This document shows positions 1-64,000 of a stretch of 64,000 bases of DNA, piece by piece. The position numbers and the translations under genes are program-made. The stretch is taken from NCBI RefSeq assembly GCF_009914755.1, contig NC_060926.1; one strand, written 5' to 3'. Every line of letters starts with the position of its first letter. Positions within the stretch are counted from its first letter, which is position 1. Under the pieces are notes generated by a model. It worked only from the letters and a program-made list of their open reading frames with translations, was not told where the DNA came from and searched no databases. Source of the DNA: the human T2T-CHM13v2.0 reference genome, Homo sapiens.

Positions 1-2330
<2,330 letters not shown>

Positions 2331-2439
2331 ATCAAGACATGTGAAGGCTTTGAAAAGAAAGACCCTTTCCATAGTGTGGAAGTGAATGGTTTTAATAATG
2401 TTTAGACTTTGTGGTACATGTTTTAGGGGGATGGATTGA

Positions 2440-2850
2440 AAAGATGAGGCTGTAGAAATAGTCACTGGCAAGTCCTAAAAATATCTAAAAGCAAATAGAG
2501 AAACTTGGGTTCCCACTCCAGGGCAGTGAGAAGGTACTGAAAGATTTCAGGATTTCAATGAAGCTAGTTGAGGGGTAGAGGCGGTCAGATTAGCAGTTCA
2601 GGGTGTTTATTCTGGCTGTGTTGTAGAGTGCTATTTGGTGTCAACTAGATTACATGGAGGGACATCTGTTCTGAAAGACATTTCAGTAGTGCCAGAAAGA
2701 GATGATGATCTCAATTAGTGTAGTAAAAACATAAATGAAGAAAAAAATGAAATAATCTATAGAACTTAGATACAATGATGTGAATAGAAAGATGAGGACC
2801 CGATTATGACTGAATTGTCTTCTTGAGACAACTGGGACGAGATGTAAGTG
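2440..2850 (-). mobile_element. L2 fragment (degenerate)
   Basis: Purine-rich antisense L2-type text (gggcagtgagaaggtactgaaagattt...gtcagattagc...attctggctgtgttgtagag). Confidence 0.5.
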
Positions 2851-2981
2851 GCAAAAGGTGAAAAAACAAATTTTTTCCTATAAAAATATAAAATTATCAC
2901 TTAAAAATATCCCATCATGGATGGTAGTGTTCACTTGACAAAATTTATAGAGGCAGCAGCCCTGAAATGCTGTAAAGCAGC

Positions 2982-3021
2982 GTGTGTGTGTGTGTGTGTG
3001 TGTATGTGTGTGTTTGTGTGT
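2982..3021. repeat. (TG)n microsatellite
   Basis: Directly visible. Confidence 0.95.
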
Positions 3022-3544
3022 ATCGGGGGGAGATAAATTTAGAAATTGGAGGGAAAAATAAGAAAGGATGAAGAACTATGGAAAACTTTAGAGAGTTGTA
3101 GACAGCACCCCTTTTGTGTATTCTCAGAGAAAATAGTGGGGATGGTACTCAGAGGTCTATGTTCTTGCTTATGCTGGGGAAAACATTGCAGGAGATAAAA
3201 ATGGAAGTACTTAAAAAATGTAATTGTGGCATAGATGCAATGCACACCTACTTCTAAGTGACATTTGGGTACATCTGTATTTTTCAAGTTTTCTACAATA
3301 AGCAGATATCATAAAACCCTTGACATTTACAAGGGATAAATCCCAAGACCTTTGCAAATTTCTAGCTTTGCAAATACAGAAAAGTTTGTATAGTCTCTTG
3401 ACTTTCTCAAAAATTATATTTCCTTCAAGAAAAATAAATTTCCAGTGCATTTCCAGATCAGCAAGTCTCACTACCTCTAACTACAAAATATATGTGTAAT
3501 CCATCTGACCTTATCATCTGCACTACTACCACTATAGTCTAAAC

Positions 3545-3833
3545 CAGCGGTTTCCAACCTGTTTGGCACCAGTGACCAGTTTCCTGGTTTCCATGGACAT
3601 TGAGTGTTGGCAGCCAAGGGGATTATGGTTTTGGGATGAAACCATTCCACCTCAGATCAGGCATAAGTCAGATGCTCAGAAGGTGTACGCAGCATAGATC
3701 CCTCGCTTGCACAGTTCACAATAGGGTTCAGCCTCCTATGAGAAGCTAATCCTGCAGCTGATCTGACAGGAGGTGGAGCTCAGGTGGTAATGATTGCTGG
3801 TACTGGTCCGTGCTCTGGGGGTTAGGGACCCTG
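3545..3833 (+). mobile_element. MER1B hAT-Charlie DNA transposon inserted in an L2 fragment
   Basis: Starts cagcggtttccaacctgtttggcacc, ends ggggttagggaccctg; degenerate 8-bp TSD gtctaaac/atctaagc; flanks resemble L2 ORF2. Confidence 0.88.
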
Positions 3834-4191
3834 ATCTAAGCAACATTATCTTTTCCTTGGAGAACTGCAATAGCTGCAAACATTGTTCTCCCAGTTTCCA
3901 TTTTGACATGCACATAACCTAGAATATGTATAAAATGTGTATCATATGTCACTCTAGTTATTAATCTTGTTCAATGTCTTTATACCACTTACAGAAAAAG
4001 AAATTTACATTCATTGTCATGACTGGGAACACTCTATATTCTAAACTTCTAAATGTAGAACTTCTCCTGAGCTACCCCTTTGCATGTTTAATACATTGAG
4101 CCACACTTGCACGTGGGAACACAAATTAACTATCATTAGCACATTACCTCACTGAGAAAAAGACAAAATCATCCTTAAAAATATTTCATTA

Positions 4192-4530
4192 TTATTTTTT
4201 ATTTTTTAAAATTTTACTTTAAGTTCTGGGATACATGTGCAGAATAGGCAGGTTTGCTATATAGGTATATATGTGCCGTGGTGATTTGCTGCACCTATCA
4301 ACCCATCATCTAGGTTTTAAGCCCTGCATGCATTAGATATTTGTCCTAATGCTCTCACTTCCCCTTGCCCCCCAGCCCCCAACAGGCCCCGGTGTGTGAT
4401 GTTCCCCTCCCTGTGTCCATATGCTTTCGTTCAACTCCCACTTATGAGTGAGAACATGAGGTGTTTGGTTATCTGTTCCTGTGTTAGTTTGCTGAGAATA
4501 TGACTGAGAATATGACTAGAAATACCATTT
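4192..4530 (-). mobile_element. 5'-truncated L1PA (about PA7-8) 3' end with a 16-bp inverted 5' tag
   Basis: ttttactttaagttctgggatacatgtgcag...gttagtttgctgagaat is the antisense L1PA 3'UTR; 4515-4530 is sense L1 sequence. Confidence 0.88.
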
Positions 4531-5021
4531 AATTAATTTTTTTGATTGAGAAGTAAAAATTGTATATATTTATCATGTACAACATAGTATTTTGAAATAC
4601 GTATACATTGTGGAATGGCTAAATTGAGCTAATTGACATATGTGTTACTTCACATACTTATAGTTTATTTTTGTGATGAGAAAACAGATCTAACAGATCT
4701 ACTGTCTTAGCTCTTTTCAAGAATGAAATACACTTTTATAAACAGTAGTTACCATGTTGTGCAATACATCTCTGGAACTACACATTCCTCCTACAATTTT
4801 TTTTTATCTTTGATGAACATTTCCCTCAACCTCTGTCCTGTGTCACCCTCTGTTAACCACTATTCTACTCGCTGCTTTTATGAATTCCACTTTTTTAAAT
4901 TCCACACGTGAGATCACGTGATATTTGTCTGAGTCTGACTTATTTTACTTAACATAATATCCTCAAGTCCCTCTGTATTGTCGCAAATGACAGGATTGCC
5001 TTCATTTTTGAGGCTGAATAG

Positions 5022-5353
<332 letters not shown>

Positions 5354-6815
5354 ACATTTTCTTTATTCATTCATCCACTGATGGGCACTTAGGTTGATTC
5401 CATATTTTGGTTATTGTGAATAATGCTGCAGTGAACATGGGAGTGCAGGTATCTCTTTGACATACTGATTACATTTCCTTTGGATATATACCCAGCAGTG
5501 GGATTGCTGGATCATATGGCAGTTATATTTTTAATTTTTTTGAGGAGCCTCCATACTCTTTCTCATGATGGCTGTACTAATTTACATTCCCATCTACAAT
5601 GGGAATGCAAGGATGCCCTTTTCAACACAGCCTCACCAGTACTTATCTTTTGTCTTTTTAATAGGCCTTCCAACAAGCATGAAGTGGTATCTTGCTGTGT
5701 TTTTGATTTGCATTTCTCTGATGACTGGTGATGAATAGTTTTTCATATATCTGTTGGCAATTTGTCTATCTTCTTTCGAAAAGTCTGTTATGGTTCTTTG
5801 TCCATTTTGTAATTGAGTTAATTGCTTTCTTACAATTGAGTTGCTTGAGTTCCTTATAGATTTTGGATACTAACTCATCAGCTATATGGTTTGCAATTTT
5901 TTTCATGCCATTTATTGTCTCTTTATTCTGTTTATCATTTCTTTTGTTGTTTAGAAACTTTTTAGTTTGACATAATCTCATTTGTCTATTTTTGCTTTTG
6001 TTGCCTCTGCTTTTGAGGTGATATCTAAAAAATCATTGCCCAGACCACTGCCATGGATATTTTCTGTTTTCTTCTAGAAGTTGCATAGTTTGAGGTCTTA
6101 CGTTTAATTCTTTAATCTATTTTCTGTTGATTTCTGCACATGGTGAAGGATAAAGGCCTAATTTTATTTTTCCACAGATGGATAGCTAGTTTTCCCAACA
6201 CCATTTATTAAAGAGACTGTCCTTTCACCATTGTGTGATCTTGACATTTTTTTAATTAATAGACTATACATTTGTGAATTTATTGCTGGGTTCTCTATTT
6301 TGTCCCATTGATCTATGTTTCTGTTTCCATGCCAGTACCATGCTGTTTTGATTACAACAGCTTTGTAATATATTTGGAAGCAGTTGGTGTGATGCTTCCA
6401 GCTTTATTCTTTTTGCTCAAGATTTCTTTGAGTGTGTGGGGTCTGTTGTGGTTCCACAGTAGTTTTAAATTTTTTTTTCTATTTCTGTGAAAAATACCAT
6501 TGGGATTTAAATAGGGCTTGCAATAAGTCTGTCAATGTCTTTGGGTAGTAACGGACATTTTAACAGCATTAGTTATTCCAATTCATGATAATGAGATATT
6601 TTCCATTTATTTGTGACTTCTTCAGTTTCTTTCATCGATATCTTATAGTTTTCAATGTGAAGGCCTTTCACTTCTTTGGTTAAATTAATTCCTAAGTACA
6701 GTCATCCCTTGGTATACATAGGTGACTGGTTTCCTTAGCTGTAACCCTAACCCTAAACCTAATCTTAACTGAGGCTTCCCATTAATACACAAATCTGTAG
6801 ATGCTCAAGTCCCTG

Positions 6816-7170
6816 TGTATTAGTCTGTTCTCAGGCTACTAAAAAACATAGCTGAAAATGGGAAATTTATAAAGCAAAAAAGTTTAATTGACTCACAGTT
6901 CCACATGGCTCAGGAAGCCTCACAATCATGGTGGAAGGCAAATGAGACACAAAGTCACATCTTAACATAGCAGCAGGCAAAAGAGCTTGTTTAGGGGCAT
7001 TTCCCTTCATAAAACTATCAGATCTCATGAGACTTATCCACTACCACAAGAACAGTATGGGGGAAACCACCCCTGCTGATTCCATTATCTCCACCTGGCC
7101 CCACCCTTGAACATGGGGATTATTACAATTCAAGGTGAGATTTTCGTGGGAACTCAGCCAAACTATATCA
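6816..7170 (-). mobile_element. THE1-family MaLR solo LTR
   Basis: tgtattagtctgttctc...cagccaaactatatca; 5-bp TSD ccctg/ctctg. Confidence 0.92.
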
Positions 7171-7792
7171 CTCTGGTATAAAATTGCCTAGTTGAGAATC
7201 CACAGACCTTTTGAAGGAATCGAATTTCTGCTGCAGATTCCATAGGACAGCCAAGAAACTGCGAGTCAGCTTGCTTTCTCACCTGGGAGGCATGTAGCCT
7301 GGGGCAAGTTATCACCACTGTTCACTGGCTACCTGGAAATAAACCCGGTGCTGTTAGAGGAGCACAGTGGGAGTTAGACTAGTCTTTTGCACTTTGGGCT
7401 CTCTGGGAGCTGGGTGAGGCCTGTGCCTTCCAGCTTCACCCCACTTCCCTGGTGACCTGTGTGATGCAGCAGGGGCAGATATAACCCCCTTAGGAACATG
7501 ACTCCATTGGCCTGGGAACCACACCTAAGAAATGAAATACGTGGCAATACAATATTCATGCAGGACTTCAATACTCCACTGACAGCACTAGACAAGTCAT
7601 TAAGCAGAAAGTCAATGAAGAAACAATCGACTTAAACTATGCCCTAGAACAAATGGACTTAATGGATGTTTGTCCAATATCCTTAATGGGGTATTCTACC
7701 CAACAACTACAGAATATATATTCTATTCATCAGCACATGGCATATTCTCCAAGATAGACCATACGCTAGATAACAAAACAAGTCTCAATCAA

Positions 7793-7864
7793 GGCTCAGG
7801 CTGGGGTTGTCACTAGCCATGGAGGTCCCCAGTTGGCAAAGTGTCTGAGAAAAATTCTGCATCA
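7793..7864 (+). mobile_element. 3'-terminal fragment of an ERV1 LTR (LTR1/LTR27/LTR28-like) inside L1PB
   Basis: ggaggtccccagttggcaaagtgtctgagaaaaattctgcatca resembles the remembered LTR1-group 3' terminus and is not L1 sequence. Confidence 0.55.
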
Positions 7865-9864
7865 AAATCAAGATGGAAATTAAAATCCTGCATCAAAATC
7901 AAGATGGAAATTAAAAAATTATTTGAACTGAATGATAATAGTGACACAACCTATCAAAACCTCTGGGATACGGCAAATGCAGTGCTAAAAGGAAAGTTCA
8001 TAACATTAAATGCCTACATCAAAAGGTCTGAAAGAGCACAAACGGACAATCTAAGGTCACACCTCAAGGAACTAGAGAAACAAGAAGACACCAAACCCAC
8101 ACCAAGCAGAGGGAAATAAATAACCAAATCAGAACAGAACTAAATGAAATGGAAACAAAAATAAATACAAAAGATAAATGAAACAAACAGCTGGTTATTT
8201 GAAAAGATAAATAAAATTGATAGACCATTAGTGAGATTAACCAGGAAAAAAAGAGAAAAGATCCAAATGAGCTCAATTCAAAACAAAATGGGAGATATTA
8301 CAACTGATATAATGGAAATACAAAAGATCATTCAAGGCTACCTTAAACACCTTTCTGCACGTAAACCAGAAAACCTAGACGAAATGGGTAAATTCCTAGA
8401 AATATACAACCCTTCTAGATTAAACCAGGAAGAAATAGAAACTCTAAACAAACCAATAACAAGCAGTGAGATTAAAATTGCAATTTTAAGTTACCAACAA
8501 AAAAAAGTTCAGGATCAGATGGATTCACCACTGAATTCTATCAAACATTCAAAGAAGAATTGGTACCAATCCTATTGACACTATTGCAAAAGATAGAGAA
8601 AGGGAATTCTCCTTAAATCATTCTATGAAGCCAGTGTCACCCTAATACCAAAACCAGGAAAGAACATAACAAAAAAAAAAGAAAACTACAGACCAATATC
8701 CCTGATGAACATAGATGCAAAAATCCTCAGCAAAATACTAGCAAACCGAATCTAACAGCATATCAAAAAGATAATCCACCATGATCAAGTGGGTTTCATA
8801 GCAGAGATGTAGGGATAGTTTAACAAGTCAATAAATGTGATAGGCCACATAAACAAAAATCACATGATCATCTCAATAGACACAGAAAAAGCATTTGACA
8901 AAACCCAGCATCGCTTTATGATTAAAACCCTCTGCAAAACGACATACAAGGGACATACCTTGAGGTAATAAAAGCTATCCATAACAAACCCACAGCCAAC
9001 ACTATACTGAATGGGAAAAGTTAAAGGCTTTCCCCCTGAGAACTGGAACAAGACAAGGATGCCCACTTTCACCAATTCTATTCAACGTACTGGAAGTCCT
9101 AGCCACAGCAATCAGATGAGAAAGAAATAATGGGCATCCAGATCAGTAAAGAAGAAGCCCAAACTTTCACTGTTTGCTGATGATATTATCATATACCTAG
9201 AAACCCCAAAAGACTCATCCAAAAAGCTCCTAGAACTTGTCAATAAATTCAGCAAAATTTCAGGATACAAAATTAATGTACACAAATCAGCATCTCTACT
9301 ATATACGAACAGCGACCAAATTGAAAATCAAATCAAGAACTCAACCCCTTTTATCATAGCTGCAAAAAATACAAATAAAAAGATACTTAGGAATATACCT
9401 AACCAAGGAGGTGAAAAACTTCTACAAGGAAAACTATAATACAAAATACTGCTGAAAGAAATCATAGACAATGCAAACAAATGGAAACACATCCTGTGCT
9501 TATGGATGGGTAGAATCAATATTGTGAAAATGACCATACTGCCAAAAGCAATCTACAAATTCAATGCAATTCCCATCAAAATACCACCATCATTCTTCAC
9601 CGAACTAGACAAAACAATCCTAAAATTCAGATGGAACAACAACAACAAAAAAAAGCCTTTGTAGCCAAGGCAAGATTAAGCTAAAAGAACAAATCTGGAG
9701 GCATCACATTACCTGACTTCAAACTATAAGGCCATAGTCACCTAAACAGCATGGTACCAGTATAAAAATAGGTATATAGACCAATGGGACAGGATAGAGA
9801 ACCCAGAAATAAAACCAAATACAGCCAACTGATCTTTGACAAAGCAACAAAAACATAAAGTAGG

Positions 9865-10418
9865 TGTGATGATTAATACGGTGTGCCAACCTGATTGGAT
9901 TGAAGAATGCAAAGTATTGTTCCTGGATGTGTCTGTGAGGGTGTTGCCAAAGTTTAACATTTGAATCAGTGGACTGGGAGAGGCAGACCACTCTCGATCT
10001 GGTTGGGTACCATCTAATCAGCTGCCAGTGTGGCTAGAATAAAGCAGGCAAGGGAAGATGAAAGAGCAGATTTGCTGAGTCTTCCTGCCTTCATCTTTCT
10101 CCCGTGTTAGATGCTTCCTGCCCTTGAACATCAGACTCCAAGTTCTTCAGCTTTTACACTCTTTGACTTACAACAGTGGTCTACTAGGGGCTCTTGGGCC
10201 TTTGGCCATGCACTGAAGGCTGCACTGTCAGCTTCCCTACTTTTGAGGTTCTGGGACTCAGACTGATCCACCACTGGCTTCCTTGCTCCTCAGCTTGCAG
10301 ACGGCCTATCGTGGGTCTTTACCTTGTAATCATGTGAGCCAATTCTCCTTAATAAACTCCCTTTCATATATACATATATTCTATTAATTCTGTCCCTCTA
10401 GAGAACCCTGCTAATACA
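9865..10418 (+). mobile_element. MLT2A (ERVL) solo LTR inside L1PB
   Basis: tgtgatgattaatac...gattggattgaagaatgcaaagtattgttcctgg...ctctagagaaccctgctaataca; TSD gtagg/gtgga. Confidence 0.92.
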
Positions 10419-11807
10419 GTGGAGAAAAGACATCCTATTCAACAAATGATGCTGGGATAATTGGCAACCCACAGGTAGAAGAATGAAACTGGATCCTTGT
10501 CTCTCACATTATACAAAAATCAACTCAAGATGGATGAAGGACTTAAATTTAAAATCTGAAACCATAAAAATTCTATGAGATAACATTGGGAAAACCATTC
10601 TAGACATTGGCTTAGGCAAAGACTTCATGACAAAAAACCGAAAAGCAAATGCAACAAAAACAAAGATACATAGATGAGACTTAATTAAACGAAAAACCTT
10701 CTTCACAGCAAAAGAAATAATCAGCAAAGCAAAGACACAACCCACAGAGTGGGAGAAAATCCTCCCAATCTATACTTCCAACAAAAGACTAATATTCAGA
10801 ATCTATAAGGAACTCAAACAAATCAGCAAGAAAAAAACATACAATTCCATCAAAAACTGGGCTAAGCACATGAATAGACAATTCTCAAAAGAAGATACAC
10901 AAATGGCCAACAAACGTAGGAAAAAATATGCTCAACATCACTAATTATCAGGGAAATGCAAGTCAAAACCAAAATGCAATACCACCTTACTCCTGCAAGA
11001 ATGGCCAAAACCAAAAATCAAAAAGTGATAGATGTCAACATGTATGTGGTGAAAAGGGAGAACTTTTACACTGTTAGTGGAAATGTAAAGTAGTACAACC
11101 ACGATGCAAAAGAGTGTAGAGATTCCTTAAAGAACTAAAAATAGATCTATCATTTGATCCAACATTCCTACTCCTGGGTATCCACCCAGAGGAATAGAAG
11201 TCATTATATGAAAAAGATACCTGCACATGCATGCTTATAGCTGCACAATTCAGCAATTGCAAAAATATGGAACCAGCCCAAATGCCCATCAGTGAGTGGA
11301 AAAAGAATATATGGTACATACATATACCATGGAATACTACTCAGCCATAAAAAGAAACAAAATAATGGCAGCAACCTGGATGGAATTGGAGACAATTATC
11401 CTAAGTGAAGCAACTAAGGAGTGGAAAGCCAAACATCAACATTCTCACTCATAAATGGGAGCTAAGTTATGAGGACGCAAAGGCATAAGAATGATTCAAT
11501 GGACGTTGGAGAATCAGGGAAAAGGATGGGAGGGGGTTGAGGGATAAAAGACTACCTACTGGGTACAGTGTGCACTGCTCAGGTGATGGATGCACCAAAA
11601 TCTTAGAAATCATCATTAAATAACTTATTCATGTACAAAAATAAATAAGAAAAATATTGCACATTGTTTGCATATTACCTATACACATTCTCCCACATAT
11701 TTTAAATCATCTCTAGATTACTTGTAAAACATAATATAATATAAATGGTATATCAGTAGTTACTATTATGTATTGCCTATGAAATCATGACCAAAAGAAT
11801 TCTGTTT

Positions 11808-12361
<554 letters not shown>

Positions 12362-13009
12362 TTATTAGTTCAAAAGTTTTTTTGAAGAGACATTAAGATT
12401 TAAGATTTGAATGCCTTTTATTTCCTTCTCTTGCCAAATCGCCCTGGCTAGAAATTCCAGTATTATGCTGAATAGAAGTGGTAAGAATTGACATCCTTGT
12501 CTTATTTCTGATCTCAGAGGAAGAGCTTTTGACTTGTCACTATTGAGTATGATGTTAGCTGTGGACTTGCTGTATACAGCCTTTATCATGTTGAGGTACA
12601 TTCTTTCCATATCCAGTTTGTTCAATTTTTATTGTGGAAGGATGTTGAATTTTGTCAAATTATTTTTCTGCATCTATTGAGATGACCATATGGTTTTTGT
12701 ACTTCAGCCTGTTAATGTGGTGTATCACATTTATGGATTTGCATACGTTGAACCATCTTTGCATTCATGATATAAATCCCACCTGATTATGGTGTGTGAT
12801 CCTTTTCATGTGCTGTTTAATTTGGCTTGCTAGTAATTTGTGGAAAACTTTTTTTTCTATGTTCATCAGGTATATTGGCCGGTAATTTTCTTTTCTGGTA
12901 GGGTCATTGTCTGGTTTTTCTGTCCGTGTAATGCTGGTCTGGTAAAATTAGACTCTGGGTCTAGAAAAGTCTCATTGGCATCTCTCCTCTATCCAGCCTG
13001 TAGCACTTG

Positions 13010-14150
<1,141 letters not shown>

Positions 14151-15288
14151 TTTGATAGTAAATGTTAACATTTATTGGATGCTTTCCATGTGGCAGAAAT
14201 TATACTAAGCAATTACACGCATTTAATCTTCACAATGGCCTTCTGAAATGGCATTATAATTATTCCCATTTAAATTGCCCAATGTTCCATAGCTAGTCCA
14301 TAATGGAACTTGGATCCAAATTCTGCTCTGTCTGATACCAATCTGCAAAGTTTCCTGCATAGTCCTTTATAGTCCTCAGTTAAAGGAATTGTTTCAGGAA
14401 TTGTTGGAAGTGATTCCTGGAGCGAGTGAACATAATCAATATTTTCGACAAATGCAAAGATCATTTGTTAGTCTCAAAGAATCACGGGTTTTTTCAGTGT
14501 GTTCTCCAAGTTTCTGTAGCAATACAGTACTATTTAAAAACAACAACAACAAAAAACACCGTAGGACTTTTATATGCTTGAATCAATTCAGATCCATGTA
14601 CTAGGAACCATACCTGCAGTTGCTTCAAAGACATTTTTTACATGTTCTCAGGTCCAGCATGTTTCTTTGATTTTATTTATTTTTTATTCACTTACATTTA
14701 TTTATTGACTTACTGAGTCTATTTTGAATTGTAGATGAAACATACTCTAAATCTTATATTTACCTCAAGATATTTTAAGAGTTAATATTAATTTATTGGG
14801 CACTGATACTTAATCTGATTTTTTGTTTTAAGATACTTATGTCTTTTGAGAAGTTTTAACAAAAGGTGAAATGTCCCTTAATTTAATCATTGTTTCATGG
14901 CTGAGTTTTTACAGGCTTTTTGACTTTCAAAGTCCTTAATTTATTATCACTTATATTTTGGAATTCAAAAGCAGTTACATTCTCTATTGTTGCAAGACCT
15001 GGAATGCTTAAATTGTGTTCCACGGCCAATTCTTTGCTGAGCTCATCACTTTCTCAAAATGCCCTATAAAATGTGGTCAATTCCATTCAAAATACAACCC
15101 TAAAATTTGTTTTCCAAACTTTTTCTCTAGACTCCCAGATCTGGAGGACAAGTTCATTATCTATATGATCTAATTATCAAATTAGCCTAAACAAGCGTTT
15201 TGCCATTCTATCACATATGACAAAACTTCTGCAAATCACCGTACTTTAGACCTCCAAAACAGCAATGACAAATATTTCAGGTTTTTAT

Positions 15289-15933
15289 TGTGATAGGTCC
15301 TACTTCCAATATCAATTTTCTGTACAGGTTAGGGAAGTGTCTCAATAGTCCCAAAGATCACCCTCTGTTTGTTGATTCACTAAAAGGACTCAAAGAACTT
15401 GGGATTCACATATGGTTAGAGTTTATTGTAGTCAAAATTTACAAAGTAAAATCAGCAAATGAAGCATCAGGCAAAGCCTGGAGAAAACCAGAAGTAAGTT
15501 TTAAGTGATTTCTCCCAGAACAGTCACTCAAAGTACACTTACTTCTTTCTGCTATAAACTATAGCAACATAAATACAGTGTGAAGCTTGCTTGAGCCTAA
15601 GTCTGGGGTTTTTATGAGAGGCTGATCACATAAGCACTAGATGTCTTCTCGACTGACTGCAGTTACTCCAATTGCAGACCTCACCACATCTCCTTTTCTT
15701 TTGGAGGTCTGCAGTTGGCGTAACTGCAATCACATCATTTATACAAACTCTCTAGACAAACTGATATAGCTTCCTTCAAGGCTCCAGGCACGCAAAACAG
15801 TCTTATCAGTTTGAACATTCCAAGCACTCAGTTCTCAGCAGCCCACCAAGGGCCAGTCAAAAAAACTAGGCCCTTCTGGGAATGTGCAAGTTTTATGCAA
15901 CTCATATCCAATCAGTTAACTCTTTCCTGCACA
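15289..15933 (-). mobile_element. ERVL LTR of the MER21/MER68/MER77 group
   Basis: Ends gttaactctttcctgcaca (reverse complement of the tgtgcagnaaagagttaac terminus); contains gattcactaaaaggactca. Confidence 0.65.
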
Positions 15934-17346
15934 TGCCTGCTACACTATAACAAACTTCATGGTAATATTGACTTATTACAACAAAATCTCCCTCCTCATT
16001 TATGTAAAGTTTACTGCAAATCTGGGACACTCTCCAGGGCACTTGATCTCTACTGAATAACTCAATGCCACTTTGATCCTTTGGTTCTGCCTTATTGGCA
16101 CACTCCTTGTTGGTCATAGTTGTTGCAGAGGAAGAACAAACTGTCCAATCCTGCAGGGCTCGATTGTGTTAGCCAAAAACACATATTATTTTTATTTACA
16201 TTTCATTGGTTATCACATGGCCCCGCTTAATTATTAAGGGGTGAGAATTTTAGACTCATGTATGTGCAAGAAGGAACAAAGATCTAGCTATTAGTGAGTA
16301 TTACTGGCGTTTTATCATATTCATAAATTATCTACATTGTGATTGTTACTCTTTGAATGGCATAGAATACAATAGTTTATAATTAGCAAAATGTAACTTA
16401 AAAGATATTTAGAAGTATAAGTGGCAAACCAAGAGAGCAAATGATAACAAAGGGAATCTCTTGAAATAGAAAAGATTTGTTATTATTTTTACTAATTTCA
16501 GCATCAAATCTTTTGAAAAGGAATAGCGTACTTTCCCCTAAGTAGAGATGTATCACATAGGAATAAAAACACCAAACATTTCAATGTCCCTGGGAGCCTT
16601 TGGTTAAATTCCATACACTCTTCTAAGGGAAAAGAGAATTTTTCCACAGTCTGCTGGTGTAAACCCACCAATAGGCTGGGGTGATACTTCTACCAGTTGT
16701 GAACAGTATAGATAGTTATTCAATGCTTTCCATGATCCTAACAGTTTGGTAAGAAATGTACATATGTTAGTTTTTTTTTATTCCTTATAAGAATCTTTTG
16801 AAATATTCTATCACCCCATTTTAGAGATACGGACTAGGTAAATTAACTAGGTCACCAGCTAGGAAGAGTCACAGTAAGAATGTGAATCCAGGTTTATCTT
16901 GCTCCGAAATACATGCTCGTAAGTACTAGACCAATCATTTCTCAAAGGAAAATGACCACAGATACTTGAATGAGGCTGTGTTCACTAAGCATGGACAAAA
17001 CAAAGCAATCGAGATGATCATTCACTCTATTTTTTCTGTGTTATTCATTTTTCCAGCCATTGTCATAAAAGTGATGAAGATGTATCTGGATATAAGAAAA
17101 GCCTATTTATAATACTATAATTTCTTCTATTTTTATGCTAAGCTATTATCAAGCTTATCTCTATCTGTAGAGAACTGTGGTCCAAGTTAGGGCAGGGGAC
17201 AGAAGGATGTAGGAGGCATAGGCAGGCAGGGGTGTTGAAGGGCAGTAGGCACAGTAGGGCAGGGGACAGAGAAGGGCAGGTGGAATGAGGGTTAGGAGCA
17301 TGGGAAGGGAGGGCACACATGAGGGTAGGGGACATGGCAGGATGGG

Positions 17347-18042
17347 TGTATTAGTCTGTTCTCACAGTGTTATAAAGACATACTTAGCTGGGCGTGGTGG
17401 CTCACATCTGTAATTCCAGCACTTTGGGAGGCTGAGGCGGGCAGATTACTTGATGTCAGGAGTTTGAGACCAGCCTGGCCAACATGGTAAAACCCCGTCT
17501 CTACTAAAAATACAAAAAATAGCCAGGCATGGTGGCACACTCCTGTAATCACACCTACTTGGAAGGCTGAGGCATGAGCATCCCTTAAACCCGGGAGGCG
17601 GAGGTTGCAGTGATCTGAGGTTGCAACACTGCACTCCAGCCTGGGGAATAGAGTGAGATTCTGTCTCAAAAAGAAAAAAAAAACAAAAACAAAAACAAAA
17701 AAACCCTCAAGACTGGGTAATTTATAAAGGAAAGAGTTTTAGTTGATTCACAGTTCTGTAGGGCTAAGGAGACCCCAGGAAACTTACAATCATGGCACAA
17801 GGGGAGGCAAACAGGTCCTTCTTCACATGGCAGCAGCAGCAAGAAGTGCTCAGCAAAAGGGGGAAAAGCCCTTTATAAAACCATCAGCTCTCATGAGAAC
17901 TCACTATCATGAGAACAGCAGCATGGGGGCAACCACCCCCATGATTCAATTACCACCCAACTGTCCCTCCCATGACACGTGGGTATTATGGGAATTATAA
18001 TTCAAGATGAGATTTGGGTGGGGACACAGCCAAACCCTATCA
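17347..18042 (-). mobile_element. THE1D/MSTA-type MaLR LTR interrupted by Alu
   Basis: tgtattagtctgttctcac...ggggacacagccaaaccctatca; TSD atggg/atgga. Confidence 0.9.
17386..17703 (+). mobile_element. AluS
   Basis: Full dimer with A and (CAAAAA)n tail. Confidence 0.93.
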
Positions 18043-18299
18043 ATGGAGGAGAGAGGTAATCAGGACAGGCAAAGAAGAAACAGACAAGGTTAGTGTCCTA
18101 AAAGGTCTTATTATTTAAAGAAATAAAATAGATACATAAAACTAATAGCCAGTATCTCAAGCCTATATATTTTCTCGTAAAAGTCCAATTGATGATCAGA
18201 ATAGGATGCCACTCAAAGAAGAAGGCCACTGTAGTCTGCTTCACAGAACATGTTGGAAAATGAGCCAATTAGGAAAGAAAATAAACAGGACAAAGAAGG

Positions 18300-18530
18300 G
18301 TCAGTATGGTAAAGTAGGTAGAACATGGAGTTCCAAATCAGATTTGAAGCCAAGTTCTTCTCAGTAGTTGTGTGACTGTGTGACTTTGGTTAAGTTGTTC
18401 CATTGTTTTTAGCCACAATAGATTCCTGTAAAGTCAGGATGATAACTATCCCTTTGGTTTGGTATGAGGATTTAATGAAAAATAATGCATGTAAAATACT
18501 TAGCATCTGTCTTGGCATAATGTAGGCTTC
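18300..18530 (+). mobile_element. MIR
   Basis: MIR core (tgtgactttggttaagtt...tgtaaagtcaggatgataac...gaggatttaatgaaa...gtaaaatacttagca). Confidence 0.7.
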
Positions 18531-21029
18531 CATGTCTATTTGTTCTTCCTCATCCTTTCTTCAAGACAGGAATTATCATTGTTCTTCTGCCAATCAATTT
18601 TTAATTAAAACATATTTACTGATTCTTACTCTTTCAGTTGCTTGGGATTGAGTAATGAACAAACCATATTTCAGGAGTTCATATTCTAATATGAGTAATT
18701 ATATATGATTTCAGATGTAGGTAAGATTTATGAGATTGTTTAAAGTACGATAAAAAAGTGGTAGGAGAGTATAGCCAGGGAAATTTCACAGATAAGGTGA
18801 CATATGAGTGAAGGGAACTGGAGAAAAAAACTTCCAGCAACAGTAACATGTAAAAACACATTGATTAGATGGATGAGCTTCAAGTTTTGGTGGGATGAAC
18901 CAGTGGCCAGAGCTATGCAAACAACAGGGAAATATAGGATAAAGGCTGGTAAGAACATGATGACGCAGCTTATAAAGGTCCTTTTAAACCTCAGTGAAGG
19001 GTCTGGGTTAGTCTCAAAGCTCCTCCTCCATGCCAAAGAGCCAAGGAGAAGATGGTGAGGGAGGAAGCCGGTGGGTAGATAGATGGTGAGGACTCCGAGG
19101 GCCCTTCTTATGAATTTAAACAGTCTCATATCACTTCAAAAACCAGACACACTCTTCCCAAGCATCTCAGTACCCTTTTTCTTGCCTGACCAAATGTGAT
19201 CATTAGCAGATTCACATTTTTTTTCAACCAATTTCTTCCAGGCCATTGATCCATGTAGTCTGGTCCAGCCATGCTGAATTGTCATTCCAATGAATAAACT
19301 CCCTTTCATTGCCTTTCTGACTGTCCCTTGTGCAGTTTCCCTGGATGTTTCTTCCATTGGTTCCTAGTCATGCCTCTGTTACTGTTTTCATTATTTTAAA
19401 AATGGAGAGGATGTGTTTCTGCTGAAGTTGCCCAATCTAGTTTTCACTCTATTGGACTCTAAAGTGTGCTGTCTGGATTCAGGCAGATGGATGAGGCAGA
19501 AAAGCCACTGATTTGATTTTCTCTTTCAATTTTCAGATCTTTTACTGCTTGCCTGGCTTTGTTTTCTATTCTACAGAGCATCTAAATATGTGTTCTTGTT
19601 TTCTCTCCCTAGAGGTAATCCTTTTTATTGCTTTTACCTGTAACATTTGTCTTTAACGGCTTCTGCATATGTGTAGAGGATCAAAGATGTTCTGTTGCAT
19701 GCTTAGTTATCATGTCTGGGCATTAACTTAGTTATTTTCCTTTTGTACTGTGATTTTTTGGCTTATTTTTTTCAGTTCTTTCTTAGAAATTTCTTTAGAG
19801 TGTCACAGTATTTTTTTTTTAATAAACTTATTGGCCGCCAGAACTTTTAATGTATCAGATGGTATCCTATGGTTGGTATTTGGAAAGAGAAACACAACCT
19901 CAGAGAAGCTCAACATTCCTGCATGGGTTCTGTGCTTTACTGTTTTCAAATACCTAACAATCAATTAGCTGGTAAACACTCCCTAAAGCAAGTCTCCACC
20001 CAAGCCAAAAGAGAGCTAATCATCTCTCAGTGTGCACTAAATCTAAGATGCTTACTCAAATAAGTGTCTTCAGTAAATTTAACATTGTTTCTTAACTGTG
20101 GTTTCTCCCTTACTTCCCAGAAATCACAACAACCACAGTGATTTGAAATTATGTTGTATGTCTATGGTAGGGTCAGGATGCACACAAACTGTGTGATTAT
20201 GAAAGGACATCTTCCTGGCTAGATATCTGAAATATCTATATTAGTTTAATGTCATCCTTTATAATTTACTTCGTGTTTTTTTTTTTTTAGAACAGTTAGC
20301 TTCTGTTATTAGAGGAGTGAATTGAACCTCAGTTATACACACTTTTTTGAAACAATATGTGGAGTATTGATTTGGCTATTTGAAATTTTCATGCTTTAAT
20401 ATACTCTACAATGACATTAAAGTTGGCATCTATAGACAAGCACCATTTCTTTTTTATGTGTTTCCTTCCATTTTGACCCCAGATTTCAAATAAATATTTA
20501 AACATTTTAATAAAATACGTCATTATTCTGTAAGTAGTTCTAAAATTTGCTGGTTGAAGAGTAATACTGACACAATTATAGACATTATATATTGGCTTCA
20601 TATTTCATTTTGTTTAAATGCATATATTTTGATCAGTATACAAACGGTACAACCACAGTATAAAATTATGAGAAAGTGAGAAAAATGGAAACATGGTATC
20701 TTAATCATAATATCTTAATAGAAACAGTGGCTGCACTTCAGAACATACAGGTTTAGTTCCTAGAAACTTAGATACTTCCTACATGGCCAGCACTTGCTAG
20801 TTTGCTAGGTCCTGAGAATATTTAGAAGAAATAGAACAACAGCCTCTGAGTGCACAACGAGCCCCAGAGTAGGCAGCAACCTAAGAAAAGACCATTTTTA
20901 AAATAACTTGTCACACTTCAGTATTGCAAGATATCTAGGGGGACCCATACATGTACATGGAAAAGGGGCAGAAAAAAATTCTCAGGAAAGGTAAATCCTG
21001 TACTTTATCTTAAAGGATAAGATAGGTTG

Positions 21030-21337
21030 GGCCAGGTGTGGTGGCTTAGGCCTGTAATCCCAGCACTTTGGGAGGCGGAGGCGGGTGGATCACGAGGTCA
21101 GGAAATCGAGACCATCGTAGCTGACACGGTGAAACCCCGTCTCTACTAAAAATACAACAAATTAGCCGGGCTTGGTGGCGGGCGCCTGTGGTCCCAGCTA
21201 CTCGGGAGGCTTAGGCAGGAGAATGGCGTGAACCTGGGAGGCAGAGCTTGAAGTGAGCCGAGATCGCGCCACTGCACTCCAGCCTGGGAGACGAGCGAGA
21301 CTCCGTACCCGCCCCCACAAAAAAAAAAAAAAAAAAA
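21030..21337 (+). mobile_element. AluY
   Basis: CpG-rich dimer (gagaatggcgtgaacc, gatcgcgccactg); TSD gataagataggttg/gataagtgggttg. Confidence 0.94.
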
Positions 21338-21718
21338 GATAAGTGGGTTGAACAAAGAAGGAAGTCATTCCAGGGAAAAACGTAGCATAGATGAAGGTAT
21401 ATGCCAGAGCTTCATTTGAGGCACTATTTGTAATTCACTGTTGCAAGAATATAACTAAAGTGGTGAGATATGTAAGAAATTAAATTTTTGGTTAATTGTA
21501 TTCTAGTATGTGCATCATTATTTGATCAGTTTTAATCAAGGGATATCTATAGAAATTTATTCATTTTTATAAACATATATATGCACACATTTCTATATTA
21601 AATTTAATATTACATCATATGGTTACATTTTATTTAACAATTCTAAATTATTCTTATGGCTACTTCTTAAATTAATATCATTAATCACACATTTTTGTTT
21701 TTTTTTTTTTTGTAGCTT

Positions 21719-22102
21719 TGTCTTAGTCTCTTTTCTGTTGTTTATGATAGAATACCTGAAACTGGGTAATTTACAAAGAAAATGAATGCATTTTTTACAA
21801 TTACAGAGGCCGAGTAGTCCAACATGAAGGGGATGCCTCTAGTAAAAGCCTTCTTGCCAGTGGGGACTCCTCAGAGTCTTGAGGTGGGCCAGCAATTCCC
21901 CTCCTATGATAACCCATTGATTAGCCCATTAATTTCTTTAACCATGTATGGATCAATTTATTTATTCATGAATGGATTAATTCATTCATAAGGTCACAGC
22001 CCTTGTGATCTAATTACCTCCTAAAAGCCCCATTTCTCAACACTGCCCCACTGGGGACCAGGTTACAAGATGAGTTTTAGAGGGGATACTCAGGCCATAG
22101 CA
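21719..22102 (-). mobile_element. MST (MSTC/MSTD-like) MaLR LTR
   Basis: tgtcttagtc...gaatacctgaaactgggtaattta...ggccatagca; perfect TSD agctt. Confidence 0.85.
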
Positions 22103-23119
22103 AGCTTAGATGCTTAGATTATTCCTTTAGAGTGTGTTCCTAGACTTGCATATAGTCTATCAAAATATAAAGCAGCTTTATGACTCTTGATATATAGTAG
22201 AAATTACTTAATAAAATTGTTTTTTATTAATTTAACCCCCTACCTACAATGAAAGTTTGAATGCATATAGTTTCCAACACTCACTGCCAACACTGGGTGA
22301 CTTTTTTCTCCCTTAAGTTTTGCTAATTTATTCAGCAGAATATTTCTTAGTCTTTAGTATCATATCCTGTGGTACATTGAGAATTATACTTATGTCTTAA
22401 TGATGTTATGAGAATTTAAGTAATGAATGAAAATTGCTTAGCACACTGGCACGTATAAGCGTTCAATAAATTATAGCTATCATGTTATTATCTCTCCTAC
22501 TAATAAAGACTATCATGATCTATTTTTTTCTATCTTCCTGGATCTATTAATCACTTAATGAATACTTAATGCTCATGTTACAAAGCATTTTTATTTTATA
22601 CTAGTGATTGACCACCAGCACACAAAGCCTACAGCTATTACAGGGCAAAAAGTAATGTGATAATTCTACCTGTCTCAAAAAAATCAGTCCATGCAGACAA
22701 TATAGTTTTTAATACACTTAGTCAAATTCTTATGGTTCAAATTAAGAAAAAAAATAAATAAGGTAACCCAATGGACTCATTCAGTCCCAGGCAGGGAAAA
22801 TGAGTCTTAGCTCTACTTCTTGTACCCAAAAGCTTCTCTTGAATGTAGTAGAACCCATCCAAAAGTGAAAGTGTATTAGTATCTTAACTACAAGATGTGT
22901 TAAAGCAGAATAATGGAGAAAAAAGTGAGAATGAATGTGTACTTTCCAAATACAGAGGAACTGAACTCTAAGCAGTATTGTATAATCTGAATGTTGTACA
23001 AAACTGTGGAACTGCAATATAAAAACAAAATAAAAACAGCACACACACAAAAATACACTACGGTGTTCATTACACTCAGGCTGAATTTTGTTTACTTTTC
23101 CGAGTAGACGAATGTCTTT

Positions 23120-24020
23120 TTATAAAGTCAGGTTTATTCAAACATAGTTTATTATATATAGTAAAATTTACCTTTTTTAGCTGTAACTGTTAAAGTATTT
23201 GTCCATTTTACCTACATTATCAAATTTATAGAATATTGCTCATAATGTCCCTTTATAATTTTAATGTCAGTAAGAGCTAAAGTTATAGTCTTTTATTCTT
23301 AATATTGACAATTTGTGTCTTATCTTTTTCTGTGTTAATCAATCAGTCCAGAAATTTGTCCATTTTTCATTGATCTTTTTAGAGGACCAGTTTTGGTGTT
23401 AATGATTTTCTTGATTTAATATTTTTAATTTCCCTGATTTCTGTTCTTATCTTTATTATATCCTCACTTCTTATGGGCTTTGAGTTTCATTTGCTCTTCT
23501 TTTTCTAGTTTCTTAGGCTGACCCTCCAAAGATTCATCTGAAACACTTTTTTTTCAAATGCTATGTATTTTTTCTAACCATGACATTATCTCTATCACAT
23601 AAATATTTATATGTTGTGTTTTCACTTTAATTCAAAATGTTTCCTGATTTCCTTTTTTCTTCATTGACATAGAATTTATTCAGAAGTATGTTTTGAAATT
23701 TCTAAATATTCGAGGATCCTTTAAAACTATTTTCTGTTAATTTCTATTTTCATTCCATTGTGATCTGAATCCATATATTATGCAATTTCATTCTTATAAT
23801 TTTTTTGATAATTTTTGTGTCATATAATATCATCTATCTTGGTGAATAGTATATGGGCACTAGAAAATGTGTATTTTTCTGTCGTTGGGTTTTTGCTCTC
23901 TGACCTATAAATGCCAATTAGGTCAAATTAGTTGGTACTGTTGTTCAGGCCTTCTACTATCTAATTTTCACTGTACTCGTTCTATCAATTACTGAGACAT
24001 CTCTGACTACAGTTGAGGAT
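23120..24020 (-). mobile_element. Old L1M (MC/ME) fragment
   Basis: T-rich antisense ORF2-like text (tcttctttttctagtttctta, ttcattccattgtgatctga). Confidence 0.65.
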
Positions 24021-25486
24021 TTTAAACTAGTCGTTTTGAAAATACCATGTGTTATGGCACAGATACTTAATGTCTAATAAATTAGAATTTTTTTAATTAG
24101 TTTGAAGCTAGATAATTAACCAAAATGTGTCTGCTGAGGCTTAAATGTAATTTTGGCTGTAGTCAAAATAAAACATATCAGAGAGTTGTCATTGAGCAGT
24201 GCATAACAGCAACTCTGTACATGTCCATGCATGATGTAATCGAATATATATTTTGATATTTGGGGAGCTATCACTATTTAAGATGCTTTCTAAATATCAC
24301 TAACCAAAAGGCAAGAAACTAGAATTATTTTGGCGTTAAGAATCCAGGTAATGATTTTTAGAAAATTCCCATTTTAAGGCTCAATTGCATTGGCTATAAA
24401 AGGGGAAATGTTAGCCTAAATCAGATTTAAGAATCCTTCTGTGACCTCATTCTCATTATCATTTTGGGGCAAAATCAGCATGCTTATTTTATTCACAATT
24501 TGTTTAATATGTTTTTTAGAGGTACTGCTCCTACTTTTTCCCTATGGGTAAGCTGATAAATTCAGCCTCACTTTGTCATATGTAAGATGGTACAGTAACC
24601 ATAGCCCTACCTATATACTAGGTAATTGTAATAAATGGGAAAATGAATAGAAAATGTATTTGATGATAATAAAGAATTGTACACAACCAAGTTGATATTG
24701 TTATGATTATCAAATTAAAACACTGACAAGCAACTGAAAGTTGCTCTTTCCTCTGAACTACAAAAAGCACATCTGCACCAGAAACTTATCATACTTGTGC
24801 TATCACATTGTATAAGCCTTTGAATAACCTTTATTGTTTCTAACTCAACATTTCATGATCTTTCCTTCCCCAGGCAGCTAATTAAATCAGTGACTGAACT
24901 CTTCAATTCACAATAAGGCAATCAAGAATTTCTATTTCTTCTCAACTAGTTCCTGCACATAATTGCATATTTCCTTTTTTTCCCCTAGAATCTGAAAGAA
25001 ACAAGATCTAAAGGACTTAAATGGGTTGCTCTCAGAGCCATAAGACAAGCTTTTTTAAGATGTAGGCCAACAGGTATCAAAAATGACCTGGTCAATATAA
25101 CAGTGTGGCTTTTGATTAACCTACACCAATGATTCTAAATTTGTGCCGTCTACTTTAAAAAGAAACTTAACTTGTGAAGCATGATTTCTTATTTTTTTAT
25201 CCAGAGAGAACTGGTGGAGAGAAAATTAAGTTTGCTCATCTAAGTAAGTACCTCAGGGAACTATTCACCTATTAATGTATGGGAGAGTTTCAGCTTGTAA
25301 CTTACCCAATTTCATTAGCATTAATGGGAATTCTGTGTGAAATCCCGTGTGAATCATTGGTTTAGGAGATGTGTAAGTTTGTTGATTACTTTTATTTTGT
25401 AATGGCTCTATTCTCCAGCTCAAACTTTTAACACTTTAGGCTTGTAATAGAAGCTAAATGTTGGAAGGAGTCAAATTTGGACTTTT

Positions 25487-25961
25487 TTACAAATTATTAA
25501 AGTTCTGGGGTACATGTGCAGAACGTGCAGGTTTGTTACATAGGTATACACGTGCCACGGTGGTTTGCTGCACCCATCAACTCATGATCTGCATTAGGTA
25601 TTTATCCTAATGCTATCCCTCTCCTAGCCCCCCAACCCCTGACATGCCCCGGTGTGTGATATTCCCCTCCCTGTGTCCATGTGTTCTCATTGTTCAACTC
25701 CCACTTATGAGTGAGAACATGTGGTTTTGGTTTTCTGTTTTTGTGTTAGTTCGCTGAGAATTATAGTTTCCAGCTTCATCCATGTCCCTGCAAAGGACAT
25801 GAACTCATCATTTTTTATGGCTGCATTCCATGGTGTATATGTGCCACATTTTCTTTATCCAGTCTATCACTGATGGGCATTTGGGTTGGTTCCAAGTGTT
25901 TGCTATTGTGAACAGTGCCGCAATAAACATACATGTGCATTTGTCTTTATAGAATGATTTA
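25487..25961 (-). mobile_element. 5'-truncated L1PA (about PA7-8) 3' end
   Basis: Antisense L1PA 3'UTR; perfect 16-bp TSD tcaaatttggactttt (25471-86 and 25962-77). Confidence 0.94.
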
Positions 25962-26002
25962 TCAAATTTGGACTTTTGAAGGCAATTAAATCAGAACAGC
26001 AT

Positions 26003-27396
26003 TGAAAGGTGACAGCGTGCCGGCAGTCCTCACAGCCCTCGCTCGCTCTCAGCACCTCCTCTGCCTGGGCTCCCACTTTGGCGGCACTTGAGGAGCCCTT
26101 CAGCCCGCCGCTGCACTGTGGGAGCCCCTTTCTGGGCTGGCCAAGGCCGGAGCCGGCCCCCTCAGCTTGTGGGGAGGTGTGGAGTGAGAGGTGGTGGCGG
26201 GAACTGACGCTGTGCGCGGTGCTTGCGGGCCAGCGCGAGTTCCGGGTGAGCGTGGGCTGGGCAGGCCCCGCACAGGGAGCGCCCGCGGGCCCCGCCGGCC
26301 CCGGGCAGTGAGGGGCTTAGCACCTGGGCCAGCAGCTGCTGTGCTCAATTTCTCGCCGGGGCCTTAGCTGCCTTCCTGCGGGGCAGGGCTCCGGACCTGC
26401 AGCCTGCCATGCCTGAGCCTCACCCTCTCTGTGGGCTCCTGTGCGGCCGGAACCTCCCCTACGAGCGCCGCCCCCTCTTCCACGGCGCCCATTCCCATAG
26501 ACCACCCAAGGGCTGAGGAGTGGGGGCCCACCGCGCGGGACTGGCAGGCAGCTCCACCTGCGGCCCCAGTGCGGGATCCACTGGGTGAAGCCAGCTAGGC
26601 TCCTGAGTCTGGTGGGGGCGTGGAGAACCTTTATGTCTAGCTAAGGGATTGTAAATACACCCATCGGCACTCTGTATCTAGCTCAAGGTTTGTAAACACA
26701 CCAATCAGCACCCTGTGTCTAGCTCAGGGTTTGTGAATGCACCAATCCACACTCTGTATCTAGCTACTCTGGTGGGGACTTGGAGAACCTGTGTGTCCAC
26801 ACTCTGTATCTAGCTAATCTGGTGGGGACGTGGAGAACCTTTGAGTCTAGCTCAGGGATTGTAAATGCACCAATCAGCACCCTGTCAAAACAGACCACTA
26901 GACTCTACCAATCAGCAGGATGTGGGTGGGGTCAGATAAGAGAATAAAAGCAGGCTGCCCGAGCCAGCAGTGGCAACCCGCTGGGGTCCCCTTCCACACT
27001 GTGGAAGCTTTGTTCTTTAGCTCTTTGCAATGAATCTTGCTGCTGCTCACTTTTTGGGTCCACACTGCCTTTATGAGCTGTAACACTCACCGCTAAGGTC
27101 TGCAGCTTCACTCCTGAAGCCAGCCAGACCACGAACCCACGGGGAGGAAGGAACAACTCCAGATGCGCCCTCTTAAGAGATGCGCTGCCTTAAGAGCTGT
27201 AACACTCACAGCGAAGATCCGCAGCTTCACTCCTGAGCCAACGAACACACCAGAAGGAAGAAACTCTGAACACATCCGAACATCAGAAGGAACAAACTCC
27301 AGACGCACCACCTTAAGAGCTGTAACACTCACCGTGAGGGTCCACGGCTTCATTCCTGAAGTCAGTGAGACCAAGAACCCACCAATTCCGGACACA
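26003..27396 (+). mobile_element. LTR12C (ERV9) solo LTR
   Basis: tgaaaggtgacagcgtg...accaattccggacaca; CpG-rich U3; tandem CCAAT repeats (26701, 26742, 26870, 26908); GATA and AATAAAA at ~26935-26949; repeated gagctgtaacactcac; perfect 4-bp TSD gcat. Confidence 0.96.
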
Positions 27397-27559
27397 GCAT
27401 CACATATAATCATTCACCATTGTGAATTTTGACACGTTACAGGTTCCCTACCTGGATGTTCTACTGGCTTGCTGCCTTTTGTGCATGAAGACTCAAGTTT
27501 GAATTTTAAGCTTTCAACAATTATGTTATGTTCTACTAGTGTGTACTATGTTCTTATTT

Positions 27560-27790
27560 GATCCGCCCCCGCAGCTTTCTTAACACCTCTTATGACTGGG
27601 CTATGAATTTTGTACCCACTTAGATGTCCAGTCCTGGGAAATTTTGCAAATGGAAGGCAGAATTAGCGGGAGGTAGGGGGTGGGGGGTAGGCCATGGATG
27701 CGCATGCGCAGGTGTAAGTGCTAGCCCCTGCTAGGCCTTACCTTCCATCTCTCTCCTGTCAGGAGGAAAAGCACACACGTGAAGGAACCT
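27560..27790 (+). promoter_or_regulatory. Promoter-like segment at the 5' end of the MDM2 retrocopy (GC box, NRF1 palindrome, E-box)
   Basis: ccgccccc at 27563-70; TGCGCATGCGCA at 27699-27710; CACGTG at 27776-81 (a second at 28021-26). Motifs are seen; activity is not shown. Confidence 0.5.
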
Positions 27791-28915
27791 CAGCTAGATG
27801 ATCTCCCTCTCTGGCCTGTGCCGACATGTGTGACTGACAACACGATGGAGCAAGAAGTAAAGCCCGAGGGGTAACCTTAATCCCTCTGACCTGCGACCTA
27901 CTGCTTTCGCCCCCAGGAGCCTTTTTCTTCTCTGGGCCTACTGTAAGCGCCCCAGTGGCTGGAATGGAACGGTTTCCAGTCTGGAATGGTTGACACTAAT
28001 GGCCAAAGAGTAGGGGGTCCCACGTGCTTGGTTAAAAGGTGAAAGTAAATGCGGGAGTCTGGAAGGACTTCCTATAGGCACAAAATCTGCCCCCTCCCCC
28101 CCAACTTTGGGAAATATGGATTACCAACAGGTTTGTGTCAACTCAGTGTTTCAAGCACCTTGCAAGTTTCAGTTTGCGAAGAAAAGACTTTGGTGAGACC
28201 AAAGCCACTGCTTTTAAAATTGTTTAAAATTTTACAATTAGTACACAAAAGGGATTTATACTATGAATAAAGACTTCTTGGGCATTTATGGATCATAAGT
28301 TAAGAACTTCTGCACTAGAGATATATAGAGTACAGTACAGAATACAGTACACAGATCTTTCTGGGACAGAAGCTGTATTTTAGTTTGGTCAGTATCTTAT
28401 GGCTAAACTGTTATGTGAATGAGAAGCACCAGCATATTGTATAGTGTTCCAGTAATCTTCTAGGGGGTTGGTTTGGCATGCCAGCTTTCTCTGAAAGAGC
28501 ACAAGATATACAATGATCTATAGAAACTTGGTGTTAGTCATTCCACAGGAATCATTGGATTCAGGCACAGCTTGACGATAGAGTGATCAAAGGGACCCTG
28601 AGTAAGAGCTAAAGGAAGAGAAACCTTTGTCTTCAAATTGGACTTTTAGACCATGTAACTCATCTAGAATGAGAGCAATTAATCAGTGAGGCAAGGAATA
28701 CTAACATGATTAAGAACTTAGATCCAAGAACTTGTGACATGAACACAGAAATACTTACAGTATAGGTCATAGAAGTATTTTGGAAATTCAGAGAAAAAAA
28801 GAGATGACTTCTGACTAGATGAAAATTCAGATTAATTATCCAGCAAATGACAAAGTGCCACAATTCTGATGGTACTTCTCTTTCCTTTAATGAAAGGTTT
28901 GCTTTATGGGTAATA

Positions 28916-29359
28916 CAGGCTGAGTATTTCTTATTCTAAATGCTTGGGACCAGAAGTGTTTGGACAAGAAATGAATCCTGCCAGGCCAAGGCAGGCGGAT
29001 CACTTGAGGTCAGGAGTTCGAGACCAGTTTGGATAATATGGTGAAACCTCATCTCTACTTAAAAATAAAAATAGCTGTGCATGGTGGCACATGCCTGTAA
29101 TCTCAGGTACTTGGGAGGATGAGGCAGGAGAATGACTTGAACCCAGGAGGTGGAGGTTGCAGTGAGCTGAGATGGTGCACCATTGCACTCCAGCCTGGGC
29201 AACAGGGTGAGACACTATCTCGAAAAGGAAAAAAAAGAAATGTATCCTCCCCTTCTAGCCCATTTCTCCAATGAGCGTTTCCCTGAGTGTCATGGTGGTG
29301 CTCAAAAAATTTTGGATTTGGGAGCATTTCAGATTTTTGGGTTAGGGATATACAACCTG
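28916..29359 (+). mobile_element. Tigger4 (Zombi)-type DNA transposon inserted in the MDM2 retrocopy
   Basis: TIRs caggctgagtat / atatacaacctg; aaatgcttgggaccagaagtgttt; TA duplication; MDM2 homology resumes exactly (gtaaTA|agagaaatatgttgtgaa). Confidence 0.88.
28981..29237 (+). mobile_element. 5'-truncated AluS inside Tigger4
   Basis: Alu body plus A tail; TSD aagaaatgaatcct/aagaaatgtatcct. Confidence 0.92.
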
Positions 29360-29396
29360 TAAGAGAAATATGTTGTGAAAGCAGCAGTAGCAGTGA

Positions 29397-29591
<195 letters not shown>

Positions 29592-30062
29592 TAGACATGG
29601 GGAGAGTGGTACAGATTCATTTGATGAAGGTCCTAAAATTGCCTTAGCTGCCTTGGACATGTACTTTATTAAATGAAATTAATCCTCCTCTTCTAGGCCA
29701 TTTCAACAGATGTTGGGCCCTTTGTGAGAACTGACTTCCTGAAGACAAAGTGATAGAGGGAAAATAAGCTCAACCTGAGTAGAAGGGGCTTTGATGCTCC
29801 TGATTATAAAACCAAACAAAAAACCTATAGTGAATTACTCCAAAGAGTAATATGTTCATGTGTGGAGGAAAATGATGAGAGAACTCACATCAGCCTCCCA
29901 TTCCCAAGAGACCGAGCACTGTTGTCAGCCAGCAACTTCTAATAGCATCATTTAGAGCTGCCAAGAAAATGTCAAAGACCTTGAGTGGAAAGAAACAAAC
30001 AAGAAAGAAGAAAGTGTGAATCTAGTTTTCTCCTTAATGCCATTGAACTTTGTGTGCTTTAA

Positions 30063-30152
<90 letters not shown>

Positions 30153-31826
30153 TGAGTCAGTGTAAAGACAGCCAGTTCAAATGATTCTGCTTACATCCCC
30201 TAGTTGGCCTGTTCATAAAAGTAGAATTTCTATCTATATAACTCTAAATATTAGACAACATAAAAAGTATTATTAATTTTTTTACATGTATCAAAGCAAA
30301 AAAGTATCTTAGCCCATGTGCATTTATTTTCTTTTGTTCAGTTTACCTACTTTTCTGGGTGGGGGGCAGAGGGTGGTAATAAATATTTTCTTCCTTTTAG
30401 GAAAAATTTTATTTGTTTATATTTTATATTTGGGGTTCAATGTAATTGGAATTGGATATATAGCTCATCCTTTACACCTAAGCCCCTATATTTTAAATCA
30501 TGTCTACTTTCTTTTAAATGAGAAGTATCTGATTTTTGAAATATGTATGTGTTTGGGGGGATCATTTAAATGTAACTTATTTAATACTTTTCATGTAAGA
30601 AGGAAAAGTTTCTGTGAAAAATTTAATATTTAAATTTTAGATCTTAAATCTTCTCATCTTTAGTTTCTCTGCTCTTTCAGAGGCTCTTAAAATACTCTTT
30701 TGAGATAAAAAATAAATTGGTAGTTATATTTGGTGCTATGTAAGTAAAAATGTACTTATTTTCCAGTCTCTTCAGTTTGGAAAGGATACGTGGTAATGAT
30801 GGTGTCAATCAAGGTATCTTTGAGAATATCCATCATTTACCCATAAGATCAAACTTTTTAAGGCCCTCTAACAGAATATGGAGTTGTCCTGGGGGGTCCA
30901 ACCTGGTATCCAGGCCCTTTGTCACACCTGATCTCAGGATTTAGTGAAATCTATTGTTTCTCCTAAGTGGAAAACAGTTCTAAGACATTTGAAATTTACT
31001 GGGCTAGGTTCCATAATTCCTGGTAGTTGCCTAGGTTTCTGACCCTTACTTAAGGCAAGTTTAGAAACCAGTGAATTCAGAAAGATAAACTCAGAAATTT
31101 GATAAACAGAAAATTTGTTCATTTTAAAATTAGCCAGAAAGGTTACAACTTCTAAGTGAATTACAAAGTACTCATCACTTTCCTTTAAGAATCGTAGGTT
31201 CAGAACACAGAATTCTAAAATATCTCTCAAACTGTGTAGATTAACTTATTTACATATTTATATGTGAATCTTCAGCAAAGTAGTGCAAATAACCAGTGTG
31301 ATTTAGGGTCCCATTATTTTTCCTCCATATATGATCATTGTACATATTTGGGGGTGGACAATAACAAACTGAGCTATAAGTTTAGAATTGAACTGAAGGA
31401 TAATTTCTCACACCAAATTTGTGTGCCAGTTACTAACAATACATTGTTCTTACAAACTTTAAAAATGAAAGCCACACAAATAAATACCTTACATATGTAT
31501 ACATATTTATGTAGAAGATGAATGGTTGAACAGAACTTTAGCCAAAGAGTGGTCCTCAACTACAGGAAAGCTTTATTAATTTGAAATTTATAATATTTCT
31601 AGTAGAAGTAAGTAAATTTATCCTGAGGAGAGTGGGTAGTATAAATGAGATTATAAACCATGTATACCCTGACTATATGTAGCAGTGATTATGCCATTTA
31701 CAAAACATTTAAATATGGGTGCAAATGTAGTGTCATTACACATGCCTATGGATTACTAAAGTACTCTTGTCTAAATTTTTAGGTTTAATATACATATACT
31801 ATTTATTGATTTACACATAAGCAGTT

Positions 31827-32184
31827 TGATATGGTTTGGCTGTGTCCCCATCCAAATCTCATCTTGAATTGTAATTCCCATAATCCCCACATGTTGTGAG
31901 AGAGGCCTGGTGGGAGGTAATTGAATCATGGAGGCAGTTTCCCCATGAGGTTCTCGTGATAGTGAGAGTTCTCACGAGATCTGATTTTATAAGCGTCTGG
32001 CATTTTCCCTACTGCCACTCATTCTCTCTCCTGACGCCCTGAGAAGAGGTGCCTTCTACCATGATTGTAAGTCTCCCAAGGACTCCCCAGCCATGTGGAA
32101 CTGTGAGTCAACTAAACCTCTTTTCTTCATAAATTACCCAGTCTCAGGAAGTTATTTACAGCAGTGTAAGAACAGACTTATACA
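31827..32184 (+). mobile_element. THE1D-like MaLR solo LTR
   Basis: tgatatggtttggctgtgtcccc...acagacttataca; TSD cagtt/tagtt. Confidence 0.92.
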
Positions 32185-32399
32185 TAGTTTTATAAAGTGA
32201 TTAAGAAATAAATGAAAGGGAAACTATTAATGATTATGTAAGGATAACAAGCATTAATGGGCCACCCTACTTTTGACTCTAACTTTTTGACATACTTATT
32301 CACAGTGGTACACCCCCAGTTCTTATAATCTGGAAAAGCTCTACTTATAAAATATAAACACTCCAGTCTTTTACTACAGCTTTCTACACTCCCAGTTCT

Positions 32400-33700
32400 G
32401 TTTTATCTCAACCTGCCTTTCTTCTGACCAAGACCTCCCCCTTCTGTTCATTATATGTTTTCTTTATCTAAATCATAATCTACTCTCACCCCACATCCTT
32501 CTTAATCTTGAATACATTTCAATTTAGCCACTCTCTTACATGTTTTTTCACTTGTTCTATTATCATTCTCAAGAATCCATCTCACAGAACGTTAATTCTG
32601 GATCAAGTTCATTGTCATCCTTCCCTAATCAAGTGAGGTGCATTGTTTAGAGAAAAAATAGAGCCTCAAAAAGTACTGTTTTTTCATATGTATATTCTCT
32701 AGCATCAAATTGGCACTCAAGACCGACAATCCTGTTTCCTCAGTACTCCATTTCTCACTGTGAGTACAGTGGCTATTTTGAGTCTTGGCCATCTTCCTCA
32801 AGCCTTCTACTCATCAACTCTGTAGCCGATTTGGAACTGATCATCCAGCTTCTTATTTCTGAAAAAATATATGCTATTAAAATATGATATTTGTCAGCAC
32901 TAAACACCCAAAGGTAAATGTGCCTGTTCTGTCTCTTACATTCACCACAGTGTAAGACAGTCCTACTTCCTTCAAAAGATTAATTCATTTTCCAGAGTTC
33001 TAGAGTTTATAGCCTTCCATCTCCCAAGGGACCTTGCTACATTAATTTTTTTCCTTTTTCTGCAATGTCTTCAAAGAAAAAACCACTAGCTAACATTGGT
33101 TAAGGGTATATTGACACACATTCACAGATGAAGAAACTGAGATTTGTCTTAGAAATGTCCCCAACTGAGAAATGCCCGAAGTCCTGCTCTGCTTGAAAAT
33201 GCAAGAGCTAGAATAAAGATTAAAATGAGTTATCCATAGATAGAGAAAAGATTTGCTATCACATATTGATTGAATCACATAATCATTTAAACAGCTTCAG
33301 GTATTTCTCCTCCTAAATAAAATACCACAAAATGATCTGGGAATAATTGTCTCTGTCTTTCACATGTCCCAACAATCTAGCTTTACCCTGCTCTGTTTCC
33401 CTGACACCTTGATTGTGTTCTGCTTCTCTGTGAGCTCCTTGTTGTCAATAACACTTCTTCTTGATGTTTTTAATCACTCATTGTTATAAAAATGCTCTTT
33501 CACTGAGTTCCGTGGCCCCACGTACTTTGTCTTTCCTTCTACCTCTTTGGCTGCTCCTTCTTGGTTTCCTTCATGATGTTCTCCTATTTCCTTAAATGGT
33601 TCTTAATTATTGATTCTCAATAGGATTTGGTCCTTGATCACTTCATCTATTGTGATGACCTTGATATGACCTATTTGCTGATACTTCCCAGAAATGCTGA
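32400..33700 (+). mobile_element. L2 fragments (degenerate)
   Basis: Pyrimidine-rich L2 ORF2-like text (tctacctctttggctgctccttcttggtttcctt; ctatttgctgatacttccca). Confidence 0.55.
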
Positions 33701-34819
33701 GGAAGATTTGTTCAAGCTTTCATTCACCACCCTCACCTCTCACTCTCACCTGCACACATAGCTATTCTTTTCTTAACAGCCCATAGGTACGGTGTGCTGC
33801 AAACTTTTGAGTTAGTAAGTGGCCCTGTAACTGAGGAAGAATGTTGGTTGCCACAGTCCTAACTGTAAAATGTGTAAGCCCGTTGGATCCTCAATGTGCT
33901 GGTCTTTCCCATCCCCACTTGTGATGCAGACTGATAAACAGATTTTCACGCTGGTCCATTTTACCTTTTCATCATCTCCCTCATTGTTACTGGTCTAAAG
34001 TTGAAACTATTGTTTTCTGCAGATGTTTTCTGCATTTGATGTTGTAGATGTCCAGATACTAGCTTGAGCGATCTGAAAATTTCTGCCAATTTGTGAGTTA
34101 AATGGAAGAATGGACAGTTCTCAATTTTATAGAATCTATGAAACAAGAGTTGTAAATAGCAATCTTAGAAATTTCCTGATTGAAGGCTGAGGTCTGTGGA
34201 TCCTCCAACTGGCAGAGCTGGGAACTCTAATCTCTTGCTTGCATTCCTGGCTTTTCTCCAATTTGAATTTGTAAAAATCAAGGGCTCTGCAACAAAGGTA
34301 CTCTCTGTGGTAAGTCAGCAATGAATAGTGTTAAATCACAGAGTTACCTTAGTTTACCTAGTGAGCACACCTGGTTTCAAAACCAGCATGCATGTCCCTC
34401 TCCTTTTAGTGGCTAGCAGAAAACCAGTATGTACTGTAGTGAACAAGTGTTGGATATATCATAAGCACAATTTGCTGCCATGTTCTTGGATTGGTCTTGA
34501 GGTAAGGCAATTTATTCATTGAAGGAAGAAAAGGTCTAGGTTAGAGTGCACGTCTGTTTAATTTGATGTTGATTTTCATTTTCTGCCCACCCATTGTCCT
34601 TTCATTTCCCTATTGTACTATTTTAGTTACTATAGACTTAAGATAGAATAAGGAAGAAATGGCGTATTTAGTGAAAGTGGAAGAGGAAAGTACAGATAAA
34701 AACTAAAATAAATGTAATGTCCCAGAGATTTTCACGTAGACCTCTGTATAGTATCTATATTACTGCACAGATCAGTAGTTACTTTGCAGTGAGGACCTAC
34801 TTTTTGTCATTGGCTTTTG

Positions 34820-35387
<568 letters not shown>

Positions 35388-36094
35388 GACACTGATGGGG
35401 ATGCAATAAACTACTTTGGAAATAAATTTTAATATGGCAACATTCATCAAAATTTCCCCCAAATATATACACATTTTTATCCAAGAATTCTTTGTCTTAA
35501 GAATATTTATCTATAAGGATGTTTATATTTTACTGTTTATAATACAAAAAATCCAATAAATACCAACTTAATAACTACGTACTATTTAATTATCATATAC
35601 CCATATTGTTTAATACAATTCAGTCCTGCCTGAAAATCAGAATAAAAAAGAATACTAAATCATTCAATAATGTAATTTTATGTGCAAAAAGAAGCATATA
35701 GAACTGTTATGCACATAATCAAAATGATGATATCTTAGGTATTTTGGTTTTATTTTATCCTAGCTTTTTAAAATTTTTCTTCAGTAAAAGCATTTCGTTT
35801 TTATAACCAGAAAAATTAAGTTGTTTTTAAAGGAAGACTCATTAGTAGTTAAAATCAGAAACACCTAATAGAATAGAATAGGACTGGATGTAAATGTCTA
35901 TGTTTAGGTGTAAGTACGTGAGGAGATGAAAAAATTTAATAACTATGCATGATCTTAGTAAGTCAAGGTCATATTTATCTTAACCTTAATGTCAACTTGA
36001 TCTTAATAAGTCAAATTTTAGACAACAGTAGGCAATGTCTCCTGACAAGATAAATGCAGTCTGTGAATTATTTTAATATTTCTATTAAGAAAAC

Positions 36095-36185
36095 AGAAAG
36101 TACTAGTCCTCTGTACTCTGACTTGGTCTGGCCATATTTGGAGGATAGTGTTTCATTCTGAGACCACGTGTTAAAGAAGATCAAC
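36095..36185 (+). mobile_element. L3/CR1 fragment
   Basis: Translates to LYSDLVWPYLEDSVSF, similar to the CR1 ORF2 motif LYSALVRPHLEYCVQFW. Confidence 0.65.
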
Positions 36186-36997
36186 GATTTATAAGTGAAT
36201 GTGACCAAAATTACATATGACTGCCATGTGGAAAACAGAATTACAAAGTTCTCTAGGGCAGGGGAGCTGGTGCAGGTATTTGTATTGTTTAAATACAAAG
36301 TCATATTTCTCAAGATTAGAACTATACAAAAACGGAACCAGTTTTCTATCATTATCTTTTTCCAGAACGCTAACAGAACAGCATCTGCACGTCCCCCTCG
36401 ACATGAGTCCTGATCCACAAATAAAGCATATTAACTCCACCCACCATCCCTCCAAATCTGCAGACTCCTGAGGTCTGTATGGCAAAATCATCTGGGTGTT
36501 TTCAAGATTTAGACACTTTCTTTATTATAAGGATTCTTTTCCCATTAATAAAACCTGGAAAAATATCAAAGAAAAAGGGATGAGTATGAATCAGAGAACA
36601 TAATTACTTTTGTAATGTGGCATGTTATAAGACTATTCAAGCAGATGTACATGGAAACAGTTTGCCAAATTATTATACAATAATATTATAAAATATTTTT
36701 CTCAATGAAAAAAGTTATGGCTATTAACCTAAGAAAATCCTTTTGGAGTGTATGTGTTCAAACCTGTCTTCAGAAGCTACTTAACATGTGGATAATTACT
36801 TATGGGTCTATTTAATGTCTGGCTTTGAATTGCTTTTTCTGTAATTCACAAAAAAGTACAAGTATGCCAGATGGCAATGCATAAGATAAGAATAATTTAA
36901 TGCTTTCGTCTAACAAAGTACTGTAACTTGGCTTTGAGAAAAAAATTATTTTTTAAGAATAAGTCAGTCTTCACATCTAAATGTATATACGTATGTA

Positions 36998-37028
<31 letters not shown>

Positions 37029-39639
37029 ATGTATGTACAAATCTATATAGAAATTTTTACATCTGCATTTTGTTTAGTTACTCAGTATATTTTGCATATT
37101 CATCGATGCAACTTAATGGGCAAATACTTTACAGTGAATTTTGTTTATAACATGTGTGTTTATTTTCTAGATACACATTACCAAATAGTGGTGAGAAGAT
37201 GAGTCTGATAAAAAAAATCTGTCTTAGACCCATATTTGACAAATGCAACATGGCAATTAATCAAAACAAAGATATTACTATGCATTAGGGAAAACATATT
37301 CAAACTTTTTCATAGAAACTTTGTGGACTGCAGAGGCTTGAAGCATATTTACTAATAAAATGAACCTGAGATTACACAACATAGACATGTTAAGTAATTA
37401 TGTCTGCACCACAAAACATATAATTTTGCTTATTCTTGGTCAGTAATAAACTTAATATATTTTTAATATAATAAAAGAATATCATCATTGGGCAAAAATA
37501 CGAATTCTGATGATCTGTTCTTTGTTATATATGGCTGCAGAGTTTAGCCAACATTTTATATTTAGCTGTAGTATAAAGATATCTATTTAACTTTTAGCTA
37601 CAAGCAGGGAAAAGTCCTCAAAGTATTTATACTTCCAATGCATTGCTATATTCTACCTTCTAGTTTCTAATTTCACAATAATCAAAATAATCTCATAAAG
37701 CTATCTTCTCTTTAGTGTTTCTCAACAAAACCTCAATCTTTTCTGTGCAAAATCAGTGATCTCAGCTAAAATTACAAAAAAACAAATTTCTCTTCCTTAC
37801 ATTTCATGTCAAGCAAATTAACCTATCCTCTCCTATTCTCCTCTCCTTTCATTTATCATAGCTCCTTGCTGCCAATTGGTGAGTATCTGCCATTTCAATG
37901 CATTTCATATCATTTTTGCTTTCCTCTGGGTCTTCCTTATATTCAGATTCAAGTATATATATTGAATATATATTTGAATATGTATTATACATATTTTAAA
38001 TTACTAAAAACGTATTGAAGGTTTGTATACTGTAGCTAAATTCAAAGACATCAGTTATTTTCAGAGATTCTCTGTCTTCCATAGGACAGACTTTGCTACT
38101 TTGCCTGAAGCTGGGCTGCCTTTCTCTAAAGTTCCCTACTTTAAGGTCTTTTCCATTGAATTTCAAACAACTCTACTTTATCTTTCTTTTTAATTCTAGC
38201 TCACAGAGCTAACCTTCCTTGGATCTTCAGTCAGCATCCAGTGGCTGATAGACAAGTAAATTGCCCAATATTTGAGTCAAAGTTGGGTAAAGAATCAAAA
38301 TAATCTTTAAGAATTGTTTCAGTGTACTGAATTAGTCACTGTTAACAACTGGGTATTAAACTGGGTTTAATCTATTCAAGTGAACCAAAGACAATAAAGA
38401 CGACATCCCACATACTTAGAAGGCTCAGAGATCGTGTCTCTCTTGCAAAATGTAGGCATAGCAAAATGTAGGCCTACCTAGTTACTTTTGTATTCCTAGG
38501 ATTCTAGAATCACAGTAGAAAAAATAGGTGTAGTGATGCCTACTTGGCATTTGAAGTCACAATGCCAATCTGTCACCATTCAGTAAGCAATATATAAATC
38601 CTGCCTGCAGCTGCAAAAGGGCTCCTGTCTTCAGTACCCACTTCATTTATTTGAAAACAAAGCAAAGAACCTCGCTCAACAGCTTTTACAGGTATGGTGA
38701 CTGCTGTTTTTGCAATTGATTAGGCTCCATTTGTTTATATAATATTAAGGAGTATTGCAGGCACCAATCTTTCAAGTTGCCAACTCCAAAACACATTGTT
38801 TTCAGTTTCTTTAATGTAATTAATCTGTAGACTTCTGTGCTAGGTTAACTGAATCGATTTTTTTCCTGCCCCCTCCCTCTTTTGTCACTTGACAGCTTGA
38901 AACTGGGTCTGGAAAAGCTCATTTGCATTCCTGCAGCAAGGCCCGGAGAATAAACCGAGCAAACGTGTCTATTTGTGTACTTCAATATATGACTGTGCTT
39001 GCTTCAATCAAGACTTATTTTCAGTATCATGGCCAACAAAAGCATTAAACGAGTTTTCTCTAACATGAATGATAAGCTGTAGAATGCATTTCTTTAAAGT
39101 AATTTTTTTCTGTGACGCTTATGGAATGCAGTGAAAAATAGAAGCAAGAGTGCAAATCTCACTAGAAATTCACAATGCTGCCTTGCCATTTGAACTCTTT
39201 CTCCTTGTTTCCTGACATGTTAAGTGCCTTCATTATAGTTTAGGTTGTACCTGATTATAAGTTTAAAAGGTTACAGTTATATCTCAAAAGTAATTATTTT
39301 TAAAAATCAGTATTTCACATTGAACTTCAAAGATTGCATTCTCAACCCAAGATTGTCATTTTATATACTGATATATTTTGGGAATTGATGCTGGTCTTGA
39401 CTTCTTAGAATGAAAAATACCTAAAGCATATTTTTTTCAGGCATTAGTATTGTTTCAACATAATCCCTTCTGAATACTTTTTCTAATTCTTCCCCTATGA
39501 AAATACTTGGTACATTTTCATTTAAATTTTTTTTTAACTGTCTCCCATCCTGGGGTCAAACATTTAACTGAATCCAATTTTTTTTTTTTACTATAACTTA
39601 TGTGGCTTCAACTATAAAGTCAACATCTGTGTGTGTCCA

Positions 39640-39643
<4 letters not shown>

Positions 39644-39702
<59 letters not shown>

Positions 39703-39727
39703 GAGAGAGAGAGAAAGAGAGAGAGAG
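39644..39727. repeat. (CT)n(GT)n(GA)n compound microsatellite
   Basis: Directly visible. Confidence 0.95.
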
Positions 39728-40598
39728 TCTTTGCGTTTCTGGAAAAGTATGAGTGAAAGAAGAAAATTCACTTTCTCTGTGTTTCATGTAACACCATCTT
39801 ATAATGTTAATGACAGAGATGATGTTCTCAGTTATTTCAGCCAACACATTCTTCTTTTCATAACCTAATCTCCTTCATTTGAAAGAGAAATGTATTTTTA
39901 GCCAACTCTTTGGGACCAAGTCATTGATTTATGAATATAAGGTGAAGGACTTCATGAATTTTTTCCTGACCTCCATCTGTCATTTCCTTAGTCATATCTA
40001 TTTTAAGAAATATAAAACAAATTGTCTTAATGGGGCACATTATCACCTTGATATATCATACAGGAAGGACTCCCTCTGCTTCTTATCACATCCTTACAGA
40101 AAATAAGCTTTACACTGCCCTAAGCTGATTTTCTGTATATTCTTTATTATTTTATATTGATGATGACATACATTACTCAAATGCTGATTCACTCTCAGTA
40201 TTCTTGCAAAAGATTGGAGTAATTCTGTTCAAGTCTTCTGCAGATAAGAACAGACAACAAGAAGCATCTGAGAATTTCTGAGAAATTAATCCTCCAAAGC
40301 TGTCCAATGTCTAATTCCACTCACTGCTGTTTCTTTAGTATGTTTGAGTTCATATTCTCCTAAAACTATCAGTTATGTCTTTGAGAGACATCACAACTGT
40401 TAGGCCTCAAGCCTCATCCAAAATAAGCATAAAAATAATCATTTTGCTTTTTAAGGACCTACAACCAGATAGGAAACAAAATATAAAACTTTTCATGTGT
40501 ATTTTGAAGAAGTTCCATGTAGTCTCATTTTATAGGTGTTTGTAACTACATATAGAAATTATATTTGTCTCTATAGGCTAACACATTATCTCTCTTCA

Positions 40599-40602
<4 letters not shown>

Positions 40603-40635
<33 letters not shown>
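40603..40635. repeat. (CA)n microsatellite
   Basis: Directly visible. Confidence 0.95.
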
Positions 40636-40637
<2 letters not shown>

Positions 40638-41099
40638 TATGAACTACAAAGAAATTCTGGTTGGAGAAAAGTATGAGGACATTAGCAATGACAATCTACT
40701 ATCTTGGTTAGATACAGAGTGAAGATAAGCCAATACAATATTCTAAAAGAACAAATTAGAAGTTGACACAAGATTAGGGTCCATTTCAAGACAAGATATA
40801 ATGTGATTTATGCAAACAGATGTTAAGGTGATACATTTTCCTTGTAAGGTATTGCAAGATTTCTTGTGTGGACTTGGAAACCCCAATAATATACTTCAGA
40901 ATGGGAACTATCGCCTTAATTTGCATGTAGAGACTTGGAGCTCTCCATAGGGGTTGGTAATGTCAATTCTGTAGAAATAAATGACAGTTTCTTGATGGGA
41001 CTTGATTTAAGGGAGGCTTGCTAAAAATAAGATGGCAACTAGGGCTTTGTTAATAAAGTCAAGATGTACAAATAATGACTTTTCTTTGTTTTTGTTATA

Positions 41100-41500
41100 G
41101 CTGAGTATTTATTGTGTCTTATTTGCAGTCCTACATTTTAAGAATATTGACAACTGAAGTTTTGTTAGAGAAGGGTAATCTGGAGGGTGAAATATTTAAA
41201 TCCCAACTAGAAATGAGGAGGAGCTATTGGTAAGATAATGACTTAATGTGGGTACACAGGAAAGCCATTGTGACAGTTGTTCTACATCTGAAGCACTACC
41301 ATAAAGAAAACGAATATCCTCATGCAGTATAACTTTAAAGAGCAAAACTAGGTTGAATAGCATAAAGTTGCAATATGTTAAAGTTTGTCTCATTTTAAGA
41401 AAAAGTGTTGTAACAATTAATAATATCTAACCACACAACATGAGCCTTTTGAAGAACTGTTTTTCTTGTCACTGGGAAAATGCAAGTACAACTGTCAGCT
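41100..41500 (+). mobile_element. L3/CR1 3' fragment
   Basis: ctacattttaagaatattgacaactg...gagcaaaactagg...aagttgca...cttgtcactggg resembles the L3 3' region. Confidence 0.55.
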
Positions 41501-43828
41501 GTGGGGAGCAGTGCCCAAAGGAATCCTGCACTGGTAGAAGTAGGAAAGTGAGATTCTAGATCTATTTCTAGACCTGAGATGTTAAAATCCTAATAAATCA
41601 GACACCTTAGAAATTTGCAATTATCCCTTTGAAAAACTTTTATAGTTAGAAATATATGTGAACGGGCCAGACTCTTATTATTTTTAATATTAAAGAATAA
41701 AAAGGTGATTTTAAGGACATTCAAAAGTGGTAATGATCTTGAGTCACTCCATATTACGATAAAACTAGGCATAATTTTTAACTAAGTTTGGAGAGATATA
41801 AAGAAAGCTTATGTGAAAGTCACCATGTCAAGGGCTGAAGTTACAAAAATAACCGGGTTCTTCTCAAGGAGATATTTATCTAAAATGGAGACTGGACAAA
41901 AAGCATAGACAGATGAACCTGGAGGTAGAAAAGTTTAAGTTGCTCAAGCAGATACTCAAGATATTAGAGACAAGAATAAACTGGCTGAGGGAAGTATAAT
42001 ATTAGAATGGATATATTATGTAAAGCCAAAACACTCACCAGAAAATTGTGTTTCCAAAGAGGGCTAGAAGACACATCATTCACAAGGCCAAAAGGATGCT
42101 TTTGAGGAGCACCAGAATTACTAAAAAGTTAAGGTGTGGCTCTCTGCAGACACAAAGGTGATGGTCAGAGAAGTGATTACATAGCTATGTTCATTAACAT
42201 CTATGATGATTATGAAGCTCTGAAGTAATAGATGGTGTCCCTTGATCACCAGAACCCAGAAGGTTGCAATTCTCATGATGACTGGCAAGATCACATGAAC
42301 AGCTATGGAGATTTTTCATTGGGAGTTAGAAATATGGTTAATACAACATTGTGCTTCCAAGGGCAAAATAAATGGACACTCAACGGGGATGCTGCTTAAT
42401 ATATATAATACCTAACTGAAAAAAAAAAAGCAAGAAGGAGAAATAAGTGGTTGAGGATTGTTACCCCAGTGATTTTCAGATTTGGAACCCATTGGCTGAA
42501 AGGTAGCTAGCCCCATCCCTATGATGAAGGACTCCACAGTTCCATGACAAGTAATTGCTGTGTTGATTCCCTCAGACTTAATAAATATATAAACTGCTTA
42601 GTTAAAATTGCATTTCAAAAGAACATATAATTTATTTAGTATACCTATGTCCCCAAATTTGCATGGGACATACATATACTTAAAAGTTATTTATCTAAAA
42701 TACACATTTAAATGTATCCCATAAATAATCTTGTATCCCTACTACTTTGAGATGTAAAGTGTCATGAATCTTCAGTTAAAGTGAGAGCTTTACGATAACA
42801 ACTGAGGTTCTGCCTCAATTCTATCTCACAGTGGGCTCACTTGTCTACCTTCAGGCCCACCCAACAATCATTTTCCCAGACTCCAATGCTTAACTGAGAT
42901 TTAGAAACATGGTAGAGTGACTTATACATTGGGTCCCTGGTCTGTGGATTAATAACTGTCATAGAGGTAAGGGTCAAATGAAAAGCTATGAAAAAGCTCT
43001 TCTACACCTAAGATAGTGTAACAAAAGCAGTACTGTACTCACAGTTGATGTCATACTCAATGGTAAAAGATTAAAATATTTCCCCCTAATATGAGGAACA
43101 AGACAAGAATGTCTACTTTCATCACTGATATCCAACACTGTACCCCATTCTAGTAAAAAAAAATTAGACAAGAAATTTAAACAGATGCCTCTAAATTGGG
43201 GAGGAAGAAGTAAAATTTTTATGTGTATTCAGAGATGACATCATTCTATATAGAAAAAAAGAGTCCAAAGAATCCATAGAATTACTATTAGAGCTAGTCA
43301 ATAAATTCAGCAATGTTGCAAGATATAAGGTCAACACACACACACACACACAAAATCTCATTTGTGTTCTACACAATAGTAATAGACACTCTATAAAGGA
43401 AATTTAGAAAGTAATGTCATTTACTATATCATCCAAAAGAATAAAATGCCCACGAATATGCAAGGACGTGAAAGACTTGTACACTAAAAACACTTTTGAA
43501 AGAAGTTAAAGAATAACTAAATAAATCATAAGACATCTCATTTTCATAGATTGGATGACTTAATATTGTTAAGATAACATTACTCAAAGTATTCTACAGG
43601 ATCAATAAAATCCCTATCAAAATTCCAGCAGTCACTTTGCAGAAATAAAAAAGCCAAACATCAAACTCATGTGTAATTGTGAGAGCCCCTGAACAGCCAA
43701 ATAATCTTAAAAAAATAAAAACAAAGACAGAGGATTCACAGTAAATTCACCAAAACACTATGATACTAGCATAAGGATAGTCATATAGACCAATATAATA
43801 AGAAAGAATGTCCAGAAATAAGCCTATA

Positions 43829-44684
43829 TGTTATGAGTTTTGTTGTGTCCTTCCATAATAAAGAAAAATATGTTAAAGTACTAGTCCCCAATTCCTCAGA
43901 AGGTCATTTTTTTGGAAATAGGGTATATTAATCCATTCACTGCTATAAAAACATACCTGAGATGGGGTAATTTATAAAGAAAAGAGGTTTAATTTATTCA
44001 CAGTTAGGTGGAGATTAGGAGTCCTCAGGAAACTTACAATCATGACGGAAGGGGAAGAGGCACATCTTACATGGTGGCAGGCAAGAGAAAGAAGATTGTG
44101 GAGTGAAGAGGGAAGTGCCTCTTATAAAACCATCAGATCTTGTGAGAACTTACTATCGTAAGAACAGTATGGGGAAACCACCCCCATAATCCAATCACCT
44201 CCCACCAGATCTCTCCCTAGACACCTGGGGATCATGAGGATTATAGTTCAAGATGAGATTTCCATGGAGAAACAGCTAAATCATATCATAGTGTTACTGC
44301 AGATATAGTTAAGATGAGGTCATACTGGAGTAGTGTAGGACCCTAATCCAATACAACTATTATTCCTATAAGACAACCATATGAAAACACAGACACACAG
44401 AGAACCATGTGTGTCTGTAAACCATGTCTGAACACCAAGTAGTGATGAAGACAGAGATTGGAGTTATGCAGCTGCAACCAAGGAATGCCAATGATGGCCA
44501 GCAAACCACCAGAAGCTGGAGAAAGTCAATGTAGGATTCCTATATAGCTTTAGAGGAACTATGGCCCTGCCAACACCTTGATTTAAGATGTCTAGCTCCA
44601 GAACTATGAGACAGTAAATTTCTCATGTTATAAAGCCACCAAGTTCATGGTATTTTGTTACTGCAGTCCTTGAAAACTAACACA
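43829..44684 (+). mobile_element. MLT1B/C MaLR LTR within L1MB, itself interrupted by MST/THE1
   Basis: tgttatgagt...tttggaaataggg | gttaagatgaggtcatactggagtag...gaaaactaacaca. Confidence 0.85.
43924..44288 (-). mobile_element. MSTA/THE1D-type LTR
   Basis: tatattaatccattcactgctataaaaacatacctgaga...aaatcatatca; TSD taggg/tagtg. Confidence 0.88.
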
Positions 44685-47600
44685 CCACATATCTATGGCT
44701 AACTGATTTTTGACTAGGTATCAGAATTCAATTAGGAAAAAATAGTTCTTCAACAAATGGTGCTAGAAAAACTAGATATCCTATCTTATTATATGCAAAA
44801 ATTAACTTAAAATGGATCAGCAGCTTACTTATTAAAGCTAAAACTATAAAATTATTCGAAGCAAATGTAAAGGTCATTCTTCATGACTTTGGATTAGGTA
44901 ATGAACTCATGATACCAAAAACAAACAGACAAAAAAAAAAAAAAACAGACAAGTTGGACCTCATTGAAATTAAAAACATTGTGCATCAAAAAATATCAAG
45001 AGTGAGAAGACGATTTATAGAATGCAAGAAAAAAATAGCAAATCTTATATCTAATAAGCACTAGTATCTAAAATATATGAAGAACTCTTTCAACTCAACA
45101 ACAAACAAACAATCCAATTTAGAAATGAGCTACAGGCTTGACTGGACATATCTCCAAAGAAGATATTCAAAGGTCCAATAAGCACATAAAAAGATGTTCA
45201 ACATTATTAGTCATTAAAGAAATGCAAATCAAAGCTACAAAGAGATACCACTTCACATCCACTAGGGTGTCATAAATAAAATGAAAAATATGTATTGGCA
45301 AGGGTGTAGAGGAATTGGAACTCTTGTACATTGACAGTGGGAATGCAAAATGATTAATCTGCTGTGGAAAAGGGTTAGGTGGTTCCTCAAAAATTAAAAA
45401 TGGTATTGCCATATGACTCTGAAATTCTACCCCTAGGTATATACCCCCAAATTGAAAATAGACACTCATACAAATACATATATATTCATGTTTATAGGAA
45501 CACTATTCGCAATAATCAAAGGGTAAAACCAACCCACATGTCCAACCATAGACACGTGGATAAATCAGTTGTGTCATATACAAACAATGGAATATTATTC
45601 AGCCATAATAGAGGAATGAAGTACATACTGCAACAGGAGTAAACCTCCGACACTTAAGGTCACATATTCTATGATTCTATTTATATGAAATATACATTAT
45701 AGATAAATCCACAGAGACAGAACACACATTGTTGCTTACCAGGAGTTGAGGGAGAAGGTAAAATGAGAAGAAACTGCTTAATATATTTTAACTTGGAGTC
45801 TTAGGAATGTATTAAACTAGATGTGTTGCTTGCACATTATTGTGAATATACTGAATGCTATTTAATTATTTGTTTTTAAATGATTAACTTATGTTTTGTG
45901 AATTTTGCATTTATAAAATTTTTAAATAATGTTGTATTAATATATTCTGGAGGAGATGGCAGAGATTAGTTCAACCTTTAAAGACCCAAAATATACAGCT
46001 GTGCTGATTCCATTTATGTCTTCATTTAATTCAATAATCTGGCCTCTGTAGAAACTGGATGAATCATGGAGAATGACTGTGTTCTATGATAGACTTAATT
46101 AAGCAGTAGCCCCAGTTGCAGCTGCAGCACTGGATGTGGTATCATTGCTGAAACAGATTAATAAGACCTCAGGTATGTGGTATATAGCCATTGATTTGGC
46201 AAATGTGTTCTTTTCCATTTAAATTAGTTAAGAGGATAAGAAACAGTTTGCATTCCTGTGGTACAGAACAATATTTATTTACAATTATGCCTCAGGACTA
46301 TGTTAAGTCTCTTGCCTTCTGTCACAACATAGTCCTAAGAGATCTAGACCACCTGGACATATCAAAGAGTATCATCCTGCTGCATTACACCAATGACATC
46401 ATGCTGAGTTGGCAAGATAAGAAAGAAATGGCTAAAACTGTGGAGGCCTTTGTAGGATATGTGCATTTCAAAGAAGAAAACCAAATCCTACAAAGATTCA
46501 GGGACTTGACACTTTAGTAACATTTAGACAGATTTGTTGCTCAGGAGATTACCATGATATTCCTTTCAAAGTAAGAAACAAATTGCTGCATCTTGCATCT
46601 TCCACCAAAAACAAGGAAACAAAGTATCTGGTAGACCACTTTGGGTCCACAGGTAGTATACCCACATGTAAGAATAATTACTAGAGAAGATGAAAACCTC
46701 TCAGATTTCCTGGAGTAGAGAAGAACACTGCAGTAAACCCAGGTTGCAGTGACATCAGTGCTGCCTCTTGGGCCATGTGATTCCACTGACATTATGGTGT
46801 TCAGAAGTAATGTGATATGGAGCTCATAGCAAGCCCAAGTGGGAGAATCACAATGCCATCTCCTGGGATACAGGGCTGTGGTATCCACCAGAGAGAATTA
46901 AAGCACTTTAAGAAATAAATGTAGTTTGACATGTCCCTGGGCCCTATTCGAGATCGAACACTTGAACATGGGACACAAAGTGGCAATGCCTTTGAAATTT
47001 CCCATTATGAGTTGGAGTCTATCAGATCCACCAAGTCATAAAGTCACATAGGCCTGGCAATAGCTTCCCATCATAAATGAAAATGGCACATCAAGGAATG
47101 AATCTGAGCAAGATCAAAGGGCCCAAGTTCTGCTCATGAGTACATACTTTCAGAGCCTATGTCATCTGCTGGAGTTGCACCAGTGTCTCTCCATCTTCTT
47201 GCACTTAAAGCCATATGGGGGTTTCTATGCATCCAGCTGTAGGAAGAGGAAGCAGCTGTACTTGGTTTATGGATAGTTCAGCTTTAGTGGGAGAGCACAA
47301 ACTGAAAATGGTCAGTGACTATATATCCTCATTCAGTGGCGACCCTTAAAAATGGCCAAGAGTGATAATTTTCCAAATGGGCTGAGCTATGAACAGTTAA
47401 CCCAGTCATCTATTTTTGTAGAATGAGCAATGGTGTCATGTCATGGTTATAGGAGGAAAAGAACTAGAAGTTTGGAGACATCTTCCAGACAGAAGCATGT
47501 GTATGGTCATATGGAGGTGGGAACAAAATGATATTTTCATTACACATTAACCCCATCATGAAAGTATAGATCATGGAAAAGACACTGAACCATTAAATAG

Positions 47601-48300
47601 ACATTGTGACTTGGCCTTTGTCATCAGCCACCCCACAATAGGCATGATGAATACATGAATGGGGTGATCATGTTGACAAAGTCACAGGCTATAAATGGGC
47701 CCAAAAAGATGAACTCCCACTAACCAAGGCAGATCTACTGACACCTCTGAATTTCTCCTTTTTAGTAACAGAGACCAATGCTAACACCCATTATGGCACT
47801 ATTCCTCAAGGAAATTGACTACTTGGTGAGAAATTACATTGGGTAGCTTCTACCCCAAAAACAGTGCTACTCATCCTCAAAGCTATGATAAATACTTGTT
47901 TTGGGTATGGGCTTACTTCTACCCACAAAGCCATAGCCAGCATCACTATCGGAAGGCTTAGAGAGTGCAGTGGATCAACACTCTGTAAGCCTCCTATACA
48001 CATGTCAGCAGATCAGGGGACTGACATGAGATGAAGGTGGTGAAGGAAATGCTGGAGTGGTCCATGACTGGGTGCCACGCTTCAGAATACTGTGTACTTA
48101 TTAAAACAAAGATCTCTCTATATGGTGCCCTGTCCCCTATAGGAAGGATACATGTGTTCAGAAACCAAAAGATGGAAGCATGCATAGCTCCACTTACCAA
48201 GACTCCTTACGATTCATGGGAGGAATTTATGATTTATGTCCCTATAACTCTAGGCTCTGCAGGGTTGAAGGTCGTGGTCTCCAAACAGGTACACTCTTGT

Positions 48301-48427
48301 TGTTGCGGCTCTGGGACTGACATTGTGGTGACAGCATCGTGCCCCTGGGATAACAGCTATCTAGTAGTATATTTCATTGGACCACATCCTGATTCCCCAC
48401 TGAACTCATTGTGCCAGGGACAGCAGC
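48301..48427 (-). repeat. 127-bp inverted copy of 49720-49846
   Basis: Manual alignment gives 4 mismatches in 127 bp against the reverse complement of 49720-49846. Confidence 0.97.
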
Positions 48428-49015
48428 TAAGTATCTTACCTAGGAGACACAGCTAAGTATCTTACTGAATTAAAAGTTACATTTGCTACCTGGGCACCTT
48501 GGACTTCTTCCACCCAGGGAACAGCAGGCAATAAAAGGTGTCACCAGATTGGCAGGGGTAATTAACCAGAAGCAGCAGGAGATAATGCTCCTTATACACA
48601 AGATGGGAGCAAGGAGAAATACCTGTGGAACCGAGGTGATACACTGGGCACCTTCCTGGCACTTCCTTGCTCCATTATAACTGTGCATGGATATGTCCAG
48701 CAATGTAGACCTGGAAGTAGAATGGCTATCAAAGCTTCAGAGCCCTCAGAGATAAAAGTGTGAGTTGCACCACCAGACGAGCCACCTAGACCTGCTGAAG
48801 TGATAGCTGAGGGTGAGGGAAATATAGAGTGGAGAAGGGAGGGAATGAGTGTCAGTGATGACCTGTGATCATCTGCAGCAATGAAGCCTCTAGTTAATCA
48901 GATTCACTTTGTTTTTCTGAGTTTTACTCAGATAAGAGGGCCACAAAAGACACATGGAGGAGCTCCTCCCTACACCCATGTAAAAATGTAGATCTGAACA
49001 GTGCAAGAGGAGGAG

Positions 49016-49175
49016 TGTGGCAGCCATAAGAATGTGCACTGTCCTCTGACCACAGAGACGAAAACTGACTCAGGACCTCTGCTGCTGAATGCTGAAATCC
49101 ATTGCTAAGATGTACTGAGATCACACCTCTCTTGGGCTGATTCCAGCCAATGACAGACAGTGGTGCAAGAGTACT
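49016..49175 (+). mobile_element. LTR16-type 3' LTR (truncated)
   Basis: tgtggcagccat directly after the PPT; ccagccaatgac motif. Confidence 0.65.
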
Positions 49176-50634
49176 GATAACTTCTACATATCAATATTTT
49201 AAAAAATCAATAGAACAATAGATTAGGGAGATAATCAGGCACTTATAAAAAATGGAAAATAAATAACATGTAAAACTGCTCAATCATTAATAATCAGGTT
49301 CTCAAATAGATACAACACTGTGTCATTTAACAATAATTGAATTGACAGATAATAGTTATAATAACTATAATGAGGACGAAGAGGAGGAGAAGTAGTAGTA
49401 GTACTATCACAATTTCAAATGTTGGTTAGGATGTGAGGAAATATAAACTCATATACGTGGTGGTATAAGGTGGTCCAATTATTTGGAAGAGCAATATGAC
49501 AAAACCTAGTGCAAAGGTATCTATTTCCTAAAACATAGTGCTTCAGCCATGGTTCATTTGAATACTGCGAAAACACATCTAGACATCTGAAAGCGAAAGC
49601 AATTCAAAACATGAATGTAGAGGCATATAACATTTTCAGAGAGTATGAAGGAAGAGACCCTAGGCAGGGCTTTTAAGAATCACTCCTAGGCAATGTCTGT
49701 TATCTGGCTTACCAGGGATGCTGCTGTCCCTGCCACAATGAGTTCAGTGGGGAATCAGGATGTGGTCCAATGAAATATACTACTAGATAGCTGTTATCCC
49801 AGGGGCACGATGCTGTCACCACAATGTCACCCCCAGGGCCGCAACACATCAGCTAGTTCATAGGCAAAATAATGTGCTCTGCACCCTGCCCTTGGGTGGG
49901 ACAGTGGAAAGTCGGACATTGTCTGATGCTAGAATAAAACAAGGAAAACGTCTCTGTGCCTACTTGTTAGCAGAGCAGCCCAGCCTTCACCTCGTTTTTT
50001 TTCCTTTCAAATCTCCACGTGACCATCCAACTGGGAAATCTAAAACACATCTGCAACTACAGACAGAAGTGAGTATACAACTTCCCAGGTATTGTGAGAT
50101 GGTCAAGTAAACAAGCGAAGTTTAAAATGGAAGGTAAGCACCAAACTAACTAAATCCACCTCATTCAACAATTTCACTTCTAGCACACAACCTAGAGAGC
50201 TGTTTATGCACAAGAAAAGTTGTGTTGTTTTGGATGGCTAATTCTTTCATGTTTTAGATATTTATTGCAGGATGTTAAGGATGCCTTGCCTCCTAGTAAC
50301 AATTTCCAGCAGCATCCCTCAGCCATCATGATGAACAAACTGAACATATATATTTTCAAACGCCCCTGAGGAAGACAGTTGCATACTCCAGGTGTGAACT
50401 TTTTCTATTAAGGATTTCCATCATATTTACCCATGGAGATTCATAGCAGCATCGTCAATTACAGTGAAAAATTAGAGAGACTAATTGTCCATCAATAATG
50501 GAATAAAATAGATACATTCAGCTGTATAACTTTAAGCAATTAAAATGAATAAGCCATCAGTATGTATCCATAACAATAATCCTTGAACAGATAATATTTT
50601 GTGGGAAAAAAACAGGGTTGTAAAACAGTTCCTA

Positions 50635-50681
50635 TTAGATTGGCACAAAAGCAATTGTGTTTTTTGCCATTAAAAGTAATG
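50635..50681. mobile_element. Half MADE1 (Hsmar1 MITE): one TIR plus spacer
   Basis: TA + ttagattggcacaaaagcaattgtgttttttgccatt + aaaagt + aatg; the second TIR is missing. Confidence 0.82.
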
Positions 50682-50771
50682 CTTGTTTTTGGGTATGGAC
50701 TTACTTTTACTCACAAAGCCATAGCCAGCAACTCTATCTGGAGGCTGAGAGAGTGCTTGTGGATCAACACT
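50682..50771 (+). repeat. Direct copy (~88% identity) of the ERVL integrase segment 47895-47982
   Basis: Manual alignment gives about 11 differences in 90 positions. Confidence 0.9.
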
Positions 50772-51886
50772 GAAGTAAATACAGCTTCAAGATACTTTGA
50801 CAAAATTAGCCTTTTAAGCCAGTATGGGTCCTGTCTGAAGAATAGAAAGGCCTGTCACTATATTTTTTTGTAACCGAAAAAATACGAACTGTTTATATTT
50901 TTTATACATAATGTTTTGGAATATTGTGGAATGGCTAAATTGAGCTAATTAATGTATGCATTACCTCACGTACTTATTTTTGGTAGTAAGAACATTTATA
51001 ATCTTCTCTCAACAATTAAAAAAATAGTTTATTGTTATTAACCACAGTTATCATGTTGTACAATAAATCTTTTGAACTTATTCCTCCTATCTAACTGAAA
51101 TTTTTTATCATTTGATCAACATTTCCTCAATGACCCACCACCACCCTGGGAAACCAATATTCTATTCTCTGCTTTTATGAGTTCACCTCTTCTAGATTCC
51201 ACATATAAGTAGGATCATGTGGTATTAATCCTCGTGCATGGTTTATTTCATACAACATAACGCCCTCCAGGTTCATCCATGTTGATACAAATGACAATAT
51301 TTTCTTCTTTTTAAAGGCTGAATAGTGTTCCACTGCATATATGTCATATTTTCTTTATCCATTCATTTGTTGTGGGACAGAGGTTGATTCTGTATCTCAG
51401 CTACGCATATCATGTGGCAACGACATGGAAATACAGCTATCTCTTCATGATACTTATTTCCTTTTGGACATATACCCAAAAGTGAGATACTGGACTATAT
51501 GGTAGTTCTATGTTTAGTTTTCTGAGGAATCTCCATACTGTTTTCCATAATGGCTGTTTTCAATAACTTACATTCTCACCAACAGTGTACAAAGGTTTCG
51601 TTTTCTGCACATCATCCTCAACACTTTTCATCCTGTTTATATCAGCCATCCCAACAGGTGTGAGGTTAACATCTCATTATAATTTTAATTTGCATTTTCC
51701 TGATGATTAGTGGTGTTGACCATTTTAAAAAATATATCTGTTGGCTGCTTGTTGGTCTTCTTTTGAGAAATGTCTATTCAGGTCCTTTGCCTATTTTTAA
51801 AATCAGGTTATTTGTTTTTTTGGTAATGAGTGGTGTGAATTTCTTATATACTCTAGGTATTAACCCCTTATCAAGTGTGTGGTTTG

Positions 51887-52046
51887 GGCCAGGTGTGGTA
51901 GCTCATTCCTGTAATCCCAGCACTTTGGGAGGTCAAGATGGGAGCCTAAGAGTTCAAGGCTGCAGTGAGCCATGATTGTATCACTGTACTCTAGACTGGA
52001 TGACAGAGCAGATCGTGTCTCAAATTTTTTTAAAAAGGAAGAAAAA
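51887..52046 (+). mobile_element. FLAM/AluJ monomer
   Basis: ggccaggtgtggtagctc...gagttcaaggctgcagtgagccatgattg. Confidence 0.85.
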
Positions 52047-53274
52047 TGGTTTTCAAACATTTTCATCCATTCTATAGGTTGTTGCTTCATTCTATTGGTT
52101 GTGTAATTTACCATGAAGAAGCTTTTTAGTGTGATTCAATCCCATTTGTCAATTTTTGCTCTTGTTGCTTATGCTTTAGGGATATTAAAAGAAAATTATT
52201 GCCCAGACGAAAATCATGGAGCTTTCTCCCTACGTTTTCTTCTAATTGTTTTACAAAGTCAAGTCTTACATGTAAGTCTTCAATTCATTTTGAGTAGATT
52301 TTTGTATATGGTGTGGAATAAGTATTTCATATTCTTCTGCATGTGAATATCCATTTTCCCAACACAACTTATTGAAGAGATTGTCCTTTCCCATTGTGTA
52401 TTCTTTGCATCTTTGTGAAAAATCTGTTGATAAATGCACAAACTTGTTTCTGTGCTATCAGTTATGTTGTTGGTGTATGTTTCTGTTTTTATGGCAGTGC
52501 CATGCTGTATTGATTGCTATAGATTTGTATGATATTTTGAAATCAGAGACTGCGATGCCTCCAACTTTGTTCTTTTCGCTCAAGATTGTTTTTGTTATTT
52601 GGGGTCATTTGTGGTTTGATATTAATTTTATGATTGCTTTTTCTATTTCTGATAAAATGATTTTGGAATTCTGATAGGTTTGCATTAAATTTGTAGATTA
52701 CTTTGGTCAATTTAATAACGCTCAAATGGGCATTTTAATAATATTAACCCTTCCAATCCATGGACATAGGATACTTTTTTTTTCACTTATTTTCTGTGTT
52801 CTTTAATGTCTTTCATCAGTGTTTTATAGTTTTTTGTGTATAAGTCTTTTATTTCCTTGGGTAAATGTATTCCTAAGTATTTTATTTTATTTTATTTTGC
52901 AGCCACTGTAAATGGCATTGCTTTCTTGATTTTTTTCAGACAGTCATTGTTAGTGTATAGAAATGATCCTGACTTTTCTTTGTTGATTTTATTTTTTGTA
53001 ACTTTACTCAGGACATTTCTTACTTGTAACAGGTTTGTTTTTTTTTTTTTCAGTAGTCTTTAAGGTTTTCAATATATAAGATCATGCTGTCTGCATCAGA
53101 ACTCTTTTCTTCCCGATTTTGATGTCTTTATTTCTTCCTCTTGGCCAATTGCTCTAGCTAGGACTTTCAGTACTGTGTTGAATAGAAATGATGAGATTAA
53201 GTATCCTTATCTTCTCTTGCTCTTAGAGGGAAAGCTTTCAACTTTTCACCATTTAGTATAATGTTATCTGTGAG

Positions 53275-53705
53275 TATTATGTTAAGTGAAGTAAGTCAGG
53301 CACAGAAAGATAAATAGCATATGTTCTCACTCATATGTAGGAGCTAAAAAAAAAAAAAACTTGATCTCATATAGGTAATGAGAAGCATGGAGTAGAGATA
53401 AGAATGGTGGTCACCAGCAGCTGAGAAGTATAGGGGGCAGAGGGGACAAAGTTGGTTAACGAGTACAAAATACAGTTAAATTGAAGGAATAAGTTCTACC
53501 ATTTGATAACACAGTAGGGTGACTATAGTTAACTAAATTTATGGTATAGTTCAAAATAGATAGAAAAGAAGATTTAGAATACTCCCATCACAAAAAAAAA
53601 TAAATATTTGAGGTGATGGTACCCCAATTTCCCTATTACACATTGCATGTATCAAAAATGCATGTACCTAATATGTACAAATACTATCTATCAATTAAAA
53701 AGAAA
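53275..53705 (+). mobile_element. Separate L1MA 3'-end fragment at the inversion junction
   Basis: attatgttaagtgaagtaagtcaggcacagaaag...gggtgactatagttaac...tatcaattaaaa. Confidence 0.85.
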
Positions 53706-55061
53706 GATTTCAAATAGACAAGATAATGTTACACTTCAACAAACTAGAAAAAGAAGAACAAACTAAACCCAGAGGAAGCAGAGAAACAACAGGGATCAGA
53801 GCAGAAATAAATGATATAGAGACTAGAAAAAGCAGAAAAGACCCAGGAAACTAATTATTTGGCTTTTTGCAAAGATAAATAAAATTGAAAAGCTTTATGT
53901 AGACTAACAGAGAAAAGGAAAAAAAAGACTCAAATAAAATAATAAATGAAAGAGGGAACAAGTCATACCACAGAAATGCAAACATGAGACAAGTATCCAC
54001 AATTATACGCAAAATGTGAAATATCCTGTAAAAAATATGTTAATCCCTAGACACATACAAACTATGAAGACTTTTAGAAAATCTAAACAGACTAATGACG
54101 AGTAAGGAGGTTGAATCAGTAACTGAAAGTCTCCCATCAAAAAAAAAAAAAAAAAGCCCAGGACCAGATGGCTCCACTGTTGAATTCTACCAAATATGTT
54201 TAAAAGGGCTAATACTTAAACTCCTTCAAAAAAACTGAAGACGATGGAATACTTCCAAACTCATTTTACATGGCCAGAGTTGTACCCTGATTCCAGAGCC
54301 AGACAAGAACACTATACAAAAAGAAAACCACAGGCACTGATGAACATAGATACAAAAATCCTCAACAAGATACTAGCAAACTGAATTCAGGAGTGCATTA
54401 AAAGGATCATTCACCATGATCAATTAAGATTTATTCTATGGATGTAAAGATGGCTCAACATAAACAAATCTATAAATGGGAAACACTGTATTAACAGAAT
54501 AAAGGACAAAAATCATATGATCATCTCAATAGATGCAGAAAAAGCAATTGACAAAATTCATCGTCCTTTATGATAAAAATGCATACAAATTAGGTATAGA
54601 AGAAATGTTCTCATCACTGTTTTCTTTGTTATTTTTTGGCGGGTCTATTGACTTCAAAATGACTAGTCTAGAATTTACAAGGTATCACAGAGCTTAACAG
54701 TATTGGTACATACCAAATATGATAATATTTGCACAGTACACTGTGGTAATTTGATGAGGCTGTTTGAGGTTAGAGGTGACTAGCCCATGGGCTTTGGCTG
54801 CCTCTAGGCCTGTTCTAGCCTCCACAGGGGATGAAAGAATCAATACCGCAAGCAATGTTAACCCATTGGATGCACAATCTTTGGCAAGATCTATATTAAG
54901 AAAGATCAATAATGAACAAAGATCACAGTGGTCTCACAGCTTATTCTGCCAAATCAGACTATTTCTTAAAGGAGTTGTGTTTTAGAGACTAATGTGACCA
55001 ATATTTCCAAATCAAATAAAATAAATACATATAGAAGAAATATTCTACAAAGGTCATCCCC

Positions 55062-55310
55062 GGCCAGGCATGGTGGCTCCTAACACTTTGGGAGGCTGAG
55101 GTGGGTGGATCACCTGCGGTCAGGGGTTCTAGAACAGCCTGGCCAACATGGTGAAACCCCATCTCTACTAAAAAAATACAAAAAAAATTAGCCAGGTGTG
55201 GTGGCACATGCCTGTAATCCCAGGTACTTGGGAGGCTGAGGCAGGAGAATCGCTTGAACCTTGGAGGTGGCGAGCAACACTCCATCTCAAACACACACAC
55301 ACACACACAC
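55062..55310 (+). mobile_element. Internally deleted AluS with a (CA)n tail
   Basis: Alu dimer with deletions; perfect 14-bp TSD acaaaggtcatccc. Confidence 0.92.
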
Positions 55311-56869
55311 AAAGGTCATCCCATGTAAAATCCACTTTTGGATAGGCAGCTACTACCTGCAAGCTAAGCAAAGTGCTTAGTACACCTAAATTTCTGTTGA
55401 CGTTAATGGAGTTCTGTTTTCATTGTTATAGGTCCCCTACTGACTGCCTTTTAAATCCATAGGTTCAAGTCAGAGTCTTCATTATGAAATTTCTGACTAC
55501 AGAGTATTCACATTAAAGAGTTTTGCCCTTAAAAAGAGGGCTACGCCCTCTGGTGAGCAAATACAAACCATCAGGCTGTTCCTGAATCCAGAGCATTCTC
55601 CCCAAAACCATGAAGACAGTCCTAGTCTCATCAATCACTGTAAAACCAAATCATCTTGTTAGAGAGTAACATACAAATTAAATTTTACCTGCAGGATGTG
55701 TTTAAAAAACTGTTACAAATTCTGCCAAGCCTGTTATAAAGCAAAAAATAAAAATAAAAAAAAGAAGGGAGAAGAAGAGCAGGAGAGGGGGAAAAGGGAG
55801 AACGGGAGGAACACAAACAACAACTTATTTTTCTGCTCTGCAAGGAAATTAGAAAACCCTTGTGGATATAATGCCTTTTTGCCCTTTGAGCTAATCACAG
55901 GTTCCTGGAAATTTCTTCTTTTTGGGGGATGCAAGTATCCTTCCTTTTCTGCTTGGAAGGAGTAATGCCCCTCCCATCTTCAGGTTGTTTGGAGTTAGTG
56001 TGCTTATATTGCACCCTCTGCCTCACCTGATCTCTCTGCTATTTGCTGAACCCTAAGCCCTGGGAAAGAGATGGCCACTGAAGCAGTGCAAATGTTGGAA
56101 CTCAGAGGCAATATTGCTCCCATCATTGCTTGATCCCCTCTTTCTTCCCAAAGCTCTATTTTAGCGCCTCCTGCTCATGAGTCAAATGTTTTCTGCCTCT
56201 GAACCACATCATGCACCTGCCTGAAGCACTGCTTAGATTTTCTCTCTGGGGTACAGTTTGTGTGAAGCCCATTGAGTTGAAAGTCCTTCAGCATTTGCTC
56301 TTTCCGACACCTAGGAGGCAGAGCCGCAGCAGACCGTTTTGTATTCTAGCCGCTAAATGTTAGAAAGTCAGATGGAGACAGAAAGTTCAAGGCCTGGCCA
56401 CATTAAGCTTTGGTATCACAGTGCTGCACACTTCGCCTATCATTTGTGAGGCAGGAACACTGGCTTTAGAAACATTTTACATTTAGGACATAAGAACAGC
56501 CAAATCTTCTAAGTCTTCAATTTTATTCATTCACCAGACCAAAATCATAAACTCTGTCACAAAAAAAAAAAAAAAAAAAAAAATCACTTGTTCTGAAGCA
56601 CTGTCCAAGTGAAAGGGGAGTTTTGTTATGTTTACAAGGAGACTGAACATGGATTCATTCTGCTACTAGAATACAAATGTGAGCAAAAGGGTGTGGGATA
56701 GTATGTCCAGTTCATTGTTTTGTGAAAAGGCTACAGGGATGATAACACAAGTGGGAATTCAGCTCTGATATGGTAAAACATTTATCCTGAAATCCAAAAT
56801 GTAGAAACTCAAATAACAAGATTTTTCTCCAAGCCTCATAAAATGTTAATTCAGGGAGAAATACCCGGA

Positions 56870-57060
56870 CCTTCTGGAAAGAGTCTAGGCTTTAGATTAC
56901 CACGGAGTGGAGAACTGGAGGTCAATACAGGCTCAGCTACTTTCTAGCTGTAGAAACTTGAGGACTTATTTCACTCTCTCTGAGCTTAAGTTTCCTTAGC
57001 AGCAACATGTGGCTAATTCCACCTGACCTTCAGGACTATTGAGAAATCCATTAAGTGTAT
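56870..57060 (+). mobile_element. MIR
   Basis: MIR core (ggctcagctactttctagctgt...ctctctgagcttaagtttcc). Confidence 0.7.
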
Positions 57061-58639
57061 ACTATGTGTGCCTAACTATGACCTTAAGCACCAAAAATTT
57101 CTTAATAATATGTCTTATGAAAATCAAACACAGTGTTTTCTCCTGATGATGTAGTGCTTGGTGTCCTGAATGCATTAACAAAATCTAAAGCCTTCCTGAA
57201 AGCCAGATCTTTGCAAATCTTGATATACTAAATGTGTTCTTGCTTAATTCATTTATTTACTTAATAGAAACTTGATTGCTCCCCAGGTTTTCAGCATCTA
57301 GCTGAGAACAGTTTAGCGGATGATCAATCCGCTCAATCTATACATTACTTCAAGTATTTCAAAAATGTATGGCAAGATTTTTGAGAAGTTATAAAAATCA
57401 ACATAAAGGTTCTCTTTTAGTAAAAATTACAATCATGAATATAGCTTATAGAGTTTTGAGTCTGATCATTTTTAAGCCAAATTCACATATTTTGAGATCA
57501 TTTTAATACTTTAAAGAGAATATATTAAGAATTAAAATTTGCTCAAATATTCTATGTGCATAAAGGAAATTTAGACAGGTTTTCTATAATGATTGGAGGA
57601 AAAAAACGGCTCTACCCTCCAGTGGGTGGAGCCCTGAGGAACAGCTCAGCTCCAGGCAATTAAGCACTTACGGACTGAAAAGGAAACTTTGGAAACTCAT
57701 TAATTTTTATTAGTAAAACCAAAGGGATATTTCACAATAAAATGGTAGGCTGTTGTAGACTCACAGCCAGGAAGTTTTAAGGCTTTGCTCTAAACTCCTT
57801 GACATCACAGGGACTTTGCCAGTCTTACTTTCAAGGTAAACATTTCAGAACCCTCAGCTCTAGTTACAATCCCCCATTAGTAAAAGGCCATCTTCTCTGA
57901 GAGTCTTTTAAACTATGCATTTTTAACTACTCATTCTGCTCTGACATTATGTCTTTGCAATTCATATTTCCCATTCAGTCAATCTGTCCGAGGTGCCCCT
58001 ACTCCCAGATCAGCCAAAGTTTCTAAAATTATCCATCTCTCTCAGGAAAGTTTGGGTACAGAACCATTTATCTGCCAGTGCATGTTTGTGTGGAACCTGT
58101 ATTAATTGCCCAAGGGAGCTCCATTGAACCCCTTAGAGTTGTAAATTTTATGCTTACAAGAATTTCCTTCTCCTCCCTAATTGTACATGCTAGCTCATCT
58201 CTTCTTTCTTACTGCCAACACTGATGTCTTAGCTTTGACTCTATTTAGAGCTGGAAGAGAATGGCATGGAAATAAATTCAATTCTTGTCTCAGTTTTCCT
58301 AACACATTAAGTCTGTCACCCCCTTTTAGTGTGTGTTCAATCAGAATGTCTTAGGTCTCCATTTCTAATTGTTCGGGCAATGTATCCTCTAGTGCCTTCT
58401 ACCCTTAGGTTATTGAAGGAATGGAAAGTTTCTCTCCCCTGAGATCTGGGGCAACATTGTAATGATGGACAATGAAATTTGTGAGGATAGCCCAGAGTTG
58501 AACAATTTATGTGAGATAAAAATAGAGAACTTTGTAGTGTTTCTTTATCTGACAGAGAGGAGCAATCACTATTAATAAAGTTTACTTGTATGAATTATTC
58601 AAGGCTTTAATGAAACATTAGAAACTTAGAGAGACATAA

Positions 58640-58830
58640 TACTGTGGATTATACAGCTGGCCTTGGAGCCAATTGAGTAAGCTTTATAGTAAATGTAAGC
58701 CCATGGGCTAGCTGAATAACCTCTATATAAACCTTTTTTTTTTCTTCATTTATAATATGGGGATAATAATTCCTATTAAACCTTGTTTCAGTGTTGCTGT
58801 GGGAATCAAATGAAAATGCATTAAAATGTG
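58640..58830 (+). mobile_element. MIR
   Basis: MIR core (ttcttcatttataatatggggataataat...gttgctgtgggaatcaaatga). Confidence 0.6.
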
Positions 58831-59170
58831 AATTGAAATGTGAAAAGCATAACCAAATGGCAATTCAATAATACCATTAGATCCTGAAATTTGTCATGTT
58901 AAAAGAGGAATATGTATCACCAGAAAGAGCAGCTTTCCTTTAGAAAAATTAATTACTCTTCAATCAGATAGAGACTTACATCATTGTGGATGAGCAAGAA
59001 AGATGCATTGAATTGAAATCCATGTCAGTGGTAAATAAATTCAAAACTCATTTAATAGTTATATGAATAGGAGAGAGTGGTGTGGCTTCTCAAAGTCTCA
59101 GAGTTTTTATTTTTCATAAAATTAAGATTACTTGAGTATGTACTTTATAAAATTGTGAGAACTAAGTGAA

Positions 59171-59534
59171 TTTTATAGAATGAATGTTTGTGCCCCACCC
59201 CCCCAAATTCATATACTGAAAGCTAATCCCCATGGTGATATTAGAAGGTGGGGTCTTTGGAAGGTGATTAGGTCATGATAGCAGAGTCTTCATCAGTTAG
59301 ATTAGTGCCCTTATAAAAGAGTCCCAAGGAGCTTGTTCACCCCTTCTGCCATGTGAGGGCACATAGAAGTTGCCATCTGTGAGCAATGGACCCTCATCAA
59401 ACACTAAATCTGTTAGTGCCTTGATCTCAGACTTCCTAACATCCAGAACTAGCTTCCAGAACAATACATTCCTATTGTTTATAAATTATCCACTCTGAGG
59501 TACTTTGTTGTAGCAGCCTGAACAGATCAAGGCA
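59171..59534 (+). mobile_element. MLT1A0-like MaLR LTR
   Basis: gaatgtttgtgcccc...aaattcatatactgaa...gtagcagcctgaacagatcaaggca; perfect TSD gtgaa. Confidence 0.88.
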
Positions 59535-59969
59535 GTGAACTAACACATGCTTGACACAGTGCCTGACACATAGTACTCAAATAATAATTTGATATAATGC
59601 CAATTTGGCCACAGGAAGGAGACCATATAATTTAAAATACTTCACTGAAAAGAAAACATATTAAACCTTCAAACATGATTAAATTGCTTATTGGTTTGAA
59701 GCATGGTTAAAACAATTAGCTCCATGATTATTGGATTCAGTGTACTTTTTTTCCTTCCTCTAGCCAATAAAGTCATTAAATGGATAATTATTTTCCCAAT
59801 GCACTTACTTTTTTGTGTGTTTGTGTCAGACATTGAAAGTATAAAATTTAATAAAATTTGCCTCCTAATGTGGGATAATTAAAGGTTTCAGTGTAATTAT
59901 AGTATCTGAACTAAGCATCTTATTTTTTTGTTCTTAATATCAGTTTTTAAAATTGAGATATAATTCATA

Positions 59970-62520
59970 TAAGATAGTGGGTTGAATAGTGTATCTCCAA
60001 AATTCATGTCCACTTGAATCTCAGAATGTGACCTTATTTGGAAATAATCATTTGCGTATTTAAATAAATATGTGAAGATAAAATTATCCTGTATTTAGAG
60101 TGGGTCCTAAGTCCAGTGACTGATACCTTTTTAACAGAAAGGAGAAGGATGTTTGTTTGATGCACACAGTGATGATACCATATGAAAATGGAAGCAGAGA
60201 CTGGTGTCATGCTGCCAAAAGATATGGAAAACCAGGAGTCACCATAGGATGAAAGAGGCAAAGAAGGATTCTCCTATACTTTCAGAGCAAGTAAGGCCCT
60301 GACAACATTATGATTTTGACCTTCTGGACTTCAGAACTGTAGGAAAATGAATTTCTGTTATCTTAAGCCACTAAGTTGTGGTAAAAAGTTATGGCAACCC
60401 TAAAAAAATCTAATACATATTTTAGTACTGGGAAATGGGTTGCTGCTATAACAAATACCCACAAATATGTAAGTGGCTTTGGGATTGGGAAATAGATAGA
60501 AAGTGGAAGCATTTTTGGATGCATGATGAAAAGAGCCTAGATTGCATTGAAGAGAATGTTGACAAAACTATAGATAATATAGGCAGTACTGGTGAAGGCT
60601 CAGATGGGAATGAGGAGTATGGTAGGGAAAGCTGTTGTCTTAGAGAAAACACATATCATTGTAAACAAAATCATAGAAATATAAAGGTTAAAGGTATTTC
60701 TGGTGAGGTCAGACAGAAATGAGAAACATGTTATTGGACACTGGAGGAAAGGAGATTCTTGTTATAAAGTGAGAGAAAACTTGGCTTAATTACATTGTAC
60801 AGTTGGGTGGAAAGCAGAACTTGTAAGTGATACAATTGTATATATAGCTGAGGAGATTTCCAAGCAAGGTGTGGTCTGATTTCTCCTTTCTGTTTAGAGT
60901 AAAATGTGAAAAGGAAGAGATAAATTGAGGAAGGAACTGTTAAGCAAAAAGGAACCATCAATTTGAGACTTGTGAGTTCCTTGGTCTATCCAGATTTCAA
61001 AGGATGCTAAATTAGGAAATGTACTGTTGAGAAAGCATACTCTGGGGAGAATGCCAAGAATGTGGCTGGACAGCTGTCTTAGTCTGTTTTCTGCTGCTAT
61101 AACAGAATACCACAGACTGGGTAAGTTATAAACAACAGAACTTTATTTGGCTTATAACTCTGAAGGCTGGGAAGCTCAGGAGCACGGTACCAGCATCTGG
61201 TGAGGGTCATCCTATGGCAGAAGGAAAAAGGCAGAAGCTTGCATGCTAAACAGAAAAAGCAAAATGGGACCTGAAATATTCTTTTTGTAGAGAGTCTACT
61301 CCTGCAATAATTAACCCCCTTCTGAGACAAAGGCATCAATCCTTTCCTGAGAGTGGAACCCTCATGGCCTAATCACCTCTTAAAGGAACCATCTCTCTTA
61401 ATACTACTATAAAGACCATTATCTTTTCAACACATGAACTTTTGGAAGACACACCCAAACCATAGCAACAGCTTTTTGTTGAAAGATTAGTTGTATCACT
61501 CATGGATCCAATCAACCATTTTAGCAGAAAGCAGAAATACAGATGGGATTATTCAGAAAGGATCACTGGAAAACCATTTTGTTGAATTGTGTTTGTCTTC
61601 TTAACATATACATGAGGATCGGTTATTGAGAACATTATCCTGGGGGAAGCGGGAACACAAGGTGCACCTGGACTGACAGAGACAGAGCTAAAATAACAAA
61701 TGAAGGTAATTAGACTTTCAAAATTCTATAGGTAGAAAGCAGGCTGATAGAACTACTCAGCTGCCACATATATTTGGAATCAGGTCTCCTTTTTCTTGAA
61801 AAGGAGACCTGATTACAAAGATAAAGCCTTGGGCTCAGAGAATGAGGCTGCCACCACCACAGATTCAGAGGAAAGAGCATTAAGCCACAGAGGATTATTT
61901 TCAGGCTCTGAAACATAATAAAATTTGCTCTGTTAGGTTTCAGTCTTGCTTGGAACCAGTGACCCTTACTACTTCCAATATCTCCCTTTTGGAGTGGAAA
62001 TGTCTATCATATAACCATCCAACCATTGTATTTTGGAAGCAGAAAAGTTGTTTTCTAATTTTAAGAACTGGAGATAGAGAGGGATTTTGTCCCAAGATGG
62101 ATCATACACAAAGTGGAACCAATACCTGATTCAGATGAATTAGACAATGAGATTTGGAAATTAGTTAGCAGATGATGTTATATCAGATTTAGGAGTTAGA
62201 GTTGATGCTGGAATTAGTTAAGACTATTCAGGATATTGAGACAGGGTGAATGTGGCTTGCACATAGAAAAGTAAAGAATTTAGGAAGACAGAGGGCAACT
62301 TAGAGTGAGTTGAATAACATCTCCTCAAAATTCATGTTCATCCAGAATCTCAGGATGTAACTTTATTTGGAAATAGGATATTTACAGATTTAGGTAAGAA
62401 TCTCATGATAAACTATTCTAGATTATGGTGCACTCTAACTTTTGGTTTTGAATTTCTGGATTTAAGAACTGTGAGAAAATAAATTTCTGTTGTTTTAAGC
62501 CACCAAGTTGTATTAAGTCA
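59970..62520 (+). mobile_element. MLT1C-type MaLR with both LTRs (~59970-60416, ~62300-62520) and internal region
   Basis: Both LTRs start gttgaata..ctc.aaaattcatgt..a...gaatctcag.atgt.ac.ttatttggaaata; the internal part starts tattttagtactgggaa; the 3' LTR is cut by THE1B. Confidence 0.82.
61075..61467 (-). mobile_element. MSTB/MSTC-type LTR
   Basis: tgtcttagtctgttttctgctgctataacagaatacc...caaaccatagca; perfect TSD acagc. Confidence 0.9.
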
Positions 62521-64000
62521 TGATATGGTTTGGCTGTGTCCTCACCCAAAAATCATCTTGAATTCTAACTCCCACAATTCCCACATGTCAAGGGAGAAAC
62601 CAAATGGGAGGTGATTGAATTATGGGGGCAGGTCTTTCCTATGCTGTTCTTGTGATAATGAGTCTCACAAGATCTGATGGTTTTAAAAATGGGAGTTTCC
62701 CTACACAAGCTCTCTTTTTGCCTGTTGCCATTCATATAAGATGTGACTTGCTCCTCCTTGCCTTCCACCATGATTGTGAGGCTTCCCCAGCCACGTGAAA
62801 CTGTAAGTCCATGAAACGTTTTTCTCTTGCAAATTACCAGTCTCGGATATGTCTTTATCAGCAGTGTGAAAATGCACTAATACAATAAATTGGTACTGAG
62901 AGTTGGGTGCTGTTGGAAAGATACCCAAAAATGTGGAAGCAATTTTGGAACTGGATAACAGGAAAAGGTTGGAACGGTTTGGAGGGCTCAGAAGACAGGA
63001 AAATGTAGGAAAGTTTGGAACTTCCTAGAGACTTGTTGAATGGCTTTGACAAAAATGATGAGAGTGATATGAACTATAAAGCCCAGACTGAGGAGGTCCT
63101 AGATGGAGATCTGGAACTTGTTGAGAACTGGAACAAAGGTGACTCTTACGTTTTAGCAAAGAGACTGGTGGCATTTGCCCCTGCCTTAGAGATTTGTGGA
63201 ACTTTGAACTTGTGAGAGGTAATTTAGGGGATCTGGTGAAGAAATGTATAAATAGCAAAGCATTCAAGAAGTGACTTGGGCGTTGTTAAAGACATTCAGT
63301 TTTAAAAGGGAAGCAGAGCATAAAAATTTGAAAAATTTGTAGCCTGAAAACGTGATAAAAAAGAAAATCTCATTTTCTAAGGAGAAATTCAAGCCAGCTG
63401 CAGAAATTTGCATTACTAATGAGGAGCCAAATGTTAATCCCCAAGACAATGGGGAAAATGTCCCCAGGGCATGTCAGATGTCTCATAGCAGCCCCTCCCA
63501 TCACAGGCCCAGGGACACAGGAGGAAAAAATAGTTTTGTAGGCCAGGCCCAGAGTCCCCATGCTGTGTGCAGCCTAGGGACTTGGTGCCCTATGTCCCAG
63601 CTGCTCCAGTTGTGGCTGAAAGGGGCCAACATAGAGCTCAGGCCATGGCTTCAGAGGGTGTAAGCCCCAAGCCTTGGCAGCTTCCACACGTTGTGTTGAG
63701 CCTGTGAGTCCACAGAAGAATTGGGGTTTGGGAACCTCTGCCTAGATTTCAGAAGATGTATGGAAACACCTACATGCCCAGGAAGAAGTTTGCTTCAAGG
63801 GTGGGGCCCTCATGGAGAACCTCTGCTAGGAGGGAAATGTGGGGTTGGAGCCCCCACACAGAGTCCCTACTGGGGCACCACCTAGTGGAACTGTGAGAAG
63901 AGGGCCACTGTCCTCCAGACCCCAGAATTGTAGATCCACTGACAGCTTGCACCATTTATCTGGAAAAGCTGCAGATACTCAACACCAGCCCATGAAAGCA
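62521..64000 (+). mobile_element. THE1B-like LTR (62521-62884) plus THE1 internal sequence running off the window
   Basis: tgatatggtttggctgtgtc...ctaataca, then ataaattggtact..., ggagggctcagaagacaggaaaatg and other THE1-int text. Confidence 0.94.

What the first reader, a model, noticed from the sequence alone, without database searches (positions are those of the whole stretch)
28272..28371. Retrocopy appears to preserve the MDM2 'alpha' cassette exon inside the p53-binding domain
Seen: a 100-nt insert between the equivalents of ...YTMKE and VLFYLGQY..., which is a parental exon-exon junction. It has no TSD or poly-A, reads DFLGIYGS*VKNFCTRDI* and contains a ~12-nt local tacag expansion. Recalled knowledge: MDM2 has an 87-nt alternative alpha exon at this junction that disrupts the p53-binding domain; 100 nt minus the expansion is about 87. 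Inference: the germline mRNA that was retrotransposed included this exon, so the isoform is ancient and was germline-expressed. Its ggatcataagttaagaacttctg motif resembles a hAT/MER end, suggesting TE exonisation.
Basis: partly seen in the sequence, partly recalled or inferred. Interest (0 to 1): 0.8.

Follow-up and report, generated by a model that had tools for sequence, protein, structure and literature searches.

The report
MDM2 retrocopy preserves transposon-derived cassette exon
An old, dead copy of the MDM2 messenger RNA on chromosome 2 still carries an extra 87-base exon, partly made from a jumping gene, that lies in an MDM2 intron and would truncate the p53-binding part of the protein, so this splice form already existed when the copy was made tens of millions of years ago.

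Summary
Window 27751-31794 (+) is one processed MDM2 retrocopy, far longer than the annotated 28175-28689, and collinear with MDM2 on C12.

**The insert.** The 100-nt insert (28272-28371) sits exactly between the exon 4 (...YTMKE52) and exon 5 (V53LFY...) equivalents. It aligns end to end with an 87-nt segment of MDM2 intron 4, C12:68794185-68794271. That segment is preceded by CCAAG| and followed by |GTGAGC.

**The extra 13 nt.** The retrocopy's surplus is a 12-nt tandem duplication plus 1 nt.

**Reading frame.** In the MDM2 frame the parental exon reads DFLGIPGSQVKNFCTRDT*, a premature stop inside the SWIB/p53-binding domain.

**Transposon origin.** The exon's acceptor and first 41 nt come from the 3' end of an old hAT-like repeat; the rest and the donor are unique sequence.

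**Conservation.** The exon is the best-conserved block of the retrocopy at 87%.

**Second insert.** It starts at 28695, right after an AG in intron 7. Its second half is unexplained.

**Not verified.** The name 'alpha exon' and present-day expression could not be checked.

The parts
27751..28108 (+). Equivalent of MDM2 exon 1 (5' UTR). It is followed directly by the exon 3 equivalent, with no room for another exon.
   Evidence: Local alignment to C12:68787742-68788058, 71.9% identity over 281 columns. The parental exon ends ...GAGGAGCAG|GTACTGG.
28110..28192 (+). Equivalent of MDM2 exon 3 (start-codon exon).
   Evidence: Aligns to C12:68788790-68788877, 69.8% over 86 columns. The parental acceptor is ...CCTTGTAG|.
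28193..28271 (+). Equivalent of MDM2 exon 4 (Val28-Glu52); ends ...ACTATGAATAAA.
   Evidence: Aligns to C12:68793135-68793206, 81.7% over 71 columns. The parental exon ends GAG|GTAAGC at 68793210. Exon limits Val28-Glu52 are given in PMC11327330.
28272..28371 (+). THE FINDING. Copy of an 87-nt cassette exon from MDM2 intron 4 (C12:68794185-68794271), here 100 nt because of a 12-nt tandem duplication (28327-28351) plus 1 nt. The first 41 nt derive from a hAT-like repeat.
   Evidence: End-to-end alignment, 75 of 86 columns identical, K2P 0.143. AG| and |GTGAGC flank the parental segment. 0 of 200 shuffles reach the score. TRF. Repeat family alignment.
28372..28694 (+). Equivalents of MDM2 exons 5, 6 and 7. 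Internal boundaries are approximately 28504/28505 and 28550/28551.
   Evidence: Exon 5: 84.8% over 125 columns. Exon 6: 80.9% over 47. Exon 7: 79.8% over 99. The parental exon 5 translates to MDM2 residues 53-96 and matches SWIB PF02201.
28695..28818 (+). Second non-canonical insert (124 nt), between the exon 7 and exon 8 equivalents. The first 43 nt (28695-28737) copy intron-7 sequence that begins right after an AG acceptor at C12:68806409. The remaining 81 nt are unexplained.
   Evidence: 28695-28737 vs C12:68806409-68806450: 36 of 42 columns identical, 0 of 200 shuffles reach the score. For 28738-28816, 17 of 200 shuffles reach the best intron-7 score, which is not significant. The own-genome search found only the window itself.
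28819..28915 (+). Equivalent of the first part of MDM2 exon 8.
   Evidence: Aligns to C12:68808348-68808450, 80.8% over 99 columns.
28916..29359 (.). Later insertion that splits the exon 8 equivalent. It is a Tc1/mariner-like short element (CAGG...CCTG ends, TA on both sides) that itself carries an Alu at about 28980-29242.
   Evidence: Junctions GTAATA|CAGGCTGAG... and ...ACAACCTG|TAAGAG. The left arm is 89-92% identical to 7 of 7 fetched dispersed copies. The Alu matches many Alus of the MDM2 locus.
29360..31794 (+). Equivalents of the rest of exon 8, exons 9-12 and about 1.6 kb of 3' UTR.
   Evidence: Collinear matches to C12:68808449-68823732, block identities 79-87%. No poly(A) tail was recognised after 31794.

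Best explanation
The region is a LINE-mediated processed retrocopy of an MDM2 mRNA that started at exon 1 and joined it directly to exon 3. From memory, that is the form made from the constitutive P1 promoter.

The template RNA had spliced in an extra 87-nt cassette exon from intron 4, between exon 4 (ending at Glu52) and exon 5 (starting at Val53). The copy therefore records that splice event.

How the exon arose. A roughly 525-nt non-autonomous hAT-like transposon sat in intron 4. Its 3' end supplies the pyrimidine-rich tract, an AG acceptor and the first 41 nt of the exon. The family consensus reads CCATGG where MDM2 has CCAAGG. The adjoining unique sequence supplies the last 46 nt and a strong GAG|GTGAGC donor.

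What the exon does. In the MDM2 frame it runs into TGA after 18 codons, in the middle of the SWIB/p53-binding domain. Inclusion therefore gives either an mRNA destined for nonsense-mediated decay or a 70-residue stub, that is, unproductive ('poison-exon') splicing that lowers functional MDM2 output.

Shown here: homology, exact splice-site boundaries, collinearity, transposon origin and the stop codon.

Inferred: use in the germ line or early embryo, an age of roughly 60-130 Myr, nonsense-mediated decay, and purifying selection on the parental exon.
For: **Collinearity.** The exon 1, 3, 4, insert, 5, 6, 7, insert 2, 8, 9-12 and 3' UTR equivalents follow the order of C12:68787742-68823732.

**Boundaries.** Insert 28272-28371 aligns over its whole length to C12:68794185-68794271. 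The homology starts at the first base after AG and stops at the last base before GTGAGC.

**Specificity.**
- 0 of 200 shuffles reach the score.
- The only genomic matches outside the window itself are in MDM2.
- The retrocopy shares the MDM2 copy's private differences from the repeat consensus, for example GGACTTCTT and GGGCAT.
- Homology continues 46 nt beyond the repeat's end.

**Repeat.**
- 38 dispersed copies at 70-81% identity among the 40 scored matches.
- In an alignment of 20 of those 38 copies, chosen for reaching the 3' side, homology ends at ...CCCAGGTTAAGAACTTCTG, which is C12:68794225.
- Copy L020 has the inverted terminus CAGGGGTTCTTAACC and CTAG-centred 8-nt flanks.

**Stop codon.** The parental exon translates DFLGIPGSQVKNFCTRDT*. 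The junction lies inside SWIB profile positions 24-62 of 74 and at MDM2 residues 52/53.

**Conservation.**
- The exon is 87.2% identical, against 82.6% pooled for coding exons 4-12 (1079 of 1307) and 79.5% for the 3' UTR (1013 of 1275).
- Of 6 parent/retrocopy differences in the repeat-derived part, 5 are changes in the retrocopy as judged by the repeat consensus.

**Single copy.** The exon-12 search finds only the parent and this locus.
Against: - No poly(A) tail or target-site duplication of the retrocopy was recognised. Its retroposed origin therefore rests on the precise loss of introns.
- Only one genome was available, so age and conservation rest on one pairwise comparison.
- The exon's higher identity is not significant against coding exons (one-sided binomial p = 0.16) and only marginal against the 3' UTR (p = 0.044).
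- In the polarisation, the sixth site is ambiguous. The plurality base of the repeat equals the retrocopy's base. The score is 5 of 5 (p = 0.03) if that site is dropped, or 5 of 6 (p = 0.11) if it is charged to the parent.
- The same retrocopy carries a second odd insert whose second half matches nothing. The template may therefore have been an unusual or aberrantly processed RNA.
- No transcript annotation or RNA-seq of MDM2 could be consulted, so present-day inclusion of the exon is not shown.
- The name 'alpha exon' was not found in any paper I could search.
Confidence: 0.88

Rival explanations
1. The intron-4 segment was spliced in only by a one-off error. The template was a rare, aberrantly processed MDM2 RNA, and the 87-nt segment is not a regulated or conserved exon.
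For: The same retrocopy contains a second non-canonical insert (28695-28818), of which only the first 43 nt can be traced to intron 7. A stop-containing RNA is expected to be scarce. The conservation statistics are weak.
Against: - Both splice sites are still intact in the human gene after about 0.2 substitutions per site of retrocopy-parent divergence.
- The exon is the best-conserved block.
- 5 of the 6 polarisable differences fell on the retrocopy side.
That is a lead, not a test.
Confidence: 0.1
2. The 100 nt entered the retrocopy after retroposition, either as an independent insertion of a copy of the same transposon family or by gene conversion from the MDM2 gene.
For: The first 41 nt belong to a dispersed repeat with many genomic copies.
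Against: - There is no target-site duplication around the insert.
- The insert starts 41 nt before the repeat's end rather than at a repeat terminus, and runs 46 nt into MDM2-specific flanking sequence.
- Its ends coincide with AG| and |GT in the gene and with the exon 4/5 junction in the retrocopy.
- It is 87% identical to the MDM2 copy, whereas other family members are 70-81% identical to that copy.
Confidence: 0.02

Closest known systems
[quoted passage not shown] I saw only its reference entry. The paper is not held, so its content is recalled.
   Same: An intronless copy of an mRNA preserves an alternative exon choice of the parent gene at the time of retroposition.
   Different: This is one specific case, in MDM2. 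The preserved event is inclusion of a stop-containing, transposon-derived exon, not a coding variant. I could not check whether that study lists this locus.
Poison (stop-containing) cassette exons coupled to nonsense-mediated decay, for example the TRA2-beta poison exon (PMC11829967, abstract and passages read) and MDM4 exon-6 unproductive splicing (PMC5333071, abstract in the search listing).
   Same: An alternative exon choice puts a premature stop far upstream of the last exon junction and so reduces productive mRNA of a dosage-sensitive regulator.
   Different: For this MDM2 exon, decay, regulation and autoregulation are all untested. MDM4 achieves its effect by skipping an exon, whereas this is an inclusion.
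Exonisation of transposable elements (Alu, MIR and DNA-transposon fragments recruited as alternative exons; recalled general knowledge).
   Same: A transposon end supplies the 3' splice site and part of a new alternative exon inside an intron.
   Different: The donor element is an old hAT-like DNA transposon, not an Alu. The exon is a hybrid, 41 nt transposon plus 46 nt unique sequence. The retrocopy gives it a minimum age.
Known MDM2 splice variants that lose the p53-binding domain (MDM2-A/-B/-C or ALT1/ALT2; titles and abstracts seen).
   Same: The p53-binding region is disrupted.
   Different: Those variants skip constitutive exons and keep the frame or the C-terminus. This one adds an intronic exon with a stop codon.

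Membership tests
Processed (retroposed) pseudogene | Parental exons joined precisely, introns absent, order and orientation kept | tested here: met
   Exon 1, 3-12 and 3' UTR equivalents are collinear with C12:68787742-68823732. The junctions fall at the parental GT/AG sites.
Processed (retroposed) pseudogene | Located away from the parent gene and disabled | tested here: met
   The retrocopy is on C2 and the parent on C12. There are many in-frame stops.
Processed (retroposed) pseudogene | 3' poly(A) tail and flanking target-site duplications | tested here: inconclusive
   No A-run follows the last homologous base, about 31794; another repeat follows. No target-site duplication was searched for systematically. 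At about 20% divergence both signals are expected to have decayed.
Cassette (alternative) exon of MDM2 | Intronic segment bounded by AG acceptor and GT donor | tested here: met
   ...CTATCCAAG|GACTTC...GATAGAG|GTGAGC at C12:68794185-68794271.
Cassette (alternative) exon of MDM2 | Found joined exactly to the flanking constitutive exons in a transcript or transcript copy | tested here: met
   In the retrocopy the segment abuts the last base of the exon 4 equivalent and the first base of the exon 5 equivalent.
Cassette (alternative) exon of MDM2 | Included in present-day MDM2 transcripts (annotation, ESTs or RNA-seq) | not testable with these tools
   No annotation of the MDM2 locus and no expression data are on hand. 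A literature search for 26 nt of the exon found 0 papers.
   The AG/GT-bounded parental segment is exactly 87 nt, at that junction.
   Searches ('exon alpha', 'alpha exon' with MDM2) returned only unrelated genes. Liang et al. 2004 (PMID 15315825) and Okoro et al. 2012 (PMC3494376) are not held.
Poison exon (alternative splicing coupled to NMD) | In-frame premature stop, more than about 50 nt upstream of the last exon junction | tested here: met
   TGA at codon 19 of the exon in the MDM2 frame, with seven constitutive exons downstream. The 50-nt rule is recalled.
Poison exon (alternative splicing coupled to NMD) | Inclusion isoform stabilised when NMD is blocked; regulated inclusion | not testable with these tools
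   This needs RNA experiments.
Poison exon (alternative splicing coupled to NMD) | Sequence constraint on the exon | tested here: inconclusive
   87.2% identity against 82.6% for coding exons (p = 0.16) and 79.5% for the 3' UTR (p = 0.044). Polarisation is 5 changes in the retrocopy, 0-1 in the parent.
hAT-superfamily non-autonomous DNA transposon (source of the exon's 5' part) | Dispersed multi-copy family with a defined terminus | tested here: met
   38 copies at 70-81% identity among the 40 scored matches. Homology of 20 aligned copies ends at ...GGTTAAGAACTTCTG.
hAT-superfamily non-autonomous DNA transposon (source of the exon's 5' part) | Short terminal inverted repeats and 8-bp target-site duplication | tested here: inconclusive
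   One copy (L020) shows CAGGGGTTCTTAACC...AAGAACTCTTG with flanks ACCTAGAT / TTCTAGTT, 5 of 8 identical. In the MDM2 copy the first ~48 nt of the element could not be aligned. Many copies are followed by nnCTAGnn-like flanks. That this pattern is typical of hAT is recalled. No Dfam or RepeatMasker was available to name the family.

The most novel reading that the evidence does not exclude
The 87-nt exon is a deeply conserved, hAT-derived poison exon through which mammals have tuned MDM2, and hence p53, dosage by unproductive splicing since about the eutherian radiation. The chr2 retrocopy is a dated fossil showing it was already spliced in, from the constitutive promoter's transcripts, in the germ line. 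The second insert may record a further lost or lineage-specific cassette exon in intron 7.
Probability: 0.3. Interest if true: 0.6.

Novelty: new member of a known kind. Interest (0 to 1): 0.4.

Why it matters
MDM2 dosage sets p53 activity, and work on MDM2 splicing has centred on exon-skipping variants seen in tumours and after stress.

A stop-containing cassette exon inside the p53-binding domain that is at least tens of millions of years old would be a candidate physiological brake on MDM2. This one has kept its splice sites and is the best-conserved block of the retrocopy-parent comparison. It would also be a possible target for splice-switching oligonucleotides.

The case is also a clean example of two known principles working together. 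A transposon end was recruited as an exon, and a processed pseudogene gives that recruitment a minimum age.

The concept itself is not new, and the exon is probably present in transcript catalogues that I could not consult.

Tried and rejected
(1) Later transposon insertion into the retrocopy: rejected. There is no target-site duplication, the ends are at splice sites rather than repeat termini, and homology runs into MDM2-unique sequence.

(2) Tracing the second half of insert 2 (28738-28816): no result.
- Alignment to the sequence behind the Alu at C12:68806478 scored 21 against a shuffle mean of 8.7, but other parts of intron 7 scored higher.
- In the best local match in the whole intron, 17 of 200 shuffles reach the score.
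- Alignment anchored on the 3' end of intron 7 was unconvincing.
- The own-genome search found only the window itself.

(3) Testing whether the intron-7 segment is part of a repeat: the search was swamped by a neighbouring Alu and says nothing.

(4) Literature.
- Ten searches were run.
- They found nothing on an MDM2 'alpha' exon and nothing on an MDM2 pseudogene (0 papers).
- The exon's sequence also found nothing (0 papers).
- Four papers that might settle the name or the precedent are not held.
- Two MDM2 reviews had no relevant passage.

(6) No cross-species comparison was possible. The only vertebrate genome on hand is the window's own.

Full report
**What is in the window.** Reading 27900-29300 shows recognisable MDM2 coding sequence interrupted by stops. 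A whole-genome search with 28100-28960 hit two places in one region of C12. I fetched 60 kb there and aligned 27500-33000 to it.

The matches are collinear and on the plus strand:

| Window | C12 |
|---|---|
| 27813-27920 | 68787802-68787905 |
| 28192-28267 | 68793135-68793206 |
| 28269-28337 | 68794182-68794249 |
| 28378-28503 | 68796399-68796525 |
| 28593-28681 | 68804133-68804221 |
| 28695-28737 | 68806409-68806450 |
| 28817-28915 | 68808348-68808450 |
| 29360-31785 | 68808449-68823720 |

Finer alignments place every block edge at a GT or AG of the C12 gene. The locus is therefore an intronless copy of the MDM2 transcript running from about 27751 to about 31794, much more than the annotated 28175-28689.

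The exon 1 equivalent abuts the exon 3 equivalent with no room for another exon. From memory, exon 1 joined to exon 3 is the form made from the constitutive P1 promoter.

A search with the last coding exon finds only the parent and this locus, so this is the only detectable MDM2 retrocopy in the genome.

**The observation.**
- The 100 nt at 28272-28371 lie between ...ACTATGAATAAA and GCTGTATTTTAG....
- They read DFLGIYGS*VKNFCTRDI* in the MDM2 frame.
- They contain a period-12 tandem duplication at 28327-28351.
- The position is an exon-exon junction. Parental exon 4 ends GAG|GTAAGC at 68793210 and exon 5 starts at 68796393.
- Exon 5 encodes residues 53-96 of full-length MDM2 and matches positions 24-62 of the 74-position SWIB/MDM2 profile.
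- PMC11327330 (passages read) gives the preceding exon as Val28-Glu52.

**What the insert is.** It aligns from its first to its last base with C12:68794185-68794271. The parental segment is exactly 87 nt, preceded by ...CTATCCAAG| and followed by |GTGAGCTG. It lies 974 nt into the 3,182-nt intron 4.

The retrocopy's 13 extra bases are the 12-nt duplication plus a single base.

The match is not chance.
- The local score is 49 against a maximum of 15 in 200 shuffles.
- Genome-wide, the only other places matching 28105-28815 are MDM2 exon 7 and this segment.

The homology starts exactly after an AG and stops exactly before a GT, and the segment is joined flush to exons 4 and 5 in the copy. The template RNA must therefore have spliced it in as an exon.

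**Origin of the exon.** A genome search with the parental intron around the exon returned 40 scored matches (of 164 candidates). One is the query itself, one is the chr2 retrocopy at 87%, and 38 are dispersed copies at 70-81% identity.

I aligned 20 of those 38, chosen because they reach the 3' side. Their homology ends at ...CCCAGGTTAAGAACTTCTG, which is C12:68794225, position 41 of the exon. After that the copies diverge, often with nnCTAGnn-like flanks.

One copy (L020) shows the inverted terminus CAGGGGTTCTTAACC about 525 nt upstream, with CTAG-centred 8-nt flanks on both sides. This fits a non-autonomous hAT-type element. That the pattern is typical of hAT is recalled, and no repeat library was available to name the family.

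The MDM2 copy aligns to nearly the whole element. It spans about 68793440-68794225 and is interrupted by an Alu at 68793639-68793938.

So the acceptor and the first 41 nt of the exon are transposon-derived, and the last 46 nt and the donor are unique. At the acceptor the family consensus reads CCATGG and MDM2 reads CCAAGG, so a single change appears to have made the AG (inference).

**Rivals.** A later transposon insertion into the retrocopy is excluded.
- The insert has no flanking duplication.
- It begins inside the repeat rather than at a terminus.
- It continues into MDM2-specific sequence.
- It shares the private substitutions of the MDM2 copy.

A one-off splicing error remains possible.
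- In its favour is a second odd insert in the same copy, 28695-28818. Its first 43 nt match intron 7 immediately after ...AAAAATAG| (36 of 42 identical; 0 of 200 shuffles). The rest matches nothing. In today's gene an Alu sits 27 nt after the end of that match.
- Against it, both splice sites of the 87-nt exon are intact today, and the exon is the best-conserved block of the whole comparison.

**Conservation and age.** Block identities:

| Block | Identity |
|---|---|
| 87-nt exon | 87.2% (75 of 86; 75 of 87 if the trimmed terminal mismatch is counted) |
| Coding exons 4-12 | 79.8-87.1%, pooled 82.6% |
| 3' UTR | pooled 79.5% |
| Exon 1 | 71.9% |
| Exon 3 | 69.8% |

The difference is not significant against coding exons (p = 0.16) and marginal against the UTR (p = 0.044).

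Using the repeat consensus as outgroup for the 41 transposon-derived bases, 5 of 6 differences are changes in the retrocopy. One is ambiguous, because the plurality base equals the retrocopy's. That gives p = 0.03 or 0.11, depending on how that site is treated. This hints at purifying selection on the parental exon but does not prove it.

K2P distances of about 0.15-0.25, combined with recalled neutral rates of 1.5-2.2e-9 per site per year, suggest roughly 60-130 Myr. This is an inference. A Tc1/mariner-like element with TA flanks, itself carrying an Alu, was inserted later into the exon 8 equivalent.

**Mechanism.** In the MDM2 frame the parental exon reads DFLGIPGSQVKNFCTRDT*. The stop is in the middle of the p53-binding domain, with seven exons downstream.

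Inclusion should therefore give a decay substrate or a 70-residue stub, that is, unproductive splicing. The retrocopy's reading at the same spot differs only by an inserted base. The exon was therefore disruptive at the time of retroposition whichever state is ancestral.

Decay, regulation and present-day use are untested.

**Comparison and novelty.** The principle that processed pseudogenes preserve splice variants is in print: Shemesh et al. 2006, of which I saw only the reference entry, so the content is recalled. Transposon exonisation and poison exons are also well known.

I found nothing in the held literature on this retrocopy or on an MDM2 'alpha' exon. Key subscription papers were not available, and transcript catalogues could not be consulted.

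I rate it a new member of known kinds: a tidy and well-supported case, moderately interesting for MDM2/p53 biology.

Noticed in passing
window 27751-31794: The MDM2 retrocopy spans about 4 kb, from the exon 1 equivalent through about 1.6 kb of 3' UTR. The RefSeq pseudogene LOC100130841 is annotated only at 28175-28689.
   Followed up: yes
window 28695-28818: A second non-canonical insert lies between the exon 7 and exon 8 equivalents. Its first 43 nt copy MDM2 intron 7 right after an AG (C12:68806409-68806450, 36 of 42 identical). The remaining 81 nt match nothing in the intron or the genome. In the present gene an Alu sits just downstream, at C12:68806478.
   Followed up: partly
window 28916-29359: A Tc1/mariner-like short element (CAGG...CCTG termini, TA on both sides) was inserted into the exon 8 equivalent. 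It carries a nested Alu at about 28980-29242. Its left arm is 89-92% identical to 7 of 7 fetched dispersed copies.
   Followed up: partly
L012 (C12:68793440-68794225): MDM2 intron 4 holds a roughly 500-nt hAT-like element, interrupted by an Alu at 68793639-68793938. The first ~48 nt of the element cannot be aligned in this copy.
   Followed up: partly
window 31820-32130: Directly after the last 3' UTR homology comes another interspersed repeat (TTTGATATGGTTTGGCTGTGTCCCCA...). It may have removed or displaced the retrocopy's poly(A) end.
   Followed up: no
window 26531-27400: Upstream of the retrocopy there is a block of repeated ...CTGTAACACTCAC...GCAGCTTCACTCCTGA... units, masked as repeat in the hub's table. 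I did not examine it.
   Followed up: no

What the first reader, a model, noticed from the sequence alone, without database searches (positions are those of the whole stretch)
28695..28818. Second insert at another MDM2 exon junction: possible undescribed ancient cassette (poison) exon
Seen: ~124 nt sits between agtgaggca(a) (SET) and atgaaaattcagat (EENSD), which I recall as the ACAG|AAGAAAAT exon boundary. It ends in ctag, has no TSD or poly-A, and its 3' half looks like antisense L2. Two inserts at junctions are unlikely by chance. Inference: an L2-derived cryptic exon from that MDM2 intron was spliced into the source mRNA; ~124 nt would frameshift, consistent with an NMD-type regulatory exon.
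Basis: partly seen in the sequence, partly recalled or inferred. Interest (0 to 1): 0.7.

Follow-up and report, generated by a model that had tools for sequence, protein, structure and literature searches.

The report
Fossil MDM2 intron-8 exon in pseudogene
A dead, very old copy of the MDM2 messenger RNA on chromosome 2 carries, exactly between exons 8 and 9, a 124-base piece whose first third comes from the middle of MDM2 intron 8, so it probably preserves an ancient extra exon that would cut the MDM2 protein short.

Summary
Window 28695-28818 (124 nt) lies exactly between the last base of MDM2 exon 8 and the first base of exon 9 in an old processed MDM2 pseudogene.

I found the parent gene on contig C12 of the same genome. 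The first 43-46 nt of the insert match one place there: the interior of intron 8, same strand, in order with the exons, 36 of 42 aligned bases identical. The match starts directly behind an AG. No shuffle (0 of 300) reaches its score in the 50 kb locus.

This is not a retained intron end. It has no target-site duplication and no terminal poly-A, and it is not a detectable dispersed repeat. So a spliced-in cassette exon of the source mRNA is the best reading.

A sister insert at the exon 4/5 junction shows the same thing more clearly. It matches an 87-nt segment of intron 4 with AG and GT flanks and a shared in-frame stop.

Limits:
- The 3' 78 nt of the insert cannot be placed anywhere.
- In today's human intron the match is followed within about 22 nt by an Alu and an antisense L1.
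- The L2 origin could not be tested, and an L1 origin was tested and not supported.
- "Poison exon" and "undescribed" remain inference.

The parts
28695..28740 (+). 5' part of the insert: copy of the interior of MDM2 intron 8 (C12:68806409-68806452), starting right behind an AG in the parent gene
   Evidence: blastn gives 84% identity over 43 nt, collinear between the exon 8 and exon 9 matches. 36 of 42 aligned bases are identical. 0 of 300 dinucleotide shuffles reach its score in the 50 kb locus on both strands. It is the best of 3395 AG| sites: 23 of 28 identical against a next best of 16 of 28. Junction alignment.
28741..28818 (+). 3' part of the insert: origin not placed. Either the rest of the same ancient exon, a second small exon, or later DNA.
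   Evidence: No significant match to the rest of intron 8 (444 of 2000, 171 of 1000 and 304 of 3000 shuffles reach the scores). Also none to the 50 kb locus (best E 0.065), exon 9, the window, the genome (only itself) or L1 profiles.
28594..28694 (+). Pseudogene copy of MDM2 exon 8. Its last base, 28694, abuts the insert.
   Evidence: 79 of 96 aligned bases identical to C12:68804134-68804230. Junction alignment.
28819..28915 (+). Pseudogene copy of the first part of MDM2 exon 9. Its first base, 28819, abuts the insert.
   Evidence: Alignment to C12:68808350 onward starts at the first base of exon 9.
28272..28371 (+). Sister insert at the exon 4/5 junction: copy of an 87-nt segment of MDM2 intron 4 (C12:68794185-68794271) that has AG and GTGAGC flanks in the parent gene
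   Evidence: blastn E 7e-15. 75 of 86 aligned bases identical plus a 13-nt gap. Flanks ...CCAAG| and |GTGAGC. Both junctions are exact. A stop at codon 19 is shared by the human and pseudogene copies.
28916..29359 (+). Control: a true later insertion inside exon 9 (not at a junction). It is a dispersed repeat carrying an Alu, flanked by a duplicated TA.
   Evidence: The parent has one TA at the site (GTAATAAGGG) and the window has TA on both sides. The right arm has 595 first-look candidates genome-wide, 40 of 40 scored matching, many ending at the same terminus. Alu-type SRP hit at 29074-29223.
28110..31792 (+). Whole processed MDM2 pseudogene as traced here: exons 3-12 and part of the 3' UTR
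   Evidence: Collinear blastn matches to C12:68788790-68823727. Pooled identity over constitutive exons is 1345 of 1643 aligned bases, 81.9%.

Best explanation
The window holds an ancient processed pseudogene (retrocopy) of MDM2. The mRNA that was reverse-transcribed was not the standard isoform. Between exons 8 and 9 it carried an extra exon spliced in from the interior of intron 8, and between exons 4 and 5 another one from intron 4. The 124 nt at 28695-28818 are the decayed copy of that intron-8 exon, or of that exon plus something else at its 3' end.

Shown: the insert lies exactly on the exon 8/9 junction. Its first 43-46 nt are homologous to one site inside intron 8, and that site begins right behind an AG.

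Inferred: the whole 124 nt was one exon. Its inclusion broke the reading frame after codon 168, upstream of the nuclear localisation signal, acidic, zinc-finger and RING regions. Such an mRNA would be an NMD substrate or encode a truncated protein holding only the p53-binding part. The pseudogene itself does nothing; it is a record.
For: 1. Exact junction placement on both sides.

2. Unique, collinear, same-strand match of 28695-28737 to C12:68806409-68806450, between the exon 8 and exon 9 matches. 36 of 42 aligned bases are identical, against a pooled 81.9% for constitutive exons.

3. Significance. 0 of 300 shuffles of the 46-nt piece reach the score in the 50 kb locus on both strands (observed 27.5; shuffle mean 14.9, sd 1.1, max 19.0). 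Among 3395 AG| sites on the + strand this one is the outlier, 23 of 28 against a next best of 16 of 28. With the whole 124 nt against intron 8 alone, 2 of 500 shuffles reach the score.

4. The parent sequence reads ...TTTTTAAAAATAG|GGAACAC, so homology starts at an acceptor-type AG.

5. Precedent in the same retrocopy. The insert at the exon 4/5 junction equals an 87-nt intron-4 segment with AG...GTGAGC flanks, E 7e-15.

6. Contrast. The one clear later insertion lies inside exon 9, has a duplicated TA and belongs to a repeat with 595 genome candidates. Insert 2 has no flanking duplication and only itself as a genome candidate.

7. Frame. The pseudogene copy reaches TAG at 28763-28765. 124 is 1 mod 3. 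Either shifted frame of exon 9 contains stops.
Against: 1. The 3' 78 nt (63% of the insert) have no significant counterpart in intron 8 or anywhere else searched. So it is not shown that the whole insert is one intron-8 exon.

2. No donor GT can be tied to the end of the insert. The GAG|GTAAGAG I first considered at C12:68806877 lies inside an antisense L1 (nhmmer E 2.1e-65 for 68806778-68807319; ORF2p hit), and its alignment to the insert is not significant.

3. The acceptor has a poor pyrimidine tract (CACCTTTTTAAAAATAG).

4. The pseudogene carries many indels, so neither the 124-nt length nor the stop codon can be projected onto the ancestral exon.

5. Two frame-breaking exons in one germline transcript is unusual if each is rarely included.

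6. No transcript evidence, no other species and no annotation of MDM2 were available.
Confidence: 0.72

Rival explanations
1. Composite insert. Only a short exon of about 46-70 nt came from intron 8. The remaining 55-78 nt are something else: a second small exon from elsewhere in intron 8, or DNA that entered the pseudogene later next to it.
For: Homology to intron 8 is significant only for the first 43-46 nt, and the rest is unplaced. The human intron has a weak GT 55 nt after the AG (AAAAC|GTAAAA, seen). The best, non-significant, match for the 3' part lies 1.3 kb downstream, beyond the antisense L1 and a second Alu (C12:68807754-68807810, 63% identity, E 0.18). 111-304 of 3000 shuffles reach it, and 10 of 430 locus windows score as high.
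Against: A later insertion landing exactly at the end of a short exon copy, with no target-site duplication and no repeat identity, is a coincidence. None of the candidate placements is significant.
Confidence: 0.22
2. Unrelated later insertion into the pseudogene, for example an L2 or other old repeat fragment, that happens to lie at the exon 8/9 junction.
For: The 3' part matches nothing in MDM2.
Against: The first 46 nt match intron 8 uniquely and start at an AG (0 of 300 shuffles). The junction placement is exact. A second junction insert in the same copy is clearly intron-derived. There is no target-site duplication and no other genome copy, whereas the same tool finds 595 candidates for the real repeat next door.
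Confidence: 0.04
3. Retrocopy of an mRNA with intron 8 retained, followed by deletions that left only an internal piece.
For: None specific. Intron retention is common.
Against: It would need two deletions, one ending exactly at the exon 8 end and at the AG, the other at the exon 9 start. The match is 2179 nt from exon 8 and about 1.9 kb from exon 9, not at the intron termini.
Confidence: 0.02

Closest known systems
[quoted passage not shown]
   Same: A retrocopy preserves the exon structure of the particular mRNA isoform that was copied, including exons absent from the standard transcript. That is exactly what is seen here at two junctions.
   Different: I saw only this paper's title, in reference lists; the paper is not held, so its content is recalled. 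Whether MDM2 was among its cases is unknown. Here the copy is very old, and one of the two exons can be traced only in part.
Poison (PTC-bearing) cassette exons coupled to nonsense-mediated decay, and the MDM4 exon 6 switch
   Same: Inclusion would end the reading frame early, after codon 168 for this insert and after codon 52 plus 18 codons for the intron-4 exon, far upstream of the last exon junction. MDM4, the paralogue, is known to be controlled by an NMD-coupled splicing switch (abstracts listed, e.g. PMC5333071 and PMC12035866).
   Different: For MDM4 the unproductive form arises by skipping an exon, not by including one. For MDM2 no inclusion, NMD sensitivity or regulation was or could be shown here. 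In the human gene the intron-8 site is now interrupted by an Alu and abuts an antisense L1.
Known MDM2 splice variants (MDM2-A, -B, -C, -D and others)
   Same: They use the same exon borders. The codon 27/28, 52/53 and 222/223 borders computed fit the deletions I recall for these variants. PMC11327330 states that Val28-Glu52 is one exon (passages read).
   Different: Those variants skip exons (table passage in PMC9502224). The forms recorded here add intron-derived exons.

Membership tests
Processed pseudogene (retrocopy) of MDM2 | Collinear match to the parent's exons with the introns precisely absent | tested here: met
   Exons 3-12 match in order, and the junctions fall at the parent's AG/GT-defined exon edges.
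Processed pseudogene (retrocopy) of MDM2 | The parent is MDM2 | tested here: met
   The last coding exon of the C12 locus equals Mdm2 residues 301-491 in PDB chains (E 2.4e-129). The joined exons give a 491-aa frame. The hub table names the window's 28175-28689 an MDM2 pseudogene. In the genome only MDM2, one paralogue-like locus on C1 and this copy match the last-exon protein strongly.
Processed pseudogene (retrocopy) of MDM2 | Poly-A tail and target-site duplication of the retrocopy | not tested
   The 3' UTR was traced to 31792. I did not look for the end of the copy.
Cassette exon recorded in a retrocopy | The extra sequence lies exactly at an exon-exon junction | tested here: met
   Exon 8 ends at 28694 and exon 9 starts at 28819.
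Cassette exon recorded in a retrocopy | The extra sequence is homologous to the interior of the corresponding parent intron, on the same strand | tested here: inconclusive
   Met for the first 43-46 nt. Not met for the other 78 nt.
Cassette exon recorded in a retrocopy | The parent segment is bounded by AG upstream and GT downstream | tested here: inconclusive
   The AG directly precedes the start of homology. The downstream end cannot be located, so no GT can be assigned. For the sister exon in intron 4 both are present.
Poison exon (splicing coupled to NMD) | Inclusion introduces a premature stop more than 50 nt upstream of the last junction | tested here: inconclusive
   The pseudogene copy has an in-frame TAG at 28763-28765 and a length of 124 nt. 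The human site reads open for 66 nt and then runs into the Alu, with a stop after 182 nt. Both shifted frames of exon 9 hold stops. The ancestral sequence is unknown.
Poison exon (splicing coupled to NMD) | Inclusion seen in transcripts and raised when NMD is blocked; conservation across species | not testable with these tools
   No RNA-seq, no transcript annotation for MDM2 and no other vertebrate genome were available.
   No repeat library was available. Genome searches with the insert and with its 3' part return only themselves. Rfam finds nothing in the insert at E up to 1.
L1-derived exon (my own lead from recall) | Similarity to the L1 ORF2 3' region | tested here: not met
   nhmmer profiles built from genomic L1 copies gave no hit in 28695-28818 at E up to 10, while they found the L1 pieces of intron 8. 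Pairwise tests against 3 L1 copies: 17 to 466 of 500 shuffles reach the scores.

The most novel reading that the evidence does not exclude
MDM2 has had frame-breaking cassette exons in introns 4 and 8 since before the retrocopy was made, roughly the age of placental mammals. They were included together in a germline transcript. At least the intron-4 exon (C12:68794185-68794271) has intact AG/GT flanks, a shared stop, and is 87% identical to the fossil against 82% for coding exons. On this reading it is still a working, unannotated poison exon through which MDM2 output, and so p53 activity, is tuned, and which could be forced in with antisense oligonucleotides.
Probability: 0.2. Interest if true: 0.65.

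Novelty: new member of a known kind. Interest (0 to 1): 0.42.

Why it matters
MDM2 is the main brake on p53. Its paralogue MDM4 is known to be set by an unproductive splicing switch that is being targeted in cancer.

A retrocopy that froze an MDM2 mRNA with two intron-derived, frame-breaking exons shows that such isoforms existed in the germline of an early mammal. It also gives exact places in the human gene to look for them: the acceptor at T2T chr12:68,806,409 and the exon at chr12:68,794,185-68,794,271.

If they are still used, they would be handles for lowering MDM2.

If not, this remains a tidy example of a pseudogene as a splice-variant fossil. It also explains why the RefSeq pseudogene model stops at 28689, just before the insert.

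Tried and rejected
1. Donor at C12:68806877 (GAG|GTAAGAG) as the end of the exon. Rejected: the alignment of the 3' part to the post-Alu stretch is not significant (444 of 2000 shuffles), and that stretch is antisense L1.

2. The 3' part as a diverged duplicate of the start of exon 9, prompted by a 12-mer repeat. Rejected: 188 and 373 of 1000 shuffles reach the scores.

3. The 3' part placed beyond the L1 and second Alu at C12:68807754-68807810. Not significant: E 0.18; 62-171 of 1000 shuffles; 111-304 of 3000 shuffles and 10 of 430 windows.

4. The insert as L1 ORF2 3'-region sequence, a likeness I recalled. Not supported by pairwise tests or by iterated nhmmer profiles. The profiles did find an L1 sense remnant just upstream of the acceptor (C12:68806280-68806379, E 0.02 in round 1 only; 0 of 500 shuffles against one of three L1 copies).

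5. The insert as a dispersed repeat. Genome searches return only itself, as does the parent site. There is no hit in the window. Sensitivity for short, old repeats is low.

6. Constraint on the cassette exons. They are 86-87% identical to the fossil, against 82% for coding exons and 80% for the 3' UTR. These differences are not significant (P 0.05-0.34), and no neutral baseline is available, so I make no claim.

7. Terminal inverted repeats of the third insert. Not significant (159 of 1000 and 191 of 2000 shuffles). The TA duplication and the repeat status do hold.

8. Literature. Searches:
   - 'MDM2' + 'poison exon': 46 papers, 15 listed.
   - 'MDM2P1': 3 papers.
   - MDM2 / cryptic exon / NMD / intron 8.
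   - 'MDM2' + 'pseudoexon'.
   - 'MDM2' + 'novel exon' + 'premature'.
   - Six phrases such as 'MDM2 intron 8' and 'MDM2 exon 8a': 0 papers.
   Passages checked in PMC11327330, PMC13702666, PMC4492733, PMC9502224 and PMC2557557 hold nothing on such exons.

Full report
WHAT IS THERE

The window (T2T chr2:22196001-22260000 according to the hub) holds a decayed, intronless copy of MDM2. With whole-genome searches of the window's own assembly I found the parent gene on contig C12. I fetched 50 kb of it and aligned the pseudogene to it.

The matches run in order:

| Piece | Window coordinates |
|---|---|
| exon 3 | 28109-28197 |
| exon 4 | 28192-28267 |
| extra piece (insert 1) | 28269-28370 |
| exon 5 | 28378-28503 |
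| exon 6 | 28486-28549 |
| exon 7 (about 24 nt lost inside) | 28550-28593 |
| exon 8 | 28593-28691 |
| extra piece (start of insert 2) | 28695-28737 |
| exon 9, first part | 28817-28915 |
| exon 9, rest | 29360-29421 |
| exon 10 | 29420-29572 |
| exon 11 | 29557-29682 |
| exon 12 | 29653-30581 |

The 3' UTR continues to at least 31792.

The parent's exon edges are fixed by canonical AG/GT signals. The joined exons read as one 491-aa frame. The last coding exon is identical to residues 301-491 of PDB chains named E3 ubiquitin-protein ligase Mdm2 (E 2.4e-129). No other MDM2 retrocopy is detectable in the genome.

Pooled identity of the pseudogene to the constitutive exons is 1345 of 1643 aligned bases, 81.9%, with many indels. 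The copy also lacks the Alus that now sit in the parent's 3' UTR. From that divergence and generally used mammalian substitution rates (my inference, not a tool result) the copy is of the order of 80-100 million years old.

THE OBSERVATION

- Exon 8 of the parent ends ...AGTGAGACAG|GTATAT, after codon 168 in phase 1.
- Exon 9 begins CCAG|AAGAAAAT.
- In the window exon 8 aligns to 28694 and exon 9 resumes at 28819. The insert is exactly 28695-28818, 124 nt.
- It ends in CTAG and has only an internal run of A.
- No direct repeat flanks it. The one 12-mer it shares with the start of exon 9 is no more than chance.

WHERE IT COMES FROM

The first 43 nt match one place in the 50 kb MDM2 locus, C12:68806409-68806450. 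This lies on the same strand, between the exon 8 and exon 9 matches, 2179 nt from exon 8 and about 1.9 kb from exon 9. So it is the interior of intron 8, not its ends.

- 36 of 42 aligned bases are identical.
- Of 300 dinucleotide-preserving shuffles of the 46-nt piece, none reaches the observed local score anywhere in the locus on either strand (27.5 against mean 14.9, sd 1.1, max 19.0).
- The parent reads ...CACCTTTTTAAAAATAG|GGAACACAAACATGATTAAG..., and the homology begins at the base after that AG.
- Among all 3395 AG| sites on the + strand of the locus this site is the outlier: 23 of 28 ungapped identities against a next best of 16.

Together with the exact junction placement, this is what a spliced-in exon predicts, and what a later insertion or a retained intron does not.

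THE PRECEDENT AND THE CONTROL

The same retrocopy holds a clearer case. The piece at 28272-28371 lies exactly at the exon 4/5 junction, after codon 52; PMC11327330 (passages read) also gives Val28-Glu52 as one exon.

- It equals C12:68794185-68794271, an 87-nt segment of intron 4 with ...CTATCCAAG| before it and |GTGAGC after it.
- 75 of 86 aligned bases are identical, and the pseudogene has a 13-nt duplication inside.
- Read in frame, the human segment and its fossil both stop at codon 19.

So the source mRNA certainly carried at least one intron-derived, frame-ending exon.

The third large insert (28916-29359) behaves differently.

- It lies inside exon 9.
- The single TA of the parent is duplicated on both sides.
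- It contains an Alu.
- Its right arm belongs to a repeat with 595 first-look candidates in the genome, 40 of 40 scored matching.

The same kind of search with insert 2, with its 3' part and with the parent site returns only the query itself.

WHAT REMAINS OPEN

The 3' 78 nt (28741-28818) cannot be placed.

- Against the rest of intron 8 the scores are those of shuffles.
- The best hit in the 50 kb locus has E 0.065.
- Exon 9, the rest of the pseudogene, the window and the genome give nothing.

In today's human intron the matching 44 nt are followed after about 22 nt by an Alu (68806474 to about 68806779). Directly after that comes an antisense L1 (68806778-68807319, nhmmer E 2.1e-65). One of its frames matches L1 ORF2p residues 956-975 in the PDB (E 0.0024).

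The strong-looking donor GAG|GTAAGAG that I first took for the end of the exon lies inside that L1, so I dropped it.

Three possibilities remain: the L1 split the old exon after the retrocopy was made; the exon was short and the rest of the insert has another origin; or the counterpart has simply decayed. The weak candidate beyond the L1 (68807754-68807810) is suggestive at best.

My own recalled likeness to the L1 ORF2 3' region was tested with profiles built from genomic L1 copies and was not supported.

HOW IT WOULD WORK

Exon 8 ends in phase 1.

- The fossil copy reads 23 codons and stops (TAG, 28763-28765).
- Its length is 1 mod 3.
- Both shifted frames of exon 9 hold stops.

Inclusion would therefore most likely end the protein after the p53-binding region and before the nuclear localisation signal, acidic, zinc-finger and RING parts. 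It would place a stop far upstream of the last junction, which is the usual mark of an NMD substrate.

This is inference. The pseudogene has many indels, the human site reads open until it runs into the Alu, and no transcript data could be consulted.

KNOWN OR NEW

A retrocopy preserving an alternative isoform is a known kind of thing (Shemesh et al. 2006). I saw only the title, in reference lists; the paper is not held.

Full-text searches for MDM2 with poison exon, cryptic exon, pseudoexon, novel exon and intron 4 or intron 8 phrases, and the passages I read, gave no description of these exons. However, the annotation of MDM2 itself, splice databases and supplements were not checked. So "undescribed" stays open.

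I file this as a new member of a known kind, of moderate interest. The intron-4 exon is the stronger lead for a still-working poison exon. The intron-8 exon, the subject of this finding, may be only a fossil in humans.

Noticed in passing
window 28272-28371: Insert at the exon 4/5 junction equals an 87-nt segment of MDM2 intron 4 (C12:68794185-68794271) with AG and GTGAGC flanks. 75 of 86 aligned bases are identical. An in-frame stop at codon 19 is shared by the human and fossil copies. The fossil has a 13-nt internal duplication.
   Followed up: yes
window 28916-29359: Insertion inside the exon 9 copy, flanked by a duplicated TA. It carries an Alu (about 28980-29216). Its right arm is a dispersed repeat with 595 genome candidates. 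It holds a sub-threshold Rfam mir-1290 hit at 29285-29353 (38 bits against a gathering score of 82). The terminal inverted repeat test was not significant. It looks like a Tc1/mariner-type element from recall only.
   Followed up: partly
window 28110-31792: The RefSeq pseudogene model (28175-28689) stops just before insert 2. The retrocopy in fact continues through exons 9-12 and into the 3' UTR, to at least 31792. It lacks the Alus now present in the parent's 3' UTR (about C12:68819729-68820936).
   Followed up: partly
window 28550-28593: The exon 7 copy has lost about 24 of its 68 nt internally. Only the first 27 nt and the last ~18 nt are recognisable.
   Followed up: partly
L012 (C12:68806280-68807319): Around the intron-8 site in the human gene there is a possible L1 sense remnant just upstream of the AG (68806280-68806379, E 0.02 in one profile round only). 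Downstream come an Alu (68806474-68806779) and an antisense L1 ORF2 fragment (68806778-68807319, E 2.1e-65).
   Followed up: partly
window 29074-29223: Rfam sub-threshold hits to Metazoa_SRP (40 bits) and mir-3135 (52 bits) lie within the Alu. This is the ordinary Alu likeness.
   Followed up: no
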